Part shown: in pieces, positions 1 to 42,398 of the stretch
Layout: each line of letters opens with the position of its first letter
Numbering within the stretch: the first letter of the stretch is position 1
Assembly: GCA_964404345.1 (NCBI GenBank)
Contig: CAYOJS010000001.1
Span: forward strand, 1,839-44,236
Source of the DNA: an uncultured Methanosarcinales archaeon
Lineage (GTDB): Archaea > Nanobdellota > Nanobdellia > Woesearchaeales > SM23-78
Length of the DNA stretch: 42,398 nt
Reading direction: 5' to 3'
Notes under the pieces: generated by a model
Databases searched by the model: none
The model's input: the letters and a program-made list of their open reading frames with translations, nothing else
Told to the model about the DNA's origin: nothing
Program-made: the position numbers and the translations under genes

Positions 1-38
1 AGATTATGAAATTTTATATAAAGACCAAGATTTAATTC

Positions 39-713
39 TTGAAGAAATCTCAAGAAATTCGCGACATTTTGATTAAGAATTTTATTGCGATGGAGATTGT
101 GGAGGAGTCCGCTGATCGCATTGTCGCAAGAGGCTTTGTCAACATCAAAGACATCAACTTGGAGCATAATCTGCGTAGAGCAGATAATATGATCCGCACC
201 ATGATTAAAGACTTGATTGTGATGAGTCAGTTTAACAAGGAAAAGAAAGTAGCCTTGCGAGACTCGTTAGAGACTCGAGATAAAGACGTAAACAAAATGG
301 TTTTCTTAAGCTATAGATTCATCCATTTTTTATTTACAGAAAAAAAGACATGGAACAAGCAGGAACCCATTAAGCTTTTGCAAAATTGGTATCTATTCAA
401 CAATTTAGAGCGTCTTGGGAACGATGCAAAAAGGATTGCGCGAATCATGACAGATATTCCAAAAAAAGACTTACCTACTGAGTTGAGTGCTTTACTGTTG
501 AAGGTAGAAAAGATCTATGAAGGAACCATGCACGCTTTTTACACAGATAATCACACAATGGCGTATAAGCTAAGCTTAGATCGCATTCCGCTACTGAAGG
601 ATTGTGATGCGTTGATCGAGCAACACAAGCAGAACAGTGATATGATCAAGTCCTGCGAAAAAATCAAGCAGTTTTTAGGAAACATACAAAACATAATGAG
701 GTTACGATATTGA
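39..713 (+). CDS. PhoU-domain protein
   Basis: 224-aa ORF. 'NNLERLGNDAKRIARIM' matches the conserved LERIGD..A.NIA helix of PhoU repeats. TTG start at 39, with the frame closed upstream by TAA at 33-35; first in-frame ATG at 90. Overlaps the next ORF by 4 nt. Confidence 0.5.
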   Translation: MKKSQEIRDILIKNFIAMEIVEESADRIVARGFVNIKDINLEHNLRRADNMIRTMIKDLIVMSQFNKEKKVALRDSLETRDKDVNKMVFLSYRFIHFLFTEKKTWNKQEPIKLLQNWYLFNNLERLGNDAKRIARIMTDIPKKDLPTELSALLLKVEKIYEGTMHAFYTDNHTMAYKLSLDRIPLLKDCDALIEQHKQNSDMIKSCEKIKQFLGNIQNIMRLRY

Positions 714-2257
714 GTTTTATCCCTGAAAGAAACTTAATAGGGCCAGATTTAGAATTAGCGGAAGCCGTAGAGAAATTGGTTAGAATCCGGATACTCAAAG
801 AGTCAAAAGGTCTATCAGGTGGGAAAGGAATATTTGTAACAGGCACGAGTTTGGCTGTTCTTTTAGGGGTTGATCGAGTACAAGAGAGACCACACACACG
901 AAGCGCTCTTTGTGACACAGTATTACCCATAACATACCACTTAATGAATAGAGGAAGAATCGGAGAAGAAAGGTACAGTGCTGACATTCCAGTGGTCGTT
1001 AAATCGGTAGGGAAAATTACCACCCCCCTACGCCCAACGGAGTGCCCGGCTCTGAGCCCTTCAGGGGTTGTGATGAAGCTTTTGCAAGATGATAGCATCG
1101 GGGGATCCTCAAAATCTCCCTATCTTAGAAGCCCATTTCTATTGCTAGGAACAGACAATTCACAGATCATGGAGAGAATAGAGGGGGATACATTAGAAAA
1201 GGTCGCAGCAGAAACAAATAGAAGTATACAAGACAAACTAAAACAGAGAGAAAGTGTGGATGATGAAGTGGCATTTTTGATTGAAACTCTGAGAAAATCA
1301 TTCGAGATGGATACGGAGTTGGTACAGCATCTAACACGCAATCAAGAAGGGGTTCCTTTAGTGGATGGAAGAGGGGATCTAGTGGATCCTGGGAGGGAAA
1401 AAGATCATCTTAAAAATCTATTATGGGGGACTCCAACTGAACATGCAGAGCAGGGTTATATCCCCATCATGTTAGAGCGAGCAAAAAGATATGGAATCAT
1501 ATCTGAAGAGAGAGTTGCCGCGCTTCTTGCTCTAAAGGATAAAATAATGGACACAGAAGGAATGCGATCAGTCAAGAGAGTAATCAACCAAACCGAACGT
1601 CGAAAAAAAGATCGCAAACGAGTCCTTCCTCATGGGGATCTAGAGCCTGGAAACATCATAATAGGATATGAAACTTCAGTAGTGGGGATTGAAAGTGCGC
1701 TGTTGGGACTTCGTAATGCAAACTCTCGAGTAAAAGGGTACCGTCCAATCGATTTCGGAAGAACCCGTTATTGGAATTTAGGTAAGGATCCAGTGTCTCT
1801 TTTCTCTGACCCTGCTTATCGAGTGTTATGGAACCTACCGAATCCCGAGCGATTCGGATTTAATGGGCCTCGAGAAGAGTTCAATCAAGCAGTAAGTAAA
1901 ATTATAGACGGAGCATCTATAGAGTATGCATTGGATATCCAAACAGGGTTGGATTGGAATGCTTCTTTTTTCCTACATGCTGCCAGTCGGAGTGCCAAAA
2001 AAATGTGTCGGCTAAAAAATGAAGGATTGGATGGTTCCTTAGATGAAATGATCCGAAGGGGGGATAATCAAGAGATCGGAAGAAGGCTCAGACTCACTCA
2101 ATCGACATACGATTATTTCGTTTTTTTCTCGGATGCCTGCGAAAAGTTAGGGGTTTGTGGGGCATATAAAGGTCAATTCACAGGCATCTTTGAGAAACTG
2201 CAAAAGGTAGACCTAGAAACAATAAGACAATTGTCTGAAGTAGATCAAGAAGAATAG
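710..2257 (+). CDS. hypothetical protein, 515 aa, no family recognised
   Basis: Long uninterrupted ORF with TTG start overlapping the PhoU-like stop (TTGA). Non-repetitive, globular-looking composition. No motif I can name. Confidence 0.6.
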   Translation: MSFIPERNLIGPDLELAEAVEKLVRIRILKESKGLSGGKGIFVTGTSLAVLLGVDRVQERPHTRSALCDTVLPITYHLMNRGRIGEERYSADIPVVVKSVGKITTPLRPTECPALSPSGVVMKLLQDDSIGGSSKSPYLRSPFLLLGTDNSQIMERIEGDTLEKVAAETNRSIQDKLKQRESVDDEVAFLIETLRKSFEMDTELVQHLTRNQEGVPLVDGRGDLVDPGREKDHLKNLLWGTPTEHAEQGYIPIMLERAKRYGIISEERVAALLALKDKIMDTEGMRSVKRVINQTERRKKDRKRVLPHGDLEPGNIIIGYETSVVGIESALLGLRNANSRVKGYRPIDFGRTRYWNLGKDPVSLFSDPAYRVLWNLPNPERFGFNGPREEFNQAVSKIIDGASIEYALDIQTGLDWNASFFLHAASRSAKKMCRLKNEGLDGSLDEMIRRGDNQEIGRRLRLTQSTYDYFVFFSDACEKLGVCGAYKGQFTGIFEKLQKVDLETIRQLSEVDQEE

Positions 2258-2264
2258 TAGAGTT

Positions 2265-3056
2265 TTAAGGCCGGGCCAAAGCCGCACGTTCATCAGCCTG
2301 GGGGGATTCATAGGGAAGAGCTTCAGCCATTACAGGAGGAACAGAAGCCGAAGAAGCTTGAAGGAGAGGTTCTAGCCCATTCCGAATGATTTGATCTTTC
2401 AATCGAGATGAATAGATCTTTTGCCCCATTCCTTCACGGGGTAAACAAGTTGCATGTTGTTGAAATTCTGCATTTCCGATACATAACAAAGTCAGAGGGG
2501 ACTCATCAGTAGAGGGCATTCGATGTCGGTAATCAAACGCAGGTTCAGGAACGATTCGTGAAAAAATAGAAGCAAAATTTGAGCGCAAAACAGTCGATGC
2601 AGGAGCTGTTCCTCTAAATGCATAAGCCGAGAGAACAATAGCTAATGGATCTAAAGAAGGCTGAGATTCAGGAGTAAAAAGGGGTTGGAAAGCAGAGAGG
2701 TCTTTTATATCACTTAAGCGCGCTGCATTCGCTCCTACTAGAAATCCATACGCCCGAGGGGTGGAAGGAGGGGAATAGACAAAGACCCTTCCAGATTTAG
2801 GACTTTTAGTATCTTGAATGGCAGTTCGGACTCCGAGAGGAAGTCCTTTAATACGCTCCTTAAACTGCCGAGAATCGGGAAGCAGATAAATAAGATCTGA
2901 ATGGGTGCGACCTTTAACATGGATAAGGCAAGCAGCCGGAAGAATCTCTCTAAGAGCTTTTCGAACTTCATCTGAATCCGGTTGATCTTGTTGCCCCAAA
3001 AGACCTGCTAGACCTCCAGCTAAAGTTGCTATACCCTTTGATAGAATCATATTCAT
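2265..3056 (-). CDS. hypothetical protein, 263 aa (Pro/Ala/Ser-rich, unlike the Lys/Glu-rich neighbours)
   Basis: ORF convergent with 710..2257. TTTTATAAAG on the minus strand at 3071-3080 lies just upstream of ATG 3056/3050. Confidence 0.5.
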   Translation of the reverse strand: MNMILSKGIATLAGGLAGLLGQQDQPDSDEVRKALREILPAACLIHVKGRTHSDLIYLLPDSRQFKERIKGLPLGVRTAIQDTKSPKSGRVFVYSPPSTPRAYGFLVGANAARLSDIKDLSAFQPLFTPESQPSLDPLAIVLSAYAFRGTAPASTVLRSNFASIFSRIVPEPAFDYRHRMPSTDESPLTLLCIGNAEFQQHATCLPREGMGQKIYSSRLKDQIIRNGLEPLLQASSASVPPVMAEALPYESPQADERAALARP

Positions 3057-3217
3057 TGGAAGCGTTTTCGCTTTATAAAAGTTACCCTTTCTTTAGAGGA
3101 TAAAAGCATCTGTTTATCGAGCAGAAGCTTTTTAAAGTGAGCTCTTTTCTATCAGCCAGCTGAGACACCCCATTTTGGTAACATCCATAAAGGATGTGCA
3201 GTCTCGGGAGGATGAAC

Positions 3218-3628
3218 ATGGAATACAAACTCAATCTAGGAGATCCTAAGACCGGTAAAACCCATAAGAAGGACGTGAAAGAAGCCGAAGCCAAGGTTTT
3301 CTTTGGTAAAAAGATGGGGGATAAGGTCGAAGGCGATAAATTCGGCTTGGAAGGCTATGAATTTGAAATCATGGGCGGTAGTGATTATTGTGGCTTTCCC
3401 ATGCGTAAAGACGTCATGGGAGGCTCTCGTAAGCGAATTCTGATCACCAAAGGAGTAGGCAATCAGGATAACTGGGGTGGCCGAAGAAGACGTCGCACTG
3501 TCGTTGGAAACATGGTTTCCGATAAGATCACGCAGATCAATTTAAAGATTCTGAAGCACGGAAAAGCTCCTTTAGAAGCGCCTAAAGCAGAAACGGCAAC
3601 TGAAAAGAAGGCAGAAGAGAAAAAATAG
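3218..3628 (+). CDS. rps6e: 30S ribosomal protein S6e
   Basis: 'GGSDYCGFPMRKDVMGGSRKRILITKGVG...GGRRRRRTVVGN' is typical S6e. GGGAGG at 3206-3211 sits 6 nt before ATG 3218, so the track start 3194 is probably too early. Confidence 0.9.
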   Translation: MEYKLNLGDPKTGKTHKKDVKEAEAKVFFGKKMGDKVEGDKFGLEGYEFEIMGGSDYCGFPMRKDVMGGSRKRILITKGVGNQDNWGGRRRRRTVVGNMVSDKITQINLKILKHGKAPLEAPKAETATEKKAEEKK

Positions 3629-3650
3629 CGTTTTATAGAAAAATGGCTCT

Positions 3651-4331
3651 TTAGCCTAGATTAAACCGTTGGTGGTAAAGCCGGTAATAGGCCCCAATGG
3701 TTTGAAGCGCTTGTTTGGCTTTTTCAGGAGTAATCTGGGTGATCTTTCTTGTTTTGCGATCAATGAGATAATTCTGAATCTGCTCATCACTGAGGCTGGT
3801 TACAGGCACATTTTTCTGGGTCACAGGATTGCGCAAGCTGTACATATTGATTCGAACCCAGGCAATTTCTTCCGGGGTAACATAAAGACCTTCTTGATCT
3901 GTATAATCAGCACGATTCGCTAAAAAGATGCCTCCTGTTTTAGACTTGGTAAAAGAAGGGTAAAGGCTAGTATGACTTTTGATGCTAAGACCGGTTTGAG
4001 TCTCATCAGCAACCGTTCCCAGCCCATATTGCAGTACGTCCGGAGGCAATTGGATGTGGTTCCAATTTCGGCTTTGTTTGTCAAAGAGGATTTCCATAAG
4101 CCAGTCATCGTTGACCGATTCAACCGGCCAGGTTTTTCGCATACGCGCATCATAAATGGTTGGTTTGCTGGCACGTAGCCCACGGATAAAATCCATTCTA
4201 TAAGGCTCAAATGCATTCAGAAATCGGTCATAATCCGGTTTGTGTCGGACTTTATAGGTTTCTCCTTCTCCAATGACTGCAAGAGTCATAGGGATGAGTA
4301 AAATCGTTAAAACCAGCCAGGTGAGCTTCAT
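3651..4331 (-). CDS. secreted hypothetical protein
   Basis: N-terminal signal-like segment 'MKLTWLVLTILLIPMTLAVIG'. No recognised domain. Confidence 0.6.
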   Translation of the reverse strand: MKLTWLVLTILLIPMTLAVIGEGETYKVRHKPDYDRFLNAFEPYRMDFIRGLRASKPTIYDARMRKTWPVESVNDDWLMEILFDKQSRNWNHIQLPPDVLQYGLGTVADETQTGLSIKSHTSLYPSFTKSKTGGIFLANRADYTDQEGLYVTPEEIAWVRINMYSLRNPVTQKNVPVTSLSDEQIQNYLIDRKTRKITQITPEKAKQALQTIGAYYRLYHQRFNLG

Positions 4332-4391
4332 AGCACTACTTATGCCGTAAATAGTTAAAAAGCTTTCGATAAATAAGTCTTGCAGAAAAGC

Positions 4392-4399
4392 TTTATATA
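4392..4399 (+). promoter_or_regulatory. archaeal TATA box (TTTATATA) for argS
   Basis: Centred about 26 nt upstream of ATG 4422. This puts the real argS start at 4422 (MEIKD...), not the track start 4380. Confidence 0.6.
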
Positions 4400-4421
4400 C
4401 AGACTCGGGTTATGGGAGTAT

Positions 4422-6119
4422 ATGGAAATCAAGGATTGTCTGGCAACTTTTCTAGCAAAAGAACTCAAATTAGACAGGCAGAAAGTCCTTTCAATCCTCG
4501 AAACCCCTCCAGACCCCAAAATGGGAGACCTAGCGTTTCCGTGCTTCGAACTAGCCAAAATAAAAAAGAAAGCCCCTCCAGTGATTGCAATCGAGCTCGC
4601 TCAAACATTAAAGTTCCCTTCTGAGATAGAAAGAGTCGCCGCCACAGGTCCTTATCTGAATTTTTTCATCAATCGATCGTTTCTGGTAGAGCAAGTATTG
4701 GAAGAAGTTAAGAAAAAGAAAGAGGAGTACGGTCAATCGGCTCATTTCAAAGAAAAGGCTGTGGTGGAGTTTGCCGGTCCTAATACAAACAAACCCTTAC
4801 ATTTAGGGCACTTAAGAAATATATTTCTAGGCCAGGCTGTGTGCAGCATTCTAAGTGTTCAAGGCTTCAAAGTAACGCCTGTAAACATCGTAAATGATCG
4901 TGGGGCGCATATTTGTAAAAGTATGCTCGCCTATCAGAAATGGGGAAACAACGCTAAGCCTGATAAGAAAGGGGATCATTATGTGGGGGATTGGTATGTG
5001 AAGTACGCCAATGAAGAAAAGACCCACCCTGAAATGGAAGAAGAGATTCGTGAAATGTTAAGGAAGTGGGAAGAAAGCGACCCTGAAGTGAAGGCGCTCT
5101 GGAAGAAAATGAATGGTTGGGTCTTGCAGGGATTTGCAGAGACCTTCAAACGCATCGGTGTGAAATTCGATAAGGAATACTATGAAAGTGATTTTTACGA
5201 CAAAGGAAAAGACTTGGTCGAGCAAGGAGTAAAAAAAGGAGTTTTCATCAAAAAGCCGGATGGAGAAATCCTAGCAGAGCTCGAGCCTTACAAGCTCCCG
5301 AATAAGATTGTTCTCCGCTCAGATGGAACAACGATTTACATCACCCAAGACATGGCGTTAGCTAGAATTCGCTTCCAAGATTATAAGATGGATCGCATGA
5401 TTTACGTGGTGGCCAATGAACAAAACCTTCATTTTCAGCAGTTGTTTAAGATGCTAGAACTCTTAGAGTTTCCCTTTGCAAAGAACTGCTTCCATCTCAG
5501 TTATGGTATGGTAACGCTTCCGGAAGGGAAGATGAAATCTCGAGAAGGAACAGTAATTGATGCAGATGACATCTTGGATGAAATGGAGCGTTTGGCAAAG
5601 GAAGAGATTCAGGAGCGCCATGAACTGGATGAGAAAAAAGCAAAAGAGCGGGCTGTTCAGATTGGTCATGGGGCCTTGCGTTTTTTCATCTTAAAGTACG
5701 ATCATGTCAAGGACATCATTTTCAACCCGAAAGAAAGCCTCTCATTTGAGGGGGAAACAGGCCCGTATGTACAATATGCGCATGCAAGGATTTGCAGCAT
5801 TTTGCGAAAGCATGGAAGTGCAGTAGCATCAAAAATAGAATGGTCATTGCTAAAAGCACCAGAAGAGGCCGAGCTAGTGAAAGCATTAGGGAAATTCAAG
5901 GAAGTAACGCTTGCGGCGGCCGAGCAGTACAAACCCCACCTAGTGGCTCGCTACTTACTCGATCTAGCGCAGTTGTTCAATGAGTATTACCATAAGCATC
6001 AAGTGATAACCGCAGATGAAGCTCTTACCAAGGCACGCATTCACTTAATTGATTCAGTCAGACAAGTCTTAAAGAATGGCCTCAATCTTCTTTTAATCGA
6101 GGCTCCCGAGGAGATGTAA
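4422..6119 (+). CDS. argS: arginine--tRNA ligase
   Basis: Class I HIGH motif 'NKPLHLGHLRN', KMSK-like 'GKMKSREG', and a C-terminal anticodon-binding region typical of ArgRS. Confidence 0.93.
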   Translation: MEIKDCLATFLAKELKLDRQKVLSILETPPDPKMGDLAFPCFELAKIKKKAPPVIAIELAQTLKFPSEIERVAATGPYLNFFINRSFLVEQVLEEVKKKKEEYGQSAHFKEKAVVEFAGPNTNKPLHLGHLRNIFLGQAVCSILSVQGFKVTPVNIVNDRGAHICKSMLAYQKWGNNAKPDKKGDHYVGDWYVKYANEEKTHPEMEEEIREMLRKWEESDPEVKALWKKMNGWVLQGFAETFKRIGVKFDKEYYESDFYDKGKDLVEQGVKKGVFIKKPDGEILAELEPYKLPNKIVLRSDGTTIYITQDMALARIRFQDYKMDRMIYVVANEQNLHFQQLFKMLELLEFPFAKNCFHLSYGMVTLPEGKMKSREGTVIDADDILDEMERLAKEEIQERHELDEKKAKERAVQIGHGALRFFILKYDHVKDIIFNPKESLSFEGETGPYVQYAHARICSILRKHGSAVASKIEWSLLKAPEEAELVKALGKFKEVTLAAAEQYKPHLVARYLLDLAQLFNEYYHKHQVITADEALTKARIHLIDSVRQVLKNGLNLLLIEAPEEM

Positions 6120-6211
6120 AGCTTTTTGAATCCCGTTTCTCTTCTTACAAATGCATAGCTCTCACGCCCCTATGATGATCGTGAGTGGGGGTCGTTAAGC
6201 TGTGCTACAAT

Positions 6212-6240
6212 AGGGGCAGGCGTCAGCCTGCTCCTTTTTT
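6212..6240 (+). terminator. stem-loop plus T-run downstream of argS
   Basis: AGGGGCAGGC (6212-6221) / GCCTGCTCCT (6226-6235) form a 10-bp stem with one G-U and loop GTCA, running into TTTTTT (6235-6240). Confidence 0.5.
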
Positions 6241-6300
6241 CAATAACCTTAAAAAGCCTGTTTTTCTTCTATCCTGTATTGGGCCCGTAGCATAGCCTGG

Positions 6301-6344
6301 GTATGTCAAATTCGTAAGAATTTGATCAGATCTGCATAGGGCAG
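6301..6344 (+). other. non-canonical tRNA intron in the D-loop (after G18G19), 44 nt
   Basis: Central 4-bp helix GCCT (6295-98) / GGGC (6339-42). 3-nt bulges GGG (6299-6301) and AGA (6343-45). Inner helix TATG/CATA. Same position and same central helix as the tRNA-Leu D-loop intron. Confidence 0.7.
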
Positions 6345-6363
6345 ATAGTGTATCCGGCTTCGG

Positions 6364-6378
6364 TTAAAATCAGGAGAA
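6364..6378 (+). other. canonical 37/38 tRNA intron, 15 nt
   Basis: Central helix CTTC (6358-61) / GGAG (6373-76). Bulges GGT (6362-64) and AAA (6377-79). The inner helix is almost absent, so this is a relaxed BHB. Confidence 0.7.
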
Positions 6379-6420
6379 ACCGGATGAGGGGGGTTCAAAT
6401 CCCTCCGGGCTCGCCTTTTT

Positions 6421-6583
6421 TTCAGTGCAGTATCGAACGAAGTGAGATACTCAGAATTCGGCGGAGTTCTGGTACCAGAAATCCCTAGGATTTCTGTGTA
6501 CTGCGGTTCAGGGTTCTAGGGAAGTGCTCAGAAATCATGGATTTCTGGCACGCCAAGAGCTTTGTTCTTGAGCGAATTCCCTA
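6421..6583 (+). repeat. ORF-less hairpin array between tRNA-Arg and the orphan copy of its 3' end
   Basis: Five consecutive hairpins: AGTATC/GATACT (6429-6451), CAGAATTC-GGCG-GAGTTCTG (6452-6471), a 14-bp stem at 6471-6502 with loop CTA, a 13-bp stem at 6524-6551 with loop ATG, and CAAGA/TCTTG (6554-6570). The CAGAA...TTCTG core recurs. Confidence 0.55.
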
Positions 6584-6606
6584 GGTTCATATCCCTCCGG
6601 ACTCGC
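6584..6606 (+). repeat. orphan direct repeat of the tRNA-Arg 3' end
   Basis: GGTTCATATCCCTCCGGACTCGC versus GGTTCAAATCCCTCCGGGCTCGC at 6392-6414 (21/23 identical). Both copies are followed by a T-run. No matching 5' half or T-stem partner was found. Confidence 0.7.
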
Positions 6607-6688
6607 TTTTTTATTCCTTTCCAGTAAAACACCTATAGAAAATTATTCTCCAACACCACCTTTCCTTAAACAAAATCTTTAAAAAGAG

Positions 6689-7246
6689 TTGCATGTCTCA
6701 AACAAAGGGGGGTGTAACAATTTGTTTTCGTTTTCACAACAGCACAAGATTTCCGACGAGCTAATTGAGCTGCGTAGGAACATGCGTGCCGGTTTTCAAC
6801 TCGTCCGCGAGGAATTAGATAACCACTTGGACACGATCAATCAGAGTACGGAAGAAATCCAGAGCGCGTTCGAATTCTTGATGGAGTTGGATAAGAAAGT
6901 GGAAAAGCTGGGTGAGCGATTGGATCAGTTGGAGCCTTTGTTGAATCCCATTGTAAAGTCCGAACAGGTTGTATTGCCCCACCGTGAGCAAGAGGTATTT
7001 GTCCTATTATATGCAACACATGAACGTCTGCCTGTAAAAGAATTAGCAAGGAAGTTGGGTTTGACGGTAGAGATGGTAGATAATTATGTGTGCAGTATGA
7101 TCTCAAAGAAAATCCCGATTCTTCGAGAATTAGAGGGGGAAACCTGTTGGGTTTCATTGGACGGGCGATTCAAAGAATTGCAGGCAAAGCAAAGTGTGAT
7201 CCGAATCAATGAAGACGTGACCCAAAGCTTGTTAACTGAACTATAA
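6689..7246 (+). CDS. coiled-coil protein with C-terminal HTH
   Basis: The C-terminal part 'REQEVFVLLYATHERLPVKELARKLGLTVEMVDNYVCSMISK' looks like a LuxR/sigma-r4-type HTH. Start is uncertain: TTG 6689, TTG 6722 or ATG 6782. Confidence 0.55.
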   Translation: MHVSNKGGCNNLFSFSQQHKISDELIELRRNMRAGFQLVREELDNHLDTINQSTEEIQSAFEFLMELDKKVEKLGERLDQLEPLLNPIVKSEQVVLPHREQEVFVLLYATHERLPVKELARKLGLTVEMVDNYVCSMISKKIPILRELEGETCWVSLDGRFKELQAKQSVIRINEDVTQSLLTEL

Positions 7247-7259
7247 TCTATAGGAAGTT

Positions 7260-7267
7260 TTTTATAG
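7260..7267 (+). promoter_or_regulatory. TATA box (TTTTATAG) for gpmI
   Basis: Centred about 25 nt upstream of ATG 7289. Confidence 0.5.
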
Positions 7268-7288
7268 CCGAATTTCTGGTTTACACGG

Positions 7289-8809
7289 ATGCCTAAAAAA
7301 TCATTTGTTCTTGTAGTAATGGATGGGTTCGGATTGAGTAATAAGACAGCAGGAAATGCCATTCGTCTTGCAAAGAAGCCACATCTAAGCAACCTCTTCA
7401 GAAATAATCCTTTCACGCCATTGAAAGCTTCTGGAAATGCCGTGGGTCTTCCCGAGGGGGTTATGGGAAATTCAGAGGTAGGTCATTACACAATCGGAGC
7501 CGGGCGTGTCATCTGGCAGGACCTGGAGCGGATCAATCGTGAGATTCGTTCGAAGAGTTTTTTTGAAAATCAGGTGCTTCGGCAAGCGTGTAAGTATGCG
7601 AAGAAAAACAAGTCCACATTGCACCTGATGGGGCTCTTAAGTAACGGCGGCGTACACGCCCAAATAGAGCACGTGTTGGCGTTACTAAAATTAGCTAAAT
7701 ACAATGGAGTCAAGGAAGTCATCGTGCAGGGTTTTACAGATGGGAGGGACATGGCTCCTCGTTCCGCATTGAAATTGATTAGGCAGTTAGAGGCTGCAAT
7801 GAAGCATCTGAAAGTGGGAAAGTTGGGGGGCATCATCGGGCGGTATTATGCAATGGATCGGGACAATCGTTGGAATCGAGAACACAAGGCATACGACGCT
7901 TTAGTAAACGACAAAGGGTTTACATACCCTTCCGCTCAAGATGCGATTCAAGCAGCTTACAAGAGGGGGGAGAGTGACGAGTTCATTCAGCCCAGCCTTA
8001 TTCATGGTAAGGATAGCAACAAAAGACACCTAGTGAAGGAAAAAGACGCTATTATCTTCTTTAATTTCCGCAGTGATCGTGCGCGCGAACTGACTCGGGC
8101 TTTTACAACAGGCCAATTTAAGAAGTTTAAGAGAAATAGGCGGTTAAAGTTGTTTTTCGCCTGTTTTTGCGAGTATGATAAGCAACTGAAGCTTCCTGTT
8201 GCTTTCCCCCCAGTAATTCCTCAGAATTCATTAGGCGAACTTCTATCAAAAAAGGGTTGGAAGCAATTGCGTGTGGCAGAAACAGAAAAATACGCGCATG
8301 TAACTTATTTCTTCAATGGAGGATTAGAAAAGCCTTTCAAGGGAGAAGACCGCATTTTAATTTCCAGCCCGAAAGTAGCCACGTACGATAAGATCCCGCA
8401 AATGTCTGCTCTGAAAACAACCCAAACTGTTCTGAAGGCGTTAGCGCAGGAAAAGTACGATTTCATTCTGATCAACTTCGCAAATTGCGATATGGTAGGG
8501 CACACCGGGAAACTCAAAGAAACCGTCAAAGCCGTAGAAGTAGTCGATGCCTGTGTTGGACGCATCGTGAATGAAGTGTTAAAAAGAAAAGGAAAGGTGC
8601 TGATTACAGCCGATCATGGAAATGCTGAGCAGAAAAGGTTTAAGGGTCAACCCAGTACAGCGCACACGACCAATCCAGTGCCTTGCTGCCTGATTGGAGC
8701 TTCTTATAAAAAACTTAGAAAGGGCGGTCTAGGTGATGTAGCCCCCACCATTCTTAAAGCATTAGGAATAAAACCTCCTCGAGAAATGACAGGGAAGTCT
8801 TTATGTTAA
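7289..8809 (+). CDS. gpmI: 2,3-bisphosphoglycerate-independent phosphoglycerate mutase (GpmI type)
   Basis: 'VLVVMDGFGLS', 'GNSEVGHYTIGAGRV' and 'NFANCDMVGHTG ... ITADHGNAE' are iPGM metal and catalytic motifs. Confidence 0.92.
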   Translation: MPKKSFVLVVMDGFGLSNKTAGNAIRLAKKPHLSNLFRNNPFTPLKASGNAVGLPEGVMGNSEVGHYTIGAGRVIWQDLERINREIRSKSFFENQVLRQACKYAKKNKSTLHLMGLLSNGGVHAQIEHVLALLKLAKYNGVKEVIVQGFTDGRDMAPRSALKLIRQLEAAMKHLKVGKLGGIIGRYYAMDRDNRWNREHKAYDALVNDKGFTYPSAQDAIQAAYKRGESDEFIQPSLIHGKDSNKRHLVKEKDAIIFFNFRSDRARELTRAFTTGQFKKFKRNRRLKLFFACFCEYDKQLKLPVAFPPVIPQNSLGELLSKKGWKQLRVAETEKYAHVTYFFNGGLEKPFKGEDRILISSPKVATYDKIPQMSALKTTQTVLKALAQEKYDFILINFANCDMVGHTGKLKETVKAVEVVDACVGRIVNEVLKRKGKVLITADHGNAEQKRFKGQPSTAHTTNPVPCCLIGASYKKLRKGGLGDVAPTILKALGIKPPREMTGKSLC

Positions 8810-8831
8810 ATGTGTTTTCGTCGACAAAACA

Positions 8832-8839
8832 TTTATAAA
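8832..8839 (+). promoter_or_regulatory. TATA box (TTTATAAA) for rps17e
   Basis: Centred about 26 nt upstream of ATG 8862. Confidence 0.6.
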
Positions 8840-8861
8840 CCGATTCGGTTTTCTCGTCGTC

Positions 8862-9050
8862 ATGGGCCGTATCAAGACACAATTGATCAAATCCAAGTCA
8901 TTGGAGATTTTGAAGAAGTACAAGGGAGAGTTCTCAAAGGATTTCAATCAGAACAAGGAAAAATTAGGCACACTCGCTGAAGTTCGTTCCAAGAAGTTGC
9001 GCAATATTATGGCAGGATACATCACTCGTTTAAGTGGCCGAACCGAATAA
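8862..9050 (+). CDS. rps17e: 30S ribosomal protein S17e
   Basis: 'MGRIKTQLIKSKS...VRSKKLRNIMAGYITRL' is typical S17e. Confidence 0.9.
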   Translation: MGRIKTQLIKSKSLEILKKYKGEFSKDFNQNKEKLGTLAEVRSKKLRNIMAGYITRLSGRTE

Positions 9051-9061
9051 GTGAGTAGCAG

Positions 9062-9361
9062 ATGACAGATGACAACGCAATTTTTATTGGCGGCAAGCCG
9101 TTCATGAATTATGTAAGCAGTGTAGTAGTCCAATTTACGACTAAGGGGGCAGATGAGATTTTTATCAAGGCCCGGGGGAAGTTCATCAGCCGTGCCGTGG
9201 ACGTGGCTGAAATTGCGACCAAGCGTTTCTTGAAGGATCAAATCGAATTAAAAGACATTAAGATCAATTCAGAGAGTTTTAAGAACGAGCAAGGTCAAGA
9301 TATTAGGGTTTCTACCATCGAAATTGTTATAAAGAAGAAAGAAAAAAACCTTGACGAGTAA
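9062..9361 (+). CDS. albA: DNA/RNA-binding protein Alba
   Basis: 'NAIFIGGKPFMNYVSSVV...IKARGKFISRAVDVAEI...RVSTIEIVI' is the Alba fold signature. Confidence 0.9.
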   Translation: MTDDNAIFIGGKPFMNYVSSVVVQFTTKGADEIFIKARGKFISRAVDVAEIATKRFLKDQIELKDIKINSESFKNEQGQDIRVSTIEIVIKKKEKNLDE

Positions 9362-9363
9362 TC

Positions 9364-10026
9364 ATGCAAATAAGTAAGCTGAAGAAGCAGATTCCTTTTA
9401 AGGTGTTTGAGTATCTGGAAAAAAGAAAGTTTAAGGAGCTTCGGCCGTGCCAATACAAAGCCATACAAGCTGGTCTTTTTAAGGATAATAACCTATTGGT
9501 TTGCACTCCAACAGCGTCCGGTAAAACCTTAGTGGCTGAGTTAGCGGCCTTAAACGCTTTGTACCATGATCTGGGCAAGGTGATCTATGTGGTACCTTTG
9601 CGTGCTCTGGCACAAGAGAAGGTAAGGGATTTCAAGCGGGGTTACCCTGATTTAAAGATCGTGCTCACCTCGGGCGATCGAGATTCAGACGATTCGTATT
9701 TAGAACGGTTTGATTGGATCGTAACCACTTCGGAAAAATTAGATTCCTTGCTTCGGCATCGAGCTGCTTGGCTGCAGAGTATAAAAGTGGTGGTAGTAGA
9801 CGAAGTCCATTTGCTGAACGATGCCTCGCGAGGCCCTACATTAGAGGTTTTAATCACTTTGTTACGGCAATTGCTTCCGAAGTTGCAAATAGTGGCTTTA
9901 AGCGCTACCATCGGAAATCCAGATGAGTTAGCTAGCTGGCTTGGAGCAAACCTGGTGATGGATGAGTGGCGGCCCGTACGCCTAGATAAGGGTATTTATT
10001 CAGCAGGGAAAGTGGAGTTTTGGTGA
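9364..10026 (+). CDS. Ski2/Hel308-type helicase, first RecA domain only (truncated)
   Basis: Motif I 'TPTASGKT', motif II 'DEVH', motif III 'SAT', then 'WRPVRLDKG' and a stop. No helicase C-terminal, winged-helix or ratchet domain follows, because the next gene is on the opposite strand. Confidence 0.75.
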   Translation: MQISKLKKQIPFKVFEYLEKRKFKELRPCQYKAIQAGLFKDNNLLVCTPTASGKTLVAELAALNALYHDLGKVIYVVPLRALAQEKVRDFKRGYPDLKIVLTSGDRDSDDSYLERFDWIVTTSEKLDSLLRHRAAWLQSIKVVVVDEVHLLNDASRGPTLEVLITLLRQLLPKLQIVALSATIGNPDELASWLGANLVMDEWRPVRLDKGIYSAGKVEFW

Positions 10027-10059
10027 TCTGCATCCAGGGGGGATAGTTTTGTTTCATAT

Positions 10060-10533
10060 TCACCTCAAAAATCGGGCTAAGTTAATGTCATCACAAAGAA
10101 AGGTTTCTCGTTTGAGGTCCTCAAGTACAAAATGTTCTTTGATCTGTGCTCGGAAAGGCGCTAAATGGTCGATGAATTCTTGATGGGTGTCCATGTCTTT
10201 AAAGACGCACTCTGCTAAGTAATCATAGCCATTGTTGACTCGGATGAGGGTGTTGACATGTTCATTGAACAAAAGGTATTTTTTGAGTTCCTCTCGATCA
10301 GTCGGGTCGCATCGAATCAAGAGGGTGGGTCTCACAGCAAAGCCCATTTTACGAAAGTCTAGGAGGATGGCGTATTTGCGAATAGCGCTTTGTTCCAATT
10401 GTTTCAAGCGATCAAAAAGCGTACTAACTGGGATTTTAATCTTTCGGCTAATGTGGGTCAGATTTTCGCGGGCATTCTGCCGTAGATGGCGTAAGATAAG
10501 AAAGTCAGTTTCTTTCAAGGAAATCACCTCCAT
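10060..10533 (-). CDS. Lrp/AsnC family transcriptional regulator
   Basis: N-terminal HTH 'DFLILRHLRQNARENLTHISRKIKIPVSTLFDRLKQLE' plus a C-terminal RAM/AsnC_trans_reg-like domain. Confidence 0.85.
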   Translation of the reverse strand: MEVISLKETDFLILRHLRQNARENLTHISRKIKIPVSTLFDRLKQLEQSAIRKYAILLDFRKMGFAVRPTLLIRCDPTDREELKKYLLFNEHVNTLIRVNNGYDYLAECVFKDMDTHQEFIDHLAPFRAQIKEHFVLEDLKRETFLCDDINLARFLR

Positions 10534-10674
10534 ATAAAGAGCAACACTTATAGGATATATATTTCTTTTTTCGGGGTTTTTTCGGTTGGTTCAGGGATTT
10601 TCCTGAACCAAAGGAATATTTATATACAGCATCGGATTCCCTCTAACTAGTTTGTTGGAGTCGCTGGGGGGTGT

Positions 10675-12207
10675 TTGCCAATGAACGAGTTGGAGCATAA
10701 GATTTTTCGTAAGTTTAAGAGTGAGCCTTCAAGAGAGCTCTCTACTTCAGCAGTGGTGAGAGAGGTTATACCCAATGAATATCGCTGGGTGTGGGAAACC
10801 TTGTCAGGTATTCGTGAAAAGGCACAGTTAGTGGTAGCAAAGCGGAAAAAGGGGCAATTACACCGAAAAGTATTGTATTATCTGAATAAATTAGCCCAGA
10901 AAGAAGCCATCCTGCAAACAAGGGTAGTGGGAAAGGGAGAGAAGTATTTTATTTTGAACATTCAGGGTTCTAAGAGCAGTCCTGTTTTTGAGTCGCGTGC
11001 AGTTCAGCTGATAACCCCGATTGAAGGGTATGAAAAAGAGGGTTTGATTCAGAAGGGAGAGTCTTGGTCAAATCGCCTGGGAGCCATTTGGGTGGATGCT
11101 TCTGCCTTTTCAGGCATTTTCAAGCTGCAAGCTACCATTTCCGAGTGCTTCTCTGAAGTGAGCGATGCCATCGGCGTGTACCACTTTGAAGAATTGATCG
11201 ATCATGGGGATCTAGAAGCATTAGAAGAAGGATTACGGCACTTGGACCTAGAAGCAAAAGACTTCAACCGGAGGGTCAGTTTATTCGTAACATGGAAGCC
11301 TGACCTAAAGGAAGAGCGTTTAAGACAGTTTACAGAGCGTTGGGTGCGCCTGCAGCCTGAACGGACAACAATAATATGGGGATTAACCTCAAATGGGTTG
11401 GAAATGCACTCAGACTGTTTCAAGGAAATCGTGAGCCTATTAGGAGGCCATCAGCTTCCCATCTACATCGATAATCGCAAAAGTCTGGCTCCAGCGCTGA
11501 TAGGGCAAAAGGGAGTGTATAGGATGAGCCCAGAAGAGTGGAGGCGATTTGAGAAGGGAGGTCTTAAGCTGGGGGTGAGTGGGATTTGCACGTTATCAGT
11601 GGATGTGAATCGATTTTTTGATGGGAAGCGTTCATTTCAAGAGTTTAGGGGGATGGTTCGAAAAGCAGCAAAGTCTTTGTTCTTGGCAAATTGGACGTTG
11701 CAGGAGCAAGGGATGAATCATTTTACCATTCTGAACAAGGTAAATGAGGGGGCTCGCTTGTTTTATCACTTAGGTTCTAATCAGTTGAGATTTTTAAATT
11801 TCCCTGCCAAAGGAATTGAGGCCGATCATTTTTTGAGTCTTTTGGAGAGTTGTCAATGTGAAGTGACTCGTTTTGTAAAGGTGCAGGAAACCATTTTGAA
11901 GTCTTGCGGGATGCCAGTGGATTTCAACATTTTATTCGGAGCAGGGAAAGGCACATCAGAGGTCCTCAATGCAGCTAAATGTGTTGATTTTTTAAAACCT
12001 GAGTTTCAGGAGTTGTTTCGAAGGAAAGAGCGGCTAGCTAGAATTATCGGAGGGAGGGATGTTCTTGAGTGGGTAACAGTAACAGATGATCGAAAGGAGT
12101 GGGTGCATCAAGTCCAATACATATTGGACCATGTGAATGTCCCGCTCTTTTGCTTGTGTTTTGGTGAAGGGAAGGGGGTAATCAAGTTGACAAGTTTTTT
12201 GGGGTAA
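10675..12207 (+). CDS. hypothetical protein, 510 aa, with a possible N-terminal winged helix
   Basis: Long ORF; ATG at 10681 follows TTG 10675. TTTATATA at 10618-10625. Ends 3 nt before the thymidylate synthase ORF. Confidence 0.6.
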   Translation: MPMNELEHKIFRKFKSEPSRELSTSAVVREVIPNEYRWVWETLSGIREKAQLVVAKRKKGQLHRKVLYYLNKLAQKEAILQTRVVGKGEKYFILNIQGSKSSPVFESRAVQLITPIEGYEKEGLIQKGESWSNRLGAIWVDASAFSGIFKLQATISECFSEVSDAIGVYHFEELIDHGDLEALEEGLRHLDLEAKDFNRRVSLFVTWKPDLKEERLRQFTERWVRLQPERTTIIWGLTSNGLEMHSDCFKEIVSLLGGHQLPIYIDNRKSLAPALIGQKGVYRMSPEEWRRFEKGGLKLGVSGICTLSVDVNRFFDGKRSFQEFRGMVRKAAKSLFLANWTLQEQGMNHFTILNKVNEGARLFYHLGSNQLRFLNFPAKGIEADHFLSLLESCQCEVTRFVKVQETILKSCGMPVDFNILFGAGKGTSEVLNAAKCVDFLKPEFQELFRRKERLARIIGGRDVLEWVTVTDDRKEWVHQVQYILDHVNVPLFCLCFGEGKGVIKLTSFLG

Positions 12208-12210
12208 AAT

Positions 12211-12867
12211 ATGGAGATTCATGAAGAGGTAGCAATCAAAGCTTGGGAGACAAGTCTGAGTAAAGTATGGAAGGAGGGACGAGAATTCAAAGATCAAGAA
12301 GGCCGGGTCTGCCGAGAAGTACTAAACATGGTGGTTTGTGTGGAGCACCCCGAAAAGAATATCGGAGAGCCTGCTCAATGGTTGGCTCGACAGGAGGAAT
12401 GGGTATATCCTTCCTTGGATCAGATCGCCCAGGTCATCTTAAGCGATGTCGGAAGCCTATTTTTTCATTACGCGTATGGTGAGCGTGTATTTAAATTTCA
12501 GGGTAAGAAGAATCAGTTGGAAGAGTTTATTTTGCCTTTGCTATCCAAGAGCTCAGAATCCCGCAGGGCTTTGATTTCATTGTATGATCCTGTAGTTGAT
12601 TCAGATGCTTAAAAGGAGGATGTGGCTTGTTTAGGATCCATTCCCTTCCGAGCGATCGAAAAAAGATTACACGTAACCGGTTATATTCGAAGCAATGACT
12701 TATTCATTGGCTGGCCGGCAAACGCATATCAGTTGTTCGTTTTACAACGTTGGGTTGCTGCCAAGCTCGGTTTGGAAGTGGGCTCTTTAACCACGATCTC
12801 AGGCTCTGCCCATGTCTTTGTAGAGTACACAGAAGAATTAAAGCGATTGCTTAATGATGCGATTTAA
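12211..12867 (+). pseudogene. thyA: archaeal-type thymidylate synthase interrupted by an in-frame TAA at 12610-12612
   Basis: ORFs 12211..12612 and 12622..12867 share one frame. Joined, they read '...SRRALISLYDPVVDSDA*KEDVACLGS...YIRSNDLFIGWPANAYQ...GSAHVF', the ThyA RR / catalytic Cys / RSxD / aN / H series. Confidence 0.8.
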
Positions 12868-13542
12868 TTATTTCTCGGTATGCCTGCCCACATAAAGTCA
12901 TCGTGGTGATCGCAACGATAAAAGATAGATAACCCGAGAATAAATTATAAGCAATCCCGATCAATATATTCTCACTCTGAATCGTGGCAAGAAGCGCTTG
13001 GAGGAGGATGCTAACCAAAGCAGTATAACCCAGTGATACAATCCAGGCTTTGAAGTAAGGGGGGTAAAGGCTCGTGAGAAGATGACTGAATACTGAAGGC
13101 CATCTTTGAATCGGTACGTGGCTATGTAATGAATCGTAGCAAGGAGTGCAAAATACCAAGTTGCGAGGAAAAGCACAATCAAGAGCACAAGATAAGCACC
13201 GTTTTGCTGGGCTAGGTGTTCAACAAGAGCGGTAGGGTCTGTCTCGGTAAGAAAGGTTTGGGCGCTTTTGAAGAGGAAAATAAGCAGGGCAAAAAAGAGC
13301 GGAATGGAGTAAACCCCCCATAAGAGTGTTAAAAAAAAGCCTCGTTTAAAGAGCATCCAAAAATCCCGCCAGGGGGGGAGATGGTCTTTCTTTGCGATCG
13401 CCAGGCGGGTAACCTCGGCAGCATAGCCCGTTACAAAGAGTCCTGTAAGAATATTGAAGAGGGGTATACCGCTAAGAACCGCACCTATCGTTAGTTTTTT
13501 AAGGTCTTGGAAGGGGCGTTGAAAAGCATCCAGATAATTCAT
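12851..13542 (-). pseudogene. DUF4013-like membrane protein, frameshifted
   Basis: The N-terminal part lies in the frame of 12961..13542 ('PPWRDFWMLFKRGFF'). Hydrophobic helices continue in the frame of 12851..13159 ('YFKAWIVSLGYTALVSILLQ'). A G6 run sits at 13059-13064 in the overlap. Confidence 0.6.
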
Positions 13543-13627
13543 AAAAAGAACAGCGCAGGTTTACCTTTTAAAGTTTTTGTTGAAAGGCATCGGAATAATT
13601 CATAAAAGAATGATGGGCAAAGGGTTT

Positions 13628-15823
13628 TTATAGTTTGCCTTTTGCACAGCGTCGGATGGCTTCTTCAATATGTTCTCGTTTCCATCCTTTCTCATGAAGG
13701 CCGGATTTTATTTTTTCTTCACTTACCCCCCGATCAATGCACTTCTGTACAAAAGACTTGAGGTGTTCAAAGTTGGGGGGTAAATCGGGAGTGCGGGGTT
13801 TTTCTTTTGAGGTAGTTGTTTCTAGTTCGAGAGTAGCATATGTTTTGGTCTGTTTGGTTCGATGGACAAGTTGTTTAAGGTCAGTGAAAAGGTATAAGCA
13901 AATAAGGATAACGACAAGGATAATGAGGATGAGAGAGACCCAGAGCCAGGAGTAAGTAGAAGAAGTGGGTGGGGGGGGTGGGGTAATAGTCGGTAAAGTC
14001 TCATTTAGAGGAGTTGGTTTTGTAGGATTGGTGAGCACTAGTTTTTGTCCAGTTTTAGCAGTCACCGCAAAGAGGCTAAGACCTGGGCTGTTGGCTTGAT
14101 AAGTCATGGTATACGTGTCTTCGCGAAGCATGAAGGTGGGGAGTGCAATCCAAAGATCGTTTTCATAGCGTTGAAGTTGAATGCTGTCTTTAGCATATTC
14201 CGTCTGGGCAAGCCAGCTTTTGGGGACTTTAAACTGAAGCTTAATGTCTTGCAATTTTTTGTCATCCAAGTCGGGGTGGTAGATATAGAAAGCAAGGGGG
14301 GAATCTTGGGTGAGGGGGGTTATAGATGAAGGAAGAGTACTTAACGGGTAGAGGGTAATTTCAGAGGCAGGTTGATTTTCTCGGCTGAGAAATTCGATTT
14401 GGATGAGGGATTGATTAAGATCATCAAGAGAGAGCTTTTGAACGGTATTGGCCGAAATGACTGAATATTGTTTTATAGCGCGAATCACCTCGGGCAGTTC
14501 TAAATAACCTGGAAGGGATGCAAGGGGGGTGGAAGCTGTTTTATTAGTGGTATTCCCTTCAGAAGGAGTTGTAAAATTGTAGGGCCCAAAGGTGACCCGA
14601 TTGTTGGAATAGTCTTGTAGAATAATCTGATAATAATAAGTGCCCCGGGGTTCGAGGTTGCGGAAGGTATAATAGAATTTTTTTTCAGCAGAAGTAACAA
14701 GTTGATAATCTGCCTTGGATAAGAGGGCAGAATCTCGAGCATATTGGAGTTGGATAGTCGTTTCTTCATCCGTTTCTCCAGTTAAAAGAGGTCTACTTTC
14801 AAAAAGATCTACATTAGCGGAGACAAGGGAGGGATTCGTTTTATCGATAACAGTAATCGAACCCAAAACATTGTTAGCCCCTCCATTGATGTTAGCACAG
14901 GTAAGATTAAATGTATAAGGCCCATCGATCAAGCCTGCAATTCGCTGATTGAACAGGTAAAGGCTTGCTTGCGAGGTGTAGTTGGCTAAATAATGGCCGA
15001 TTTGCCGAAGGATTTTATTGTCGCGAAAAAGGTTTAAGGTGCAGAGTGGTTGGGAAGAATTCGGGGGGTTGGTAATATTAACCGTATATCGAAGTAGAAA
15101 ATAGCTGTTATTCTGAATCATATTCGGCAGGGGAAGTTGAAGATTGATCTGGGGGGTGGTGGTGTCATTCATCGTAAGAGTGATCACTTGACTTTGTTCA
15201 TTTCCAGCAGTGTCCTTTACACGCAGAGTTAACGTGCAACTTCCTGTAGAAAGGCATCCGAGATCCGAAGGGATGAAATTTCCAGTCCATCGCCCGTTAG
15301 TGAAGGTAAGGGCCTTCGTACGAGTACCAGTGAGGTTCGCTTGATTAATCCCATTTATGTCCGTGGATGTGCTGTTGACTTCAAAGGTTTGTGTTGGTTG
15401 CGGGTTTAAGGTAGAGATCGTATAGCTAAGCGTGGGAGGAGTGAGGTCAATGATTACATTTTGACTTTGCTGGGCAGTGCCTCCATCATTTGCAACAGTA
15501 ATCTGAAAGGAATAATTCCCATCAGGAGGGGGGGTAGAATAGACAAAGGTAAAATGTTTAGTGTTATTCTGAGAGGGAGCAATGAGGGCAGGATCAGAGG
15601 GATTAAAAGTTATATTTGCATAGGCATCTTCATCAGTATAAGCATCTATACTAAAAAGGCCTCGGACAATACTAGAAGGGCTTACGATAACGTTCTGAAT
15701 GCTTAAAGCCGTTGTAAGAGGTAAGCACAAGAGTAAAAAGATGAACCATGTACTTTTCATAGGCAGCCTCTTTTTAGTGATAGGGGGGGTTTTTATAAAA
15801 GTTGTGATGGGGGTTGAGGACAA
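13628..15823 (-). CDS. large surface glycoprotein, type I membrane topology with a cytoplasmic tail
   Basis: Signal/TM segment 'STWFIFLLLCLPLTTALS' and more than a dozen N-x-S/T sequons. A PGF-pre-PGF-like module 'LQRYENDLWIALPT...YQANSPGLSLFAVTA'. Pro/Thr linker, TM helix, and a tail 'GVSEEKIKSGLHEKGWKREHIEEAI'. Confidence 0.8.
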   Translation of the reverse strand: MSSTPITTFIKTPPITKKRLPMKSTWFIFLLLCLPLTTALSIQNVIVSPSSIVRGLFSIDAYTDEDAYANITFNPSDPALIAPSQNNTKHFTFVYSTPPPDGNYSFQITVANDGGTAQQSQNVIIDLTPPTLSYTISTLNPQPTQTFEVNSTSTDINGINQANLTGTRTKALTFTNGRWTGNFIPSDLGCLSTGSCTLTLRVKDTAGNEQSQVITLTMNDTTTPQINLQLPLPNMIQNNSYFLLRYTVNITNPPNSSQPLCTLNLFRDNKILRQIGHYLANYTSQASLYLFNQRIAGLIDGPYTFNLTCANINGGANNVLGSITVIDKTNPSLVSANVDLFESRPLLTGETDEETTIQLQYARDSALLSKADYQLVTSAEKKFYYTFRNLEPRGTYYYQIILQDYSNNRVTFGPYNFTTPSEGNTTNKTASTPLASLPGYLELPEVIRAIKQYSVISANTVQKLSLDDLNQSLIQIEFLSRENQPASEITLYPLSTLPSSITPLTQDSPLAFYIYHPDLDDKKLQDIKLQFKVPKSWLAQTEYAKDSIQLQRYENDLWIALPTFMLREDTYTMTYQANSPGLSLFAVTAKTGQKLVLTNPTKPTPLNETLPTITPPPPPTSSTYSWLWVSLILIILVVILICLYLFTDLKQLVHRTKQTKTYATLELETTTSKEKPRTPDLPPNFEHLKSFVQKCIDRGVSEEKIKSGLHEKGWKREHIEEAIRRCAKGKL

Positions 15824-15832
15824 GCTCTATGC

Positions 15833-17773
15833 TTATCTTCGTTTGATAGTGGCAGAATAGACATAGTAAATGATGAGGAGTACAAAGAGTAACATACCAA
15901 CATAAACAAGGGGATTCATCCCATTAGAGTTTTCAGAAGCCTCAGAAACGCTAACAGAGGGGTTCACAGGAGTTTCAGCAATGGCTGCTCCAGTTGGGGA
16001 GGAGGAAATAGGAGTAGAGGGGGGGCTCTTGACAGGAGTAGGCTGTACTTTTGCAGGAGTTACAGGAGGAGAAACAACAGGAGCAACTTGAGGTTGTTCT
16101 GAAGTAGGAATCTCCTTATATCCCGCTGTAATGGCAAAGGTACTGAATCCTGGGGTAGTCGCTTCATAGACAACATACTGTTCATCTTCACTGATTTGTT
16201 GAGTGGGTAAGGCTTTCCATCCGTCCGATTGTAAGCGCATCAAGGCCACTGTATTCGGTGCATGGTTGTAGGTTTGCAACCAGGCTTTTTCAATTTCAAA
16301 TTTGATTTTTGCATTCTGAATGTCACTTTCTTGGAGATTGACTTTATTGATCAAAATGTATTTGTAGATATTCCCTTCTTCACCTGTAATCGCTGGAGCT
16401 GCAGGGTTTACAAGTAATTTATCAACAGTAAGGCGGATATTATTGATAGGATGGTTTGTGGTAACCATGATACTAAGCACTCCTGTCGCTTCAACATGAT
16501 CGAAATTAAAGACTGCTTCTTGATTCGCTCCTGTACTGGATGTTTGAACTGAGTTTCCTCCTGCTCCGGCTCCACCAGACCCACCCCCTAAGACGATAGC
16601 AAAGAAGCCCGAGAAGAAGGAATTGACATTTCCATTCACATCTGTGCAAGTGATTAAGAGTCTGCGAATCCCATTGGTTCCAAAGGTAATCGTAGTTAAC
16701 TGATTGGTTCCTCCCGTAGTCTGAAAGTTGGTGGAACCTTGTTGTCCTTCTACTTGATAGGTACACGTAGCACTTTCAGTCATTGACAAAGAGACCGTAG
16801 CAGTGCCGCGATTCGTAGTAATGGTTATGCTTCCGCTGAGGGTGGGACGGATGGAATCTATTTGGAAAGCGCTATCCCGGCTACTTTGATTTGCCGAGGT
16901 CGGAGCTGCCTGGCCTGTATTGGTATCATTGAATGAAAGCGTGGCATTAACAGTTACATTTCCATTATAAGTAGATGTACCTGCACTGATGGTGAACTGC
17001 AGAGTGGCCGTACTCCCACCCGTTATGGTGCTCACACTGTCTGCTCGAACCACACTAAGGCCTGATACCGCTGTAGAAGTGAGGTTAGCTAGGAAGCCTA
17101 AGACAGTAGCGTTCGTAACGTTAGAGCCACTCGTCACATCGGCCGTGGCTTCTCCAAGGTTTGCAACGGCAAGGCTAAGAGTAATGCTATTTGAAGGACT
17201 TAGAGTGAAAGGGCTGGCACTAATGTTGGTGATATTCAATTTAGCAGGTGTTTGAACAGTCCAGCTGTCTCCAAATCGGAATCCGACGTCAGTAGTATTA
17301 GCCCCGCTACTTGAGAAGATAGATGAGTTAGTAGCGTTTACCGAGGCGTTAATATAAATGGTTCCCGTCAAGGCTAGAGAAGATATATTGACAATAAAAC
17401 GTAGATAAGTCGTATTGCCTCCTATGGCACTTCCGTTAATAACGATAGGAGTTGCGTTCTGTAGAGAGATCGTATAGTTGATCGATGCATTTGTATTTGT
17501 GACTTGATAAAGTGCCGTACCGTTATGAAAAATAAGTCCAACACTAGTAATATTAACATTTTCAGAATCGGTTCCTAAAGCAGGTGTATTAGTGATGGTA
17601 ACGTCAATAATAATGCCGGTTTGCCCTTGACTAACAGTGGTGGGGCTTGTGAAGAGTTGAGTTACATTAACGGAGAAGTTCGCAACAGCCGCTGCGTTAT
17701 GGGCGAGTAATAAAAAAACAAGGACAGCAATAAAACAGTATGCCCCTTTTCGGAAAAAGTTAATCATTCTCAC
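15833..17773 (-). CDS. large surface glycoprotein, S-layer candidate
   Basis: Signal peptide, very N/T/S-rich with many sequons. The same module 'LMRLQSDGWKALPT...YEATTPGFSTFAITAG'. Pro-rich linker and a C-terminal TM anchor ending in KRR. Confidence 0.8.
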   Translation of the reverse strand: MRMINFFRKGAYCFIAVLVFLLLAHNAAAVANFSVNVTQLFTSPTTVSQGQTGIIIDVTITNTPALGTDSENVNITSVGLIFHNGTALYQVTNTNASINYTISLQNATPIVINGSAIGGNTTYLRFIVNISSLALTGTIYINASVNATNSSIFSSSGANTTDVGFRFGDSWTVQTPAKLNITNISASPFTLSPSNSITLSLAVANLGEATADVTSGSNVTNATVLGFLANLTSTAVSGLSVVRADSVSTITGGSTATLQFTISAGTSTYNGNVTVNATLSFNDTNTGQAAPTSANQSSRDSAFQIDSIRPTLSGSITITTNRGTATVSLSMTESATCTYQVEGQQGSTNFQTTGGTNQLTTITFGTNGIRRLLITCTDVNGNVNSFFSGFFAIVLGGGSGGAGAGGNSVQTSSTGANQEAVFNFDHVEATGVLSIMVTTNHPINNIRLTVDKLLVNPAAPAITGEEGNIYKYILINKVNLQESDIQNAKIKFEIEKAWLQTYNHAPNTVALMRLQSDGWKALPTQQISEDEQYVVYEATTPGFSTFAITAGYKEIPTSEQPQVAPVVSPPVTPAKVQPTPVKSPPSTPISSSPTGAAIAETPVNPSVSVSEASENSNGMNPLVYVGMLLFVLLIIYYVYSATIKRR

Positions 17774-17791
17774 GAAGACCCCCCCAAAACC

Positions 17792-17799
17792 TTATAAAA
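17792..17799 (+). promoter_or_regulatory. TATA box (TTATAAAA) in a divergent intergenic region
   Basis: Centred about 27 nt upstream of ATG 17823. Its near-palindromic form could also serve the minus-strand gene starting at 17773. Confidence 0.5.
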
Positions 17800-17822
17800 T
17801 TTAAGTAGGCAATTCATATTAT

Positions 17823-18338
17823 ATGATTGAGTGTACCAGTCTTTTTAAATATTGCGTTATTGATTTGTTGGAACCGATAAGGAGCAAGGTTACCGCGTCG
17901 TGGACAAACTTTTTAAAGGTTAGAAAAAGAAGAGGGGGCATGAGAATATCAAAGTTCACGCTCATCGCTTCTCGTCGCCCTTCTTCTTCCAATTTGAACG
18001 AGGAATTGCAATGGTTGGGGGGTAGTCTTGGTTTGTTTAATCGCAGGGATAAGGATAAGAGTTGCTTCCGTGTTTTCATCATCTTGCTTAAAGAGGCAAG
18101 AAGGAAAGGGGGTGTTTCAAGTGATGAAATTGCAGACCAGACCGGCTTGACGCGTGGAACCGTCGTGCATCACCTAAATAAGTTAATGCATGCTCGCCTG
18201 GTAAATCATGAGAATAACCATTATGTATTGATGGTAAGAAACTTAGAGGCCTTGATCAATTCGGTGCAACGGGATGTAGAGCAGACCTTATCGGAATTAA
18301 GGGATGTGGCTCGTGAGATTGATCGCCAAATGAAGTGA
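17823..18338 (+). CDS. winged-helix (ArsR-like) transcriptional regulator
   Basis: 'VSSDEIADQTGLTRGTVVHHLNKLMHARLV' is the HTH. Confidence 0.7.
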   Translation: MIECTSLFKYCVIDLLEPIRSKVTASWTNFLKVRKRRGGMRISKFTLIASRRPSSSNLNEELQWLGGSLGLFNRRDKDKSCFRVFIILLKEARRKGGVSSDEIADQTGLTRGTVVHHLNKLMHARLVNHENNHYVLMVRNLEALINSVQRDVEQTLSELRDVAREIDRQMK

Positions 18339-18349
18339 AGGAAGGTTTT

Positions 18350-19429
18350 ATGAACAGCTACTTAGTTGTTTCACCCCTGGAACTCACTTTTCGAGTTCCA
18401 GATAGCGCAACCGTTTTAAAGCGCTGGTTTTTTCTCGAGGATATGGGAGATTTGCCATTTGAACGGTTAAAGCGCGAAATATTAGTGCGCAAGGAGGGGG
18501 TTTCTTCTCCAAAGTATGGGCTTGATCCGCAATCCCGCCCAATGAATGTGTTAATTGAGTGGGGGATCGTAAACATAGACAAGCCCAGCGGGCCTTCTTC
18601 GCATCAAGTATCTGCGTATGTAAGGGAAGTATTGGGATTAAAAAAGACAGGGCATTCAGGCACATTAGACCCTAAGGTAACAGGTTGCTTACCGGTAGCC
18701 TTGGAACGAGCAACGCGAGTCGTACAATCGTTATTGCCTGCAGGGAAGGAGTATATTTGTCTGATGCATGTCCATCAAGAAATTAGCTTAGACCATCTAA
18801 GCAAAGTATTGGAGTCCTTCATTGGGAAAATCAAGCAGCTCCCCCCTAAAAAGAGCGCTGTGAAGAGACAAAATCGTTTCAGGAAGATCTATTATCTAGA
18901 TGTGTTGGAAGTGCAGGGTCAAGAAGTATTGTTCCGCGTAGGTTGCCAAGCAGGGACATACATTCGAAAATTAGTGCATGACGTGGGTGTATCGCTCAGT
19001 TGTGGGGCTCATATGGCAGAGCTTCGGCGTACAAAGGCTGGGCCCTTCAATGAACCTTCGCTGTGTACCTTGCAAAATCTGAAAGATGCCTTTTATTATT
19101 ATAAAGAAGAAGGCAAAGAAGACCTCTTACGGTCTATAATCCATCCTTTGGAGTTTGCCATCTCCCATCTGCCAAAGGTATGGGTATTAGATACGACTGT
19201 GGATAGCTTATGCCATGGAGCTACTCTAGCATTGCCTGGTATCAGTAAGGTGGAAACTGATATTCAGGTAGGAGAAGACGTTGCCGTGTTAACCTTGAAA
19301 GGAGAGTTAATCGCAGTAGGTAAGGCATTATTGACTTCTCGGGCCATGTTGAAAGAAAAAGGTCTTGCCGTGAAATCTTCTCAAGTATTTATGGATCCTG
19401 GAACATACCCCAAGATACAAAGGGCTTAA
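18350..19429 (+). CDS. cbf5: tRNA/rRNA pseudouridine synthase Cbf5 (H/ACA RNP catalytic subunit)
   Basis: 'NIDKPSGPSSHQV...GHSGTLDPKVTGCLPVAL' is the TruB catalytic motif. A C-terminal PUA domain follows. GTG 18335 is an alternative start. Confidence 0.9.
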   Translation: MNSYLVVSPLELTFRVPDSATVLKRWFFLEDMGDLPFERLKREILVRKEGVSSPKYGLDPQSRPMNVLIEWGIVNIDKPSGPSSHQVSAYVREVLGLKKTGHSGTLDPKVTGCLPVALERATRVVQSLLPAGKEYICLMHVHQEISLDHLSKVLESFIGKIKQLPPKKSAVKRQNRFRKIYYLDVLEVQGQEVLFRVGCQAGTYIRKLVHDVGVSLSCGAHMAELRRTKAGPFNEPSLCTLQNLKDAFYYYKEEGKEDLLRSIIHPLEFAISHLPKVWVLDTTVDSLCHGATLALPGISKVETDIQVGEDVAVLTLKGELIAVGKALLTSRAMLKEKGLAVKSSQVFMDPGTYPKIQRA

Positions 19430-19716
19430 TCGTCGACGGTAAATAGTCTAGAATCTTTGACTTTAAACAAGCCTAAGCGAGCACCTGCATCCAGCCATGC
19501 ATGGGCGTAGTAAAGTGCCCCATGAGCAAGAACCCAATCTCTTTTTTCTTGAAAGTGTTTTGCGTCTTCATAATAGCGAGTGGCCATATCGAGGAAGTCT
19601 GCCGCTTCTTTTTTGCGGGAGAGATCATGGGAAGCCTTTCGTACCTGGTGCAAAGCCTCCAATGTGGTGGCAAAGTCTTTTTCCAGTTTTTCAACGGTGA
19701 TTCGATCGTGAGTCAT
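19426..19716 (-). CDS. DUF357-like protein
   Basis: 'RYYEDAKHFQEKRDWVLAHGALYYAHAWLDAGARLGL' is a pattern I recognise from the archaeal DUF357 family. Confidence 0.65.
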   Translation of the reverse strand: MTHDRITVEKLEKDFATTLEALHQVRKASHDLSRKKEAADFLDMATRYYEDAKHFQEKRDWVLAHGALYYAHAWLDAGARLGLFKVKDSRLFTVDD

Positions 19717-19759
19717 GGTAAAAGAAAGAGAGATTGGTTTTTAAGGATTGGGGGGAAGG

Positions 19760-19767
19760 CTTATATA
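19760..19767 (+). promoter_or_regulatory. TATA box (CTTATATA)
   Basis: Centred about 26 nt upstream of ATG 19790. Confidence 0.55.
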
Positions 19768-19789
19768 GGGTGCTTTTTTCTACAAATGC

Positions 19790-20656
19790 ATGGGGAAAAC
19801 CTCGTTAAGTCTAGGTGGGCAAGCAGTTGTGGAAGGGGTTTTGATGAAAACGCCAAAGCATTACTCCGTAGCGGTGCGATTGCCCAATAAAAAGATCTAC
19901 GTGCAGAAATTCAAGTTTGTTTCCTGGACAAGGCGCTTTAGAGTGCTAGGCTGGCCATTGATCCGAGGGGTCACTATTTTGATAGAAACATTAGTAACAG
20001 GTTTACAGGCCTTATCGTTTTCAGCTGCAAAAGCAGGGGGGGAAAAAGAAGAAACTAGCAATTGGGAAATCGTAGGGACTCTCGTATTTTCATTGCTGGT
20101 GGTAATCGGTTTGTTCAAGTTCTTGCCTCTCTGGTTGGCAGGTTTATTTCAACATTGGACGCAGTCCAATCATTTTATTTTCACATTAACAGATGGAGTG
20201 TTGAAGATCCTTCTCTTTCTCACATACCTAAAATTAATCGCTCGGATGAAGGACGTCCAGCGCTTATTTCAATATCATGGTGCAGAACATATGGCTGTGC
20301 ATTGTTACGAGCGCGGAAAAGCGTTAACCGTACAAAATGTAAAAGGTTTTCCTCCTGAGCATCCTCGGTGTGGGACGGCATTTATTTTACTTGTTTTTTT
20401 GATCTCCATCGTGGTTTATCTATTCATCCCAGATCATCTTTCAATGGGGGCAAAGCTTGGCTATCGAGTGATTTTACTGCCCGTGATTGCAGGCATCTCT
20501 TATGAGATATTGCGGCTGGGAGGAAAATATGGGGGCGAGAAGAGCATGTCTTGGCTGATTGCCCCCGGGGTCGCATTGCAGAAGTTAACAACAAAAAAGC
20601 CCAATAGAGGACAGGTAGAAGTAGCAATTAGTGCTTTGAATGCTGTGCTGAAATGA
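19790..20656 (+). CDS. DUF1385 family membrane protein
   Basis: 'GGQAVVEGVLMKTP', 'YHGAEHMAV' and 'HPRCGTAF' are conserved DUF1385 blocks. Confidence 0.8.
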   Translation: MGKTSLSLGGQAVVEGVLMKTPKHYSVAVRLPNKKIYVQKFKFVSWTRRFRVLGWPLIRGVTILIETLVTGLQALSFSAAKAGGEKEETSNWEIVGTLVFSLLVVIGLFKFLPLWLAGLFQHWTQSNHFIFTLTDGVLKILLFLTYLKLIARMKDVQRLFQYHGAEHMAVHCYERGKALTVQNVKGFPPEHPRCGTAFILLVFLISIVVYLFIPDHLSMGAKLGYRVILLPVIAGISYEILRLGGKYGGEKSMSWLIAPGVALQKLTTKKPNRGQVEVAISALNAVLK

Positions 20657-20993
20657 GTCTCTTAAGCTCTGTGCGGGTAATGTTTTTTTCAAAGGCAAGT
20701 TGATCCACACGCTGCTGAAGCTTCTCAAATTCGTCTTTGCGAGCAGCGAGCTTATAGGTCTTGAGGATGGCTAAAAGGTCTTTTTTTACAAGCTCGAGTT
20801 GAGTATGATACCCATCCAACCGAGCACGGATGGTTTTTAGGTCTTTTTGAAGGGATTGGGTTATTTGTATAAGGTGAGCGTCTCGCTTTCCAATGGCTTG
20901 TTCCGTGACTTCAGAGTCTTGCTCAATCTCAAGGGTTTTGTCTTGAATCTTGCCAAGGTAGTTTGAAACGTCAAAGGAGGGTGGTGGGGTCAC
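20628..20993 (-). CDS. coiled-coil hypothetical protein
   Basis: 121-aa ORF with heptad-like composition. Its 3' end overlaps the 3' end of the convergent gene. Confidence 0.5.
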   Translation of the reverse strand: MTPPPSFDVSNYLGKIQDKTLEIEQDSEVTEQAIGKRDAHLIQITQSLQKDLKTIRARLDGYHTQLELVKKDLLAILKTYKLAARKDEFEKLQQRVDQLAFEKNITRTELKRLISAQHSKH

Positions 20994-21113
20994 ATTCTTT
21001 TTAGGCTCAAGTAATATATATAGTTATTCTTGAGAGGGGGTATTATGATGTAATACCAATCAAAAGATATTTAAAGAGTCTGGATTTAGTTTTAACGAAA
21101 GAGTGGGGGGAAA

Positions 21114-23057
21114 ATGGTAGATCTAGCACCACCAGTGGCTCCAAAGGAAGAAGAAAAAAAAGGGTTCTTTTCTAAATTGCTTAGAAAGGTAAAGGAGAAT
21201 CCTTTAAGCCCGAATGCAAAATTATCTGCTCCTTCAGAGCCTACAGAAGAATATGAAGTGCCTGAAGATGCACAACCATTGGACTTGGAAGCCATTCGTT
21301 CAAAATTAGGGGTGGAAGAAGAGTCTACCTCTGTAGGGGTGGAAGAAAGGCAAGAACAGGCTCCTTCCGATCCAATCCCTTCAGAAGAAAGTTCTAGAGT
21401 AAGAGAAAGAAATGATGAGGGAGTCGATGGTTCTCCTTGGACAATGGATGCCCCAGACGATTGGTTATTAACCAACAAGCCTGAAACTTCTGTTCTGGAA
21501 AGGGAGCCTCTTCGAGAGGTGGAACCTTTAAAGGAACCTCCAATAGAAGTAATCGAGCAGATGGGAAAGCCTGAAATCGTAATAGTAGAGGAGCATAATA
21601 GAGAAGAACCTCAAATAGGGGCAAGGGTGGTAGAACCCCCACAAGTAAAAGAGCCTGTAAAACAGGTAGAAGAAAAACCCACAACTCCTTTTACGATGCC
21701 CCCTTCCCCGCCACCATCCACACCCATAAACCCCCCTCCTCGAATGATCCCTCCTTTAAGCAATGTCCAAAACTTAGTAACAGAGCATTTTGGGTTGATA
21801 GAAGAGGGAGTAAAGGCTCTGCAAGCTGAAGTCGGGAAAGCAGTTTTAGATCCAAGATCAAGCACTACCGTTCAGGTTTTTTCAAAAGAAACCTCTCCAG
21901 ATAAGCATTTTATTCTGAAGACTGGGGAACGTGTTGCTTCATTAAGAGAGTTGATGAATAAGTTGGATTCCATGAGCGATGAAGTGTTCAGGGCTCATGT
22001 AACGGAAAATAAAAATGATTTTGCAAATTGGATCCGGGATGTGTTGGATCAAGAAAAATTAGCAGAAGAAATTCGAACAAAAAAGGCCAAGGAGGAGTTA
22101 TTAGCCTTGCTTCAGGACCAAGAGGCAGAGGTTCACAACCAACTCAGTAAGGAAAAGGCTAATTTAGAACTAGAGCACTTTGAACTCGAGAAAAAAACAG
22201 TGGAGTTGGAACGCGCTAGAGATCGATTTGAAACGTTAAAGCTCGAACTGGAGAATAAGGGGAAGGAGTGGGAAACGTTCAAGCAACAATTGATCCAAGA
22301 TACTCAAGCGCACCTAGCAGAGGGTGTACGGCAGGCATTGGTAGAGGAACAGCAGAAGTTAGAGCAAGAACGAATCCGTCTGGCAGGGCAACAAAACAAA
22401 TTAGATGTCCGGTTGAAATCATTAGAGCAGGATCGCAAACAATTAGAAGATGAGAAAAAAACGTGGGAGGTCGAGCGAAGAGTGCTAGAAAGTCTTAAAG
22501 AGCGAGAGAAGGTAGCGACGGAGAAAAGTGTATTACTCGATGAGCGGGAGCAGATGTTAAAAGAAAAAGAGGAAGAAGTGAAGGCAATACGGGCTACTTT
22601 AAAAGAGGCATTAGGGGGCTTTGCAGGTTCGGGTAAATCAGAAGAAAAGCCAACCCATGTAAGAAAAAAAGGAGATGAAAAAGTGGAAGTGGAAGAAGAG
22701 GATTCTGAACTTGAAGTTCCAGGAGAAGATGAACTGCGTAGCTTAGAAGAGCAAATCGCTAAAAAGATAAAAACATCTAAAGGAAAAGAAGAATCCGTCA
22801 CTTTTGATTTGGAAAACTTGGATATAAGAAAGTTAGAGAGCCGCAAGAACAGTTCTTCTTCAAAGGAAGAGATAGAGAAACAAATCGCCCATTGCAAAAA
22901 ATTGATACTGCAGGGGGGGCTAGAAAATGCAAAAGAAGAGTATAATCTAATTAAAGACTTATTTGCTCATGCTTCGTTAGAGCCAGAAGATAAACCGCTT
23001 ATTTACAACTCGATACGGGAATTGTACAACGACATCCATCTTGCTTTGTTAGCCTAA
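21114..23057 (+). CDS. long coiled-coil protein with acidic/Pro-rich N-terminal half
   Basis: 647 aa. It has a Pro-rich segment, a conserved-looking block 'HFILKTGERVASLRELMNKLDSMSDEVFRAHVTENKNDFANWIRDV', and a long E/K/L/Q coiled coil. Confidence 0.65.
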   Translation: MVDLAPPVAPKEEEKKGFFSKLLRKVKENPLSPNAKLSAPSEPTEEYEVPEDAQPLDLEAIRSKLGVEEESTSVGVEERQEQAPSDPIPSEESSRVRERNDEGVDGSPWTMDAPDDWLLTNKPETSVLEREPLREVEPLKEPPIEVIEQMGKPEIVIVEEHNREEPQIGARVVEPPQVKEPVKQVEEKPTTPFTMPPSPPPSTPINPPPRMIPPLSNVQNLVTEHFGLIEEGVKALQAEVGKAVLDPRSSTTVQVFSKETSPDKHFILKTGERVASLRELMNKLDSMSDEVFRAHVTENKNDFANWIRDVLDQEKLAEEIRTKKAKEELLALLQDQEAEVHNQLSKEKANLELEHFELEKKTVELERARDRFETLKLELENKGKEWETFKQQLIQDTQAHLAEGVRQALVEEQQKLEQERIRLAGQQNKLDVRLKSLEQDRKQLEDEKKTWEVERRVLESLKEREKVATEKSVLLDEREQMLKEKEEEVKAIRATLKEALGGFAGSGKSEEKPTHVRKKGDEKVEVEEEDSELEVPGEDELRSLEEQIAKKIKTSKGKEESVTFDLENLDIRKLESRKNSSSSKEEIEKQIAHCKKLILQGGLENAKEEYNLIKDLFAHASLEPEDKPLIYNSIRELYNDIHLALLA

Positions 23058-23089
23058 AGTTTTATTAAGCAACTTCTTTTCTAAAAGGC

Positions 23090-24037
23090 ATGTTTCCTCA
23101 ACTTCCAGGTAAAGTGATCTTAGCGCCTATGGCAGGCGTTACAGATATCGCTTTTAGAGCGTTGTGTAAGAAATATGGGGCAGCATTAACCGTGACTGAA
23201 TTCGTTTCTGCAGATGCTATTTTGAGGGATAATTTTAAGACGTTCCAAATGATTCGCCTGGAAGAAGAGGGCTTTTGTTCCGTGCAGATTTTCGGATGTG
23301 ATCCTCAGAAGATTACAGAGGCGGCTAAGATTTGCGCAAGGGATGCAGACATAGTGGATTTCAATCTGGGCTGTCCAGCGCCTCATGTAGTGAATGCCGG
23401 AATGGGTTCGGCGTTGTTGGAGGATGAGGAAAAAGTGGTACGGATTGTTTCAGCAGTCAGCAAGCAGATCAATAAGCCCTTTACTGTGAAGCTTAGGGCA
23501 GGGTTTTCAAAGAAAGCGGTAAATGCCATCCGATTAGCAAAAAAGATTGAAGCGGCCGGGGCCGCAGCAATCTGCATTCATGCACGAACACGGGAAGAGG
23601 GTTATTCAGGAAAAGCAGATTGGAGTCTGATTAAGCAGGTGAAGGAAGCAGTATCCATTCCGGTAATTGGAAACGGTGATATTCGAACACCAGAAGACAC
23701 CTTAGCAATGTTAGAGCAAACCGATTGTGATTACGTGATGATTGGAAGGGCAGCGATGGGGAACCCATTGATTTTCAGGCAGTGCCAGGAATTTTTTGAG
23801 ACCGGACGCTATAAAGAAGCAACACCAGAAGATAAGGTCCATACCTTTTTGGAGTACCTGACCTTGGCAAATAAATATGAAATCAGTTTCCCCACAAAGC
23901 GCCTGCAAGCGCAATTTTTCACGAAGGGTTTGAAGGGTGGCGCACAGCTGAGGTTGATATTGAACCGGTGTAAGTCCAATGAAGAACTTCGCCAGGTTTT
24001 CGCTTCAGCTTTACCTGAAGTCTTAGTGAGATCATAA
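23090..24037 (+). CDS. dus: tRNA-dihydrouridine synthase
   Basis: '[16 protein letters not shown]', 'DFNLGCP' and 'IHARTR' are Dus FMN and catalytic motifs. Confidence 0.88.
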
Positions 24038-24064
24038 TTCCTCCGTGTTTCAGCGTCGGAAAGC

Positions 24065-24072
24065 TTTATAAA
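24065..24072 (+). promoter_or_regulatory. TATA box (TTTATAAA) for the thermosome gene
   Basis: About 35 nt upstream of ATG 24104, with GGAG at 24095-24098. This implies a short leader with a Shine-Dalgarno site. Confidence 0.55.
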
Positions 24073-24103
24073 GAACGTCGGGTTCTTAAATGAAGGAGTT
24101 TTC

Positions 24104-25726
24104 ATGAATAAGCAACAAGTCCAACCCATCTTTATTTTGCCGGAAGATACTCACAGAACTACAGGGAAGGATGCGCAGCGAATGAATATCATGGCGGCCA
24201 AATTAGTCGCTGAAACCGTTCGTACCACTTTAGGGCCAAAAGGAATGGATAAGATGATTGTGAATTCTTTAGGGGATGTTACAGTTACAAACGACGGTGT
24301 CACCATTTTGGAAGAGATGAACATCGAGCATCCTTCGGCTAAAATGGTAGTTGAAATTGCAAAAACGCAAGAGAATGAAGTGGGGGATGGAACCACAACG
24401 GCAGTCGTTTTAGCAGGCGAGCTGTTGAAGAAGGCTGAAGATCTCTTGGATCAGGAAATTCATCCCACAGTCATTGCAAAAGGCTACCGAATGGCTTCAG
24501 AAAAGGCCCAGGAAGTCTTAAACAGCATGGCAATGAAAATCTCATTCAATGATAAAGAGTTGTTAAAAAAAGTGGCAGTCACCGCCATGACAGGTAAAGG
24601 GGCCGAAACCGCAAAAGACCTGCTAGCTAACATCATTGTGAAGGCCATTCAGCATGTGGCTGAAGTAACTGGAGAGAAAGTTCGAATTGATGTTGATAAT
24701 GTAAAGATCGAAAAAAAAGTAGGCGGAAGAGTAGAGGATACTGAATTAATTGAAGGGATCGTATTGGACAAGGAAAAACTGCATCCAAGCATGCCCACAC
24801 AAGTAAAAGACGCAAAAATTGCTTTATTGGATTGCCCCTTAGAGATTAAAAATCCAGAGATTGATGCAAAGATTTCGATCACCGATCCTGAAAAGATGCA
24901 GGCGTTTATTGACATGGAAGAGCGGATGTTGAAGAACATCGTGGAAAAAGTAGCTGCTACAGGAGCAAACGTTGTTTTCTGCCAAAAAGGGGTTGACGAC
25001 TTAGTGCAGCACTTCTTATCCAAGAAGGGAATTTTCGGTGCTCGAAGGATTAAGCGTTCAGACATGGAAAAGCTTTCAAAGGCCACGGGCGGTTCAATGG
25101 TGAATAACTTAGAAGATCTTTCTTCCGCAGACCTGGGTCAAGCAGGGATTGTAGAAGAGTTAAAGTTTGGTGAGGAAGCCATGATCTATGTGAGGGATTG
25201 TAAAAAAGCAAAATCCGTAACCATCTTGATTCGAGGCAGCACTGATCAAATCGTCGATGAAATCAAGCGGGCTATGGAAGATGCATTAGGAGACCTGGCA
25301 GCTGCCTTGAAAAACAATCTAGTTGTGGGTGGGGCAGGCGCTCCTGAGATGGAAGTAGCTAAGCACTTGCGCCAGTATGCAGATTCATTGTCTGGACGAG
25401 AGCAGTTAGCAGCAAAGGCTTTTGCCGAAGCAATGGAAGTAATCCCGAGAACTTTAGCAGAGAACGCAGGGTTGGACACAATCAATATGCTAGCCGAATT
25501 GAAGAATGCGCATGAAAAAGGTCAAAAATGGGCCGGTGTGAATGTCTTCACAGGTAAGGTTATGGATGCTTGGGCAGAAGGCGTTATAGAGCCCTTGAAG
25601 ATCAAAACACAAGCCCTTTCTTCTGCTTCTGAAGTAGCAATTATGATTTTACGGATTGATGATGTCATTGCAGGGGGCAAAGCCAGCGAATCTCCAAGCA
25701 TGCCTTCAGATGGCCATCACGACTAA
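24104..25726 (+). CDS. ths: thermosome subunit (group II chaperonin)
   Basis: '[10 protein letters not shown]', 'VTNDGVTIL', '[17 protein letters not shown]' and '[11 protein letters not shown]' are canonical CCT/thermosome motifs. Confidence 0.95.
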
Positions 25727-25786
25727 GAAGGGCTACGGTCGATCGAAAGCTTTTTATATCCTCTTTCGGTAGGGATTTAAAAGAGG

Positions 25787-26326
25787 ATGGTTATGAAAGA
25801 CGAAGAATACGAGCTTCTGCCTCATAGAGAAATTTTGCGGTTACGAGAGGAAGTAGATCGTTTAAAGGCAAATCCGGTTTCATCGGAAGCAGCAAACCTA
25901 GTAACCACAATGAGTAAGTTAAATGAGTCCATTTCTCGCTTGATTCACATATTTGAAGTGGCTGAAAAGGAACTAGCTCAAGAGTATAAACATTCTAAGT
26001 TAGATGAAAAACTCGGAAGGGTTGTTTATCAGAATAAGGAGATTGCAAAGGGGATTATTGCTGTGGCGGACTTGATTAAAAAGCGACAGGTGCAACCAGC
26101 CCAAGCTTCTGTTCCATTTGTTTCTCCAGAGCCACAGCAGCCAATGACCCCCCCCAGTTTAGAGCCTGAACCTGTTCAAGAGGAAACCCCAGCTATAGAG
26201 ATTCCAGAACCAGTAACTGCTCCTTCCATGGATGAGGCAAGAATGGAGATTCCTCTTTCTCCGGCGGAGCACGTGGATACGGTCCCTCCTCTTCCAGAAA
26301 AGAAAAAAGGTTGGTTTAGCAAATGA
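25787..26326 (+). CDS. coiled-coil / Pro-rich hypothetical protein
   Basis: 179-aa ORF. TTTTATAT at 25752-25759 lies about 31 nt upstream. Overlaps the next ORF by 4 nt. Confidence 0.55.
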   Translation: MVMKDEEYELLPHREILRLREEVDRLKANPVSSEAANLVTTMSKLNESISRLIHIFEVAEKELAQEYKHSKLDEKLGRVVYQNKEIAKGIIAVADLIKKRQVQPAQASVPFVSPEPQQPMTPPSLEPEPVQEETPAIEIPEPVTAPSMDEARMEIPLSPAEHVDTVPPLPEKKKGWFSK

Positions 26327-26667
26327 ATCCTTTGTTAAAGCCTGCCTTTATGATCCTATCCGAAAGCGCTAAAGCTGTAGCGTTAACAGACGCAATTCGA
26401 GTAAAAGAAGTAGATGCAGAGCGGAAGATAGCTCTAGAAGGGGGGGGATCTACTAAGCAAAGGGCAGAAGCCTTTTTAGAGGCGAAAGCCATAGCAAAGC
26501 CTCTACCAGGTTCTTTATTGGCCGGGGTGGATAAGCGCTTAGATCTCATAGAATTAAGCGGAGAAGTGGCGCGCTTGGAGCTTTTATTGAAAGAAGTGAA
26601 AAATACAGGGAGATATTCTTTTTTGGAACTGAGGGGATTAAGTTCTAAAATAGAGTGGCTGAAATAA
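26323..26667 (+). CDS. hypothetical protein
   Basis: 114-aa ORF, translationally coupled (ATGA) to 25787..26326. Confidence 0.5.
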   Translation: MNPLLKPAFMILSESAKAVALTDAIRVKEVDAERKIALEGGGSTKQRAEAFLEAKAIAKPLPGSLLAGVDKRLDLIELSGEVARLELLLKEVKNTGRYSFLELRGLSSKIEWLK

Positions 26668-26687
26668 AAAATAAGAGAACGTATGGT

Positions 26688-26852
26688 TTAAAGATCACGA
26701 GCCATAACCGTTTTTCTTCCATTGGATTGAGCTCTGGCAATAGCATCCTTAATCAATTGGGTTGCTTTTTTGTCTAGGGCTTCCACAAAATCACCTGCAA
26801 CATTATATTCTTTTGTGAGCTCTTTCACTTTCGCTTTTACAATAACAGACAT
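26688..26852 (-). CDS. small DUF1931-like (histone-fold-like) protein, 54 aa
   Basis: Not in the ORF track. My translation is MSVIVKAKVKELTKEYNVAGDFVEALDKKATQLIKDAIARAQSNGRKTVMARDL. GGAGGTG lies 5 nt upstream of the ATG. Confidence 0.7.
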   Translation of the reverse strand: MSVIVKAKVKELTKEYNVAGDFVEALDKKATQLIKDAIARAQSNGRKTVMARDL

Positions 26853-27065
26853 GATACACCTCCAATGAACAAACCCCAGTTGGGGGGATATTTAAACTTT
26901 TTGTTTGCAATATGTTAAATGGAAAGTTTTATAAAAGCCGAAGAGTAAGAATTAATCGACGAGAAAAATCATCAAGCGAAAGGTTTATATACACCTCAAC
27001 ATATACTTTCCTAAATAAAGAAAGCAAAGTACTATAAAAAAGAATATACGTCTGGAGGGGTAACA

Positions 27066-27353
27066 TTGGATGTAACTAAAGTGGTTCGTACAAAAAAGAT
27101 TTTCAATGTTTTCTTTCGTGAAAAACCTGCTCTAATGATGATCCACCTATTAAATAAAACCGCAGATATCTATGCTTCTTCTTTAGCAAAGACGGTTGAT
27201 TGCACGTACAGTCATGTCGTAAAGATTTTGCAAGAAATGAGTAAAGCAGGCCTGGTTTCATTTGACAAGCAAGGTCGTTTGAAAGTTTTAAACCTAACAA
27301 AGAAAGGGCAAGAAATGGCTCAGCATATTGAAAAAATAAAGAATATGTTATAG
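27066..27353 (+). CDS. small winged-helix DNA-binding protein
   Basis: 'IYASSLAKTVDCTYSHVVKILQEMSKAGLVSFDKQGRLKVLNLTKKG' is an HTH plus wing. TTG start. Confidence 0.65.
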   Translation: MDVTKVVRTKKIFNVFFREKPALMMIHLLNKTADIYASSLAKTVDCTYSHVVKILQEMSKAGLVSFDKQGRLKVLNLTKKGQEMAQHIEKIKNML

Positions 27354-27370
27354 ATAATTATTTCTATATC

Positions 27371-28459
27371 CTATAATTTAAATCGCCTGACTTCTAACTT
27401 GCCCGGTTGAGCTTTGACCTCGCACTCATCTTCAGGACTAAAGCGGGTTAATTTGGTTATGACTTCAGGAAGTAAAATGCGAGCACCCCGGAAATCCAAG
27501 TTACTGATGAATTCTTGAGGGGCTTTCGTGTCAATGGTTTTAAAGAGGTTCCGAGTGTCTTTTTGCATAAGATGATCCAATCGCTCTTGTGTACGTTGAG
27601 ATAAGAATTTAGCAAGAACATTGGATAGGTCTGTTTTTGTAACTTTACTGATACCACCCAAACCAGGACTGATATTTACTTCAATGACAAAGGGCCCTTT
27701 GTGGCTTTCGAGCATATCCACGGCTGCAATCTCTGCTCTCGAAGCCTTGGCAGCTTTAATGGCCAATTGCTCGATAGCAGGATCTAGGGCAGCGGGTTCC
27801 ACTTTCCCTCCTAAGTGCCAATTGCTTCGCTTTTCACTTCCACCCGAACGATACCGCACAGATCCAGCTACTCGATCTCCCATCACCAATCCTCGAAGAT
27901 GAGTACCACCTGATTTCTCGTCACCCGTATCAATAAATTCTTGGATAATAAAAGGCTGTTTAAGTGCAGTAAGGGCATCAAGAATGCTGCTAGCAGATGC
28001 AAAGGTATCTGCTACCATAACACCTTTTCCTTGAGTGCCTTGAGGAAATTTCATAATGACAGGATAAGTGACATTTTTAAGAATTTCTCGAGCAGCCACC
28101 ACCGTTGCAGCAAGGTAGGTTTTAGGCATGGGAATTTGATTGCGGGCAAAGGCAAGTTGGGTGAGAAATTTATCATGAGCAATGGAGAAAGCCTCTTCGT
28201 GTAGGGGCATATAGCACTTATCATATCGAAGACTCGTAAGGGCTTGGAGGATGCTCGCATAACGAAAGCTACCTTTGGCATAGATGCAATCATATTCTGC
28301 TAAGGGTTTGCCTTCATATAGCACTTCTGCTTTATTACCCGAAAAGTGGACTTCAATATGTTTAAGGCTTAGATGGTCTACTTGGGAGAAGTACTTTTTC
28401 ATAGCTTCAGCTGTCATTTTGCTACTTTCGCTTCCGAGGCTGATGAGCGCGGCTTTCAT
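27371..28459 (-). CDS. rimK: RimK-type ATP-grasp ligase with a roughly 80-aa C-terminal extension
   Basis: ATP-grasp blocks 'YPVIMKFPQGTQGKGV', 'FIIQEFI' and 'AAVDMLES..GPFVIEVNISPG'. The tail '...ARILLPEVITKLTRFSPEDECEVKAQPGKLEVRR' looks AbrB/SpoVT-like, but that call is weak. Confidence 0.85.
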   Translation of the reverse strand: MKAALISLGSESSKMTAEAMKKYFSQVDHLSLKHIEVHFSGNKAEVLYEGKPLAEYDCIYAKGSFRYASILQALTSLRYDKCYMPLHEEAFSIAHDKFLTQLAFARNQIPMPKTYLAATVVAAREILKNVTYPVIMKFPQGTQGKGVMVADTFASASSILDALTALKQPFIIQEFIDTGDEKSGGTHLRGLVMGDRVAGSVRYRSGGSEKRSNWHLGGKVEPAALDPAIEQLAIKAAKASRAEIAAVDMLESHKGPFVIEVNISPGLGGISKVTKTDLSNVLAKFLSQRTQERLDHLMQKDTRNLFKTIDTKAPQEFISNLDFRGARILLPEVITKLTRFSPEDECEVKAQPGKLEVRRFKL

Positions 28460-28866
28460 AGAGGGTCTGCCTTGGGTTTTCGAAGGGAAGGGTCAATCAA
28501 ATAACCACTGCGGAGGATGTTTTCTCCGATGAGGACCTTGTAGCGCATATGCGCACGATCGGCAAGAGTGAACTTGGCGCGTACGCGTTTCCCTCCTAAT
28601 AAAATATCAGCATCAATAACAGGCCTAAGTTTGTTGCCATGCGCACTTTTGACAATGCGGCTTTCAACCACGGGGCCGAGTTTGAGATTAAGGGCGAGGT
28701 TTAAGTCGATGCTGCTTTTAGAAGCCCCTGTATCGATTTTGGCAAGGGCCATATGCTCACCATCATGCCCTTGAATGACAATCCTCTCCGTTAAACCAAG
28801 AATGATTTTCTTCACATCTATTTCAAAAGGGTGCTTGTTTTTAAGCTTTATGGTCAGTTTCCTCAT
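28456..28866 (-). CDS. retropepsin-like 'ATP-dependent zinc protease' family protein (RimK-associated)
   Basis: 'ALAKIDTGASKSSID' (D-T-G) and 'YKVLIGENILR'. Overlaps rimK by 4 nt (ATGA) and lysS by 26 nt. Confidence 0.75.
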   Translation of the reverse strand: MRKLTIKLKNKHPFEIDVKKIILGLTERIVIQGHDGEHMALAKIDTGASKSSIDLNLALNLKLGPVVESRIVKSAHGNKLRPVIDADILLGGKRVRAKFTLADRAHMRYKVLIGENILRSGYLIDPSLRKPKADPL

Positions 28867-30337
28867 CTTTTAGGGGTTTCATCGTGGGGAAGAAAATAAT
28901 ATCTCGGATACTCCAACAATTGGTGAATAGCATGACCAGGCGGTCGATACCAATACCGATCCCTCCTAAGGTAGGCATACCATACTCCAGAGAAATAATA
29001 AAGTCTTCATCCATGGGATGGGCTTCTTCTTTACCAGCACACAGGGCTGCTTGTTCCGATTCAAAGCGCTCTCGCTGGGCAATCGGATCTGTAATCTCGC
29101 TCCAGCCATCCCCGATTTCTTTGCCGCTGACATAGCATTCAAATCGCTCTACATAACGAGGATCTTCTCGATGAACTTTACTGAGGGGGGAAACTTCTTT
29201 TGGGTAATCAATGATCCAAGTAGGATTTTCCAGTTGGGGTCCGATGAGTTTGTCAAAGATCTCAAAGATCAACGTGCCTTTATTGGGGCTCCCGCGTACG
29301 TCAATCTTTTTTTCTCCACAGAAATCTCTTAGTTCGCTTTCAGACATTTTTTCTACATCAATGTCTAGGTTTTGCTGAATGGCATCCACCATGCGGATGC
29401 GGGGAAATTTGGGTCCTAAGTCCACTTCCTTGTCATGAACAGGAATTTTCATTGTTCCATAGACTTGTTTGGCTATAAAGCGGTACATGTCTTCGGCGCG
29501 GTCCATCATGATGTGATAGTCTGCATAGGCTTCGTACCATTCAATCATCGTAAACTCAGGATTATGTGTTTGATCAACACCCTCATTGCGGAAGTTTCTT
29601 GCGATCTCATAGATTTTTTCAAAGCCGCCGACGACAAGTCTTTTCAAGTACAGCTCAGGCGCTACGCGCAGATACATAGGCATATTATAAGCGTTGATGT
29701 GCGTCGTGAAGGGTTTTGCATTCGTTCCTCCGTATAAGACTTGAAGGACTGGAGTCTCAACTTCAAGGAAGCCATGGCTGTTGAGGAATTGGCGTACCGC
29801 ATCAATGATCTTGGTGCGTTTCACAAAGCGTTCTTTGACTTCAGGATTCACAATCAAGTCCAAGTAGCGTTGCCGGTAGCGAAGTTCTTTGTCTTGCAAA
29901 CCATGGTATTTCTCAGGCAAGGGCAAGATGCTTTTGCAAAGGACTGTAAGCTTATTGACAAAGACCGTAATTTCACCAGTTTTCGTTTTTAAGATCGATC
30001 CTTCCACACCGATCCAGTCTCCTGCATCGAGGAGTTTTAAGATCTCATATTGGTCAAGACCTAACTGGTCTTCTCGAAAGTAAAGCTGAATTTTACCGCT
30101 TTGGTCTTGAAGGCTTGCAAAGGTAGCCTTCCCCATACGTCGAAAAATCAAGACGCGCCCGGCTACAGAAACCACATCTTCTACTTTTTCTTCGTTTTTT
30201 AGGTGAGCGTATTTAGATTGAACTTCACTGGCATGCTGTGACTTATGATAACGATAAGGATAGGGGTTAATACCTCGTTTCTTGAGTTCTTCGAGTTTCT
30301 TGAGGCGTTCCTCAACTAATAGATTTTTTTCTTGCAT
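28841..30337 (-). CDS. lysS: lysine--tRNA ligase, class II
   Basis: N-terminal OB-fold anticodon-binding domain. Class II motifs 'FLEVETPVL', 'YEIARNFRNEG' and 'GGIGIGIDRLVM'. Confidence 0.93.
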   Translation of the reverse strand: MQEKNLLVEERLKKLEELKKRGINPYPYRYHKSQHASEVQSKYAHLKNEEKVEDVVSVAGRVLIFRRMGKATFASLQDQSGKIQLYFREDQLGLDQYEILKLLDAGDWIGVEGSILKTKTGEITVFVNKLTVLCKSILPLPEKYHGLQDKELRYRQRYLDLIVNPEVKERFVKRTKIIDAVRQFLNSHGFLEVETPVLQVLYGGTNAKPFTTHINAYNMPMYLRVAPELYLKRLVVGGFEKIYEIARNFRNEGVDQTHNPEFTMIEWYEAYADYHIMMDRAEDMYRFIAKQVYGTMKIPVHDKEVDLGPKFPRIRMVDAIQQNLDIDVEKMSESELRDFCGEKKIDVRGSPNKGTLIFEIFDKLIGPQLENPTWIIDYPKEVSPLSKVHREDPRYVERFECYVSGKEIGDGWSEITDPIAQRERFESEQAALCAGKEEAHPMDEDFIISLEYGMPTLGGIGIGIDRLVMLFTNCWSIRDIIFFPTMKPLKDEETDHKA

Positions 30338-30381
30338 CTCAGCTTGTACCTAGGTCTCGTTTATATAATTTATGTGTAAAA

Positions 30382-30726
30382 TTAGGCCAATTTCAGTTTA
30401 GAAAGCAACGAGTCGAGTTTTCCTTCCGCGTCCGGCCCGATACCCAAGCAAGTGATCGTTCCAGGTTCCACAACCGTATGGCCAGCATCCATAATCAATG
30501 CCGTCGTCAACCCCGCGTCTCGAGCTCGTTTTTCATATAGCTTCAGTTCAGCTAAATCATCTACTTTGAGGACGATCTTTCCTTGCCCAGCTTCTTCCCA
30601 ATCTCTAACTTTCTCTCGGGAGCTGTTCGCTGCCGCTTGTACAGCTGCATGTGCCACTTGCGCTGCCATCTTCCCTTTCGGCAGTTTCAGATCTGCTCGA
30701 ACGAGAATCGCTTGTTTGTAGGTCAT
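30382..30726 (-). CDS. pth2: peptidyl-tRNA hydrolase, archaeal type (Pth2)
   Basis: 'YKQAILVRADLKLPKGKMAAQVAHAAV...TALIMDAGHTVVEPGTITCLGIGP'. Start taken at MTYKQ, not the track start 30792. Confidence 0.88.
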   Translation of the reverse strand: MTYKQAILVRADLKLPKGKMAAQVAHAAVQAAANSSREKVRDWEEAGQGKIVLKVDDLAELKLYEKRARDAGLTTALIMDAGHTVVEPGTITCLGIGPDAEGKLDSLLSKLKLA

Positions 30727-30849
30727 GCATCCCCCGAGCCACTCTAAGTTTATATGTTTTTGGCTCGATTCCTCATAGCCTTGCCGAAACACAAAGATTT
30801 TTAAGCCTAGTAAAACCCGTTTTTAACATGCGGGGGTAGCAAAGCCTGG

Positions 30850-30867
30850 CGTCGAATAGACGGGCAA
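30850..30867 (+). other. tRNA-Leu intron 1 (D-loop), 18 nt
   Basis: Central helix GCCT (30844-47) / GGGC (30862-65). Bulges GGC (30848-50) and AAT (30866-68). Inner helix GTC/GAC with loop GAATA. Confidence 0.75.
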
Positions 30868-30887
30868 TCAAATGCGCAGGACTTAAG

Positions 30888-30926
30888 ACACTTAAGTGCT
30901 GAGGCCTTCGGCCTGTGACGTAAGTC
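30888..30926 (+). other. tRNA-Leu intron 2 (canonical 37/38), 39 nt
   Basis: Central helix CTTA (30882-85) / TAAG (30921-24). Bulges AGA (30886-88) and TCA (30925-27). Internal hairpin AGGCC/GGCCT. Confidence 0.75.
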
Positions 30927-30950
30927 ATCCTGTCCCTTAGTGGGTTCGAG

Positions 30951-30981
30951 ATGCTCAAAACAAGCGTTTTGAGCACGAAAA
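30951..30981 (+). other. tRNA-Leu intron 3 (T-stem, between stem positions 3 and 4), 31 nt
   Basis: Central helix TTCG (30945-48) / CGAA (30976-79). Bulges AGA (30949-51) and AAG (30980-82). 10-bp inner helix TGCTCAAAAC/GTTTTGAGCA with loop AAGC. Confidence 0.75.
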
Positions 30982-31101
30982 GGTTCAAATCCCTTCCCCC
31001 GCATCTTTTTTAAAGGGATCACTAGGGGCACAGTTCCTGCGAAAACTAGATGAATCGCTACAGATTTCTCCTGTTAATTTTTTATTCCAAAGAGGCTTTG
31101 T

Positions 31102-32016
31102 ATGAATAAAAAAATTAACAAGGAAATCTTAGAGCTCGACGATATTTATAAGACCTACACAGGGTCAGTGCCAAATAAAGCAAAAGAAGCATTTAGAGAG
31201 TGGCTGCCTCTAGTACAGGGATCCAATCTAGCCCATGAATTTGCTTATCTAGTGGCTAAAATCATGGGTGACGGGCATCTTGATAATCATTTCACAGTCA
31301 AGCTCGTATCAAGCAAAAGTGAAAGCTTAGACTTCATCAAGGAACTACTCATCAAAAAATGCTCGATCCAAAGACAACAAATCAAGCTTTATAGGCGAGA
31401 TCATAGCCCGACTACCCATTTACTACAGATTAATAATTCTGCGTTTGGAAGAACCCTTCACGCTTTAGGAGCGCCCAAAGGGAATAAAACGCTCACTCCT
31501 TTCAAAATTCCTAAGTGGATTATAGAATCTAAAGAATCCAGCCGAATATTCCTTCAAGGGTTGTTAGAAGATGAACTCACAACGGTAAAAATCGAGAGAA
31601 AATCATATGTAAATAAGTTGAGATTTAACATGAGAAAAATCCCTTCTTTAAGAGCATCACTAATGGAGTTTCTTAGTCAAGTCAAAGAACGAATCGAAAG
31701 TTTCAATGTAACCTGTAGTGGATTGCGCGAGTTAAAGCTTACTAATCATGAAAGGGTAGAGTATTATTTTTGGATCCTCAGAAACAAAGAAAATGTCATC
31801 AGATTCGCTGAGAATATAGGGTTCCGCTTCAATCAAGAAAAGACCCAAAAGCTCCTAGAGGCCTACAAAATCCTAATGGCAACCAAAAAACCAAAGATCG
31901 ACAAAAAAGCGATTCTTAGACTCAGAGTCAAAGGATATAGCATTCGACAGATTGCAAATGAAGTGGGCACATCTAGGTCAGCAGTGCATAGACTGATAGT
32001 AAAGGAAAGATCTTAA
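31102..32016 (+). CDS. LAGLIDADG homing endonuclease (double-motif, monomeric type) with C-terminal HTH
   Basis: Motif 1 'FAYLVAKIMGDGHL', motif 2 'RIFLQGLLEDELT', and 'GAPKGNKTLTPFKIPKWI' typical of the family. The C-terminal 'GYSIRQIANEVGTSRSAVHRLI' is a resolvase/sigma-like HTH. Confidence 0.85.
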   Translation: MNKKINKEILELDDIYKTYTGSVPNKAKEAFREWLPLVQGSNLAHEFAYLVAKIMGDGHLDNHFTVKLVSSKSESLDFIKELLIKKCSIQRQQIKLYRRDHSPTTHLLQINNSAFGRTLHALGAPKGNKTLTPFKIPKWIIESKESSRIFLQGLLEDELTTVKIERKSYVNKLRFNMRKIPSLRASLMEFLSQVKERIESFNVTCSGLRELKLTNHERVEYYFWILRNKENVIRFAENIGFRFNQEKTQKLLEAYKILMATKKPKIDKKAILRLRVKGYSIRQIANEVGTSRSAVHRLIVKERS

Positions 32017-32019
32017 CGA

Positions 32020-32039
32020 TTCGAATCCCTTCCCCCGCA
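32020..32039 (+). repeat. orphan direct repeat of the tRNA-Leu 3' end (T-loop to discriminator)
   Basis: 19/20 identical to 30984-31003. Starts 3 nt after the endonuclease stop codon. No upstream tRNA body is present. Confidence 0.75.
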
Positions 32040-32075
32040 CTTTTCTATTTTTTCTAAAAACTTGGAACGAAAAAA

Positions 32076-32083
32076 CTATAAAG
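32076..32083 (+). promoter_or_regulatory. TATA box (CTATAAAG) for the NUDIX gene
   Basis: Centred about 25 nt upstream of GTG 32105. Confidence 0.45.
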
Positions 32084-32104
32084 ACAAATGAAACCCTTCT
32101 TAGA

Positions 32105-32569
32105 GTGAAACAAGCCACTTTGTGTTTTCTCGTGAAAGGCAAGCAAGTTCTCCTCGGCATGAAAAAGCGTGGCTTTGGCGAAGGCAAGTTCAACGGGTTT
32201 GGCGGTAAGCCGAAGGAGAACGAATCCTTGGAAGACGCGGCTCTTCGAGAATTGCTAGAAGAAGCAAAGGTTAAGGGTTCAAAAGAAAACCTAGAGAAGA
32301 TGGCTGCTTTGTCCTTTTTCTTTTCACAAAAGCCCGAGTGGAATCAACAAGTGCATGTATTCGTGTTAAAGGAATGGGAAGGCAGTCCAGAGGAAACAGA
32401 AGAAATGGCTCCAGCTTGGTTTCACCATGAAAAGATTCCATTCGGTAAGATGTGGCAGGACGACCAACATTGGCTTCCTCGAATACTAAACGGAAAAAAG
32501 TTAGAAGCAGAATTCACCTTTGGCAAGGACAATGAATCCATTCTTGATTTTAAGATGAAGGAAAAATAA
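32105..32569 (+). CDS. NUDIX hydrolase, MTH1/MutT-like
   Basis: Nudix box 'GFGGKPKENESLEDAALRELLEEAKV' and an MTH1-like 'MWQDDQHWLPRILNGKKLEAEFTF'. Confidence 0.85.
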   Translation: MKQATLCFLVKGKQVLLGMKKRGFGEGKFNGFGGKPKENESLEDAALRELLEEAKVKGSKENLEKMAALSFFFSQKPEWNQQVHVFVLKEWEGSPEETEEMAPAWFHHEKIPFGKMWQDDQHWLPRILNGKKLEAEFTFGKDNESILDFKMKEK

Positions 32570-32581
32570 GACAGCCAGTTC

Positions 32582-32899
32582 TTAATACTCCTGTATGCTA
32601 GAATCGTATTTCTTCCAGGCTAGGATGCCTCCAATCAAGTTAGTGGCTTTGTAGTCTTTCTGGATGAGGAATTCGCAAGCCTTGCTGATACGCCCACCAG
32701 TTCGGCAATACACTACATACTCTTTTTTCGGATCGAGTTCCTTGTAGCGCCTTTCAAGCTCAGGAAGAGGGATTTGTTTATACCCTGCAACTGTCCCGTA
32801 TTGAAGCTCATCCGGATTCCGTACGTCCAGAATCTTCACCTTTGCCTTAGAATCCAATTTCTTCTTGAGCTCGTCGACAGTAAGCGTGGGAAGGACCAT
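32582..32899 (-). CDS. rhodanese-domain protein
   Basis: 'ILDVRNPDELQYG' and the active-site loop 'VVYCRTGGRISKA'. Confidence 0.85.
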   Translation of the reverse strand: MVLPTLTVDELKKKLDSKAKVKILDVRNPDELQYGTVAGYKQIPLPELERRYKELDPKKEYVVYCRTGGRISKACEFLIQKDYKATNLIGGILAWKKYDSSIQEY

Positions 32900-33072
32900 A
32901 AAGAGGCGTAAGGCAAGCTTGCTTTTAAGGATTCTTATCTAAGCTTAAACAAGCCATATTAGCCGTTTTCAAGCTTTTCAGCCGTTTTAACGAATGTTTA
33001 GAGATAAATTTATAAAGTTGGCTTCGTCGAAGGAGAGTAGAGCGCTTAGTTTTAAGCGTGATAGGTGATACC

Positions 33073-33216
33073 ATGGAAGGCTATTGTGTTAAGTGCAAAG
33101 CAAAGCGAGAGATCAAAAACGGTAAAGAGAGTAAGAACGCTAAGGGTCGTAGAATGATGAAGGGCGATTGCCCTACCTGTGGCACCATTGTTTGCCGCAT
33201 CTTACCAAACAAGTAA
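33073..33216 (+). CDS. small zinc-ribbon protein, 47 aa
   Basis: Not in the ORF track. Translation is MEGYCVKCKAKREIKNGKESKNAKGRRMMKGDCPTCGTIVCRILPNK, with CxxC...CxxC. AGGTGA lies 5 nt upstream. It resembles the DUF5679 pattern. Confidence 0.6.
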   Translation: MEGYCVKCKAKREIKNGKESKNAKGRRMMKGDCPTCGTIVCRILPNK

Positions 33217-33335
33217 AGCCGTTTAAGCTTTATTTTTTTGTTCTTCTGATTAGATCTTTTTTTCTATGTTTTCTAAATAGGTTAAGCATTCTAAGGTCAA
33301 TCAAAACGAAAAGAGTTTCTTTTGATCAGAATGAC

Positions 33336-34091
33336 TCACGAAGAAGCAGGTTCTTCGGGAAGGGATTGCGCTTTAGCAGGCAATTGAAAGTCAGCTTGCG
33401 TAGGCGGATGATAAGCAGTAGCTTCCAAGGTGTTCTCAAAGGTTGAAGTCTGTGTATGACTATAGAGTAAGGCTCCTTTTTCATCATAGCAATAGGTGGT
33501 TTGACCGCTCTCTTGGGTTTGAGGGTCTTGAAAGCCGAGGCCGAAACATCGAGCTTTTACTCCTAAAAAGGTTTTTTGGCCTGCATCCGTAACATCCATC
33601 TTTTCAAGGTCATCCTGAATGGCTTGTTGAATTTGAGGAGTAGGATCGTTCTTAGGTTTGGGGAGTTCATAGCAAGTCCATTGACTCGATTCCATTTGGC
33701 AAGCATAGTAAACTCCATTTAAAACATAATTGGCAGTCGTGGATTGAGAGTCTTCTAGCGTGGTTTTCATCGAGAGGTCTTTGCCGCGAATAGCAACGGT
33801 TTGAGTTCCCGAGATCGTATGGGTTTGGTCTTGGTCTTGAATCTGTGTCTGAAGGTGATAAGTAACTTTTGAAGTGGGGGGATTTTGCAGGTATTGACGG
33901 AGTTGTTCTTTAAGAGGGCTTAGGGTGGGAGAATCAGAAGAAGGTTGAGTGACTGCTTCAGGTTCAGGGGGGGTTTCTGAGGGTTGCCCCCCACCAGATA
34001 CTGCACGCACTTGCCGATAATCCGTGCTTTGTGATTGGCAAGCACTAAAAAGTAAAACCAGGAAGAAGAGCGCAACAAAAGCCTTGTTCAT
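33336..34091 (-). CDS. putative lipoprotein / secreted protein
   Basis: Signal plus lipobox-like 'LVLLFSAC', followed by a Ser/Pro/Thr/Gln-rich linker. Confidence 0.6.
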   Translation of the reverse strand: MNKAFVALFFLVLLFSACQSQSTDYRQVRAVSGGGQPSETPPEPEAVTQPSSDSPTLSPLKEQLRQYLQNPPTSKVTYHLQTQIQDQDQTHTISGTQTVAIRGKDLSMKTTLEDSQSTTANYVLNGVYYACQMESSQWTCYELPKPKNDPTPQIQQAIQDDLEKMDVTDAGQKTFLGVKARCFGLGFQDPQTQESGQTTYCYDEKGALLYSHTQTSTFENTLEATAYHPPTQADFQLPAKAQSLPEEPASS

Positions 34092-34117
34092 CAGCTGTAA
34101 AAGGAGTTTAGGGTTTT

Positions 34118-36748
34118 TTAATGTATCGTTCTTCTTCCTTCTTTGAGGCTGATCTTGGCCAATACCATGTCGTGCATCCGTTGTAAAAAGACGTGTTTGT
34201 CTTCCATTTTCATAATGTCCGAATAGCCTAAGGCAACAATGTTGAAGGCAAAGGGACTTGGTAAGTCCGTATGGATTTCGTGGACTCGGATCGTCTCGTT
34301 TTCAATGCCTTGCAAGACTTCTTGTGCGTGCCTGATGTCCATGAGGTCTTCAAGGACTTCTCTTCGGGCTTCATTAAGTATGATGAAGCTTTCGCTGATG
34401 CGCCGCACAGCGCTAATCAAAAGTCGACTGCTCATTTGTTGTCTGCCGACGCTTTTCGTGCGCCCATAATAACTGCGAAGAATCATAAGGGCTCGGGCAG
34501 CGCAATGCCGAAATCTTCGGTTCAAAACCTCCGTCTTGTCAAGAGCATGCCGCATGAGTTTAGGGAGTTCAGCGCTTTTGATCAGCTCAAAGGCTCGAGA
34601 GGCTTGCAAGCCTTTGGCAGTCATGACATAGAATCCGTTGTCAGTAATGCCAATTTCAGCATCACGGTTTTGGATTTTTCCAATGACAAAGCCGACCGCT
34701 CGGCTCAGGACGTCATTCACGCGTCTCCCATAAAGAGTGTGAAAGATGAGGTATTTGCGGCTTTCTTCTGTGTAGTGTTCAATGACAATCTGGCTAGGGG
34801 TGCTTATTTGAGCATAATGGTATTGTTGGTAGAAGTATTCATAGATGCTGTTCGCGCTGTTCTGATCGACATAAAGGTAATTGTGGATGAATTGAATTGT
34901 TTCTTCTTTCGTGGAGCTTTCAAGGTGGTGTTTCATATGGTCTCTGAATTTGAGAATTTCCAGTGCAAGGTCATAGTTGAGCGGAAGCATCTCACTGTAC
35001 CAAGAAGGCACAGTCGGGGTTCGATTCACAGAAGCTTTAACATTGACGGTCATGCCTTGAGCGTATTGAAACTCGTACGTTTCACCGCCGAGGACAAAGA
35101 CATCTCCTCGCTTGAGGCGTTCGAGGAAGGGTTCAGAGATAAATCCGATGAGCTGCCCTCCCACTTTGACTTTGACATTCGTCTCGTCCGGAATGGTGCC
35201 CACATTCGTCATGAAAATGACTCGAGTCATTTTGCCGCGTTTGCCTAGCATTTTTGTCAAAGGATCGTACCAGATCTTGGCATATACATTTCGGTCTTCC
35301 AAGGCCGAAAAGTTACCAGCCAAGTACTGGATGATTTCATCGTAGTCTTTACGAGAGAGTTTTCGATAATTGTAGCTGTGTTTGATCAATTTGTACAGTT
35401 CATCCACATGAACAGATTCTTCAAGGGCAAAGCCCAGTACTTGCTGAGCGAGTACGTCCAGGCAATTTTCAGGGATATCAATGCGATCGATTTTCTTTTC
35501 CAAGGCAGCCTTAAGCAAGACAGCACATTCAACCAAGTCATCACGGTCCATGACAATAATGCGTCCTTTGGCTTCTTCGTGCAGTTTGTGTCCGCTTCTG
35601 CCAATTCGTTGCAGCGCTCTCGCCACTGATTTGGGGCTGCCGAGCAAGATAACCAAGTCAATGTAACCAATATCAATTCCGAGTTCAAGGCTTGTGCTGC
35701 AAACAACTGCGCGCAGTTTGCCTTCTTTGAGCCTATTTTCTAGATTAACGCGTGACTCTTTGCTGAGGCTTCCGTGGTGAGCGCCAATCATGCTCCCTTG
35801 CCCAGCTTCTTCATCCAGGTACTTGTAATGCTTGGGGAATTTTTCTTTGAGATGGTGCACGACTCGTTCCGTGGCTGAGCGTGTGTTGGTAAAAACAAGG
35901 GTCGTGCGATGTTTTTGGATTAAGTCGTCCATGAGTTCGTATGTGGCGTTGTGGATCGCCTGATGGCTGCTTTTAACAAGGTTTTCAACAGGGCTGAGCA
36001 CTTTAAGGTCTAGTTTTTTAAAGTACTGTACATCGACGATTTTGCAGGGGCGGTACCTTTCTTGGTCAGGGTCTTCAAGGCCTACCAGAAACCGAGCCAC
36101 CTCTTCCAGCGGCGCAACAGTGGCCGAAAGGCCAATACGGGTGAAGTTTGTCATCCGTTGAAGGCGTTCAAGACTGAGGGAGAGGTGAACACCTCGTTTG
36201 CTGCCAGCCAAGCTATGAATCTCATCAACAATCACCCATTGGGTGTCTCGCAGTTTCTCTCGGAATTTAGGGGCTGTGAGGATGATGGCAAGGCTTTCAG
36301 GAGTTGTGATTAGGATATGGGGGGGATGCTTGAGCATCTTGCTTTTCTCGGCTGGCGTGGTGTCCCCTGTCCTAACGGCAACTCGGATGCCTAATTTCTT
36401 TCCAGCCAATTCTTCCAATTCAGTAAGAGGGCCTTGAAGGTTGACTTCAATGTCTCGTGAGAGGGCTTTGAGGGGGCTGATGTAAAGGCAGTAGATCTTG
36501 TCTTCTAGATATCCAATGGTAGACAATCCAACTAATTCATTGAGGATAGCGCCAAAGGCACAGAGCGTTTTCCCAGAGCCTGTAGGGCTGCTAACAAGAG
36601 TATTGATGCGACTATGCACATTGTAAATCGCGTATTTTTGGGGGGGACTGAATTCCTTGAATGTCTTAAAGAACCACTGTTTGAAGAGCGGGTGGAGTAC
36701 ATTAATTGTGAGTTCATCAGGAGGGGGTTCTGGCATGAATTCAATCAT
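34118..36748 (-). CDS. lhr: Lhr-type ATP-dependent DEAD/DEAH-box helicase
   Basis: 'SSPTGSGKTL', 'VDEIHSL', 'SAT', 'QRIGRSGH' and a long DEAD_assoc-like C-terminal region. Start placed at MIEFMPE; the track start 36868 adds an implausible N-terminus. Confidence 0.9.
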   Translation of the reverse strand: MIEFMPEPPPDELTINVLHPLFKQWFFKTFKEFSPPQKYAIYNVHSRINTLVSSPTGSGKTLCAFGAILNELVGLSTIGYLEDKIYCLYISPLKALSRDIEVNLQGPLTELEELAGKKLGIRVAVRTGDTTPAEKSKMLKHPPHILITTPESLAIILTAPKFREKLRDTQWVIVDEIHSLAGSKRGVHLSLSLERLQRMTNFTRIGLSATVAPLEEVARFLVGLEDPDQERYRPCKIVDVQYFKKLDLKVLSPVENLVKSSHQAIHNATYELMDDLIQKHRTTLVFTNTRSATERVVHHLKEKFPKHYKYLDEEAGQGSMIGAHHGSLSKESRVNLENRLKEGKLRAVVCSTSLELGIDIGYIDLVILLGSPKSVARALQRIGRSGHKLHEEAKGRIIVMDRDDLVECAVLLKAALEKKIDRIDIPENCLDVLAQQVLGFALEESVHVDELYKLIKHSYNYRKLSRKDYDEIIQYLAGNFSALEDRNVYAKIWYDPLTKMLGKRGKMTRVIFMTNVGTIPDETNVKVKVGGQLIGFISEPFLERLKRGDVFVLGGETYEFQYAQGMTVNVKASVNRTPTVPSWYSEMLPLNYDLALEILKFRDHMKHHLESSTKEETIQFIHNYLYVDQNSANSIYEYFYQQYHYAQISTPSQIVIEHYTEESRKYLIFHTLYGRRVNDVLSRAVGFVIGKIQNRDAEIGITDNGFYVMTAKGLQASRAFELIKSAELPKLMRHALDKTEVLNRRFRHCAARALMILRSYYGRTKSVGRQQMSSRLLISAVRRISESFIILNEARREVLEDLMDIRHAQEVLQGIENETIRVHEIHTDLPSPFAFNIVALGYSDIMKMEDKHVFLQRMHDMVLAKISLKEGRRTIH

Positions 36749-36893
36749 AAGGGCACAAGCCGGACAGAGGCAGGGTTTAAGACGAAAACTTGGTTTAAAT
36801 ACTTTGTCGGTGGATGTCCAGTGGTTTCGAGGTAGGGGATTCGAACGCAAAGATTTATAAAACAACAAAGCTTAGGAGATCAAGAGGGATTGT

Positions 36894-37451
36894 ATGAAAA
36901 CATTCATCGTATGCGTTGCCTTGCTGTTCTTAGTGCAGAGTATGGCCTCTTGGGCCTCTGATGCTCCGATTAGTTTTTACGATCCTACAACCCGTCAGAA
37001 TCGTCCGATGTGGTGGATTCAGGAAACCTCTCCTTCCTTATTTTATTCGACAGCTCATCTCGAACAAATTTCAAATACTCCTTTATTTATAAAAACAAAC
37101 GAGGACCGGTTGGGTGGGATACAAAAGGTAATGAATCAACAAAAAGATGCGAGACATTCATTAGCAGCAACACGACGTTTGCAAGGCTTAAACTTGATTG
37201 AGAAAGGTGAAGAAGCCATCCTCCTCGGTGAGCAAGAAAGCAATGAACCTTCTTCAGGTGTAGTGGGAATGGTTGGCCAACGTTTCACGTGGAGTTCCGA
37301 TCGCGGAACCGTGAACAAATACCGACAACCAATAGGGTTAGTAGGTTTCTTGGCAAATGCCTTTTCAGAGTCAAAGGATGAGCGCCACCGAGTGCGTTCA
37401 ACGTATTATCTGAGTGAAGCTCAAAAAAAAGTTTCAGAAGAGGAGAGATGA
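36894..37451 (+). CDS. secreted hypothetical protein
   Basis: Signal peptide 'MKTFIVCVALLFLVQSMASWA'. TTTATAAA at 36854-36861 upstream. Confidence 0.5.
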   Translation: MKTFIVCVALLFLVQSMASWASDAPISFYDPTTRQNRPMWWIQETSPSLFYSTAHLEQISNTPLFIKTNEDRLGGIQKVMNQQKDARHSLAATRRLQGLNLIEKGEEAILLGEQESNEPSSGVVGMVGQRFTWSSDRGTVNKYRQPIGLVGFLANAFSESKDERHRVRSTYYLSEAQKKVSEEER

Positions 37452-38023
37452 AAATGAAATTAGCAATGGGATTTGTTTTATTCTTAATAGTAATGTCCAC
37501 TGTTTCAGCTTATTACATAAATCCTTATACGGGAAGCGCTGGGACAACGACTGTAGATCGAAGCTTGGGCACTCAAGGAGGTTTCAATCGCGTATTGGCA
37601 GGGCGTCAGGGTCTAGCTAAACAAATTGGTCAGGTATACAATCGTAGATCCATTCAAACCTATACGCCTTATTCTTCAAATGAATTGACTACCATTCGAA
37701 AATCGATAAAGCAAAATGAATATTTCATAGTGAAAAACGATTATAATCAATACCGTTCCGCTATTAGTTATGCAGATGAAACATTGAAGCAAAAATTAGC
37801 CAAGGCACTTGGGATCCGTGCTGTATATGATCCAGCGGCGGCAAAGAATGTGCTCATCACGAAGATGCCCACTCAAAAATTAATCGAGTTGTTGAACAAC
37901 CCGCGTTCACGGTCCGAGACCTTCCGCGGGAGTGATGTCGATGTAGATGCAGTACTGGAAAGCCTGGGGTTGGGTAAAGGAGCCTTTGTTCCTAAAAGTA
38001 GAGACGATAACATCCGATACTAA
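37448..38023 (+). CDS. secreted hypothetical protein
   Basis: Signal peptide 'MKMKLAMGFVLFLIVMSTVSA'. Overlaps the previous ORF by 4 nt. Confidence 0.5.
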   Translation: MKMKLAMGFVLFLIVMSTVSAYYINPYTGSAGTTTVDRSLGTQGGFNRVLAGRQGLAKQIGQVYNRRSIQTYTPYSSNELTTIRKSIKQNEYFIVKNDYNQYRSAISYADETLKQKLAKALGIRAVYDPAAAKNVLITKMPTQKLIELLNNPRSRSETFRGSDVDVDAVLESLGLGKGAFVPKSRDDNIRY

Positions 38024-38072
38024 AAGGAGATTAGACTTTATCTAAAACAAGCATTAAACCCGTATAGCAACA

Positions 38073-38080
38073 TTTATAAA
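38073..38080 (+). promoter_or_regulatory. TATA box (TTTATAAA)
   Basis: Centred about 26 nt upstream of ATG 38103. Confidence 0.6.
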
Positions 38081-38102
38081 CGTTGTTGGCCTCACATCCT
38101 GT

Positions 38103-39935
38103 ATGGCTGCCAAAGCCGATTCTAAACAAAAACCTGCTGAAAAAGCACCTCCTGTAGAGGATATAAAAGCCTTACAAGACCACCTACCGGAAGAGGCGAA
38201 GAAGAAACTAGACGAAATAAAAACGAAGCTGGAAGCCTTTAAAGAGAAAGCGTTAAAGAAGTTTGATGAATACATCATGGGGATCAGCCTTCTTCCACCC
38301 AGTAAGGATGAAAAGTTAAAGGACAAGATCAGCGTATTGATCTTAGTGGATGATTCAGATTCTCAGAAGATGTCTAAGCTTGAGTTACGCGATAAGTTGG
38401 TGGCGATTCTGCAAGGCATGGCAGACGAGATTGATAAAAGCCTATTCATTGAAGTCTTATTGCTAAGCGAGCTATGGCAGTCCTGTTACGACGCTAAGTA
38501 TGATTGGCTGCAGATGATTGCTTTATCCGCTCCTGTATATGATAAAGGGATGTTGGCTGCCGTAAAGATTTCAGAGATTCATAAAAATATGGTGCTGAAA
38601 AAGTTTGAGAAGTACATCGTCTCATACGTGTTAGCCGGTTCTCTAGTTCAGGGTCGAGCAACAAAGCAATCCGACATTGACGTTTTTATCGTGATTGATG
38701 ATACGGATGTTAAGAAAATGACCCGCGCTGAGTTAAAGGATAAGCTCCGGGCGATCATCATCGGAATGGGTTACGATGCGGGTAAGATGACAGGAATTGA
38801 AAACAAGTTGAACATTCAAGTGTACATCTTGACGGATTTCTGGGAGTACATCAAAGAAGCCAATCCGATTATTTTTACGTTCTTAAGAGATGGCATTCCT
38901 TTGTACGATCGAGGCATTTTCATGCCTTGGAAGCAATTATTGCGAATGGGCCGTATCAAGCCAAGCCCAGAATCCATCGACTTGTTCATGCAGTCAGGCG
39001 ATCAGACCTTGCAGCGGATTAAGTATAAAATCAAAGAGATGGGTTTAGAGGATACGTTCTGGGCAATCATTACCCCTAGTCAGGCCGCTTTGATGTTATA
39101 CGGCATTCCTCCTCCAACGCCCAAAGAGACGCCAGAGATCATGCGTGAAGTGTTTGTGAAGAAAACCAAGTTATTGGAGGATAAGTTCATTAAGATTTTA
39201 GAGCGTAACATTCAAGTGCGTAAAGACTTAGAGCATGGCACAAAGAAGGAGCTCTCCGCTACGGAGTTAGAAACCTTAATCAACGATGCTGACGAGTTTT
39301 TGAAGCGGTTGAAAAAGCTATTCACCCAAATTGAAGCGGTTAAAGAGGAAGAAGCCGTCTTGCATACCTATGAGAGCATTGTTACCTTGATTCGGGACAT
39401 CATGCGCTTGGAAGGAGTTGAAAAGGTTTCAGAAGGGGAATTAGTGACCATATTTGAAGAAGAAGCAGTAAGTAAGGGTTTGATCCCAGAGAAGTTTCTG
39501 CGTATCTTAAAAGACATCGTAAAAGCCAAGAAGGATTATGATGCAAAGAAATTGTCAAAGACAGATATAAGCATCGTTCAAAAAAAGTCGGCTGAACTGA
39601 TTCGTTTCCTTGTTGAGTACATCCAACGTAAACGAGGGAAAGAATTGGAAAGGGCTAAGATCCGAGTAAAGCATGGAAATAAATATGGAGAAGTGATGTT
39701 GTTGGATAAAAAAGCGTACATCATTCATGATATCGACAACGAACAGAAAGAAATCTCCTCGGCAGATATCACGGCAGAGGGTTCTTTAGCAAATATAAAG
39801 TCGAGCAGTTTGGAGGAAATGGAAAAAGACTTGGCTAAAATGGATATCCCCCAAAAGGCATTCATCAAGGAAATTTTATTTGAAAAGTTAAAAGATATTT
39901 TCGGGAAAGATGTGGAAGTTCTAATCAATTACTAA
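38103..39935 (+). CDS. nucleotidyltransferase-domain protein, 610 aa, with one intact and one degenerate Pol-beta-like NTase module
   Basis: 'GSLVQGRATKQSDIDVFIVIDDTDVKKMTRAELKDKL' is an intact G-S...D-x-D motif. An upstream paralogous block 'ISVLILVDDSDSQKMSKLELRDKL' lacks the G-S. Confidence 0.7.
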   Translation: MAAKADSKQKPAEKAPPVEDIKALQDHLPEEAKKKLDEIKTKLEAFKEKALKKFDEYIMGISLLPPSKDEKLKDKISVLILVDDSDSQKMSKLELRDKLVAILQGMADEIDKSLFIEVLLLSELWQSCYDAKYDWLQMIALSAPVYDKGMLAAVKISEIHKNMVLKKFEKYIVSYVLAGSLVQGRATKQSDIDVFIVIDDTDVKKMTRAELKDKLRAIIIGMGYDAGKMTGIENKLNIQVYILTDFWEYIKEANPIIFTFLRDGIPLYDRGIFMPWKQLLRMGRIKPSPESIDLFMQSGDQTLQRIKYKIKEMGLEDTFWAIITPSQAALMLYGIPPPTPKETPEIMREVFVKKTKLLEDKFIKILERNIQVRKDLEHGTKKELSATELETLINDADEFLKRLKKLFTQIEAVKEEEAVLHTYESIVTLIRDIMRLEGVEKVSEGELVTIFEEEAVSKGLIPEKFLRILKDIVKAKKDYDAKKLSKTDISIVQKKSAELIRFLVEYIQRKRGKELERAKIRVKHGNKYGEVMLLDKKAYIIHDIDNEQKEISSADITAEGSLANIKSSSLEEMEKDLAKMDIPQKAFIKEILFEKLKDIFGKDVEVLINY

Positions 39936-40015
39936 CAATAAAAAGTTTTTTAAAGCGTTCTGGTTTCCTCACTTCAGGGTGATCGATTGACTTTTTTCAA
40001 TAAAGGGGTGGGTGG

Positions 40016-40561
40016 ATGAAAACCGGATATAAAGTGCTAGACGCCATGACCACAAAGCCCATCGTGGCAGAAGAATTAATGAGCATCCAAGAGTGTGCTT
40101 GCCTGATGAAAAAGCACGGCATTGGCAGTTTGTTAATTAAAGTGAAGGGGAAGGTAAAATCACTTGTCACGGAAAGGGATATCATCCATAAAGCTATTGT
40201 AAAAGCATTGGATGTCCGAGATACCCCCATCAGAGAGATTGCAGATAAGATCCAAGTTACGATTTCTCCGAATAAAGACATTGTGGACGCTTTGAATGTC
40301 ATGCGGGAAAACGATATACGGCACTTACCGGTGATGGAAGGGGGTAAAATTACAGGGTTTATCACGATGAAAGACATCTTAAAGATTGAGCCCCAATTGT
40401 TTGAGTTGATCGTGGAAAAATGGGAATTAAGGGGGGATAAGCGCGAATCGATAACTCATGGATCAAAAGATGGAGTGTGTGAAAACTGTGGGGAATTTTC
40501 AGAAGGTCTCTCTGAAGTGGAAGGGAATCGCTTGTGTGGGGAATGTCAGCCTTCTCTTTAG
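40016..40561 (+). CDS. CBS-pair protein with C-terminal zinc ribbon
   Basis: Two CBS motifs ('MTTKPIV...HGIGSLLI', 'ISPNKDIVDAL...IRHLPVME') and 'CENCGE...CGEC'. Confidence 0.85.
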   Translation: MKTGYKVLDAMTTKPIVAEELMSIQECACLMKKHGIGSLLIKVKGKVKSLVTERDIIHKAIVKALDVRDTPIREIADKIQVTISPNKDIVDALNVMRENDIRHLPVMEGGKITGFITMKDILKIEPQLFELIVEKWELRGDKRESITHGSKDGVCENCGEFSEGLSEVEGNRLCGECQPSL

Positions 40562-40605
40562 CAGCAGTAGTAATATTTAAATAGGTGTTTTTTAACTCGG
40601 GTACT

Positions 40606-41334
40606 ATGAGCTCATTAAAGCCCGTTTCAAGCCCCGTTCCTAAGCACGTTGGAATCATTCTAGATGGTAACAGGCGCTTTGCAAAGCGCTTAATGATGAA
40701 ACCCTGGAAGGGTCACGAATGGGGCAAGGAAAAGGTGATTAAAGTCTTAGAATGGGCGAAAGAGCTCGGAATCGAAGAGATTACCTTTTATGCCTTTTCA
40801 ATGCAAAATTTCAATCGCCCAAAAGAAGAATTTGATTACCTGATGAAGATATTCAAGGAAATGTTACAGGAATTACTGGAAAAACTGGAAAAGAAAGACA
40901 AATCAGTTCAAGACATGATGGTGCGTTTCATTGGAAGAATCAAATTATTCCCTTCTGAAATCAAAGATAAAATGCTAGAGGTCATGGAAAAAACAGCTGG
41001 AAAGAAGAAGTACACCGTCAATTTTGCCATGGCTTATGGGGGCCGGGAAGAGGTGATGGATGCGGTTTTAAAGATTGCGGAGCAATTGAAAAAAGGTCTT
41101 TTGGATGTTTCTCAGATTAATGAAGAAGTTTTTTCAAAGAACTTGTACATGGCCGATGAGCCTGACATGATCATCCGTACTGGTGGAGAAAAGCGTACAT
41201 CTAACTTCTTGATTTGGCAGGGTAATTATGCTGAACTCATTTTCTTGGACAAAATGTGGCCGGAGATCGAAAAGACCGACTTGGTGGCGTGCATTGAAGA
41301 ATACAAGCAACGGGAAAGAAGGTTTGGTCGTTAA
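40606..41334 (+). CDS. uppS: undecaprenyl diphosphate synthase (cis-prenyltransferase)
   Basis: 'HVGIILDGNRRFA', 'TFYAFSMQNFNRP' and 'IRTGGEKRTSNFLIWQ'. Confidence 0.9.
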   Translation: MSSLKPVSSPVPKHVGIILDGNRRFAKRLMMKPWKGHEWGKEKVIKVLEWAKELGIEEITFYAFSMQNFNRPKEEFDYLMKIFKEMLQELLEKLEKKDKSVQDMMVRFIGRIKLFPSEIKDKMLEVMEKTAGKKKYTVNFAMAYGGREEVMDAVLKIAEQLKKGLLDVSQINEEVFSKNLYMADEPDMIIRTGGEKRTSNFLIWQGNYAELIFLDKMWPEIEKTDLVACIEEYKQRERRFGR

Positions 41335-41336
41335 AC

Positions 41337-41609
41337 TTATCGCGCGCGTTTAAAGCTGGTTAAGAATTCTTTGTTTTTTTCTTCCAATCGGTCCAGGGCT
41401 TTGTGGAGTACCTTTTCGGTTTCACCTTCTTTAGTTTCGAGGATGAGTCGGGGGTTTCCAATCAAGGGGTGATTGATGGCATACGTGCTGATTTTGACAT
41501 CTTTATCTTGCCAGAGTTCATTCTTGAGCAGATTACAGAACGTGTGGTCAGCGCCTTTAAGTTCAAACACCAATCGCTTTTTAGTGTGCTCAAGAATGTT
41601 GAGTTCCAT
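41337..41609 (-). CDS. rpoL: DNA-directed RNA polymerase subunit L (Rpo11)
   Basis: 'LVFELKGADHTFCNLLKNEL...YAINHPLIGNPRLILET'. Start taken at MELNIL; the track start is 41654. Confidence 0.85.
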   Translation of the reverse strand: MELNILEHTKKRLVFELKGADHTFCNLLKNELWQDKDVKISTYAINHPLIGNPRLILETKEGETEKVLHKALDRLEEKNKEFLTSFKRAR

Positions 41610-41650
41610 GTTTTTAGAGCGTTGGGGGGGATTTATATAGTTATCGGCCT

Positions 41651-42160
41651 TCATCCAAAGACTTTATCCCAGAGTGTCGTTTGATTGGTTCGGACGCGGG
41701 TGAGGAGTTCTCCTTTGAAGGTACGATCATTAAAGCTAAGAAGAGGGTCTTGGAAGGTGATGCGGAGATTGCCTTTGAGTTTATCTCCTTCTGCATAGGT
41801 GCCGTTGGGTGGTTTGCAAAAAAGCAGTTTGGGGGTGGAAACCGTATTGCCTAAGTCTCCAACCGATTGGGTTTCGTGACAGGGGGTCTTACTCTGATTG
41901 GTGGTTTCTACTTGGATACGGACTGCTTTGATGTCCATTCCGTAGAGGTTGAAGATTTCAAGTTCAAAGCCTTCCGGAACGAAGGCTTGTTTACATCCAA
42001 AGCCTTTGCTAAAGTTGCATTTATCAATGGAAAAAACATCTTCATCGTACAAGTAAAAATACCCCAAGGCAATAAGGCTGATGAAAAAGACACCAAAGAA
42101 AAGGATGAGGGTGAAGGAGTAATCTCCTTGTGCTTTAGTCATTTTTATAGCAAATTGCAT
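41651..42160 (-). CDS. membrane-anchored hypothetical protein
   Basis: A hydrophobic helix 'FTLILFFGVFFISLIALGYF' follows 'MQFAIKMTKAQGD'. The upstream 47 codons of the track ORF run through a hairpin array and are probably non-coding. Confidence 0.5.
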   Translation of the reverse strand: MQFAIKMTKAQGDYSFTLILFFGVFFISLIALGYFYLYDEDVFSIDKCNFSKGFGCKQAFVPEGFELEIFNLYGMDIKAVRIQVETTNQSKTPCHETQSVGDLGNTVSTPKLLFCKPPNGTYAEGDKLKGNLRITFQDPLLSFNDRTFKGELLTRVRTNQTTLWDKVFG

Positions 42161-42299
42161 TGATTTTAAAACTTTTCGCAATTTGCTATGCTCAGCAGCA
42201 AAGCTGCTGGCACACAGAACTCGAAGAGTTCTGGTGCGAGGATTTTTCAAATCCTCTGCATGCCAGAAACGATAGTTTTTGAGCATGCTAGCGAATCTC
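42150..42299. repeat. hairpin array related to 6421-6583
   Basis: GCAAATTGC/GCAATTTGC (42150-58 / 42178-86), CAGCAGC-AAA-GCTGCTG (42193-42209), CAGAACTC-GAA-GAGTTCTG (42215-42233), GAGGATTT-TTC-AAATCCTC (42238-42256), GCATGC...GCATGC (42258-63 / 42283-88), then AGCGAATCTC. Confidence 0.5.
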
Positions 42300-42310
42300 A
42301 CTATTTGTTG

Positions 42311-42348
42311 TATATTTTATGATGTTATATATTTTATGATGTTATATA
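42311..42348. repeat. perfect 17-nt tandem repeat (TATATTTTATGATGTTA x2, plus TATA)
   Basis: Copies at 42311-42327 and 42328-42344. Read on the minus strand, each unit carries a TATA-like element upstream of the 41651.. gene. Confidence 0.7.
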
Positions 42349-42398
42349 GAGAGGTTTGAATAACTCTTTTTTTTGTGTTTAGAATGTTTTTTGATTGG

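Follow-up and report, generated by a model that had tools for sequence, protein, structure and literature searches.

A Duplicated tRNA-Arg 3′ End Next to Its Parent Gene in an Archaeal Genome, a Possible Scar of Inserted Mobile DNA

RESULTS

The tRNA-Arg(UCG) gene and its neighbors

The window, by which we mean the entire 42,398-nt stretch of archaeal DNA that was analyzed, carries a tRNA-Arg(UCG) gene that is followed by a run of thymidines, an interval rich in hairpins, a second copy of the tRNA 3′ end, and another run of thymidines. ARAGORN reports no tRNA when it is given the unspliced window. The Rfam model RF00005 produces a single match, at 6281-6413 (34.7 bits), in which long insertions enlarge the D-loop and the anticodon loop. 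When these two introns are removed, ARAGORN calls the product tRNA-Arg(tcg). The features of the locus are as follows.

6241-6256, plus strand: BRE/TATA-like predicted promoter of tRNA-Arg, CAATAACCTTAAAAAG, ∼25 nt upstream of the tRNA start
6281-6413, plus strand: tRNA-Arg(UCG) gene, with exons at 6281-6300, 6345-6363, and 6379-6413
6301-6344, plus strand: D-loop intron of tRNA-Arg, 44 nt, with a BHB motif (H4/h2/h'5)
6364-6378, plus strand: canonical 37/38 anticodon-loop intron of tRNA-Arg, 15 nt, located by a BHB scan
6392-6422, plus strand: first copy of the repeat, from G52 of the T-stem to the 3′ end of tRNA-Arg, then CC and a T7 terminator run
6584-6612, plus strand: orphan copy, from G52 to the discriminator with the changes A58T and G69A, plus a T6 run
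6613-6688, plus strand: post-orphan spacer and predicted promoter (6671-6686) of the downstream coiled-coil/HTH gene, based on conservation in lineage A

Among species representatives, the closest relatives of the arginyl-tRNA synthetase (ArgRS) encoded here belong to DPANN archaea (Woesearchaeota/Nanoarchaeia MAGs) and are at most 57% identical. A large protein collection holds two closer ArgRS lineages, which share 84% (lineage A) and 81% (lineage B) identity. Lineage W hereafter denotes the window sequence, lineage A is represented by nine contigs, and lineage B by four (L090-L093). A genome scan with ArgRS for further relatives returned 80 loci, all ≤57% identical, and a metagenome scan with the orphan junction recovered only a contig that was already in the set. 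The W sequence recurs in six contigs from independent groundwater assemblies. Over 6100-6730, these contigs agree at every position but 6449 (in hairpin 1, described below), where two of them have a SNP. The locus is therefore not an assembly artifact.

The ArgRS gene (4422-6119) is located directly upstream of its cognate tRNA-Arg(UCG) gene in W, A, and B, with a small RNA between the two. No tRNA is found beside ArgRS in the nine most similar DPANN/archaeal loci (≤57% ArgRS identity). The small RNA, at 6152-6240, is H/ACA-like, having a hairpin with a GA/K-turn-like loop and ACA at its end, and it yields a weak match to Rfam Pab91 (24 bits, below threshold). Its sequence is 95-97% identical across the three lineages. 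The terminator hairpin that follows is 42-52% identical, and its pairing is preserved via changes on both arms. The promoter-like sequence at 6241-6256 is conserved at 88-92% in lineages A and B, and a near-copy of this motif (D4) precedes the downstream ORF. This ORF, the coiled-coil/HTH gene, begins with TTG at 6722, a start that was confirmed by exact protein look-up. In the post-orphan spacer, 6631-6648 (CTATAGAAAATTATTCT) is fully conserved between W and lineage A. This element resembles a TATA-type sequence on either strand, and its use on the minus strand would transcribe antisense to the orphan.

The introns of tRNA-Arg differ among the lineages. Lineage A is missing exactly the 44-nt D-loop intron, which constitutes a clean absence. 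Between W and B, 42 of the 44 nucleotides of this intron are identical, compared with an identity of 31% at ArgRS 4-fold sites. Each of the three lineages has an anticodon intron of its own length (15, 39, and 37 nt) and sequence. One lineage-A contig (L083, 2880-2930) has a 53-nt deletion in tRNA-Arg that takes out the 3′ strand of the D-stem, the anticodon, and most of the anticodon intron; in addition, a C of the acceptor stem is replaced by A. Mis-splicing was rejected as the source of this deletion, since its boundaries carry no BHB motif. The deletion represents either a dead allele or an assembly error.

An orphan 3′ end downstream from tRNA-Arg

A preliminary description of this DNA had matched the end of tRNA-Arg (6392-6414) to 6584-6606 with 21 of 23 positions identical. 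This repeat is real and slightly longer, with 26 of 29 positions identical over 6392-6420 and 6584-6612. The T-runs that had been reported after both copies are likewise present, at 6416-6422 and 6607-6612. A search for the 23-mer with up to three mismatches finds just these two sites in 42 kb, where 0.00 are expected. The copies are separated by ∼170 nt in the window. The duplication starts at G52 G53 of the T-stem and extends into the terminator.

The orphan of lineage A shares A58T and is altered by a further 2 nt in the T-stem, where CATCTCC replaces CCCTCC. The G69A change was added in W relative to lineage A. The duplication predates the split between W and lineage A.

One W-lineage contig from another sample (L095) shows no difference from the window and breaks off exactly at the repeat's first base (corresponding to 6393 of the window), after GAGGGGGG. 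This end would fit a second haplotype in the sampled population that diverges at the T-stem 51-53 junction, or it could be due to chance.

The interval between the copies is a hairpin array

No ORF of at least 20 aa lies wholly inside the interval, except for chance frames of 21-34 aa, and no remnant of an integrase, an endonuclease, or any other ORF was found between the copies. The interval also has no promoter-like element. RNAfold predicts five consecutive hairpins (6429-6451, 6452-6471, 6472-6501, 6524-6551, and 6552-6573) and an energy of −77.2 kcal/mol (z = −5.98). The last two hairpins are enclosed by a palindrome (6515-6523/6577-6585) and an outer helix. A hairpin of the form CAGAAWTY..RAKTTCTG occurs three times in the interval and nowhere else in the window, where 0.02 occurrences are expected, and no copy of it exists in the 98 loci searched. 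The earlier account of an ORF-less stretch of five hairpins built around CAGAA...TTCTG cores thus holds, apart from the chance frames. The interval can be divided into five parts.

6429-6451, plus strand: hairpin 1 (AGTATC...GATACT), common to lineage A, with a conserved stem and a variable loop
6452-6502, plus strand: module (i), consisting of hairpins 6452-6471 and 6472-6501 with TACT...TACT flanks; present in W only, with a gap in lineage A
6503-6523, plus strand: conserved core GCGGTTCAGGGTTCTAGGGAA, containing the 5′ palindrome arm; 19 of 21 nt identical to lineage A
6524-6573, plus strand: module (ii), consisting of hairpins 6524-6551 and 6552-6573; present in W only, with a 50-nt gap in lineage A
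6574-6583, plus strand: pre-orphan segment GAATTCCCTA, containing the 3′ palindrome arm; 100% identical to lineage A

The palindrome, CTAGGGAA-GAA-TTCCCTAG, is perfect and is common to W and A, and module (ii) is inserted in its loop. The two modules are inverted paralogs of each other (I1, 92%; I2, 86%) and also show direct similarity (D3, D5). A near-copy, GAAATCCCTAGG, located at 6478-6489 inside module (i), matches the pre-orphan sequence GAATTCCCTAGG (D6). From these similarities, we read the modules as local inverted and direct duplications that would have been added in the window lineage; we infer this direction of change because no outgroup contains the spacer. The preliminary description had also raised a structured RNA that tRNA-processing enzymes might release. 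The array is found in the window lineage only, and therefore the array itself cannot be an old conserved RNA.

The minimum free energy fold of the window pairs the core (6503-6523) with the 3′ strand of the orphan, a helix that three mismatches interrupt in lineage A. Around module (ii), at 6523-6572, lies a BHB-like motif (H4, h6). It is not statistically convincing, and the flanks are palindromic in any case. Excision of 6523-6572 gives a product that is one base different from lineage A. No BHB motif is found at the alignment boundaries of module (i).

The modules are marginally similar to the T-stem intron of the tRNA-Leu gene described below (p about 0.03), and local alignment of the spacer to the tRNA-Leu cassette is no better than that of shuffled sequences. 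The 17-base hairpin core has five matches in viral contigs, a number that we estimate to be near chance. The proposal that the interval is a MITE-like relative of the tRNA-Leu cassette is not supported, given the lack of significant similarity to that cassette and of hairpin copies in the window or the 98 loci. Two pieces of the interval had also been described as echoes of the tRNA T-arm. The echo in GAATTCCCTAGG holds up, with 100% conservation in lineage A, while that in AAATCCCT is an 8-mer that is not significant by itself.

A whole-gene tandem duplicate was entertained as the source of the spacer and rejected, because the similarity of the upstream spacer to tRNA-Arg is not significant (21-70 of 500 shuffles are as good).

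The orphan block is conserved in a sister lineage

Lineage A has the same gene order as W: small RNA, tRNA-Arg, T-run, spacer, orphan, T-run, and HTH gene. Its spacer between the copies is ∼57 nt, and the two ∼50-nt blocks of W (about 6452-6502 and 6524-6573) are absent from it. Lineage B has no orphan in the 99 nt downstream from tRNA-Arg that its contigs cover, and this flank cannot be aligned to the interval or to the post-orphan region. For this reason, lineage B was dropped as a candidate empty site for tRNA-Arg, and no empty site is demonstrable among the relatives. Three lineage-B contigs (L090-L092) break off 69-99 nt past tRNA-Arg, within or shortly beyond ...CCCTAAAGGGTAGGGTATCCAGCTAGGCGATTGCGTGG, which suggests that a repeat or variable region lies right after tRNA-Arg in lineage B as well. 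The fourth (L093) ends upstream of the tRNA.

The 4-fold sites of W and A are saturated, with identities of 41% in the ArgRS gene, 24% in the HTH gene, and 31% in the iPGM gene. Hairpin 1 is nevertheless 80% identical between the two lineages, the core is 90% identical, GAATTCCCTA is 100% identical, and the orphan is 91% identical. The 82 nt at 6607-6688, which include the T-run of the orphan, are 89% identical. For comparison, ordinary promoter spacers of W and A are 74-82% identical, and two diverged upstream spacers are 52-68% identical.

A neutral scar should have decayed beyond recognition at the W-A divergence. Conservation of ∼90% despite saturated synonymous sites argues that the orphan block is constrained, exapted, or homogenized, and is not freely decaying. 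The block may be constrained as an upstream region of the HTH gene, as a second terminator, or as an RNA. Gene conversion may homogenize the orphan against the invariant tRNA, but this process cannot account for the flanks. It is also conceivable that the locus was exchanged between the lineages.

A tRNA-Leu gene in the window is duplicated from the same position

A second tRNA gene of the window, 24 kb from the tRNA-Arg locus, is part of the following unit.

30831-31005: tRNA-Leu(UAA) gene with three introns
30831-32040: the cassette as a whole

The T-stem 51/52 intron of this gene (30951-30981) has a perfect HBh' motif. The gene is followed by a T-run, a 304-aa LAGLIDADG ORF, an orphan 3′ end, and another T-run. 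The ORF matches the endonuclease part of the intein-containing proteins RtcB (1.9e-22) and RFC (1.8e-9), and it has a C-terminal HTH. We considered whether the protein encoded downstream from tRNA-Arg, which also has an HTH, is related to this endonuclease, and found no relation.

A related locus provides the empty site for this cassette. In L098 (1840-2350; LysRS 89% identical), the T-arm of tRNA-Leu is uninterrupted, there is no ORF and no orphan, and the downstream flank equals the window sequence that comes after the tRNA-Leu orphan. The tRNA-Leu orphan is therefore the native 3′ end. Relative to this empty site, a unit comprising an intron, a new 3′ end, a terminator, and an endonuclease gene is an insertion between G51 and G52 of tRNA-Leu. 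In L097 (4290-4620), tRNA-Leu has instead a T-loop intron at about 59/60. Long-range BHB splicing that would join the 5′ part of tRNA-Leu to its orphan was considered and discarded, because no combination gives a tRNA.

The endonuclease belongs to a family of about 40 members, and in 4 of 4 contexts examined (the window, L105, L106, and L109) the homolog resides at tRNA-Leu(UAA), never at tRNA-Arg. L105 (900-2110), from another archaeon, has a 47%-identical homolog of the ORF in the same tRNA-Leu, ORF, and orphan layout. In L106 (3435-3575) and L109 (3430-3600), the endonuclease and tRNA-Leu(UAA) genes are arranged tail to tail. In each of W, L105, and L106, the tRNA gene adjacent to the endonuclease contains a BHB intron at T-stem 51/52, the insertion coordinate. 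The T-arm introns of tRNA-Leu look like target-site disruptions in a conflict between the tRNA gene and the endonuclease.

Two tRNA genes of the window thus share the layout that had been ascribed to them, in which the gene, a T-run, an insert, and an orphan 3′ end occur in this order. The tRNA-Arg and tRNA-Leu duplications both begin at T-stem 51/52 ± 2 nt (51/52-53). The loci differ in that the tRNA-Arg interval contains neither an ORF nor sequence similar to the tRNA-Leu cassette, and tRNA-Arg has no T-stem intron.

DISCUSSION

Origin of the orphan

We put at about even the chances that the tRNA-Arg orphan is the native 3′ end, displaced by a cassette that carried a substitute 3′ end and later lost its cargo. 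According to this proposal, a mobile cassette would have entered the tRNA-Arg DNA at T-stem position 51/52, which marks the 5′ edge of the T-loop. It would have supplied a replacement 3′ end and terminator, so that tRNA-Arg stayed functional, while the resident 3′ end and terminator were pushed downstream to become the orphan. The cassette would have been present before W and lineage A split, and later deletion of the cargo would have left a spacer of ∼57 nt, as in lineage A. By analogy with the intact tRNA-Leu(UAA) cassette, the cargo would most likely have been a homing-endonuclease gene, an integrase-type element being the classical alternative. The window lineage would then have added two ∼50-nt palindromic hairpin blocks, giving rise to the 170-nt hairpin array. 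Among the readings put forward in the preliminary description, scars of integration is the best supported, given that the duplication is real and begins at the same T-stem coordinate as that of tRNA-Leu. Several findings weigh against the cassette proposal. The interval holds no ORF remnant and nothing similar to the tRNA-Leu cassette, the four endonuclease homologs with examined contexts reside at tRNA-Leu(UAA), lineage B provides no alignable empty site for tRNA-Arg, no viral or plasmid contig carries the tRNA-Arg 3′ end, and the orphan block is better conserved than a neutral scar should be.

Free-standing homing-endonuclease genes in the organelles of fungi and algae carry a duplicate of the 3′ end of the gene they invade, as in Allomyces atp6. 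In such units, the replacement 3′ end keeps the gene functional, and a remnant of the native 3′ end can outlive the endonuclease gene. The organelle units reside in protein-coding genes, whereas the locus described here is an archaeal tRNA gene with a putative endonuclease.

In archaea, tRNA fragments beside reconstituted tRNA genes are a known signature of element integration, and the segment that SSV1 uses at the 3′ end of tRNA-Arg is 44 bp long (PMC3293823). The arrangement of a complete tRNA, an insert, and a partial copy resembles that left by SSV1 and pNOB8-type elements, and that of the Caldiarchaeum tRNA-Thr fragment (Sugahara et al. 2012, PMC3293823). As with those integrations, tRNA fragments persist and introns change at the same locus among close relatives (PMC3293823). 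However, the tRNA-Arg locus has no recombinase gene or remnant, and its spacer is 57-170 nt. Its repeat is 23-29 nt and starts at T-stem position 52, and no attP-bearing element was found.

Alternative explanations

Another possibility is that the orphan is an att-type scar of an SSV- or pNOB8-like integrase element in tRNA-Arg that was almost entirely deleted, with no homing endonuclease ever involved. A direct repeat of the 3′ part of a tRNA flanking inserted DNA is the classical signature of such events, and inclusion of the terminator in the repeat is expected for DNA-level exchange. We nevertheless consider this origin unlikely. The interval contains no integrase gene or fragment, no virus or plasmid contig in IMG/VR matches the tRNA-Arg 3′ end, and the sole intact precedent in this genome is an endonuclease cassette. 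The two copies of the repeat also differ, though later decay could explain the difference.

The conservation of the orphan block raises the question of whether it is a functional element under selection, whatever its origin. We regard this as rather unlikely, although it is the main rival of the cassette proposal. In one version, the block would be upstream regulatory DNA, a second terminator, or an insulator for the coiled-coil/HTH gene. In the other, it would be an alternative or decoy 3′ exon, such that a BHB-like motif in read-through transcripts could join tRNA position 51 to the orphan. The identities of the core (90%), GAATTCCCTA (100%), the orphan (91%), and the post-orphan region (89%), compared with 24-41% at 4-fold sites, favor a function of either kind. 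The arms of the palindrome are perfectly conserved, and the 50-nt module in its loop leaves the pairing unbroken. Moreover, a BHB-like motif (H3, h4, h'4) is located exactly at 6391/6392 ... 6583/6584 and is identical in lineage A. A motif of this quality is reached by 3 of 46,971 position pairs and in 1.4% of composition-matched shuffles. In the window, the hypothetical splice product is still called tRNA-Arg(tcg), with one C-A mismatch in the acceptor stem.

Several observations weigh against such a function. The interval has no promoter-like element and is preceded by the T7 run. In lineage A, the T-stem of the orphan is broken and the spliced product folds abnormally, and the helix between core and orphan, which is intact in the window, has three mismatches. 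Both lineages have U58 in the orphan instead of the near-universal A58. The complementarity of the junction motif may simply reflect descent of GAATTCCCTAGG from the 3′ strand of the T-arm, and tRNA-Leu has no comparable long-range motif. With just two lineages to compare, there is no power to detect covariation. The more specific idea that the orphan is a maintained second 3′ exon or decoy, which draws on its ∼90% identity at saturated silent sites, seems to us quite improbable. If it were true, read-through transcripts could be spliced onto the orphan, the DNA copy could be a sacrificial target or a repair template against endonucleases that cut the T-arm, and the hairpin modules would be expansion segments tolerated in RNA loops.

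An alternative reading of the modules is that a small mobile element, MITE-like or a mobile BHB intron, placed two copies of itself beside the orphan in opposite orientations. The modules are indeed two ∼50-nt blocks of two hairpins each that are mutually inverted (I1, I2). TACT...TACT surrounds module (i), and the BHB-like motif (H4, h6) bounds module (ii). Introns at the tRNA-Arg locus are gained or lost between lineages, and the marginal similarity to the tRNA-Leu T-stem intron (p about 0.03) points in the same direction. Fujishima et al. (2010) reportedly found archaeal BHB introns at non-canonical positions and proposed their transposition. As with such introns, the modules are short, hairpin-rich inserts that vary between relatives, and one of them is bounded by a BHB-like motif. 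However, the modules reside in non-tRNA sequence downstream from a terminator, and statistics do not firmly support their BHB boundaries. The 42-kb window and the 98 loci contain no further copy, and local duplication is indicated by the match between part of module (i) and the neighboring pre-orphan segment (D6). There is also no outgroup with the spacer that could separate gain in W from loss in A. We therefore hold the mobile-element explanation of the modules to be very unlikely.

Finally, 6464-6605 or the whole interval might be a functional tRNA gene that has several non-canonical introns and a 3′ end like that of tRNA-Arg, a case that the preliminary description had itself raised for 6464-6605. 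GAGTTC at 6464-6469 can pair with GGACTC of the orphan, and the organism has tRNAs with two and three introns, including introns in the D-loop and T-stem. However, RF00005 finds nothing in 6415-6612 at E values up to 10. A splice search was also run on 155 candidate introns with BHB-like motifs, and it covered every set of up to four that do not overlap (32,857 sets). Among the 24,300 distinct spliced products of 6415-6615 that resulted, ARAGORN found 0 tRNAs, and the same search recovered its positive controls, which were tRNA-Arg and the three-intron tRNA-Leu genes in five genomes. The sole candidate for a 5′ acceptor strand (GAGTTC at 6464) is in module (i), which is absent in lineage A, where the 3′ strand of the T-stem is disrupted as well (CATCTCC replacing CCCTCC). 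Inspection revealed no anticodon arm with U33. On the strength of the Rfam result and the empty splice search, we reject a functional multi-intron tRNA at 6464-6605, and any hidden tRNA in the interval is extremely improbable.

Implications

Viewed in isolation, the tRNA-Arg locus amounts to a footprint, with a piece of a tRNA gene lying beside the gene from which it derives; mobile DNA aimed at tRNA genes is known to leave such traces. Both tRNA genes on the contig are duplicated from the same T-stem coordinate, and one of them still holds an endonuclease gene. T-arm and D-loop introns come and go among close relatives. Together, these loci form a short natural series that bears on a long-standing idea, according to which introns and gene fragments of archaeal tRNAs originate in conflict with mobile elements that target tRNA genes. 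The orphan block is more conserved than expected, and one may ask whether remnants of this kind are recruited for a new role.

Follow-up and report, generated by a model that had tools for sequence, protein, structure and literature searches.

An in-frame stop codon in an archaeal thymidylate-synthase-like gene is private to one draft assembly and most likely a local sequence error

The closest described counterparts of the gene studied here are the methanogen-type archaeal thymidylate synthases (TIGR03283, PF00303), with which it shares a length of about 215 aa, a full-length profile match, and the ThyA fold. Its intact allele further carries the Arg pair, the R-S-x-D motif, and the Asn, His, and P-C residues of that group, whereas the gene differs from the group in its sub-cutoff family score and in having His-x-Phe in place of His-x-Tyr. 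In the draft genome considered here, the reading frame of the gene is broken by a stop codon, and two further comparisons come into play. DPANN archaea are known for split protein genes, such as those of Nanoarchaeum equitans. The present locus resembles these in coming from a DPANN-type archaeon and in consisting of two adjacent ORFs that jointly cover one enzyme; unlike them, it has two parts that share a frame with just one stop between them, and the split is absent from the population's other assemblies and from 22 orthologues. The second comparison is with consensus errors of draft metagenome-assembled genomes (MAGs). The locus is like these in its short, private, and nonconservative patch of changes, in a homopolymer frameshift nearby, in the 106 N-runs of the genome, and in that independent assemblies agree mutually and disagree with this one. 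It is unlike typical errors of this kind in that the sequence is the more accurate one elsewhere in the overlap, and the case for an error comes here from the comparison of assemblies.

If the split were accepted as it stands, it would suggest either that this small-genome archaeon has lost de novo thymidylate synthesis or that the enzyme is made in two pieces or by reading through the stop. We analyzed the gene within a stretch of 42,398 nucleotides of contig CAYOJS010000001.1 (assembly GCA_964404345.1), hereafter the window, and compared it with other assemblies of the same population, with related genomes, and with protein families and solved structures.

Results

Structure of the interrupted gene

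The ThyA-fold (methanogen-type thymidylate-synthase-like) gene occupies positions 12211–12867 of the forward strand, running from an ATG at 12211 to a terminal TAA at 12865–12867, with 218 sense codons and one internal TAA. The internal stop, the only one in the frame, falls at codon 134 (12610–12612, forward strand), six codons ahead of the TGT codon (12628–12630, forward strand) of a catalytic-type cysteine, Cys140, which was assigned by alignment to solved ThyA-fold enzymes and from family alignments. The N-terminal piece is 133 aa long, and the C-terminal piece, counted from a GTG at 12622, is 81 aa. Directly after the stop, the forward strand reads AAGGAGG (12613–12619), resembling a Shine–Dalgarno (SD) sequence, then AT and the in-frame GTG (12613–12624 in all), which together code for Lys-Glu-Asp-Val. 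The preliminary description of the window had read the locus as a one-frame ThyA split by a lone TAA, and full-length matches to PF00303 and TIGR03283 over the 218 codons confirm this; the SD-like motif and the GTG at a spacing of 2 nt, which it had also pointed out, are present in the sequence.

When read through, the product scores 57.6 bits against PF00303 (gathering cutoff 24.3); taken separately, the C-terminal piece scores 43.7 bits and the N-terminal piece gives no match. The best-matching family is TIGR03283, the methanogen-type ThyA, which the read-through product matches end to end with 119.7 bits, more than either piece alone. This is below the equivalog cutoff of 174.55, which even the intact allele described below (127.4 bits) does not reach; the scores of two orthologues against the same profile are 128.4 (P0001) and 135.9 bits (P0009).

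An intact allele in the same population

The 90%-identity protein cluster that holds both pieces of the window gene also includes a 218-aa protein (P0023), found on four contigs (L017–L020) from four assembly records of groundwater metagenomes. In DNA comparison, the 657-nt gene on these contigs agrees with that of the window at every base but four, given here on the forward strand. At 12611 the window has A and the four contigs C, turning TCA (Ser134) into the TAA stop; at 12625 the window has G for C (Pro139 to Ala), at 12635 G for T (Val142 to Gly), and at 12644 C for A (His145 to Pro). All four private differences fall within a patch of 34 nt (12611–12644, forward strand); every one is a transversion and nonsynonymous, with no synonymous change among them. 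The four states of the window are absent from all other alleles and orthologues compared, and the residues of the other assemblies are those of close orthologues: Ser, Pro, Val, and His or Gln.

The TAA is private to this assembly and part of a four-base patch, and the gene of the population is intact. The codon reads TCA (Ser) in four independent assemblies of a population that is otherwise identical base for base, and the stop is not characteristic of the organism. The 133-aa and 81-aa truncated products are recorded solely from the window's own contig, and pattern scans of metagenome and genome contigs that allowed any base at the patch sites found no copy of the stop allele in other assemblies.

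A wider comparison drew on eight independent contigs, which together span 10,027 nt of the window and give 17,184 nt of compared sequence. Exact look-ups of more window proteins, made to widen the overlap, mostly returned none; one gave 1.7 kb and others about 2.5 kb. Outside the patch, no substitution is present in more than one of the eight contigs over the 10,027 nt, and there are two singletons, at 9744 and 9967. The probability of four differences clustering within 34 nt is approximately 1.6e-7 over the 10,027 nt and 4e-4 within the gene alone. As no other multiply supported substitution is found over this length, the population is clonal across these assemblies and the patch an outlier in it.

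With the four bases restored, the product gains approximately 8 bits against either profile, rising from 119.7 to 127.4 bits for TIGR03283 and from 57.6 to 65.5 bits for PF00303. AlphaFold2 (AF2) models the intact allele with a pLDDT of 91.4 and a pTM of 0.90, and the top Foldseek matches of the model are thymidylate synthases and the CMP hydroxymethylase MilA (E down to 7e-18, probability 1.00, TMq up to 0.83, the last for MilA). The intact allele has P139-C140, R118/R119, R160-S161-x-D163, N171, and H201, the putative nucleophile and dUMP-binding set. Judged by its PF00303 score, predicted fold, and residues, the intact allele of the window gene is expected to belong to the ThyA superfamily. 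In the text of the window, the P-C motif at Cys140 reads A-C with Pro139 replaced by Ala, and Cys140 and all later residues of the set lie 3' of the stop. In the model, the stop falls in the loop 131–140, and the Gly and Pro replacements fall inside a core strand (141–149) that starts near Cys140. This cysteine aligns with the catalytic Cys strand of the solved enzymes, and the Pro before it, lost in the window, is nearly invariant.

Orthologues, selection, and gene context

We found no internal stop in any of the 22 full-length orthologues identified among 40 related genomes, and the window copy alone has one. The possibility that orthologues are normally encoded as two ORFs, which the preliminary description had named as a check, was examined on this set and fails, since all 22 are uninterrupted. 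Database homologues (n = 19, from MAGs of Nanoarchaeota and Woesearchaeota) are single ORFs of 193–221 aa, mostly 214–221 aa, the closest of them showing 80, 75, and 69% identity to the window ThyA. A stop at the position of codon 134 is found in none of the database homologues, the 22 orthologues, or the other members of the genus. In the stop column, the two genus-mates have TCA (Ser, in G002) and TTA (Leu, in G001), so that TAA is one base away from the codon of either relative, and there are no indels among the genus members.

Between genus members, pN is 0.12–0.13 against a saturated pS of approximately 0.8, in both halves of the gene. With G001 as the outgroup, 12 amino acid changes are private to the window lineage and 12 to G002, showing no acceleration. 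The low pN and the equal numbers of replacements indicate that thyA has been under purifying selection for essentially all its history. The signs of a decaying pseudogene are absent: we found no relaxed selection, no acceleration, and no indels, and the lesions amount to the four bases of one patch.

The genes around thyA keep their order throughout the genus, namely an AsnC-like regulator, a protein of 510–520 aa, thyA itself, a DUF4013 gene, and a large surface protein. The second of these is in the window a 510-aa ORF without Pfam match (10675–12207, forward strand), located directly upstream of thyA and in the same frame, with one TAA and 3 nt between the two. This ORF is kept in the genus, where it adjoins or overlaps thyA (512–520 aa in contigs L003–L005). 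Farther upstream, a helicase-like ORF of the DEAD/ResIII type (9364–10026, forward strand) is 220 aa long and has the same length in the G002-type contigs L003–L005; this short form is a conserved one in the genus, not a lesion.

Origin of the stop codon

The reading that we consider quite probable, on comparison of the assembled sequences, is that a local error in the assembly or consensus of this gapped draft MAG produced the stop: it is one of four private changes within 34 nt, and four assemblies have the gene intact. The "sequencing or population-variant artefact" listed among the options of the preliminary description is now the best supported of them, with TCA in all four independent assemblies and a single ORF in each of the 22 orthologues. 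The organism's thyA-like gene would then be an ordinary, uninterrupted ORF of 218 codons, with the TAA arising in the consensus of this draft. Four wrong bases in 12611–12644 would have turned TCA into TAA and, on the catalytic strand, replaced Pro139, Val142, and His145 by Ala, Gly, and Pro. Such bases may have entered where coverage was poor and the consensus depended on one or a few reads that were damaged or of low quality, or when a gap was closed.

The surroundings of the patch are consistent with this. The DUF4013 gene (12851–13542, reverse strand) is present as two overlapping ORFs related by a -1 frameshift, as seen in a tblastn alignment against the 232-aa orthologue of G002 that changes frame between 13063 and 13057. 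At the break lies a homopolymer of six Gs (13059–13064), 415 nt from the thyA patch, where a seventh G would restore AFTPPYFKAW, as in the orthologue; an intact DUF4013 allele of the same population was not found on record. Contigs of two other assemblies (L017/L022 and L020) terminate at 13057, just short of the G-run. Since two independent contigs end there, the region is a trouble spot for assemblers, and the putative error stretch in thyA lies next to it. The thyA patch and the DUF4013 frameshift thus make two lesions of the consensus-error kind within 450 nt. Overall, the genome assembly is a draft MAG with gaps, amounting to 1.38 Mb in 164 contigs with 106 N-runs and 89% completeness.

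Some observations speak against a local error. As De Bruijn assembly seldom creates bases that no read contains, the four bases were probably present in at least one read or molecule, and such a read or molecule could reflect a real minor allele. The other assemblies may also derive from different samples of the same aquifer. Finally, the window looks better than L017/L022 at three other sites where the two disagree (9706–9738, 10434, and 11128–11135) and appears to be correct in each, which indicates that its assembly is not generally poor. In the L017/L022 contig (ENA ERZ28564339 scaffold_11407), a public scaffold from the same population, approximately 30 nt are missing, an N-run is present, and the 510-aa gene is put out of frame by the loss of 8 nt.

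Less well supported, and in our judgment unlikely, is that the patch exists in nature as a private allele. In this case, one clustered mutational event, such as error-prone patch synthesis, would have put a stop and three damaging replacements into thyA in one strain of a clonal groundwater DPANN population and produced a very recent pseudogene, possibly tolerated through a ThyX-domain protein. The four bases do stand in the contig text, and an assembler normally calls bases only where reads support them; the absence of further decay would fit a very recent event, and the genome's 591-aa Thy1/ThyX-domain protein, which is lacking in the two genus-mates, could relax selection on thyA. This compensation is putative, however, as the ThyX-like protein matches neither the NCBIfam ThyX family nor solved ThyX enzymes by sequence. 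Four substitutions in 34 nt with no others in 10 kb would need a rare multihit event, and the allele has been seen in no other assembly. Spontaneous mutation spectra are unlike an all-transversion set, and here four of the four changes are transversions.

For a templated event, neither an ectopic donor, an improved hairpin, nor a template repeat was detected. Among the specific candidates, quasi-palindrome correction was rejected on the finding that both versions of the sequence fold no better than shuffles (z of 0.29–0.48), and an ectopic donor on the finding that matches to the region elsewhere in the genome are at chance level and at most 15 nt long. A diversity-generating retroelement (DGR) target is contradicted by the lack of a template repeat (chance 11- to 15-mers only) and by the intact allele's bases at the changed sites (C, C, T, and A), a set without adenine specificity. 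The consensus states are also those of G001 and G002, so import from a related species does not fit.

Very improbable is a functional arrangement, in which either the enzyme is made in two pieces, with reinitiation at the GTG at 12622 aided by the AAGGAGG, or the TAA is read through in a programmed manner. The position of these signals directly after the stop would suit reinitiation, the variable surface loop 131–140 of the model could in principle tolerate a nick, and both pieces are in the NCBI gene calls. Yet the intact allele has the same AAGGAGG and GTG, serving there as Lys-Glu-Asp-Val codons, so neither arose in response to the stop. Their 2-nt spacing compares with a genome mode of 6–7 nt, GGAGG precedes just 33 of 836 crude starts, and the full-length orthologues of the relatives are single ORFs in 22 cases out of 22. 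The replacements Pro139Ala, Val142Gly, and His145Pro in the catalytic strand are, moreover, unexpected in a maintained enzyme. Both the two-piece and the readthrough options of the preliminary description go unsupported, given a signal that is already there in the intact allele, a spacing off the mode, and no split in any relative; the functional two-piece reading was already largely refuted by the intact allele of the population. Readthrough also has against it that TAA is the commonest genuine stop, and a changed genetic code, judged unlikely from the outset, is excluded by the same count, TAA terminating 404 of the 807 ORFs of at least 200 aa in the genome.

With the local error as the preferred explanation, the locus itself is most likely ordinary and its interruption an artefact. 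The case calls for caution, as short private patches of error can skew metabolic reconstructions and pseudogene counts based on draft MAGs; such patches can be recognized without reads when independent assemblies of the same population are available.

Other thymidylate genes in the genome

The preliminary description had proposed searching the rest of the genome for a second thyA or a thyX and had noted that loss of a sole thymidylate synthase would imply dependence on a host or on salvage. PF00303 matches no gene other than that of the window in the 1.38-Mb, 89%-complete genome, and the search for a second thyA thus came back empty. The search for thyX was positive in part: contig 36 encodes a distant ThyX-domain protein of 591 aa, which shows no sequence match to the NCBIfam family or to solved structures. 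The Thy1/ThyX domain (PF02511) scores 33.8 bits against a Pfam cutoff of 24.8, and the C-terminal part of the protein has the motif RHRRGS. The protein belongs to an apparent operon on the reverse strand (contig 36, positions 3663–7346) together with HAD-like, Tmk-like (PF02223, 56 bits), and ParB-CE (PF24392) genes, and the GC content of the contig, 0.437, is close to the genome mean of 0.441. Across the 40 related genomes, relatives of the ThyX-domain protein were full length in two (G006 and G021) and truncated by the contig end in a third (G025), and neither genus-mate has one.

Thymidylate kinase is present in the genome. Thymidine kinase (PF00265), DHFR (PF00186), and SHMT (PF00464) were not found in the genome-wide search, at 89% completeness, and the ThyA-like gene is kept under purifying selection though no DHFR or SHMT was found. 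Because the gene of the population is intact, no conclusion of thymidylate loss or of a split enzyme is to be drawn from the stop. Nor does dependence on a host or on salvage follow, the population's gene being intact and the genome having the distant ThyX-domain protein as well.

Relatives lacking the nucleophilic cysteine

When the whole library was searched with the intact allele, 5,775 matches were obtained at E ≤ 1e-3, and for the analysis of the cysteine column we aligned the best 150 representatives of these, together with close homologues, to the family profile. Among the resulting 173 sequences, the column of the nucleophilic cysteine has Cys in 85, Ser in 40, Gly in 37, and Ala in 6, and the conserved Pro that anchors the column is present in 159. 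The family members considered include proteins P0006–P0090 and loci L010–L016. In the subfamily nearest to the window gene (approximately 215 aa, with His-x-Phe), the non-Cys forms dominate and the dUMP-binding residues are all conserved; the more distant canonical members, including fusions of 450–500 aa, almost all have P-C … H-x-Y.

The residue pattern suggests that many DPANN proteins called "thymidylate synthase" cannot use the classical covalent mechanism, and many of those so annotated may not be classical thymidylate synthase enzymes. A literature search on MJ0757 and on thymidylate synthase of DPANN archaea or Woesearchaeota found nothing pertinent. This large DPANN subfamily of ThyA-fold proteins, in which the nucleophilic cysteine is often absent, calls the annotation as thymidylate synthase into question and may outweigh the stop codon in interest. 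The window's own genus retains the cysteine.

What the first reader, a model, noticed from the sequence alone, without database searches (positions are those of the whole stretch)
30984..32039. LAGLIDADG-HTH cassette bracketed by duplicated tRNA-Leu 3' ends, with no integrase
Seen in the sequence:
- The intact tRNA-Leu gene ends with TTCAAATCCCTTCCCCCGCA (30984-31003).
- A 19/20-identical orphan copy, TTCGAATCCCTTCCCCCGCA, sits at 32020-32039.
- Both copies are followed by T-rich tracts.
- The only ORF between them (31102..32016) ends 3 nt before the orphan copy. It has two LAGLIDADG motifs plus a C-terminal HTH.

Established knowledge: a duplicated tRNA 3' end is the usual footprint of integrase-mediated insertion. 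LAGLIDADG enzymes in archaea are known from rRNA BHB introns and inteins, not as free-standing cassettes abutting a tRNA gene.

Inference: this is a homing-endonuclease-driven element that targets the T-loop/acceptor DNA of tRNA-Leu and carries a replacement 3' end. The T-stem intron (30951-30981) ends 2 nt before the repeat, so intron and cassette may share a history. The same architecture, without an ORF, is seen at tRNA-Arg.
Basis: partly seen in the sequence, partly recalled or inferred. Interest (0 to 1): 0.8.

Follow-up and report, generated by a model that had tools for sequence, protein, structure and literature searches.

The report
Homing-endonuclease cassette inserted in tRNA-Leu gene
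A selfish ~1.07-kb DNA insertion in a tiny archaeon's tRNA-Leu gene brought in a small intron, a replacement tRNA end and a DNA-cutting enzyme gene together, stranding the old tRNA end downstream, which suggests how archaeal tRNA genes acquire odd introns.

Summary
A close relative (L068, LysRS 89% identical) keeps the same locus empty: tRNA-Leu(UAA) without a T-stem intron, followed directly by NUDIX. Compared with it, the window carries one ~1069-nt insertion (30951-32019). It holds a 31-nt BHB intron at T-stem position 51/52, a new tRNA 3' end, a spacer and the 304-aa ORF. The "orphan" 20-mer is the original 3' end, still joined to its old terminator and the NUDIX flank.

The ORF folds confidently (pLDDT 95) as a two-motif LAGLIDADG endonuclease plus a resolvase-type HTH. 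It is closest to the archaeal intron enzymes I-Tsp061I and I-DmoI, and its acidic motif residues are invariant in 32 relatives.

Among 39 non-redundant relatives in DPANN archaea, 35 sit beside a tRNA-Leu gene, in four arrangements. About two-thirds of those tRNAs carry the same T-stem intron, against 0 of 5 ORF-less controls. Two other lineages (L052, L071) show orphans of their own.

Best reading: a free-standing homing endonuclease and an ORF-less BHB intron that home together ("collaborative homing"), not previously described for archaeal tRNA genes. Cleavage is untested, and most relatives lack flanking repeats.

The parts
30830..31003 (+). tRNA-Leu(UAA) gene, 174 nt with three introns; 86 nt when spliced
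   Evidence: Own detector. Alignment to the intronless tRNA-Leu of L032. ARAGORN calls tRNA-Leu(taa) on the in-silico spliced sequence. The anticodon TAA lies at 30884-30886.
30850..30867 (+). D-loop intron, about 18 nt (boundaries +/-2 nt)
   Evidence: Insertion relative to the intronless reference at position 20. A homologous intron is present in the ORF-less relatives L068 and L067, so it pre-dates the cassette.
30889..30927 (+). Canonical anticodon-loop intron (37/38), 39 nt
   Evidence: Nearly identical in L068, L067 and L071, so it was inherited vertically.
30951..30981 (+). T-stem BHB intron (between positions 51 and 52), 31 nt; left edge of the insertion
   Evidence: Absent from the empty-site relatives L068, L067 and L071. 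It is one of 27 distinct introns at this site. All have exon UYCG paired with intron 3' CGRR, with covariation, and two 3-nt bulges that carry the splice sites.
30982..31003 (+). Replacement 3' exon (GG + TTCAAATCCCTTCCCCCGCA): rest of the T-arm plus acceptor 3' strand
   Evidence: It lies inside the block that the empty site lacks.
31004..31101 (+). Spacer. Holds a T-tract terminator for the tRNA (31004-31011), a degenerate CACTGGACA-like box (31020-32), a TATA-like ttaattttttatt (31075-87) and a GAGG Shine-Dalgarno-like site (31092-95).
   Evidence: Read from the sequence. The exact CACTGGACA box lies about 45-60 nt upstream of the ORF in at least 8 related loci. The promoter role is inferred.
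31102..32016 (+). Free-standing LAGLIDADG-HTH gene (304 aa), a putative homing endonuclease
   Evidence: - Pfam HTH_7 at residues 263-297.
- D57 and E156/D157/E158 are invariant in 32 relatives.
- AlphaFold2 gives pLDDT 95.1 and pTM 0.88.
- Foldseek top hits are I-Tsp061I (E 1.8e-8), an intein endonuclease and I-DmoI.
- 35 of 39 relatives lie next to tRNA-Leu.
32020..32039 (+). Orphan: the original, displaced 3' end of the tRNA-Leu gene (from T54 to the discriminator base)
   Evidence: Collinear with the 3' end of the intact tRNA in L068 and with its downstream flank. The preceding bases (GA rather than GG) would give an A53.C61 mismatch, and no BHB motif precedes it.
32040..32104 (+). Ancestral tRNA terminator (T-tract 32040-32054) and NUDIX upstream region; now also ends the ORF's transcription unit
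   Evidence: 86% identical to the sequence that follows the intact tRNA-Leu in L068, continuing into NUDIX. The terminator role for the ORF is inferred.
30951..32019 (+). The whole insertion relative to the empty site (about 1069 nt): intron + new 3' exon + spacer + ORF + 3 nt
   Evidence: The left junction is exactly GAG|intron. On the right, homology with the empty site resumes at T54.

Best explanation
**What is shown**
- The segment 30951-32019 is a recent insertion into the T-stem of the tRNA-Leu(UAA) gene.
- It delivered four things together: a 31-nt BHB intron at position 51/52, a fresh copy of the tRNA's 3' end, a promoter-bearing spacer, and a free-standing LAGLIDADG-HTH gene.
- The 20-mer at 32020-32039 is the gene's old 3' end. 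It was pushed downstream and remains attached to its old terminator and the NUDIX gene.

**What is inferred**
- The ORF encodes an active homing endonuclease. Its target is the uninterrupted T-arm DNA of tRNA-Leu, roughly ..GTYCGNG|GGTTCRAATCCC.., spanning the intron insertion site.
- In a cell that carries the cassette, the functional gene is protected because the intron splits the site. The orphan is protected because it lacks the left half-site.
- In an intron-less genome the enzyme would cut the tRNA gene. Repair from a cassette-bearing copy would then copy the intron, the 3' exon and the endonuclease gene across.
- When the far flank is not homologous, the copied strand is joined to the broken end. 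That leaves the recipient's own 3' end as an orphan starting at about the cut site.
- Intron and endonuclease gene therefore help each other spread: the intron gives immunity and the enzyme gives mobility. This matches "collaborative homing" of the ORF-less psbA intron and F-CphI in cyanophages.
- The splicing endonuclease removes the intron from the pre-tRNA, so the host keeps a working tRNA-Leu.
For: 1. **Empty site.** L068 (LysRS 89% identical, same Rhodanese-NUDIX-PTH2-LysRS synteny) has tRNA-Leu(UAA) with the same D-loop and anticodon introns. It has no T-stem intron and no ORF, and NUDIX follows directly. Alignments put the left edge at the intron's 5' end. They show the orphan collinear with the ancestral 3' end and flank, at 86% identity.
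2. **Fold and residues.** The model has pLDDT 95.1. Foldseek hits the archaeal intron endonucleases I-Tsp061I (E 1.8e-8) and I-DmoI (about 5e-6), plus intein endonucleases. The acidic residues at the ends of both motif helices (D57; E156-D157-E158) are invariant in 32 sequences. The exhaustive profile search finds distant relatives embedded in 900-2400-aa proteins, as inteins are.
3. **Linkage.** 35 of 39 non-redundant intact relatives lie within a few hundred nt of a tRNA-Leu gene. Three of the four exceptions lack flanking sequence. There are four different arrangements, which is expected if only closeness to a cut site matters.
4. **The intron.** 27 distinct T-stem introns share one site and a canonical BHB with a covarying 4-bp helix. 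They occur in 22 of 33 ORF-linked tRNA-Leu genes, against 0 of 5 ORF-less tRNA-Leu(UAA) controls (p=0.009) and 0 of 14 other tRNAs in the same loci (p=1.4e-5).
5. **Independent scars.**
   - L052 has tRNA(+intron)-ORF-orphan. Its orphan matches the spliced, intron-less T-arm over 27 nt.
   - L071, a fourth allele of the window's own locus, has a T-loop intron (59/60) plus an orphan that starts 2 nt from that site.
   - In the window, the orphan starts 0-2 nt from 51/52.
6. **Selfish-element signatures.** Close relatives differ in presence or absence. Decayed copies lie beside tRNA-Leu in L022, L031-L033 and L049. The family is rare: 41 clusters among 5.8 billion.
7. **Flanking exon base.** The window reads GGGTTCGAG where its three close relatives read GGGTACGAG. 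That T pairs with the intron's CGAA.
8. **Precedent.** The mechanism is described in PMC6083498, citing Zeng et al. 2009, and in PMC2790892.
Against: - No cleavage, splicing or expression data exist, so the target site is inferred only from junctions.
- Only 2 of about 35 ORF-linked loci carry an orphan.
- About a third of ORF-linked tRNA-Leu genes lack the T-stem intron. L012 and L027 combine an intact ORF with an uninterrupted, target-like T-arm, which the immunity idea does not explain. L051 has no intron at all.
- Orphan left edges vary (positions 46, 52-54, 58-59), so they do not define a single cut site.
- The control set is small (5). All ORF-linked loci were found through the ORF, which is an ascertainment bias.
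- The ORF tree shows that arrangements are clade-specific. Many loci may therefore reflect vertical inheritance rather than repeated homing.
- Pfam LAGLIDADG_3 is below its cut-off.
- WhiA, a non-catalytic LAGLIDADG+HTH regulator, is also among the structural hits.
Confidence: 0.62

Rival explanations
1. **Integrase-type insertion.** The cassette is a small, non-autonomous integrative element. Its attachment site is an intron-containing copy of the tRNA-Leu 3' part. A tyrosine or serine recombinase encoded elsewhere inserted it by site-specific recombination. The LAGLIDADG gene is cargo, or only a stabilising passenger.
For: - Direct repeats of a tRNA 3' end are the classical att footprint.
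- Sugahara et al. 2012 proposed exactly this route for simultaneous intron gain and a stranded tRNA fragment at tRNA-Thr of Caldiarchaeum.
- The orphan in L052 includes 6 nt upstream of the intron site, as a crossover 5' of the intron would predict.
- ORF-less insertions with orphans exist at tRNA-Arg (window) and tRNA-Leu (L071). They share a small hairpin element, like a miniature mobile element.
- The protein's HTH resembles the resolvase HTH.
Against: - There is no recombinase in the insertion. The neighbouring genes are housekeeping and syntenic with the empty site.
- In the window the orphan has no homology to the tRNA upstream of position 52-54. No shared core therefore spans a crossover 5' of the intron.
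- This model does not explain why a LAGLIDADG family is tied to tRNA-Leu in four arrangements, including upstream and antisense-overlapping ones, in about 35 lineages that mostly lack repeats.
- It also does not explain why orphan edges coincide with the intron sites of the functional copy.
Confidence: 0.13
2. **Domesticated DNA- or RNA-binding protein.** The ORF is no longer a mobile nuclease. It is a WhiA-like regulator or a maturase-like helper that acts on the adjacent multi-intron tRNA-Leu gene or its transcript. The orphan is an unrelated rearrangement scar.
For: - The architecture (LAGLIDADG fold plus C-terminal HTH) is that of WhiA, which appears among the structural hits, as does the bI3 maturase.
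- The tight, conserved linkage to one tRNA gene could reflect a cis-acting function.
- Arrangements are stable within ORF clades.
- A conserved CACTGGACA box upstream of the ORF suggests regulated expression.
Against: - The acidic catalytic positions that WhiA has lost are invariant here.
- Close relatives of the window's organism lack the gene entirely yet keep tRNA-Leu.
- Several copies are decayed, and the family is rare.
- BHB splicing needs no maturase, from established knowledge of archaeal splicing endonucleases.
- The ORF arrived together with the intron and a duplicated 3' end, which points to mobility.
Confidence: 0.1
3. **Giant intron or split tRNA.** The distal 20-mer is a functional 3' exon. 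Either the whole of 30951-32019 is spliced out as one large ORF-containing BHB intron, as in archaeal rRNA introns, or the 20-mer is a separately expressed 3' half.
For: - The insertion sits exactly at a BHB intron site.
- Archaeal rRNA BHB introns do carry LAGLIDADG ORFs (I-DmoI, I-Tsp061I).
- The orphan keeps its T-tract.
Against: - The orphan is preceded by GA, not GG. Joining it to the 5' exon would give an A53.C61 mismatch at a universally conserved pair.
- The CGRR-AA|G 3' splice context found in all 27 introns is absent before the orphan.
- A complete, correctly spliceable tRNA already exists upstream with its own terminator.
- Orphans are absent from most relatives.
- No complementary leader or 5' half is nearby.
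Confidence: 0.04

Closest known systems
Collaborative homing in phages: free-standing F-CphI with the ORF-less psbA group I intron of cyanophage S-PM2 (Zeng, Bonocora & Shub 2009, as described in PMC6083498), and T4 mobE with the nrdB intron (PMC2790892)
   Same: - A free-standing endonuclease gene lies next to a target gene that carries an ORF-less intron at the presumed cut site.
- The intron would protect the host allele and the enzyme would mobilise the intron.
- Close relatives differ in the presence or absence of intron plus endonuclease gene together.
   Different: - The host is a cellular archaeon, not a phage.
- The intron is a protein-spliced BHB intron in a tRNA, not a self-splicing group I intron in a protein gene.
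- The enzyme is LAGLIDADG, not EndoVII-like or HNH.
- The insertion also duplicates the target's 3' end.
- Cleavage is untested here.
Archaeal rRNA BHB-intron-encoded LAGLIDADG endonucleases (I-DmoI, I-Tsp061I, I-PorI)
   Same: - Best structural matches.
- Two-motif monomeric LAGLIDADG enzymes of archaea, associated with BHB introns in stable-RNA genes.
   Different: - The ORF lies outside the 31-nt intron, 120 nt downstream and beyond the tRNA's end.
- The host gene is a tRNA, not an rRNA.
- The protein carries an extra resolvase-type HTH.
- Sequence identity is only about 15%.
Phage T4 SegB (PMC2330249)
   Same: A free-standing homing endonuclease sits among tRNA genes and cuts tRNA-gene DNA of relatives that lack it, driving inheritance of its own region.
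   Different: It is a GIY-YIG enzyme in a phage. No intron and no duplicated tRNA end are involved.
Mobile-element model of tRNA disruption at tRNA-Thr(GGU) in Caldiarchaeum subterraneum (Sugahara et al. 2012, PMC3293823)
   Same: Population heterogeneity at one tRNA locus. A roughly 1-2 kb insertion lies beside the tRNA, an intron was gained at the same time, and a stranded tRNA fragment forms a direct repeat.
   Different: There the insertion encodes a DNA recombinase and the fragment is a 5' piece, with pNOB8-type att recombination proposed. Here the only gene is a LAGLIDADG enzyme, the fragment is a 3' piece, and the junctions lack a shared core around the intron.
WhiA (bacterial LAGLIDADG + HTH transcription factor)
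   Same: Same two-module architecture, and it appears in the fold search.
   Different: WhiA lacks the catalytic acidic residues and is universally conserved in Gram-positive bacteria. Here the acidic residues are invariant and the gene is patchy and sometimes decayed.

Membership tests
LAGLIDADG homing endonucleases (two-motif, monomeric) | Two LAGLIDADG helices, each ending in a conserved acidic residue | tested here: met
   Helix 42-55 is followed by G56-D57-G58, and helix 144-158 ends in E156-D157-E158. These residues are invariant in 32 relatives.
LAGLIDADG homing endonucleases (two-motif, monomeric) | Pseudo-symmetric alpha-beta-beta-alpha-beta-beta-alpha fold matching solved enzymes | tested here: met
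   The model has pLDDT 95.1. Foldseek hits I-Tsp061I (E 1.8e-8) and I-DmoI (about 5e-6), followed by PI-SceI, I-AniI and I-SceI.
LAGLIDADG homing endonucleases (two-motif, monomeric) | Score above the curated Pfam threshold (LAGLIDADG_1/2/3) | tested here: not met
   LAGLIDADG_3 scores 17.6 bits against a cut-off of 22.5, E 0.0045. The family is too divergent for the curated model, so membership rests on structure and motifs.
LAGLIDADG homing endonucleases (two-motif, monomeric) | Site-specific double-strand cleavage with 4-nt 3' overhangs | not testable with these tools
   Needs purified protein and substrate DNA.
Collaborative homing (free-standing endonuclease gene + ORF-less intron) | Endonuclease gene outside the intron but adjacent to the intron-bearing gene | tested here: met
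   The ORF starts 120 nt after the intron and 98 nt after the tRNA's end. 35 of 39 relatives are adjacent to tRNA-Leu.
Collaborative homing (free-standing endonuclease gene + ORF-less intron) | Intron and endonuclease gene present or absent together in close relatives | tested here: met
   The window has both. L068, L067 and L071 (89-93% identical neighbouring genes) have neither. Across lineages the count is 22/33 against 0/5, p=0.009. Exceptions exist.
Collaborative homing (free-standing endonuclease gene + ORF-less intron) | The enzyme cuts the intron-less allele at the intron insertion site, and the intron blocks cutting | not testable with these tools
   Only indirect evidence: orphan edges lie 0-2 nt from the intron sites in the window and L071.
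Archaeal BHB introns | Two 3-nt bulges separated by a 4-bp helix, with splice sites in the bulges | tested here: met
   Exon UYCG pairs with intron CGRR in 27 of 27 introns, with covariation (TCCG/CGGA 10, TTCG/CGAA 7, CGTG/CACG 1, and no C.A mismatch). The bulges are NG|N and AA|G.
Intron-encoded archaeal endonuclease (I-DmoI type) | ORF located inside the spliced intron | tested here: not met
   The intron is 31 nt and the ORF lies beyond the tRNA's 3' end and terminator. The giant-intron reading fails on the splice context.
Integrase-mediated tRNA-targeting integrative element | Direct repeat of the tRNA end at both borders | tested here: met
   19/20 repeat, with 0 expected by chance.
Integrase-mediated tRNA-targeting integrative element | Tyrosine or serine recombinase encoded in the element | tested here: not met
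   There is a single ORF. Its only recombinase-like feature is the HTH, with no catalytic domain.
WhiA-like regulators | LAGLIDADG fold with loss of the catalytic acidic residues, and universal conservation in the clade | tested here: not met
   The acidic residues are invariant. The gene is absent from close relatives.
Split or alternative tRNA half | The fragment completes a valid cloverleaf and has a BHB or leader for joining | tested here: not met
   The GA before the orphan gives an A53.C61 mismatch. There is no CGRR-AA|G context and no leader.
Group I intron | Match to the Rfam group I intron models | tested here: not met
   No such hit in 30700-32200, even at E up to 10. The archaeal group I introns that have been reported are in rRNA genes.

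The most novel reading that the evidence does not exclude
This LAGLIDADG family may be a general engine of non-canonical intron gain in archaeal tRNA genes.

- Successive enzyme variants with different cut sites would each leave a protective BHB intron. That would explain why the tRNA-Leu genes next to these ORFs carry up to five introns at a few recurrent sites (after position 8, in the D-loop, in the anticodon stem, at 37/38, at 51/52 and at 59/60).
- The enzyme would occasionally hit other tRNAs that share the GGGTTCAAATCCC core, such as the tRNA-Arg orphan in the window and the tRNA-Glu-linked copy in L057.
- Small hairpin elements found next to orphans at tRNA-Arg (window) and tRNA-Leu (L071) would be non-autonomous hitch-hikers of the same break-repair process.
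- Archaeal tRNA introns would then be immunity scars of an arms race with homing endonucleases.
Probability: 0.3. Interest if true: 0.9.

Novelty: new variant of a known kind. Interest (0 to 1): 0.8.

Why it matters
How archaeal tRNA genes gain introns at odd positions, and how split and fragmented tRNA genes arise, has been debated since the Thermoproteales "intron transposition" and Nanoarchaeum split-tRNA findings. No enzyme has been tied to the process. ORF-less BHB tRNA introns have no known means of moving.

This locus offers a concrete candidate: a defined protein, a defined 20-30-bp target, and natural filled and empty alleles from the same aquifer population. It also extends collaborative homing from phage group I introns to cellular archaea and protein-spliced introns. 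It adds a divergent, compact LAGLIDADG+HTH scaffold with a deducible target.

As a practical matter, standard tRNA finders miss these genes entirely.

Tried and rejected
- **tRNA finders.** ARAGORN on the window and on related loci found none of the intron-rich tRNA-Leu genes. Rfam at the gathering threshold found only tRNA-Arg. A relaxed-threshold scan of 30700-32200 gave only noise and no group I intron. I therefore wrote my own detector and aligned genes to an intronless reference.
- **PDB sequence-profile search.** It gave only the HTH (gamma-delta resolvase) and a weak I-Tsp061I hit, E 0.01. Fold comparison was needed.
- **Other remnants in the window.** A tblastn search with the ORF family found no convincing hit. 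In particular, the tRNA-Arg insert shows no decayed ORF.
- **Control set from viral contigs.** The scan gave 0 matches (one malformed pattern, then). Controls therefore came from LysRS and PTH2 neighbourhoods. L069 and L081-L084 held no tRNA-Leu.
- **Giant intron, split half, integrase, WhiA-like regulator.** All were considered and down-weighted for the reasons given under rivals.
- **Tandem duplication at tRNA-Arg.** Rejected, because the 170-nt insert does not resemble the sequence after the orphan.
- **Literature.** Searches found no description of a LAGLIDADG gene linked to archaeal tRNA genes. The library does not cover most subscription journals.
Full report
**1. The observation**

They are the only matches in the window at up to three mismatches, and none is expected by chance. 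Both are followed by T-rich tracts.

The upstream copy ends a real tRNA-Leu(UAA) gene at 30830-31003. ARAGORN and Rfam both miss it because it holds three introns. With these removed in silico, ARAGORN calls an 86-nt tRNA-Leu(taa).

- D-loop intron: about 30850-30867.
- Canonical anticodon-loop intron: 30889-30927.
- T-stem intron: 30951-30981.

The only substantial ORF between the copies is 31102-32016. Its stop codon ends 3 nt before the orphan.

**2. The protein**

- Pfam sees a resolvase-type HTH at residues 263-297. LAGLIDADG_3 gets only a sub-threshold match.
- An alignment of 32 relatives shows two invariant motifs, YLxGKxxGDGHL and FLQGLLEDELT.
- AlphaFold2 gives a very confident model (pLDDT 95.1, pTM 0.88). 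Both motif helices end in the acidic residues.
- The best Foldseek matches are the archaeal intron-encoded endonuclease I-Tsp061I (E 1.8e-8), an intein endonuclease and I-DmoI. WhiA and the bI3 maturase rank lower.
- An exhaustive profile search finds 71 representatives at E<1e-30 and 758 at E<1e-10. Some of the distant ones are domains inside 900-2400-aa proteins, as intein endonucleases are.

The protein is therefore a divergent but apparently catalytically intact two-motif LAGLIDADG enzyme with an extra DNA-binding HTH.

**3. Linkage to tRNA-Leu**

The ORF has about 40 relatives at 36-48% identity, all from DPANN-type archaea: Woesearchaeota, Nanoarchaeota and Aenigmatarchaeota bins. I fetched about 60 loci and searched them with my own detector for intron-interrupted tRNAs.

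Of 39 non-redundant loci with an intact ORF, 35 have a tRNA-Leu gene next to it, usually within 130 nt. The anticodon is mostly UAA and sometimes CAA. Three of the four exceptions lack flanking sequence. L057 is the one true exception and lies beside a tRNA-Glu whose T-arm has the same GGGTTCAAATCCC core.

| Arrangement | Loci | Note |
|---|---|---|
| tRNA then ORF, same strand | 21 | includes the window |
| ORF then tRNA, convergent | 9 | ORF's last codons overlap the tRNA's 3' end by up to 55 nt |
| ORF then tRNA, same strand | 2 | |
| tRNA then ORF, divergent | 2 | |

For a gene that occurs once in a roughly 1-Mb genome, such linkage cannot be chance. Arrangements are largely clade-specific on the ORF tree, so the ORF and the tRNA travel as a unit. 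Several copies are decayed: L022, L031, L032, L033 and L049.

**4. The empty site**

Relatives of the neighbouring LysRS at 89% identity lie in the same synteny: Rhodanese, 2Fe-2S protein, NUDIX, gap, PTH2, LysRS. They have no LAGLIDADG gene.

In L068 the gap holds tRNA-Leu(UAA) with the same D-loop and anticodon introns. Its T-arm is uninterrupted (..gggtacgagGGTTCAAATCCCTTCCCCCGCA), and the T-tract and NUDIX follow directly.

Alignments show two things.
- The window's tRNA differs in the T-arm only by the 31-nt intron, which lies exactly between GAG and GG.
- The window's sequence from the orphan onward is collinear with L068 from T54 through the intergenic region into NUDIX, at 86% identity.

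So the orphan is the ancestral 3' end. The window gained one block, about 30951-32019, made of the intron, GG plus a new 20-nt 3' end, a 98-nt spacer, the ORF and 3 nt.

**5. The intron**

Twenty-seven distinct tRNA-Leu genes carry an intron of 24-32 nt at this same site. In all 27, the exon tetranucleotide UYCG just upstream pairs with CGRR near the intron's 3' end, and the pairing covaries:
- TCCG/CGGA 10, TCCG/CGGG 1;
- TTCG/CGAA 7, TTCG/CGAG 5, TTCG/CGGA 3;
- CGTG/CACG 1.

Two 3-nt bulges (NG|N and AA|G) carry the splice sites. This is the canonical bulge-helix-bulge geometry.

The intron is present in 22 of 33 ORF-linked tRNA-Leu genes. It is absent from all five ORF-less tRNA-Leu(UAA) controls (L068, L067, L071, L077, L079; Fisher p=0.009). 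It is also absent from all 14 other tRNAs in the same loci (p=1.4e-5).

The window's exon reads UUCG where its three close relatives read UACG. That base pairs with the intron, which suggests co-conversion of the flank or later compensation.

**6. Other scars**

- **L052** (ORF 46% identical to the window's) has the order tRNA with T-stem intron, ORF, orphan. Its orphan, CCGTGGGTTCGAATCCCATCCCTCGCA, matches the spliced T-arm over 27 nt. A second, 15-nt orphan lies 95 nt further on.
- **L071-L076** (PTH2 93% identical; a fourth allele of the window's own locus) have no T-stem intron and no ORF. They have an 85-nt intron in the T-loop (59/60), then the 3' end, a 62-nt spacer, and an orphan AATCCCTTCCCCTGCA that starts 2 nt from that intron site. 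The NUDIX flank follows.
- **L067** has a 45-nt T-loop intron, with an ACT-domain gene in place of the old flank.

The T-arm and 3' flank of this tRNA gene are therefore a hotspot of recent rearrangement. In three cases an intron in the functional copy is paired with an intron-less orphan, and in the window and L071 that orphan begins within about 2 nt of the intron site.

**7. Mechanism**

Shown:
- the insertion and its content;
- the displaced original 3' end;
- the LAGLIDADG fold with conserved acidic residues;
- the family-wide linkage to tRNA-Leu;
- the BHB nature of the intron and its association with the ORF.

Inferred:
- The enzyme cuts intron-less tRNA-Leu DNA across position 51/52.
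- The intron protects the functional gene, and the lack of the left half-site protects the orphan.
- Break repair from a cassette-bearing template copies the intron, the 3' exon and the endonuclease gene.
- End-joining at a non-homologous far side leaves the recipient's 3' end as an orphan.
- Within a population, ordinary two-sided homing can then spread the whole unit.

This is the logic of collaborative homing described for F-CphI and the psbA intron, and for mobE and the nrdB intron. T4 SegB is a precedent for a free-standing endonuclease that targets tRNA-gene DNA.

A side effect is that the tRNA gets a new terminator, while the ORF's transcript can end at the old one.

**8. Weak points**

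- Cleavage is untested.
- Only two ORF-linked loci keep an orphan.
- A third of ORF-linked tRNAs lack the T-stem intron. Most of these have divergent T-stems, which could give immunity by target variation. L012 and L027 have target-like, uninterrupted T-arms with intact ORFs.
- Orphan edges are not identical.
- The control set is small, and the loci were ascertained through the ORF.

**9. Rivals**

- **Integrase route.** An integrase acting in trans on an intron-bearing att site, as Sugahara et al. proposed for Caldiarchaeum tRNA-Thr, fits L052 and the ORF-less insertions. It does not fit the window's junctions, which lack a shared core 5' of the intron. It also does not explain the family-wide tRNA-Leu linkage.
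- **WhiA-like regulator.** This is contradicted by the conserved acidic residues and the patchy, sometimes decayed distribution.
- **Giant intron or split half.** This fails on the T-stem pair and the splice context.

**10. Novelty**

I found no description of a LAGLIDADG gene linked to archaeal tRNA genes, or of homing of BHB tRNA introns. Reported archaeal LAGLIDADG enzymes sit in rRNA introns, group I introns or inteins.

I rate this a new variant of a known kind: collaborative or free-standing homing, transferred to archaeal tRNA genes and BHB introns. It bears directly on how tRNA introns and tRNA fragments arise.

Noticed in passing
window 6281-6605: tRNA-Arg(UCG) at 6281-6413 has two introns and none in the T-arm. 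A 20/22 orphan of its 3' end lies at 6584-6605, starting at G52, the same T-stem position as in tRNA-Leu. The 170 nt between them (6414-6583) hold no ORF and fold unusually well (MFE -67.3 kcal/mol, z -5.0).
   Followed up: partly
window 6505-6524 and 6574-6585; L071 2122-2150 (minus strand): The tRNA-Arg insert of the window and the tRNA-Leu insert of L071 share an exact 18-mer, TTCAGGGTTCTAGGGAAG, and the arm GAATTCCCTAGG that abuts the orphan. A small hairpin element therefore recurs at two different tRNAs in two genomes. It may be a non-autonomous mobile element.
   Followed up: partly
window 36815-36847 (minus strand): A third tRNA-3'-end-like fragment, GTTCGAATCCCCTACCTCGA, matches the tRNA-Leu ends of L012, L015 and L022 at 18/19. 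No 5' half is nearby. CACTGGACA follows 5 nt later, then a TATA-like box, just upstream of a 916-aa helicase-like ORF. It may be the remnant of an older cassette that now serves as a promoter.
   Followed up: partly
L005, L014, L017, L024, L046, L049, L052, L062 (upstream of the ORF); degenerate at window 31020-31032: The motif CACTGGACA has 14 exact hits against about 3 expected. It lies about 45-60 nt upstream of the LAGLIDADG ORF start and 15-20 nt upstream of a TATA-like box, in lineages both with and without the HTH. It may be an operator or promoter element of the cassette.
   Followed up: partly
L052 1637-1651: A second, shorter orphan (ATCCCATCCCTCGCA) lies 95 nt after the first and is preceded by hairpins. 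It starts at the T-loop 59/60 position, where L053, L067 and L071 have introns. This hints at an earlier, separate insertion event.
   Followed up: no
L031 3706-3957; L056 3682-3930; L004 3719-3937; L015; L017: tRNA-Leu genes next to the ORF carry up to five introns at recurrent sites: after position 8, in the D-loop, in the anticodon stem, at 37/38 and at 51/52. L053 adds one in the T-loop. Other tRNAs in the same loci have none or one.
   Followed up: partly
L010, L011, L012, L013, L047, L051 (convergent loci): The ORF's last codons run antisense into the tRNA-Leu 3' end, overlapping by 19-55 nt. In L010 (checked) the ORF stops at the TGA that is the antisense of the T-loop TTCAAAT.
   Followed up: partly
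L067 3398-3900: In this close relative the tRNA-Leu has a 45-nt T-loop intron. An ACT-domain gene replaces the ancestral tRNA-NUDIX spacer, and there is no orphan.
   Followed up: no
L079/L080 about 1650-1720: An ORF-less tRNA-Leu(UAA) is preceded, about 60 nt upstream, by a duplicate of its own 5' end (GCGGGGGTGCCGG). This is a 5'-side counterpart of the orphan phenomenon.
   Followed up: no
L057 374-460 and 815-1639: This is the one ORF relative not beside tRNA-Leu. It lies about 250-350 nt downstream of a tRNA-Glu(CUC) whose T-arm contains the same GGGTTCAAATCCC core as tRNA-Leu and the window's tRNA-Arg.
   Followed up: no
window, whole; all loci: ARAGORN found no tRNA in the window and none of the tRNA-Leu genes in the five related loci scanned. 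Rfam found only one tRNA in the window. Several source bins carry implausible labels for DPANN-like contigs ("Methanosarcinales", "bacterium", "Deltaproteobacteria").
   Followed up: no

Follow-up and report, generated by a model that had tools for sequence, protein, structure and literature searches.

Nested miniature mobile elements, rather than an RNA gene, probably account for a hairpin array upstream of a pilin-like gene in a Woesearchaeales archaeon

The window (the whole stretch of 42,398 nucleotides analyzed here) belongs to contig C1 of a 1.38-Mb MAG, G000, with 164 contig breaks. Near its right end lies, on the minus strand, a gene for a pilin-like or membrane-anchored small protein, preceded on that strand by an array of hairpins that reaches almost to the end of the contig (Table 1). 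A Pfam search with the gene product gave no match, but tblastn revealed orthologues with 54–59% identity in G001 and G002, two genomes from the same genus. The orthologues begin MKKAQGDYSFT or MTKRGQGDSSFT and lie right behind another pilin-like gene (hereafter gene 1, the window gene being gene 2), with only 2–7 nt (TCCC or TA) between the gene 1 stop and the gene 2 start. In G000, gene 1 and its upstream neighbor (83% and 89% identity) are found on contig C93 and gene 2 on C1, because an insertion splits the two genes. Homology between window positions 41000–42398 and the sister genomes ended exactly at the ATG of gene 2 (query 10–1143 and 3–1149). Judged by this synteny, 42145–42398 is entirely inserted DNA, absent at the orthologous site of G001 and G002. 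The minus-strand ORF track nevertheless runs through the array, as the earlier note on this DNA had pointed out: ORF 41651..42301 opens 53 codons ahead of ATG 42142. The note had judged 47 of these implausible as protein, and the orthologues, which start at the equivalent of ATG 42142, agree with that judgment. The 47–53 codons upstream of 42142 are untranslated sequence.

Table 1. Features at the hairpin array and at the tRNA-Arg site compared with it.
Position	Strand	Feature	Remark
6414..6615		Hairpin spacer separating tRNA-Arg from its orphan 3′ end	Strict scan (C1:8286-8412 = window 6448-6574), four hairpins of the family: 6448-6474, 6472-6501, 6524-6551, 6551-6574
41651..42142	-	Gene for a pilin-like or membrane-anchored small protein of 163 aa, MTKAQGDYSFTLILFF...	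Starts at ATG 42142
42145..42147		TTA (TAA on the minus strand), right-hand target-site duplicate of the MITE, 3 bp
42148..42188		Palindrome A, arms TAGCAAATTGC / GCAATTTGCTA, 19-nt AT-rich loop (42159-42177)	Minimal TAGC-type MITE unit
42164..42171	-	TTTTAAAA in the palindrome A loop, candidate TATA box of the downstream gene	Starts at -29 from the ATG
42189..42212		Twin hairpin 1, TGC-T(bulge)-CAGCAGC-AAA-GCTGCTG-GCA	Strict scan (C1:44027-44050)
42213..42257		Nested 45-nt insertion at the twin center (GGCA^TGCC)	Holds hairpins 2 and 3
42210-42237		Hairpin 2, GCAC-A-CAGAACTC-GAA-GAGTTCTG-GTGC	Hairpin of the earlier note; strict scan; CAGAAYT subfamily (n=9)
42238-42256		Hairpin 3, GAGGATTT-TTC-AAATCCTC	Within the nested insertion
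42258..42288		Twin hairpin 4, inverted, GCATGC-CAGAAAC-GATA-GTTTTTG-A(bulge)-GCATGC	Strict scan (C1:44096-44126)
42289..42300		Palindrome B, one arm, TAGCGAATCTCA	Partner arm on C93, directly after the gene 1 stop codon
42301..42344		Palindrome B loop remnant, tandem 17-mer (TATTTTATGATGTTATA x2)
42345..42398		High-copy IS, terminal 54 nt, inverted repeat TATAGAGAGGTTTGAATAAC, in the B loop	Ends contig C1

The array is strongly structured. For 42143–42310 we calculated an MFE of −72.8 kcal/mol on the plus strand (z = −7.67) and of −68.1 on the minus strand (z = −9.43), none of 200 shuffles being as low in either case. The region forms six helices, showing that the back-to-back hairpins described in the earlier note are real, and the letters given there were also correct. 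The note had further linked the array to an insert in tRNA-Arg through a common hairpin, and this hairpin is indeed present at both sites: CAGAACTCGAAGAGTTCTGGTGC (42215–42237) and CAGAATTCGGCGGAGTTCTGGTAC (6452–6475) have 19 identical positions and one indel, and the T/C change between them converts a G·U pair into G–C and keeps the stem. It is not unique to the two sites, since the CAGAAYT...ARTTCTG subfamily counted nine hairpins, compared to one for the reversed control. Two further resemblances did not hold. The AAATCC/GGATTT hairpins, CAGAAATCC..GGATTTCTG at 6476–6497 and GAGGATTT..AAATCCTC at 42238–42256, have their arms in opposite order and are different hairpins that match by coincidence. 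The AGCGAAT “end motif” is a coincidence: it occurs 180 times genome-wide on both strands, about as often as chance predicts for a 7-mer in 1.38 Mb, and whereas at 42289–42300 it lies within TAGCGAATCTCA, an arm of a repeated palindrome, at 6571–6577 it consists of the bulged A and lower stem GCG of an unrelated hairpin. Instead of being copies of one recurring hairpin-array element, the two arrays are independent assemblies of small modules with different closest relatives. The tRNA-Arg array is most closely related to C144:3162–3245 (82% over 86 nt) and not to the 42-kb array, while the 42-kb array is closest to composites on C44, C101 and C13 and to a set of at least 10 copies found in a sister genome. 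ARAGORN called no tRNA in the window because of introns.

The outer layer of the inserted DNA is a TAGC-ended MITE. Every copy has the termini TAGC...GCTA, with the inverted repeats TAGCRAATYKC and its complement. The unit measures about 41 bp (two 11-nt arms and an AT-rich loop of 19–21 nt), and the composite about 140 bp. G000 contains about 12 TAGC palindromes, single or paired. C101, C13 and C44 also carry the palindrome A unit, which stands alone on C16, C136, C104, C146 and C32 and forms the terminal unit of a multi-copy composite in G001. Palindrome B is intact on C13, C32 and C146 and in G001; at the locus it is divided between two contigs, the reverse complement of C93:1–100 reading ...GAGAAATGA / TAGCGAATCTCA / ... 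and that of the window ...TGAGATTCGCTA / GCATGCTCA.... At least 10 near-identical composites, in which A and B bracket a hairpin twin, are present in G001 and cause contig breaks there. In four pairs of filled (G001) and empty (G000) sites the flanks abut or overlap by 3 nt, with a TTA/TAA duplication. At the locus itself, the filled site of G000 reads GAGAAA(TGA)TAGCGAATCTCA...GCAATTTGCTA(TAA)AAATG and the empty site of G002 reads GAGAAA(TAA)TAATG, the left copy of the duplication being the TGA stop codon of gene 1 on C93. This left copy is TGA and not TAA, which assumes one substitution, as is likewise the case in one of the G001 pairs. The terminal inverted repeats, target-site duplication, small size, non-coding content and multiple copies together identify the element as a MITE. 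It inserted, as units B and A with a 3-bp TWA duplication, into the TAA stop codon of gene 1. Given that duplication, which we take to be tied to the IS5/Harbinger superfamily, a DDE transposase of this type may have mobilized the element in trans. As for an autonomous TAGC-ended element, no TAGC arm pair 0.3–4 kb apart was found in the MAG, which is 89% complete and broken at repeats.

Inside the MITE, further insertions are stacked. Two bulged hairpins of opposite orientation, the twin, lie between B and A, and a second hairpin pair is nested at the center of the twin. On C101 and C13, A and B are present without the twin in between. Hairpin 1 is kept in all G001 and G002 composite copies and hairpin 4 is conserved in the G001 copies, whereas the nested 45-nt pair, the boundaries of which are ambiguous owing to a flanking GCA repeat, is missing from all seven aligned G001/G002 composites. 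An extra hairpin insert, of 46 nt, was also observed within a 170-nt repeat on C29. The last layer is an IS, which later landed in the AT-rich loop of B. This IS is known here from its termini, its interior being absent from the assembly. The terminus found in the window is present on more than 25 contigs, mostly at contig ends, and an approximately 100-nt MITE derivative of the IS occurs on C12, C35, C65, C83 and C94. The opposite IS end occupies C93:1–55, and TATAACATCATAAAATA is found twice on each contig end (C1 and C93), placing 17-mers on both sides of the IS. The junction C93–IS–C1, which is unassembled, is thus a reconstruction from synteny and matching ends. Taken together, these results make it quite probable that window positions 42145–42398 are nested mobile non-coding DNA rather than an RNA gene.

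The hairpins of the twin belong to a larger family. The earlier note had suspected an unannotated dispersed family of structured repeats, and such a family, of about 100 copies, does exist in the genome. Its members have a C–G-capped lower stem of 3–6 bp, one bulged A or T, a CAR....YTG upper stem of 7–10 bp and a loop of 3–9 nt. A strict scan gave 100 matches, 96 of them bulged, compared to 10–20 in Markov shuffles; a looser scan (one mismatch, 6 bp) yielded 189 matches against about 115 in shuffles and was dropped as noisy. Although the genome is about 85% coding, 74 of the 96 hairpins (77%) lie outside ORFs. Their numbers in each intergenic class, including convergent and tandem spacers, track the share of length, and their orientation showed no bias with respect to transcription. 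A terminator or 3′-UTR role was rejected, as convergent and tandem spacers were not enriched beyond their length share. In the strict scan, 18 of 22 adjacent pairs were inverted (5′-bulge then 3′-bulge) and 50 of 71 clusters were singlets. The flanks follow the pattern C-(W)-CAR...YTG-(W)-G; the outer lower-stem bases vary, but the stem base CWCAR/YTGG is constant and the lower stems covary between members. Family hairpins are also contained in tRNA introns, inside larger introns. By inspection, neither single nor twin hairpins are themselves BHB introns, having a single 1-nt bulge instead of two 3-nt bulges and a 4-bp helix, and no splice motif.

Comparison with other genomes suggested that these hairpins are mobile. 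Arrays at C118, C80 and C9 are missing from the orthologous sites in the sister genomes. CAGAAAY hairpins number 47–53 per genome in the genus and 1–19 in the sister genus (controls, 0–2), and the bulged motif was detected in 15 of 92 genomes of the same order but in none of 28 genomes of other orders in the class; the family is patchy across the order, with lineage-specific bursts. Near-identical hairpins occur at unrelated loci with the same flanks each time, for example CACAGAAACAAAGTTTCTGG with 12 copies in G126 and CAGAAATCAGAGATTTCTG with four in G033 (five with one CAGAAAC variant). As regards a viral origin, exact matches in viral contigs amounted to two among 2.9 million. In relatives, hairpins lie in frame within HIT-family, LeuRS-like and ScpB-like genes (G033), a ribosomal-protein gene (G018) and an epimerase-like gene (G026), where CAG is always a codon and the frame used is stop-free. 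The window genome has one clear case of this kind, a 66-nt insert in pilin-like gene 1 on C93. The modules would have spread as DNA, inserting into non-coding DNA and into each other, and they probably act as folded single strands, because the structure and the stem base are what is conserved. Their stems and loops are far more diverse than is usual for recently active transposon copies, suggesting that much of the family is old or that the structure is under selection. No mobilizing enzyme could be linked to the modules, and a literature search found no published description of the family.

How the hairpins spread, as opposed to the insertion history of the locus, could be explained by an archaeal REP/REPIN system, in which a domesticated IS200-like Y1 (HUH) transposase would take the part of a RAYT, cutting and pasting bulged hairpins as single strands. 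Consistent with this possibility, the hairpins are short, imperfect, bulged palindromes, extragenic and in about 100 copies, with adjacent pairs arranged mainly as inverted doublets, like REPINs (PMC3116915). Three different Y1 genes, each in single copy, were found in the genome, but no TnpB/IS605. Y1 genes are present in all three genomes of the hairpin-rich genus, and the one at C19:3017–3475 is preceded, at about 45 nt, by a family-type twin, which is kept in G002 with a compensatory stem change. However, two of the three Y1 genes lack flanking family hairpins and none is flanked on both sides, and the three proteins score as IS200 transposases (48–109 bits) and far below the cut-off for the REP-tyrosine-transposase NCBIfam (24–28 bits versus 80). 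The hairpins carry no GTAG or CGTC tag and their stems are much more varied than in REP families. Furthermore, Y1 genes do not track hairpin abundance, as genomes with 10–18 hairpins and no Y1 gene exist, including the closed, 100% complete G033. A RAYT was rejected on these grounds, and we keep the REPIN explanation as a minority alternative, rather unlikely but not negligible.

Hairpins could conceivably also arise in place, through template switching or snap-back synthesis that makes an inverted copy of neighboring sequence without any transposition. Local synthesis would easily account for the very diverse stems. In gene 1 on C93, moreover, the 3′ arm is native coding sequence (LEFLM) and the 5′ arm an inverted copy, beside a diverged direct duplicate of QTALEFLM; similarly, in the HIT-family gene of G033 the arm GCTTGCAT corresponds to native Cys-Ile codons. 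By contrast, neither arm is present where the twin is missing (C101 and C13) or where the nested pair is missing (G001 copies), and the near-identical hairpins at unrelated loci in G126 and G033 and the constant stem base also speak against local synthesis, which we consider improbable.

The earlier note had raised an ncRNA family and a 5′ leader as possibilities. A functional structured RNA might be a leader or riboregulator acting on the membrane-protein/rpoL genes, or else belong to an ncRNA family of its own. The very stable structure predicted on both strands and the covarying lower stems would suit such an RNA, and the family hairpins in tRNA introns are certainly transcribed. The array is, however, missing from the orthologous locus in both sister genomes, and the family shows neither an orientation bias nor a preference for any intergenic class beyond its length. 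Rfam at the gathering score matched only tRNA in the whole window, and at E<1 the best match in 42100–42398 was a chance one (16.5 bits versus 51). In addition, promoters of this genome lie at −30/−29 (leaderless), and a matching TATA on the gene side of the array would exclude the array from the transcript. We regard an RNA function as very improbable. Least probable of all is that palindromes A and B are operators of a dimeric transcription factor flanking promoters, that is, a regulon signature and not mobile DNA: their 11-nt inverted arms, their fixed 19–21-nt AT-rich spacer with a TATA-like sequence and the position of several TAGC copies just upstream of genes would fit, but four clean filled/empty pairs with a 3-bp duplication indicate insertion, at least 10 near-identical copies break G001 contigs, some TAGC copies lie away from gene starts, and the conservation at orthologous promoters across the genus that a regulon implies is the opposite of what was seen. 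A mobile element could also be bound by a factor, the operator explanation being a rival to the MITE for origin only.

TATA-like hexamers peak sharply at −30/−29 from the ATG in 536 genes of the window genome, and the loop motif of palindrome A starts at −29/−28 both at the window locus and in an independent G001 copy (L118). Palindrome A may thus act as a donated promoter for the separated downstream gene: it puts TTTTAAAA at −29 of the downstream ATG, where it would now serve as the promoter. In geometric terms, a 12-nt arm, a 3-nt duplication and a short spacer place a TATA-like box at the canonical −29, so that the element offers a concrete test of operon splitting without silencing of the distal gene in a leaderless archaeon.

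Tentatively, the two kinds of element can be brought together, although we regard this joint reading as possible rather than likely. The hairpins would be order-wide, ultra-small mobile modules of Woesearchaeota-type archaea, 25–30 nt long with the pattern C-W-CAR...YTG-G, which would insert in folded single-stranded form, make up tRNA introns and the cores of MITEs and occupy in-frame positions within essential genes of certain lineages; their mover might be an enzyme other than a classical RAYT. The TAGC MITE, for its part, could be a promoter-carrying element, an equally tentative proposal, that targets TAA stops in tight operons and re-promotes the leaderless downstream gene from the TATA in its loop, placed at exactly −29.

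DPANN genomes are thought of as streamlined. Here, at least three nested layers of miniature mobile DNA appear to be tolerated in the 2–7-nt intergenic gap of an operon. For ORF callers, tRNA finders and ncRNA screens, the roughly 100 hairpins and several MITE families of this MAG will be a source of error, and such elements cause many of the 164 contig breaks; at the present locus, the 47–53 upstream “codons” and the apparent structured RNA would both be transposon debris. Within a single archaeal order, the hairpin family links repeats between genes, the expansion of tRNA introns and insertions that lie in frame in proteins.

Among known systems, the SDR elements of heterocyst-forming cyanobacteria are reportedly hairpin units of about 20–30 nt that nest in one another and in other repeats and have no known transposase. 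They may offer a parallel to the present modules as very small nesting hairpins, and differ in domain of life and sequence. Rickettsia palindromic elements (PMC10969869) likewise occur in frame in conserved genes, as do the hairpin twins of relatives, but they measure about 100–150 bp compared to 25–50 nt for the modules; the copies of the window genome are mostly extragenic, and the comparison does not apply to the window element. REP, BIME and REPIN sequences with their RAYTs (PMC2817692, PMC3116915, PMC5581495, PMC3733652) share with the hairpins a bulged palindrome of 20–35 nt, an extragenic location, a copy number of about 100, inverted doublets among adjacent pairs and a random spread over extragenic space. 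They differ in that the present hairpins have no GTAG/CGTC tag and no repeat-flanked RAYT-type gene, persist without Y1, have diverse stems and occur in tRNA introns and, in relatives, in coding sequence. As for the MITE, archaeal MITEs are known from Sulfolobus, Halobacterium and Haloquadratum (PMC10969869). Like these and the Tourist-like TWA MITEs (IS5/PIF-Harbinger), the TAGC element is non-coding and multi-copy, with terminal inverted repeats, a short duplication of fixed length, sites that are empty in relatives, and other elements inserted within it. Unlike them, it has a basic unit of only about 41 bp, two units bracketing a hairpin twin and moving as a composite of about 140 bp. Correia elements (NEMIS) of Neisseria (PMC10969869) are similar in size (about 100–150 bp), terminal inverted repeats and short duplication of an A/T target; they insert right beside genes and can give a neighbor a promoter, just as the present element adjoins a gene and carries a candidate one. 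Correia elements, however, belong to bacteria and have sigma-70 promoters, IHF sites and processing by RNase III, whereas the element described here would provide a leaderless gene with a candidate TATA box of archaeal type at −29.

In the terminal part of the window (41000-42398), DNA homology to the two same-genus genomes, G001 and G002, stops exactly at the start codon of the minus-strand pilin-like gene 41651-42142, upstream of which lies a hairpin array (see the table). In both sister genomes the orthologue of this gene (54-59% protein identity) has another pilin-like gene directly upstream, and the gap between the stop codon of the latter and the ATG of the orthologue is only TCCC or TA. 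In the genome of the window, a MAG of 1.38 Mb in 164 contigs (89% complete, 44% G+C), the first pilin-like gene of this pair and the gene preceding it (83% and 89% identity) are carried by contig C93. Towards its end C93 reads ...GAGAAATGA / TAGCGAATCTCA / 17-mer, 17-mer / TATAGAGAGGTTTGAATAAC..., and the window end, in the same direction, reads ...GTTATTCAAACCTCTCTATA / 17-mer, 17-mer / CAACAAATAG / TGAGATTCGCTA / hairpins / palindrome A / TAAAA ATG. C93 and C1, the contig of the window (C1:1839-44236), thus each end with one arm of a second palindrome, B, with the shared 17-mers and with one of the two distinct termini of a single insertion sequence (IS). From synteny and the matching ends we infer an unassembled C93–IS–C1 junction. 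The inverted repeat of this IS, TATAGAGAGGTTTGAATAAC, occurs on over 25 contigs, usually at a contig end (for example C93:1-55, C30, C63, C95, C97 and C150). This high-copy element, present at window 42345-42398, breaks the assembly at many places, its interior is absent from the MAG, and it probably targets TA; an IS-derived MITE of about 100 nt is found at C12:6984, C35:3766, C65:8133, C83:1831 and C94:3040. A homology search with the window's uppS returned close homologues from Woesearchaeota and Nanoarchaeota MAGs.

Layout of the 42-kb array, copies of a separate inverted-repeat family, and the five spacers with both flanks on one sister contig
Feature	Position	Strand	Remark
ATG of pilin-like gene	42142	-	
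TTA	42145-42147		
Palindrome A	42148-42188		arms TAGCAAATTGC / GCAATTTGCTA, AT-rich loop of 19 nt
Hairpin 1	42189-42212		
Hairpin 2	42210-42237		hairpin of the earlier note
Hairpin 3	42238-42256		
Hairpin 4	42258-42288		
Palindrome arm	42289-42300		TAGCGAATCTCA
AT-rich segment	between the arm 42289-42300 and 42345		tandemly duplicated 17-mer
IS terminus	42345 to contig end		
~170-nt family	C102:2577-2754		
~170-nt family	C2:23391-23559		
~170-nt family	C24:5053-5230		
~170-nt family	C50:1141-1325		
~170-nt family	C77:4621-4805		
~170-nt family	C163:25-203		
~170-nt family	C29:7920-8095		
Spacer, stop of gene with ftsZ-like sequence to next ATG	C118:3925-4055		~130 nt, four hairpins; flanks 3-6 nt apart in G001 and G002
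Spacer	C80		array absent in sister genomes
Spacer	C9		array absent in sister genomes
Spacer	C19:9186		kept in G002
Spacer	C46		differs in sister genomes

Palindromes A and B, two TAGC-type units of about 41 bp, enclose an inverted pair of bulged hairpins (the twin). This composite of about 140 bp has at least 10 near-identical copies in G001, and about 12 TAGC palindromes, single or paired, are present in the genome of the window. When four of the G001 copies were set against empty sites in this genome, the flanks abutted or overlapped by 3 nt, and in each filled member of the pairs TAGC...GCTA was bracketed by TTA/TAA. Small and multi-copy, with inverted repeats, a duplicated target and matching empty sites, the TAGC element qualifies as a MITE. 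We searched this MAG for an autonomous partner and found none; the TWA 3-bp duplication presumably points to IS5/PIF-Harbinger-type DDE transposases. At the window locus the filled site reads GAGAAA[TGA]TAGCG...TTGCTA[TAA]AAATG and the empty site of G002 reads GAGAAA[TAA]TAATG; the target was the stop codon of the upstream gene, with one substitution since.

The composite has itself received insertions. Window 42213-42257 is absent from all seven aligned composites of G001 and G002, which indicates that hairpins 2 and 3 were inserted into the centre of the twin (GGCA^TGCC), each junction carrying a repeat of GCA. Nesting is also indicated by three other observations: the twin, present in C44 and in the window, is absent in C101 (A-TGC-B) and C13 (B-GAA-A); the AT-rich loop of B has been hit repeatedly, by the IS in the window and by other inserts in the G001 copies L116 and L117; and the C29 copy of a separate inverted-repeat family of about 170 nt carries an extra 46-nt hairpin insert. 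The seven copies of that family, 70-88% identical, end in long inverted repeats (TTGTTTAGCATCCTAAGGTCAAAATCC ... GGATTTTGAAGATGCTAAACAA) and have a twin of bulged hairpins at their centre; they represent either a MITE or a family of structured RNAs.

Insertion of the MITE may have affected transcription of the pilin-like gene. In 536 genes that begin with ATG and have 60 nt or more of spacer upstream, TATA-like hexamers show a very sharp maximum at −30/−29 from the ATG, with almost none elsewhere, which implies that transcripts in this organism are mostly leaderless. The loop of palindrome A carries GAAAAGTTTTAAAAT, with TTTTAA beginning at −29 of the downstream ATG, and the motif recurs at an equal distance from the downstream ATG in L118, an independent G001 copy likewise inserted between a TAA stop codon and the ATG that follows. 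This spacing is built into the element (12-nt arm, 3-nt duplication and short spacer), such that insertion at the stop codon of a tight operon would automatically supply the distal gene with a canonically placed TATA box. The TATA-like box of palindrome A is a candidate promoter donated to the distal gene.

At 42143-42310, six back-to-back helices are predicted on both strands (z = −7.67 and −9.43), and the bulged hairpins among them have many relatives. A census of perfect hairpins revealed a strong excess of stems beginning CAG/CAA, CAGAAAT alone occurring 35 times. Their flanks brought out a shared architecture, in which a loop of 3-9 nt tops an upper stem CAR....YTG of 7-10 bp, below which come one bulged A or T, on either side, and a lower stem of 3-6 bp with C-G as its top pair. 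In a strict scan there were 100 such hairpins, 96 of them bulged, versus 10-20 in first-order Markov shuffles. Although about 85% of the genome is ORF, 74/96 lay outside crude ORFs, the remainder being mostly at ORF ends; tandem, divergent and convergent spacers held them in proportion to spacer length, and no orientation preference relative to transcription was seen (23 vs 16). Neighbouring hairpins formed inverted doublets, 5′-bulge then 3′-bulge, in 18 of 22 pairs. Since 16 of the 71 clusters abut contig ends, the copy number is underestimated.

Members also lie within long introns of several tRNA genes (C42, C124 and C15). The tRNA genes at C11:16780-17110 and C140:770-960 have very long introns that consist almost entirely of stacked hairpins, among them several members of the family; tRNA genes with such introns were missed or barely found by ARAGORN and the Rfam tRNA model. 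A bulged-hairpin twin at C136:3450-3500 precedes the 16S rRNA gene, at about 250 nt from its 5′ end. Outside the family, C5:23887-24059 holds three identical copies of ...GCAACATACAAAAACGTTCCGTTTTTGAAGTGTCA... at a spacing of 77 nt, which looks like a short CRISPR-like array.

Ten hairpin-bearing spacers were compared with the sister genomes, and for five of them both flanks lay on one sister contig. At these orthologous sites the arrays show turnover, not conservation. In the last hairpin of the C118 array the loop is 21 nt long, AT-rich and located some 25-36 nt before the ATG. The pattern CAGAAAY-N3-9-RTTTCTG matched 50 times in this genome, 47-53 times in the two same-genus genomes, 1-19 times in the sister genus and 0-18 times in other families of the order (reversed control, 0-2). 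Its bulged form, CWCAGAAAY..RTTTCTGG, occurred 36 times here, was present in 15 of the 92 same-order genomes sampled and was found in none of 28 genomes from other orders of the class. Some lineages show bursts of near-identical copies, such as 12 of CACAGAAACAAAGTTTCTGG in genome G126. Patchy spread with lineage-specific bursts is the pattern of mobile DNA.

Genes have been entered as well. The closed genome G033 has five near-identical twins inside conserved-looking ORFs (L123-L130) that resemble, among others, those of a HIT-family protein, LeuRS and ScpB, and one twin each lies in a ribosomal-protein-like ORF of G018 (L137) and an epimerase-like ORF of G026 (L134), all names being assigned by eye from translations. 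The in-gene twins of relatives are in frame, CAG always being a codon, and encode ...TQKSEISGA... or ...AQKSSISD.... In the upstream pilin-like gene, an in-frame 66-nt insert with two hairpins occupies the 5′ end (C93:520-600, minus strand). This insert duplicates QTALEFLM of the class-III-signal-like N-terminus, and all differences between the copies are synonymous. Because the hairpin family is poor in stop codons, the ORF track also continues across the 42-kb array.

The earlier note had regarded this array and that of the tRNA-Arg spacer near 6452-6580 as one recurring element. The hairpins at 42215 and 6452 (23/24 nt) are indeed alike, with 19 identities, one indel and a G.U to G-C change, and belong to nine CAGAAYT...ARTTCTG hairpins in the genome (control pattern, one match). 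The AAATCC/GGATTT hairpins proposed as a common feature have opposite arm order in the two arrays. AGCGAAT, the supposed common end motif, occurs 180 times in the genome, the chance level for a 7-mer, and belongs to a palindrome arm at 42289 and to a bulge and lower stem at 6571. Since, moreover, the best relatives differ, being C144:3162-3245 for the tRNA-Arg spacer and sequences on C44, C101 and C13 for the 42-kb stretch, the two arrays are separate assemblies of modules from one family rather than two copies of one element. Of the suggested dispersed structured-repeat or ncRNA family, the structured repeats hold up; insertion history and array turnover at orthologous sites speak against an RNA family. 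The hairpins are real, their reading as an RNA family is wrong, and their kind is ordinary: selfish repeats.

As to what moves them, a single-strand, structure-recognising mechanism seems most natural, because the fold and the stem base are what is conserved. Two in-gene cases whose hairpins have native coding sequence as one of their arms (the C93 pilin-like gene and the G033 HIT-family gene) suggest local inverted duplication, but this leaves unexplained the empty sites that hold neither arm. A RAYT-like Y1 route is unlikely. Three IS200-like Y1 genes, all different and each in single copy, are present in the genome, and TnpB is absent. One tnpA is preceded, at about 45 nt, by a family-type twin (C19:2948-3016), which is kept in G002 (C27; L104:498-548) with a compensatory stem change (CAGGAAGC/GCTTCCTG vs CAGGAAAC/GTTTCCTG); however, the other two lack flanking hairpins, all three proteins score as IS200, under the RAYT model cut-off, the hairpins carry no GTAG or CGTC tag, and genomes with 10-18 hairpins, a closed one among them, are without a Y1 gene. 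Membership of the hairpins in REP/RAYT was rejected on two defining features.

A literature search retrieved no published description of these hairpin modules in DPANN archaea, and the present analysis adds a locus-level insertion history, a MITE definition and the TATA geometry. Among known systems, the hairpin modules show similarities to REP/REPIN elements, to RPEs and to the small dispersed repeats of cyanobacteria but fall outside the definition of each, and the composite is closest to Correia elements in behaviour and to Tourist-like elements in target duplication.
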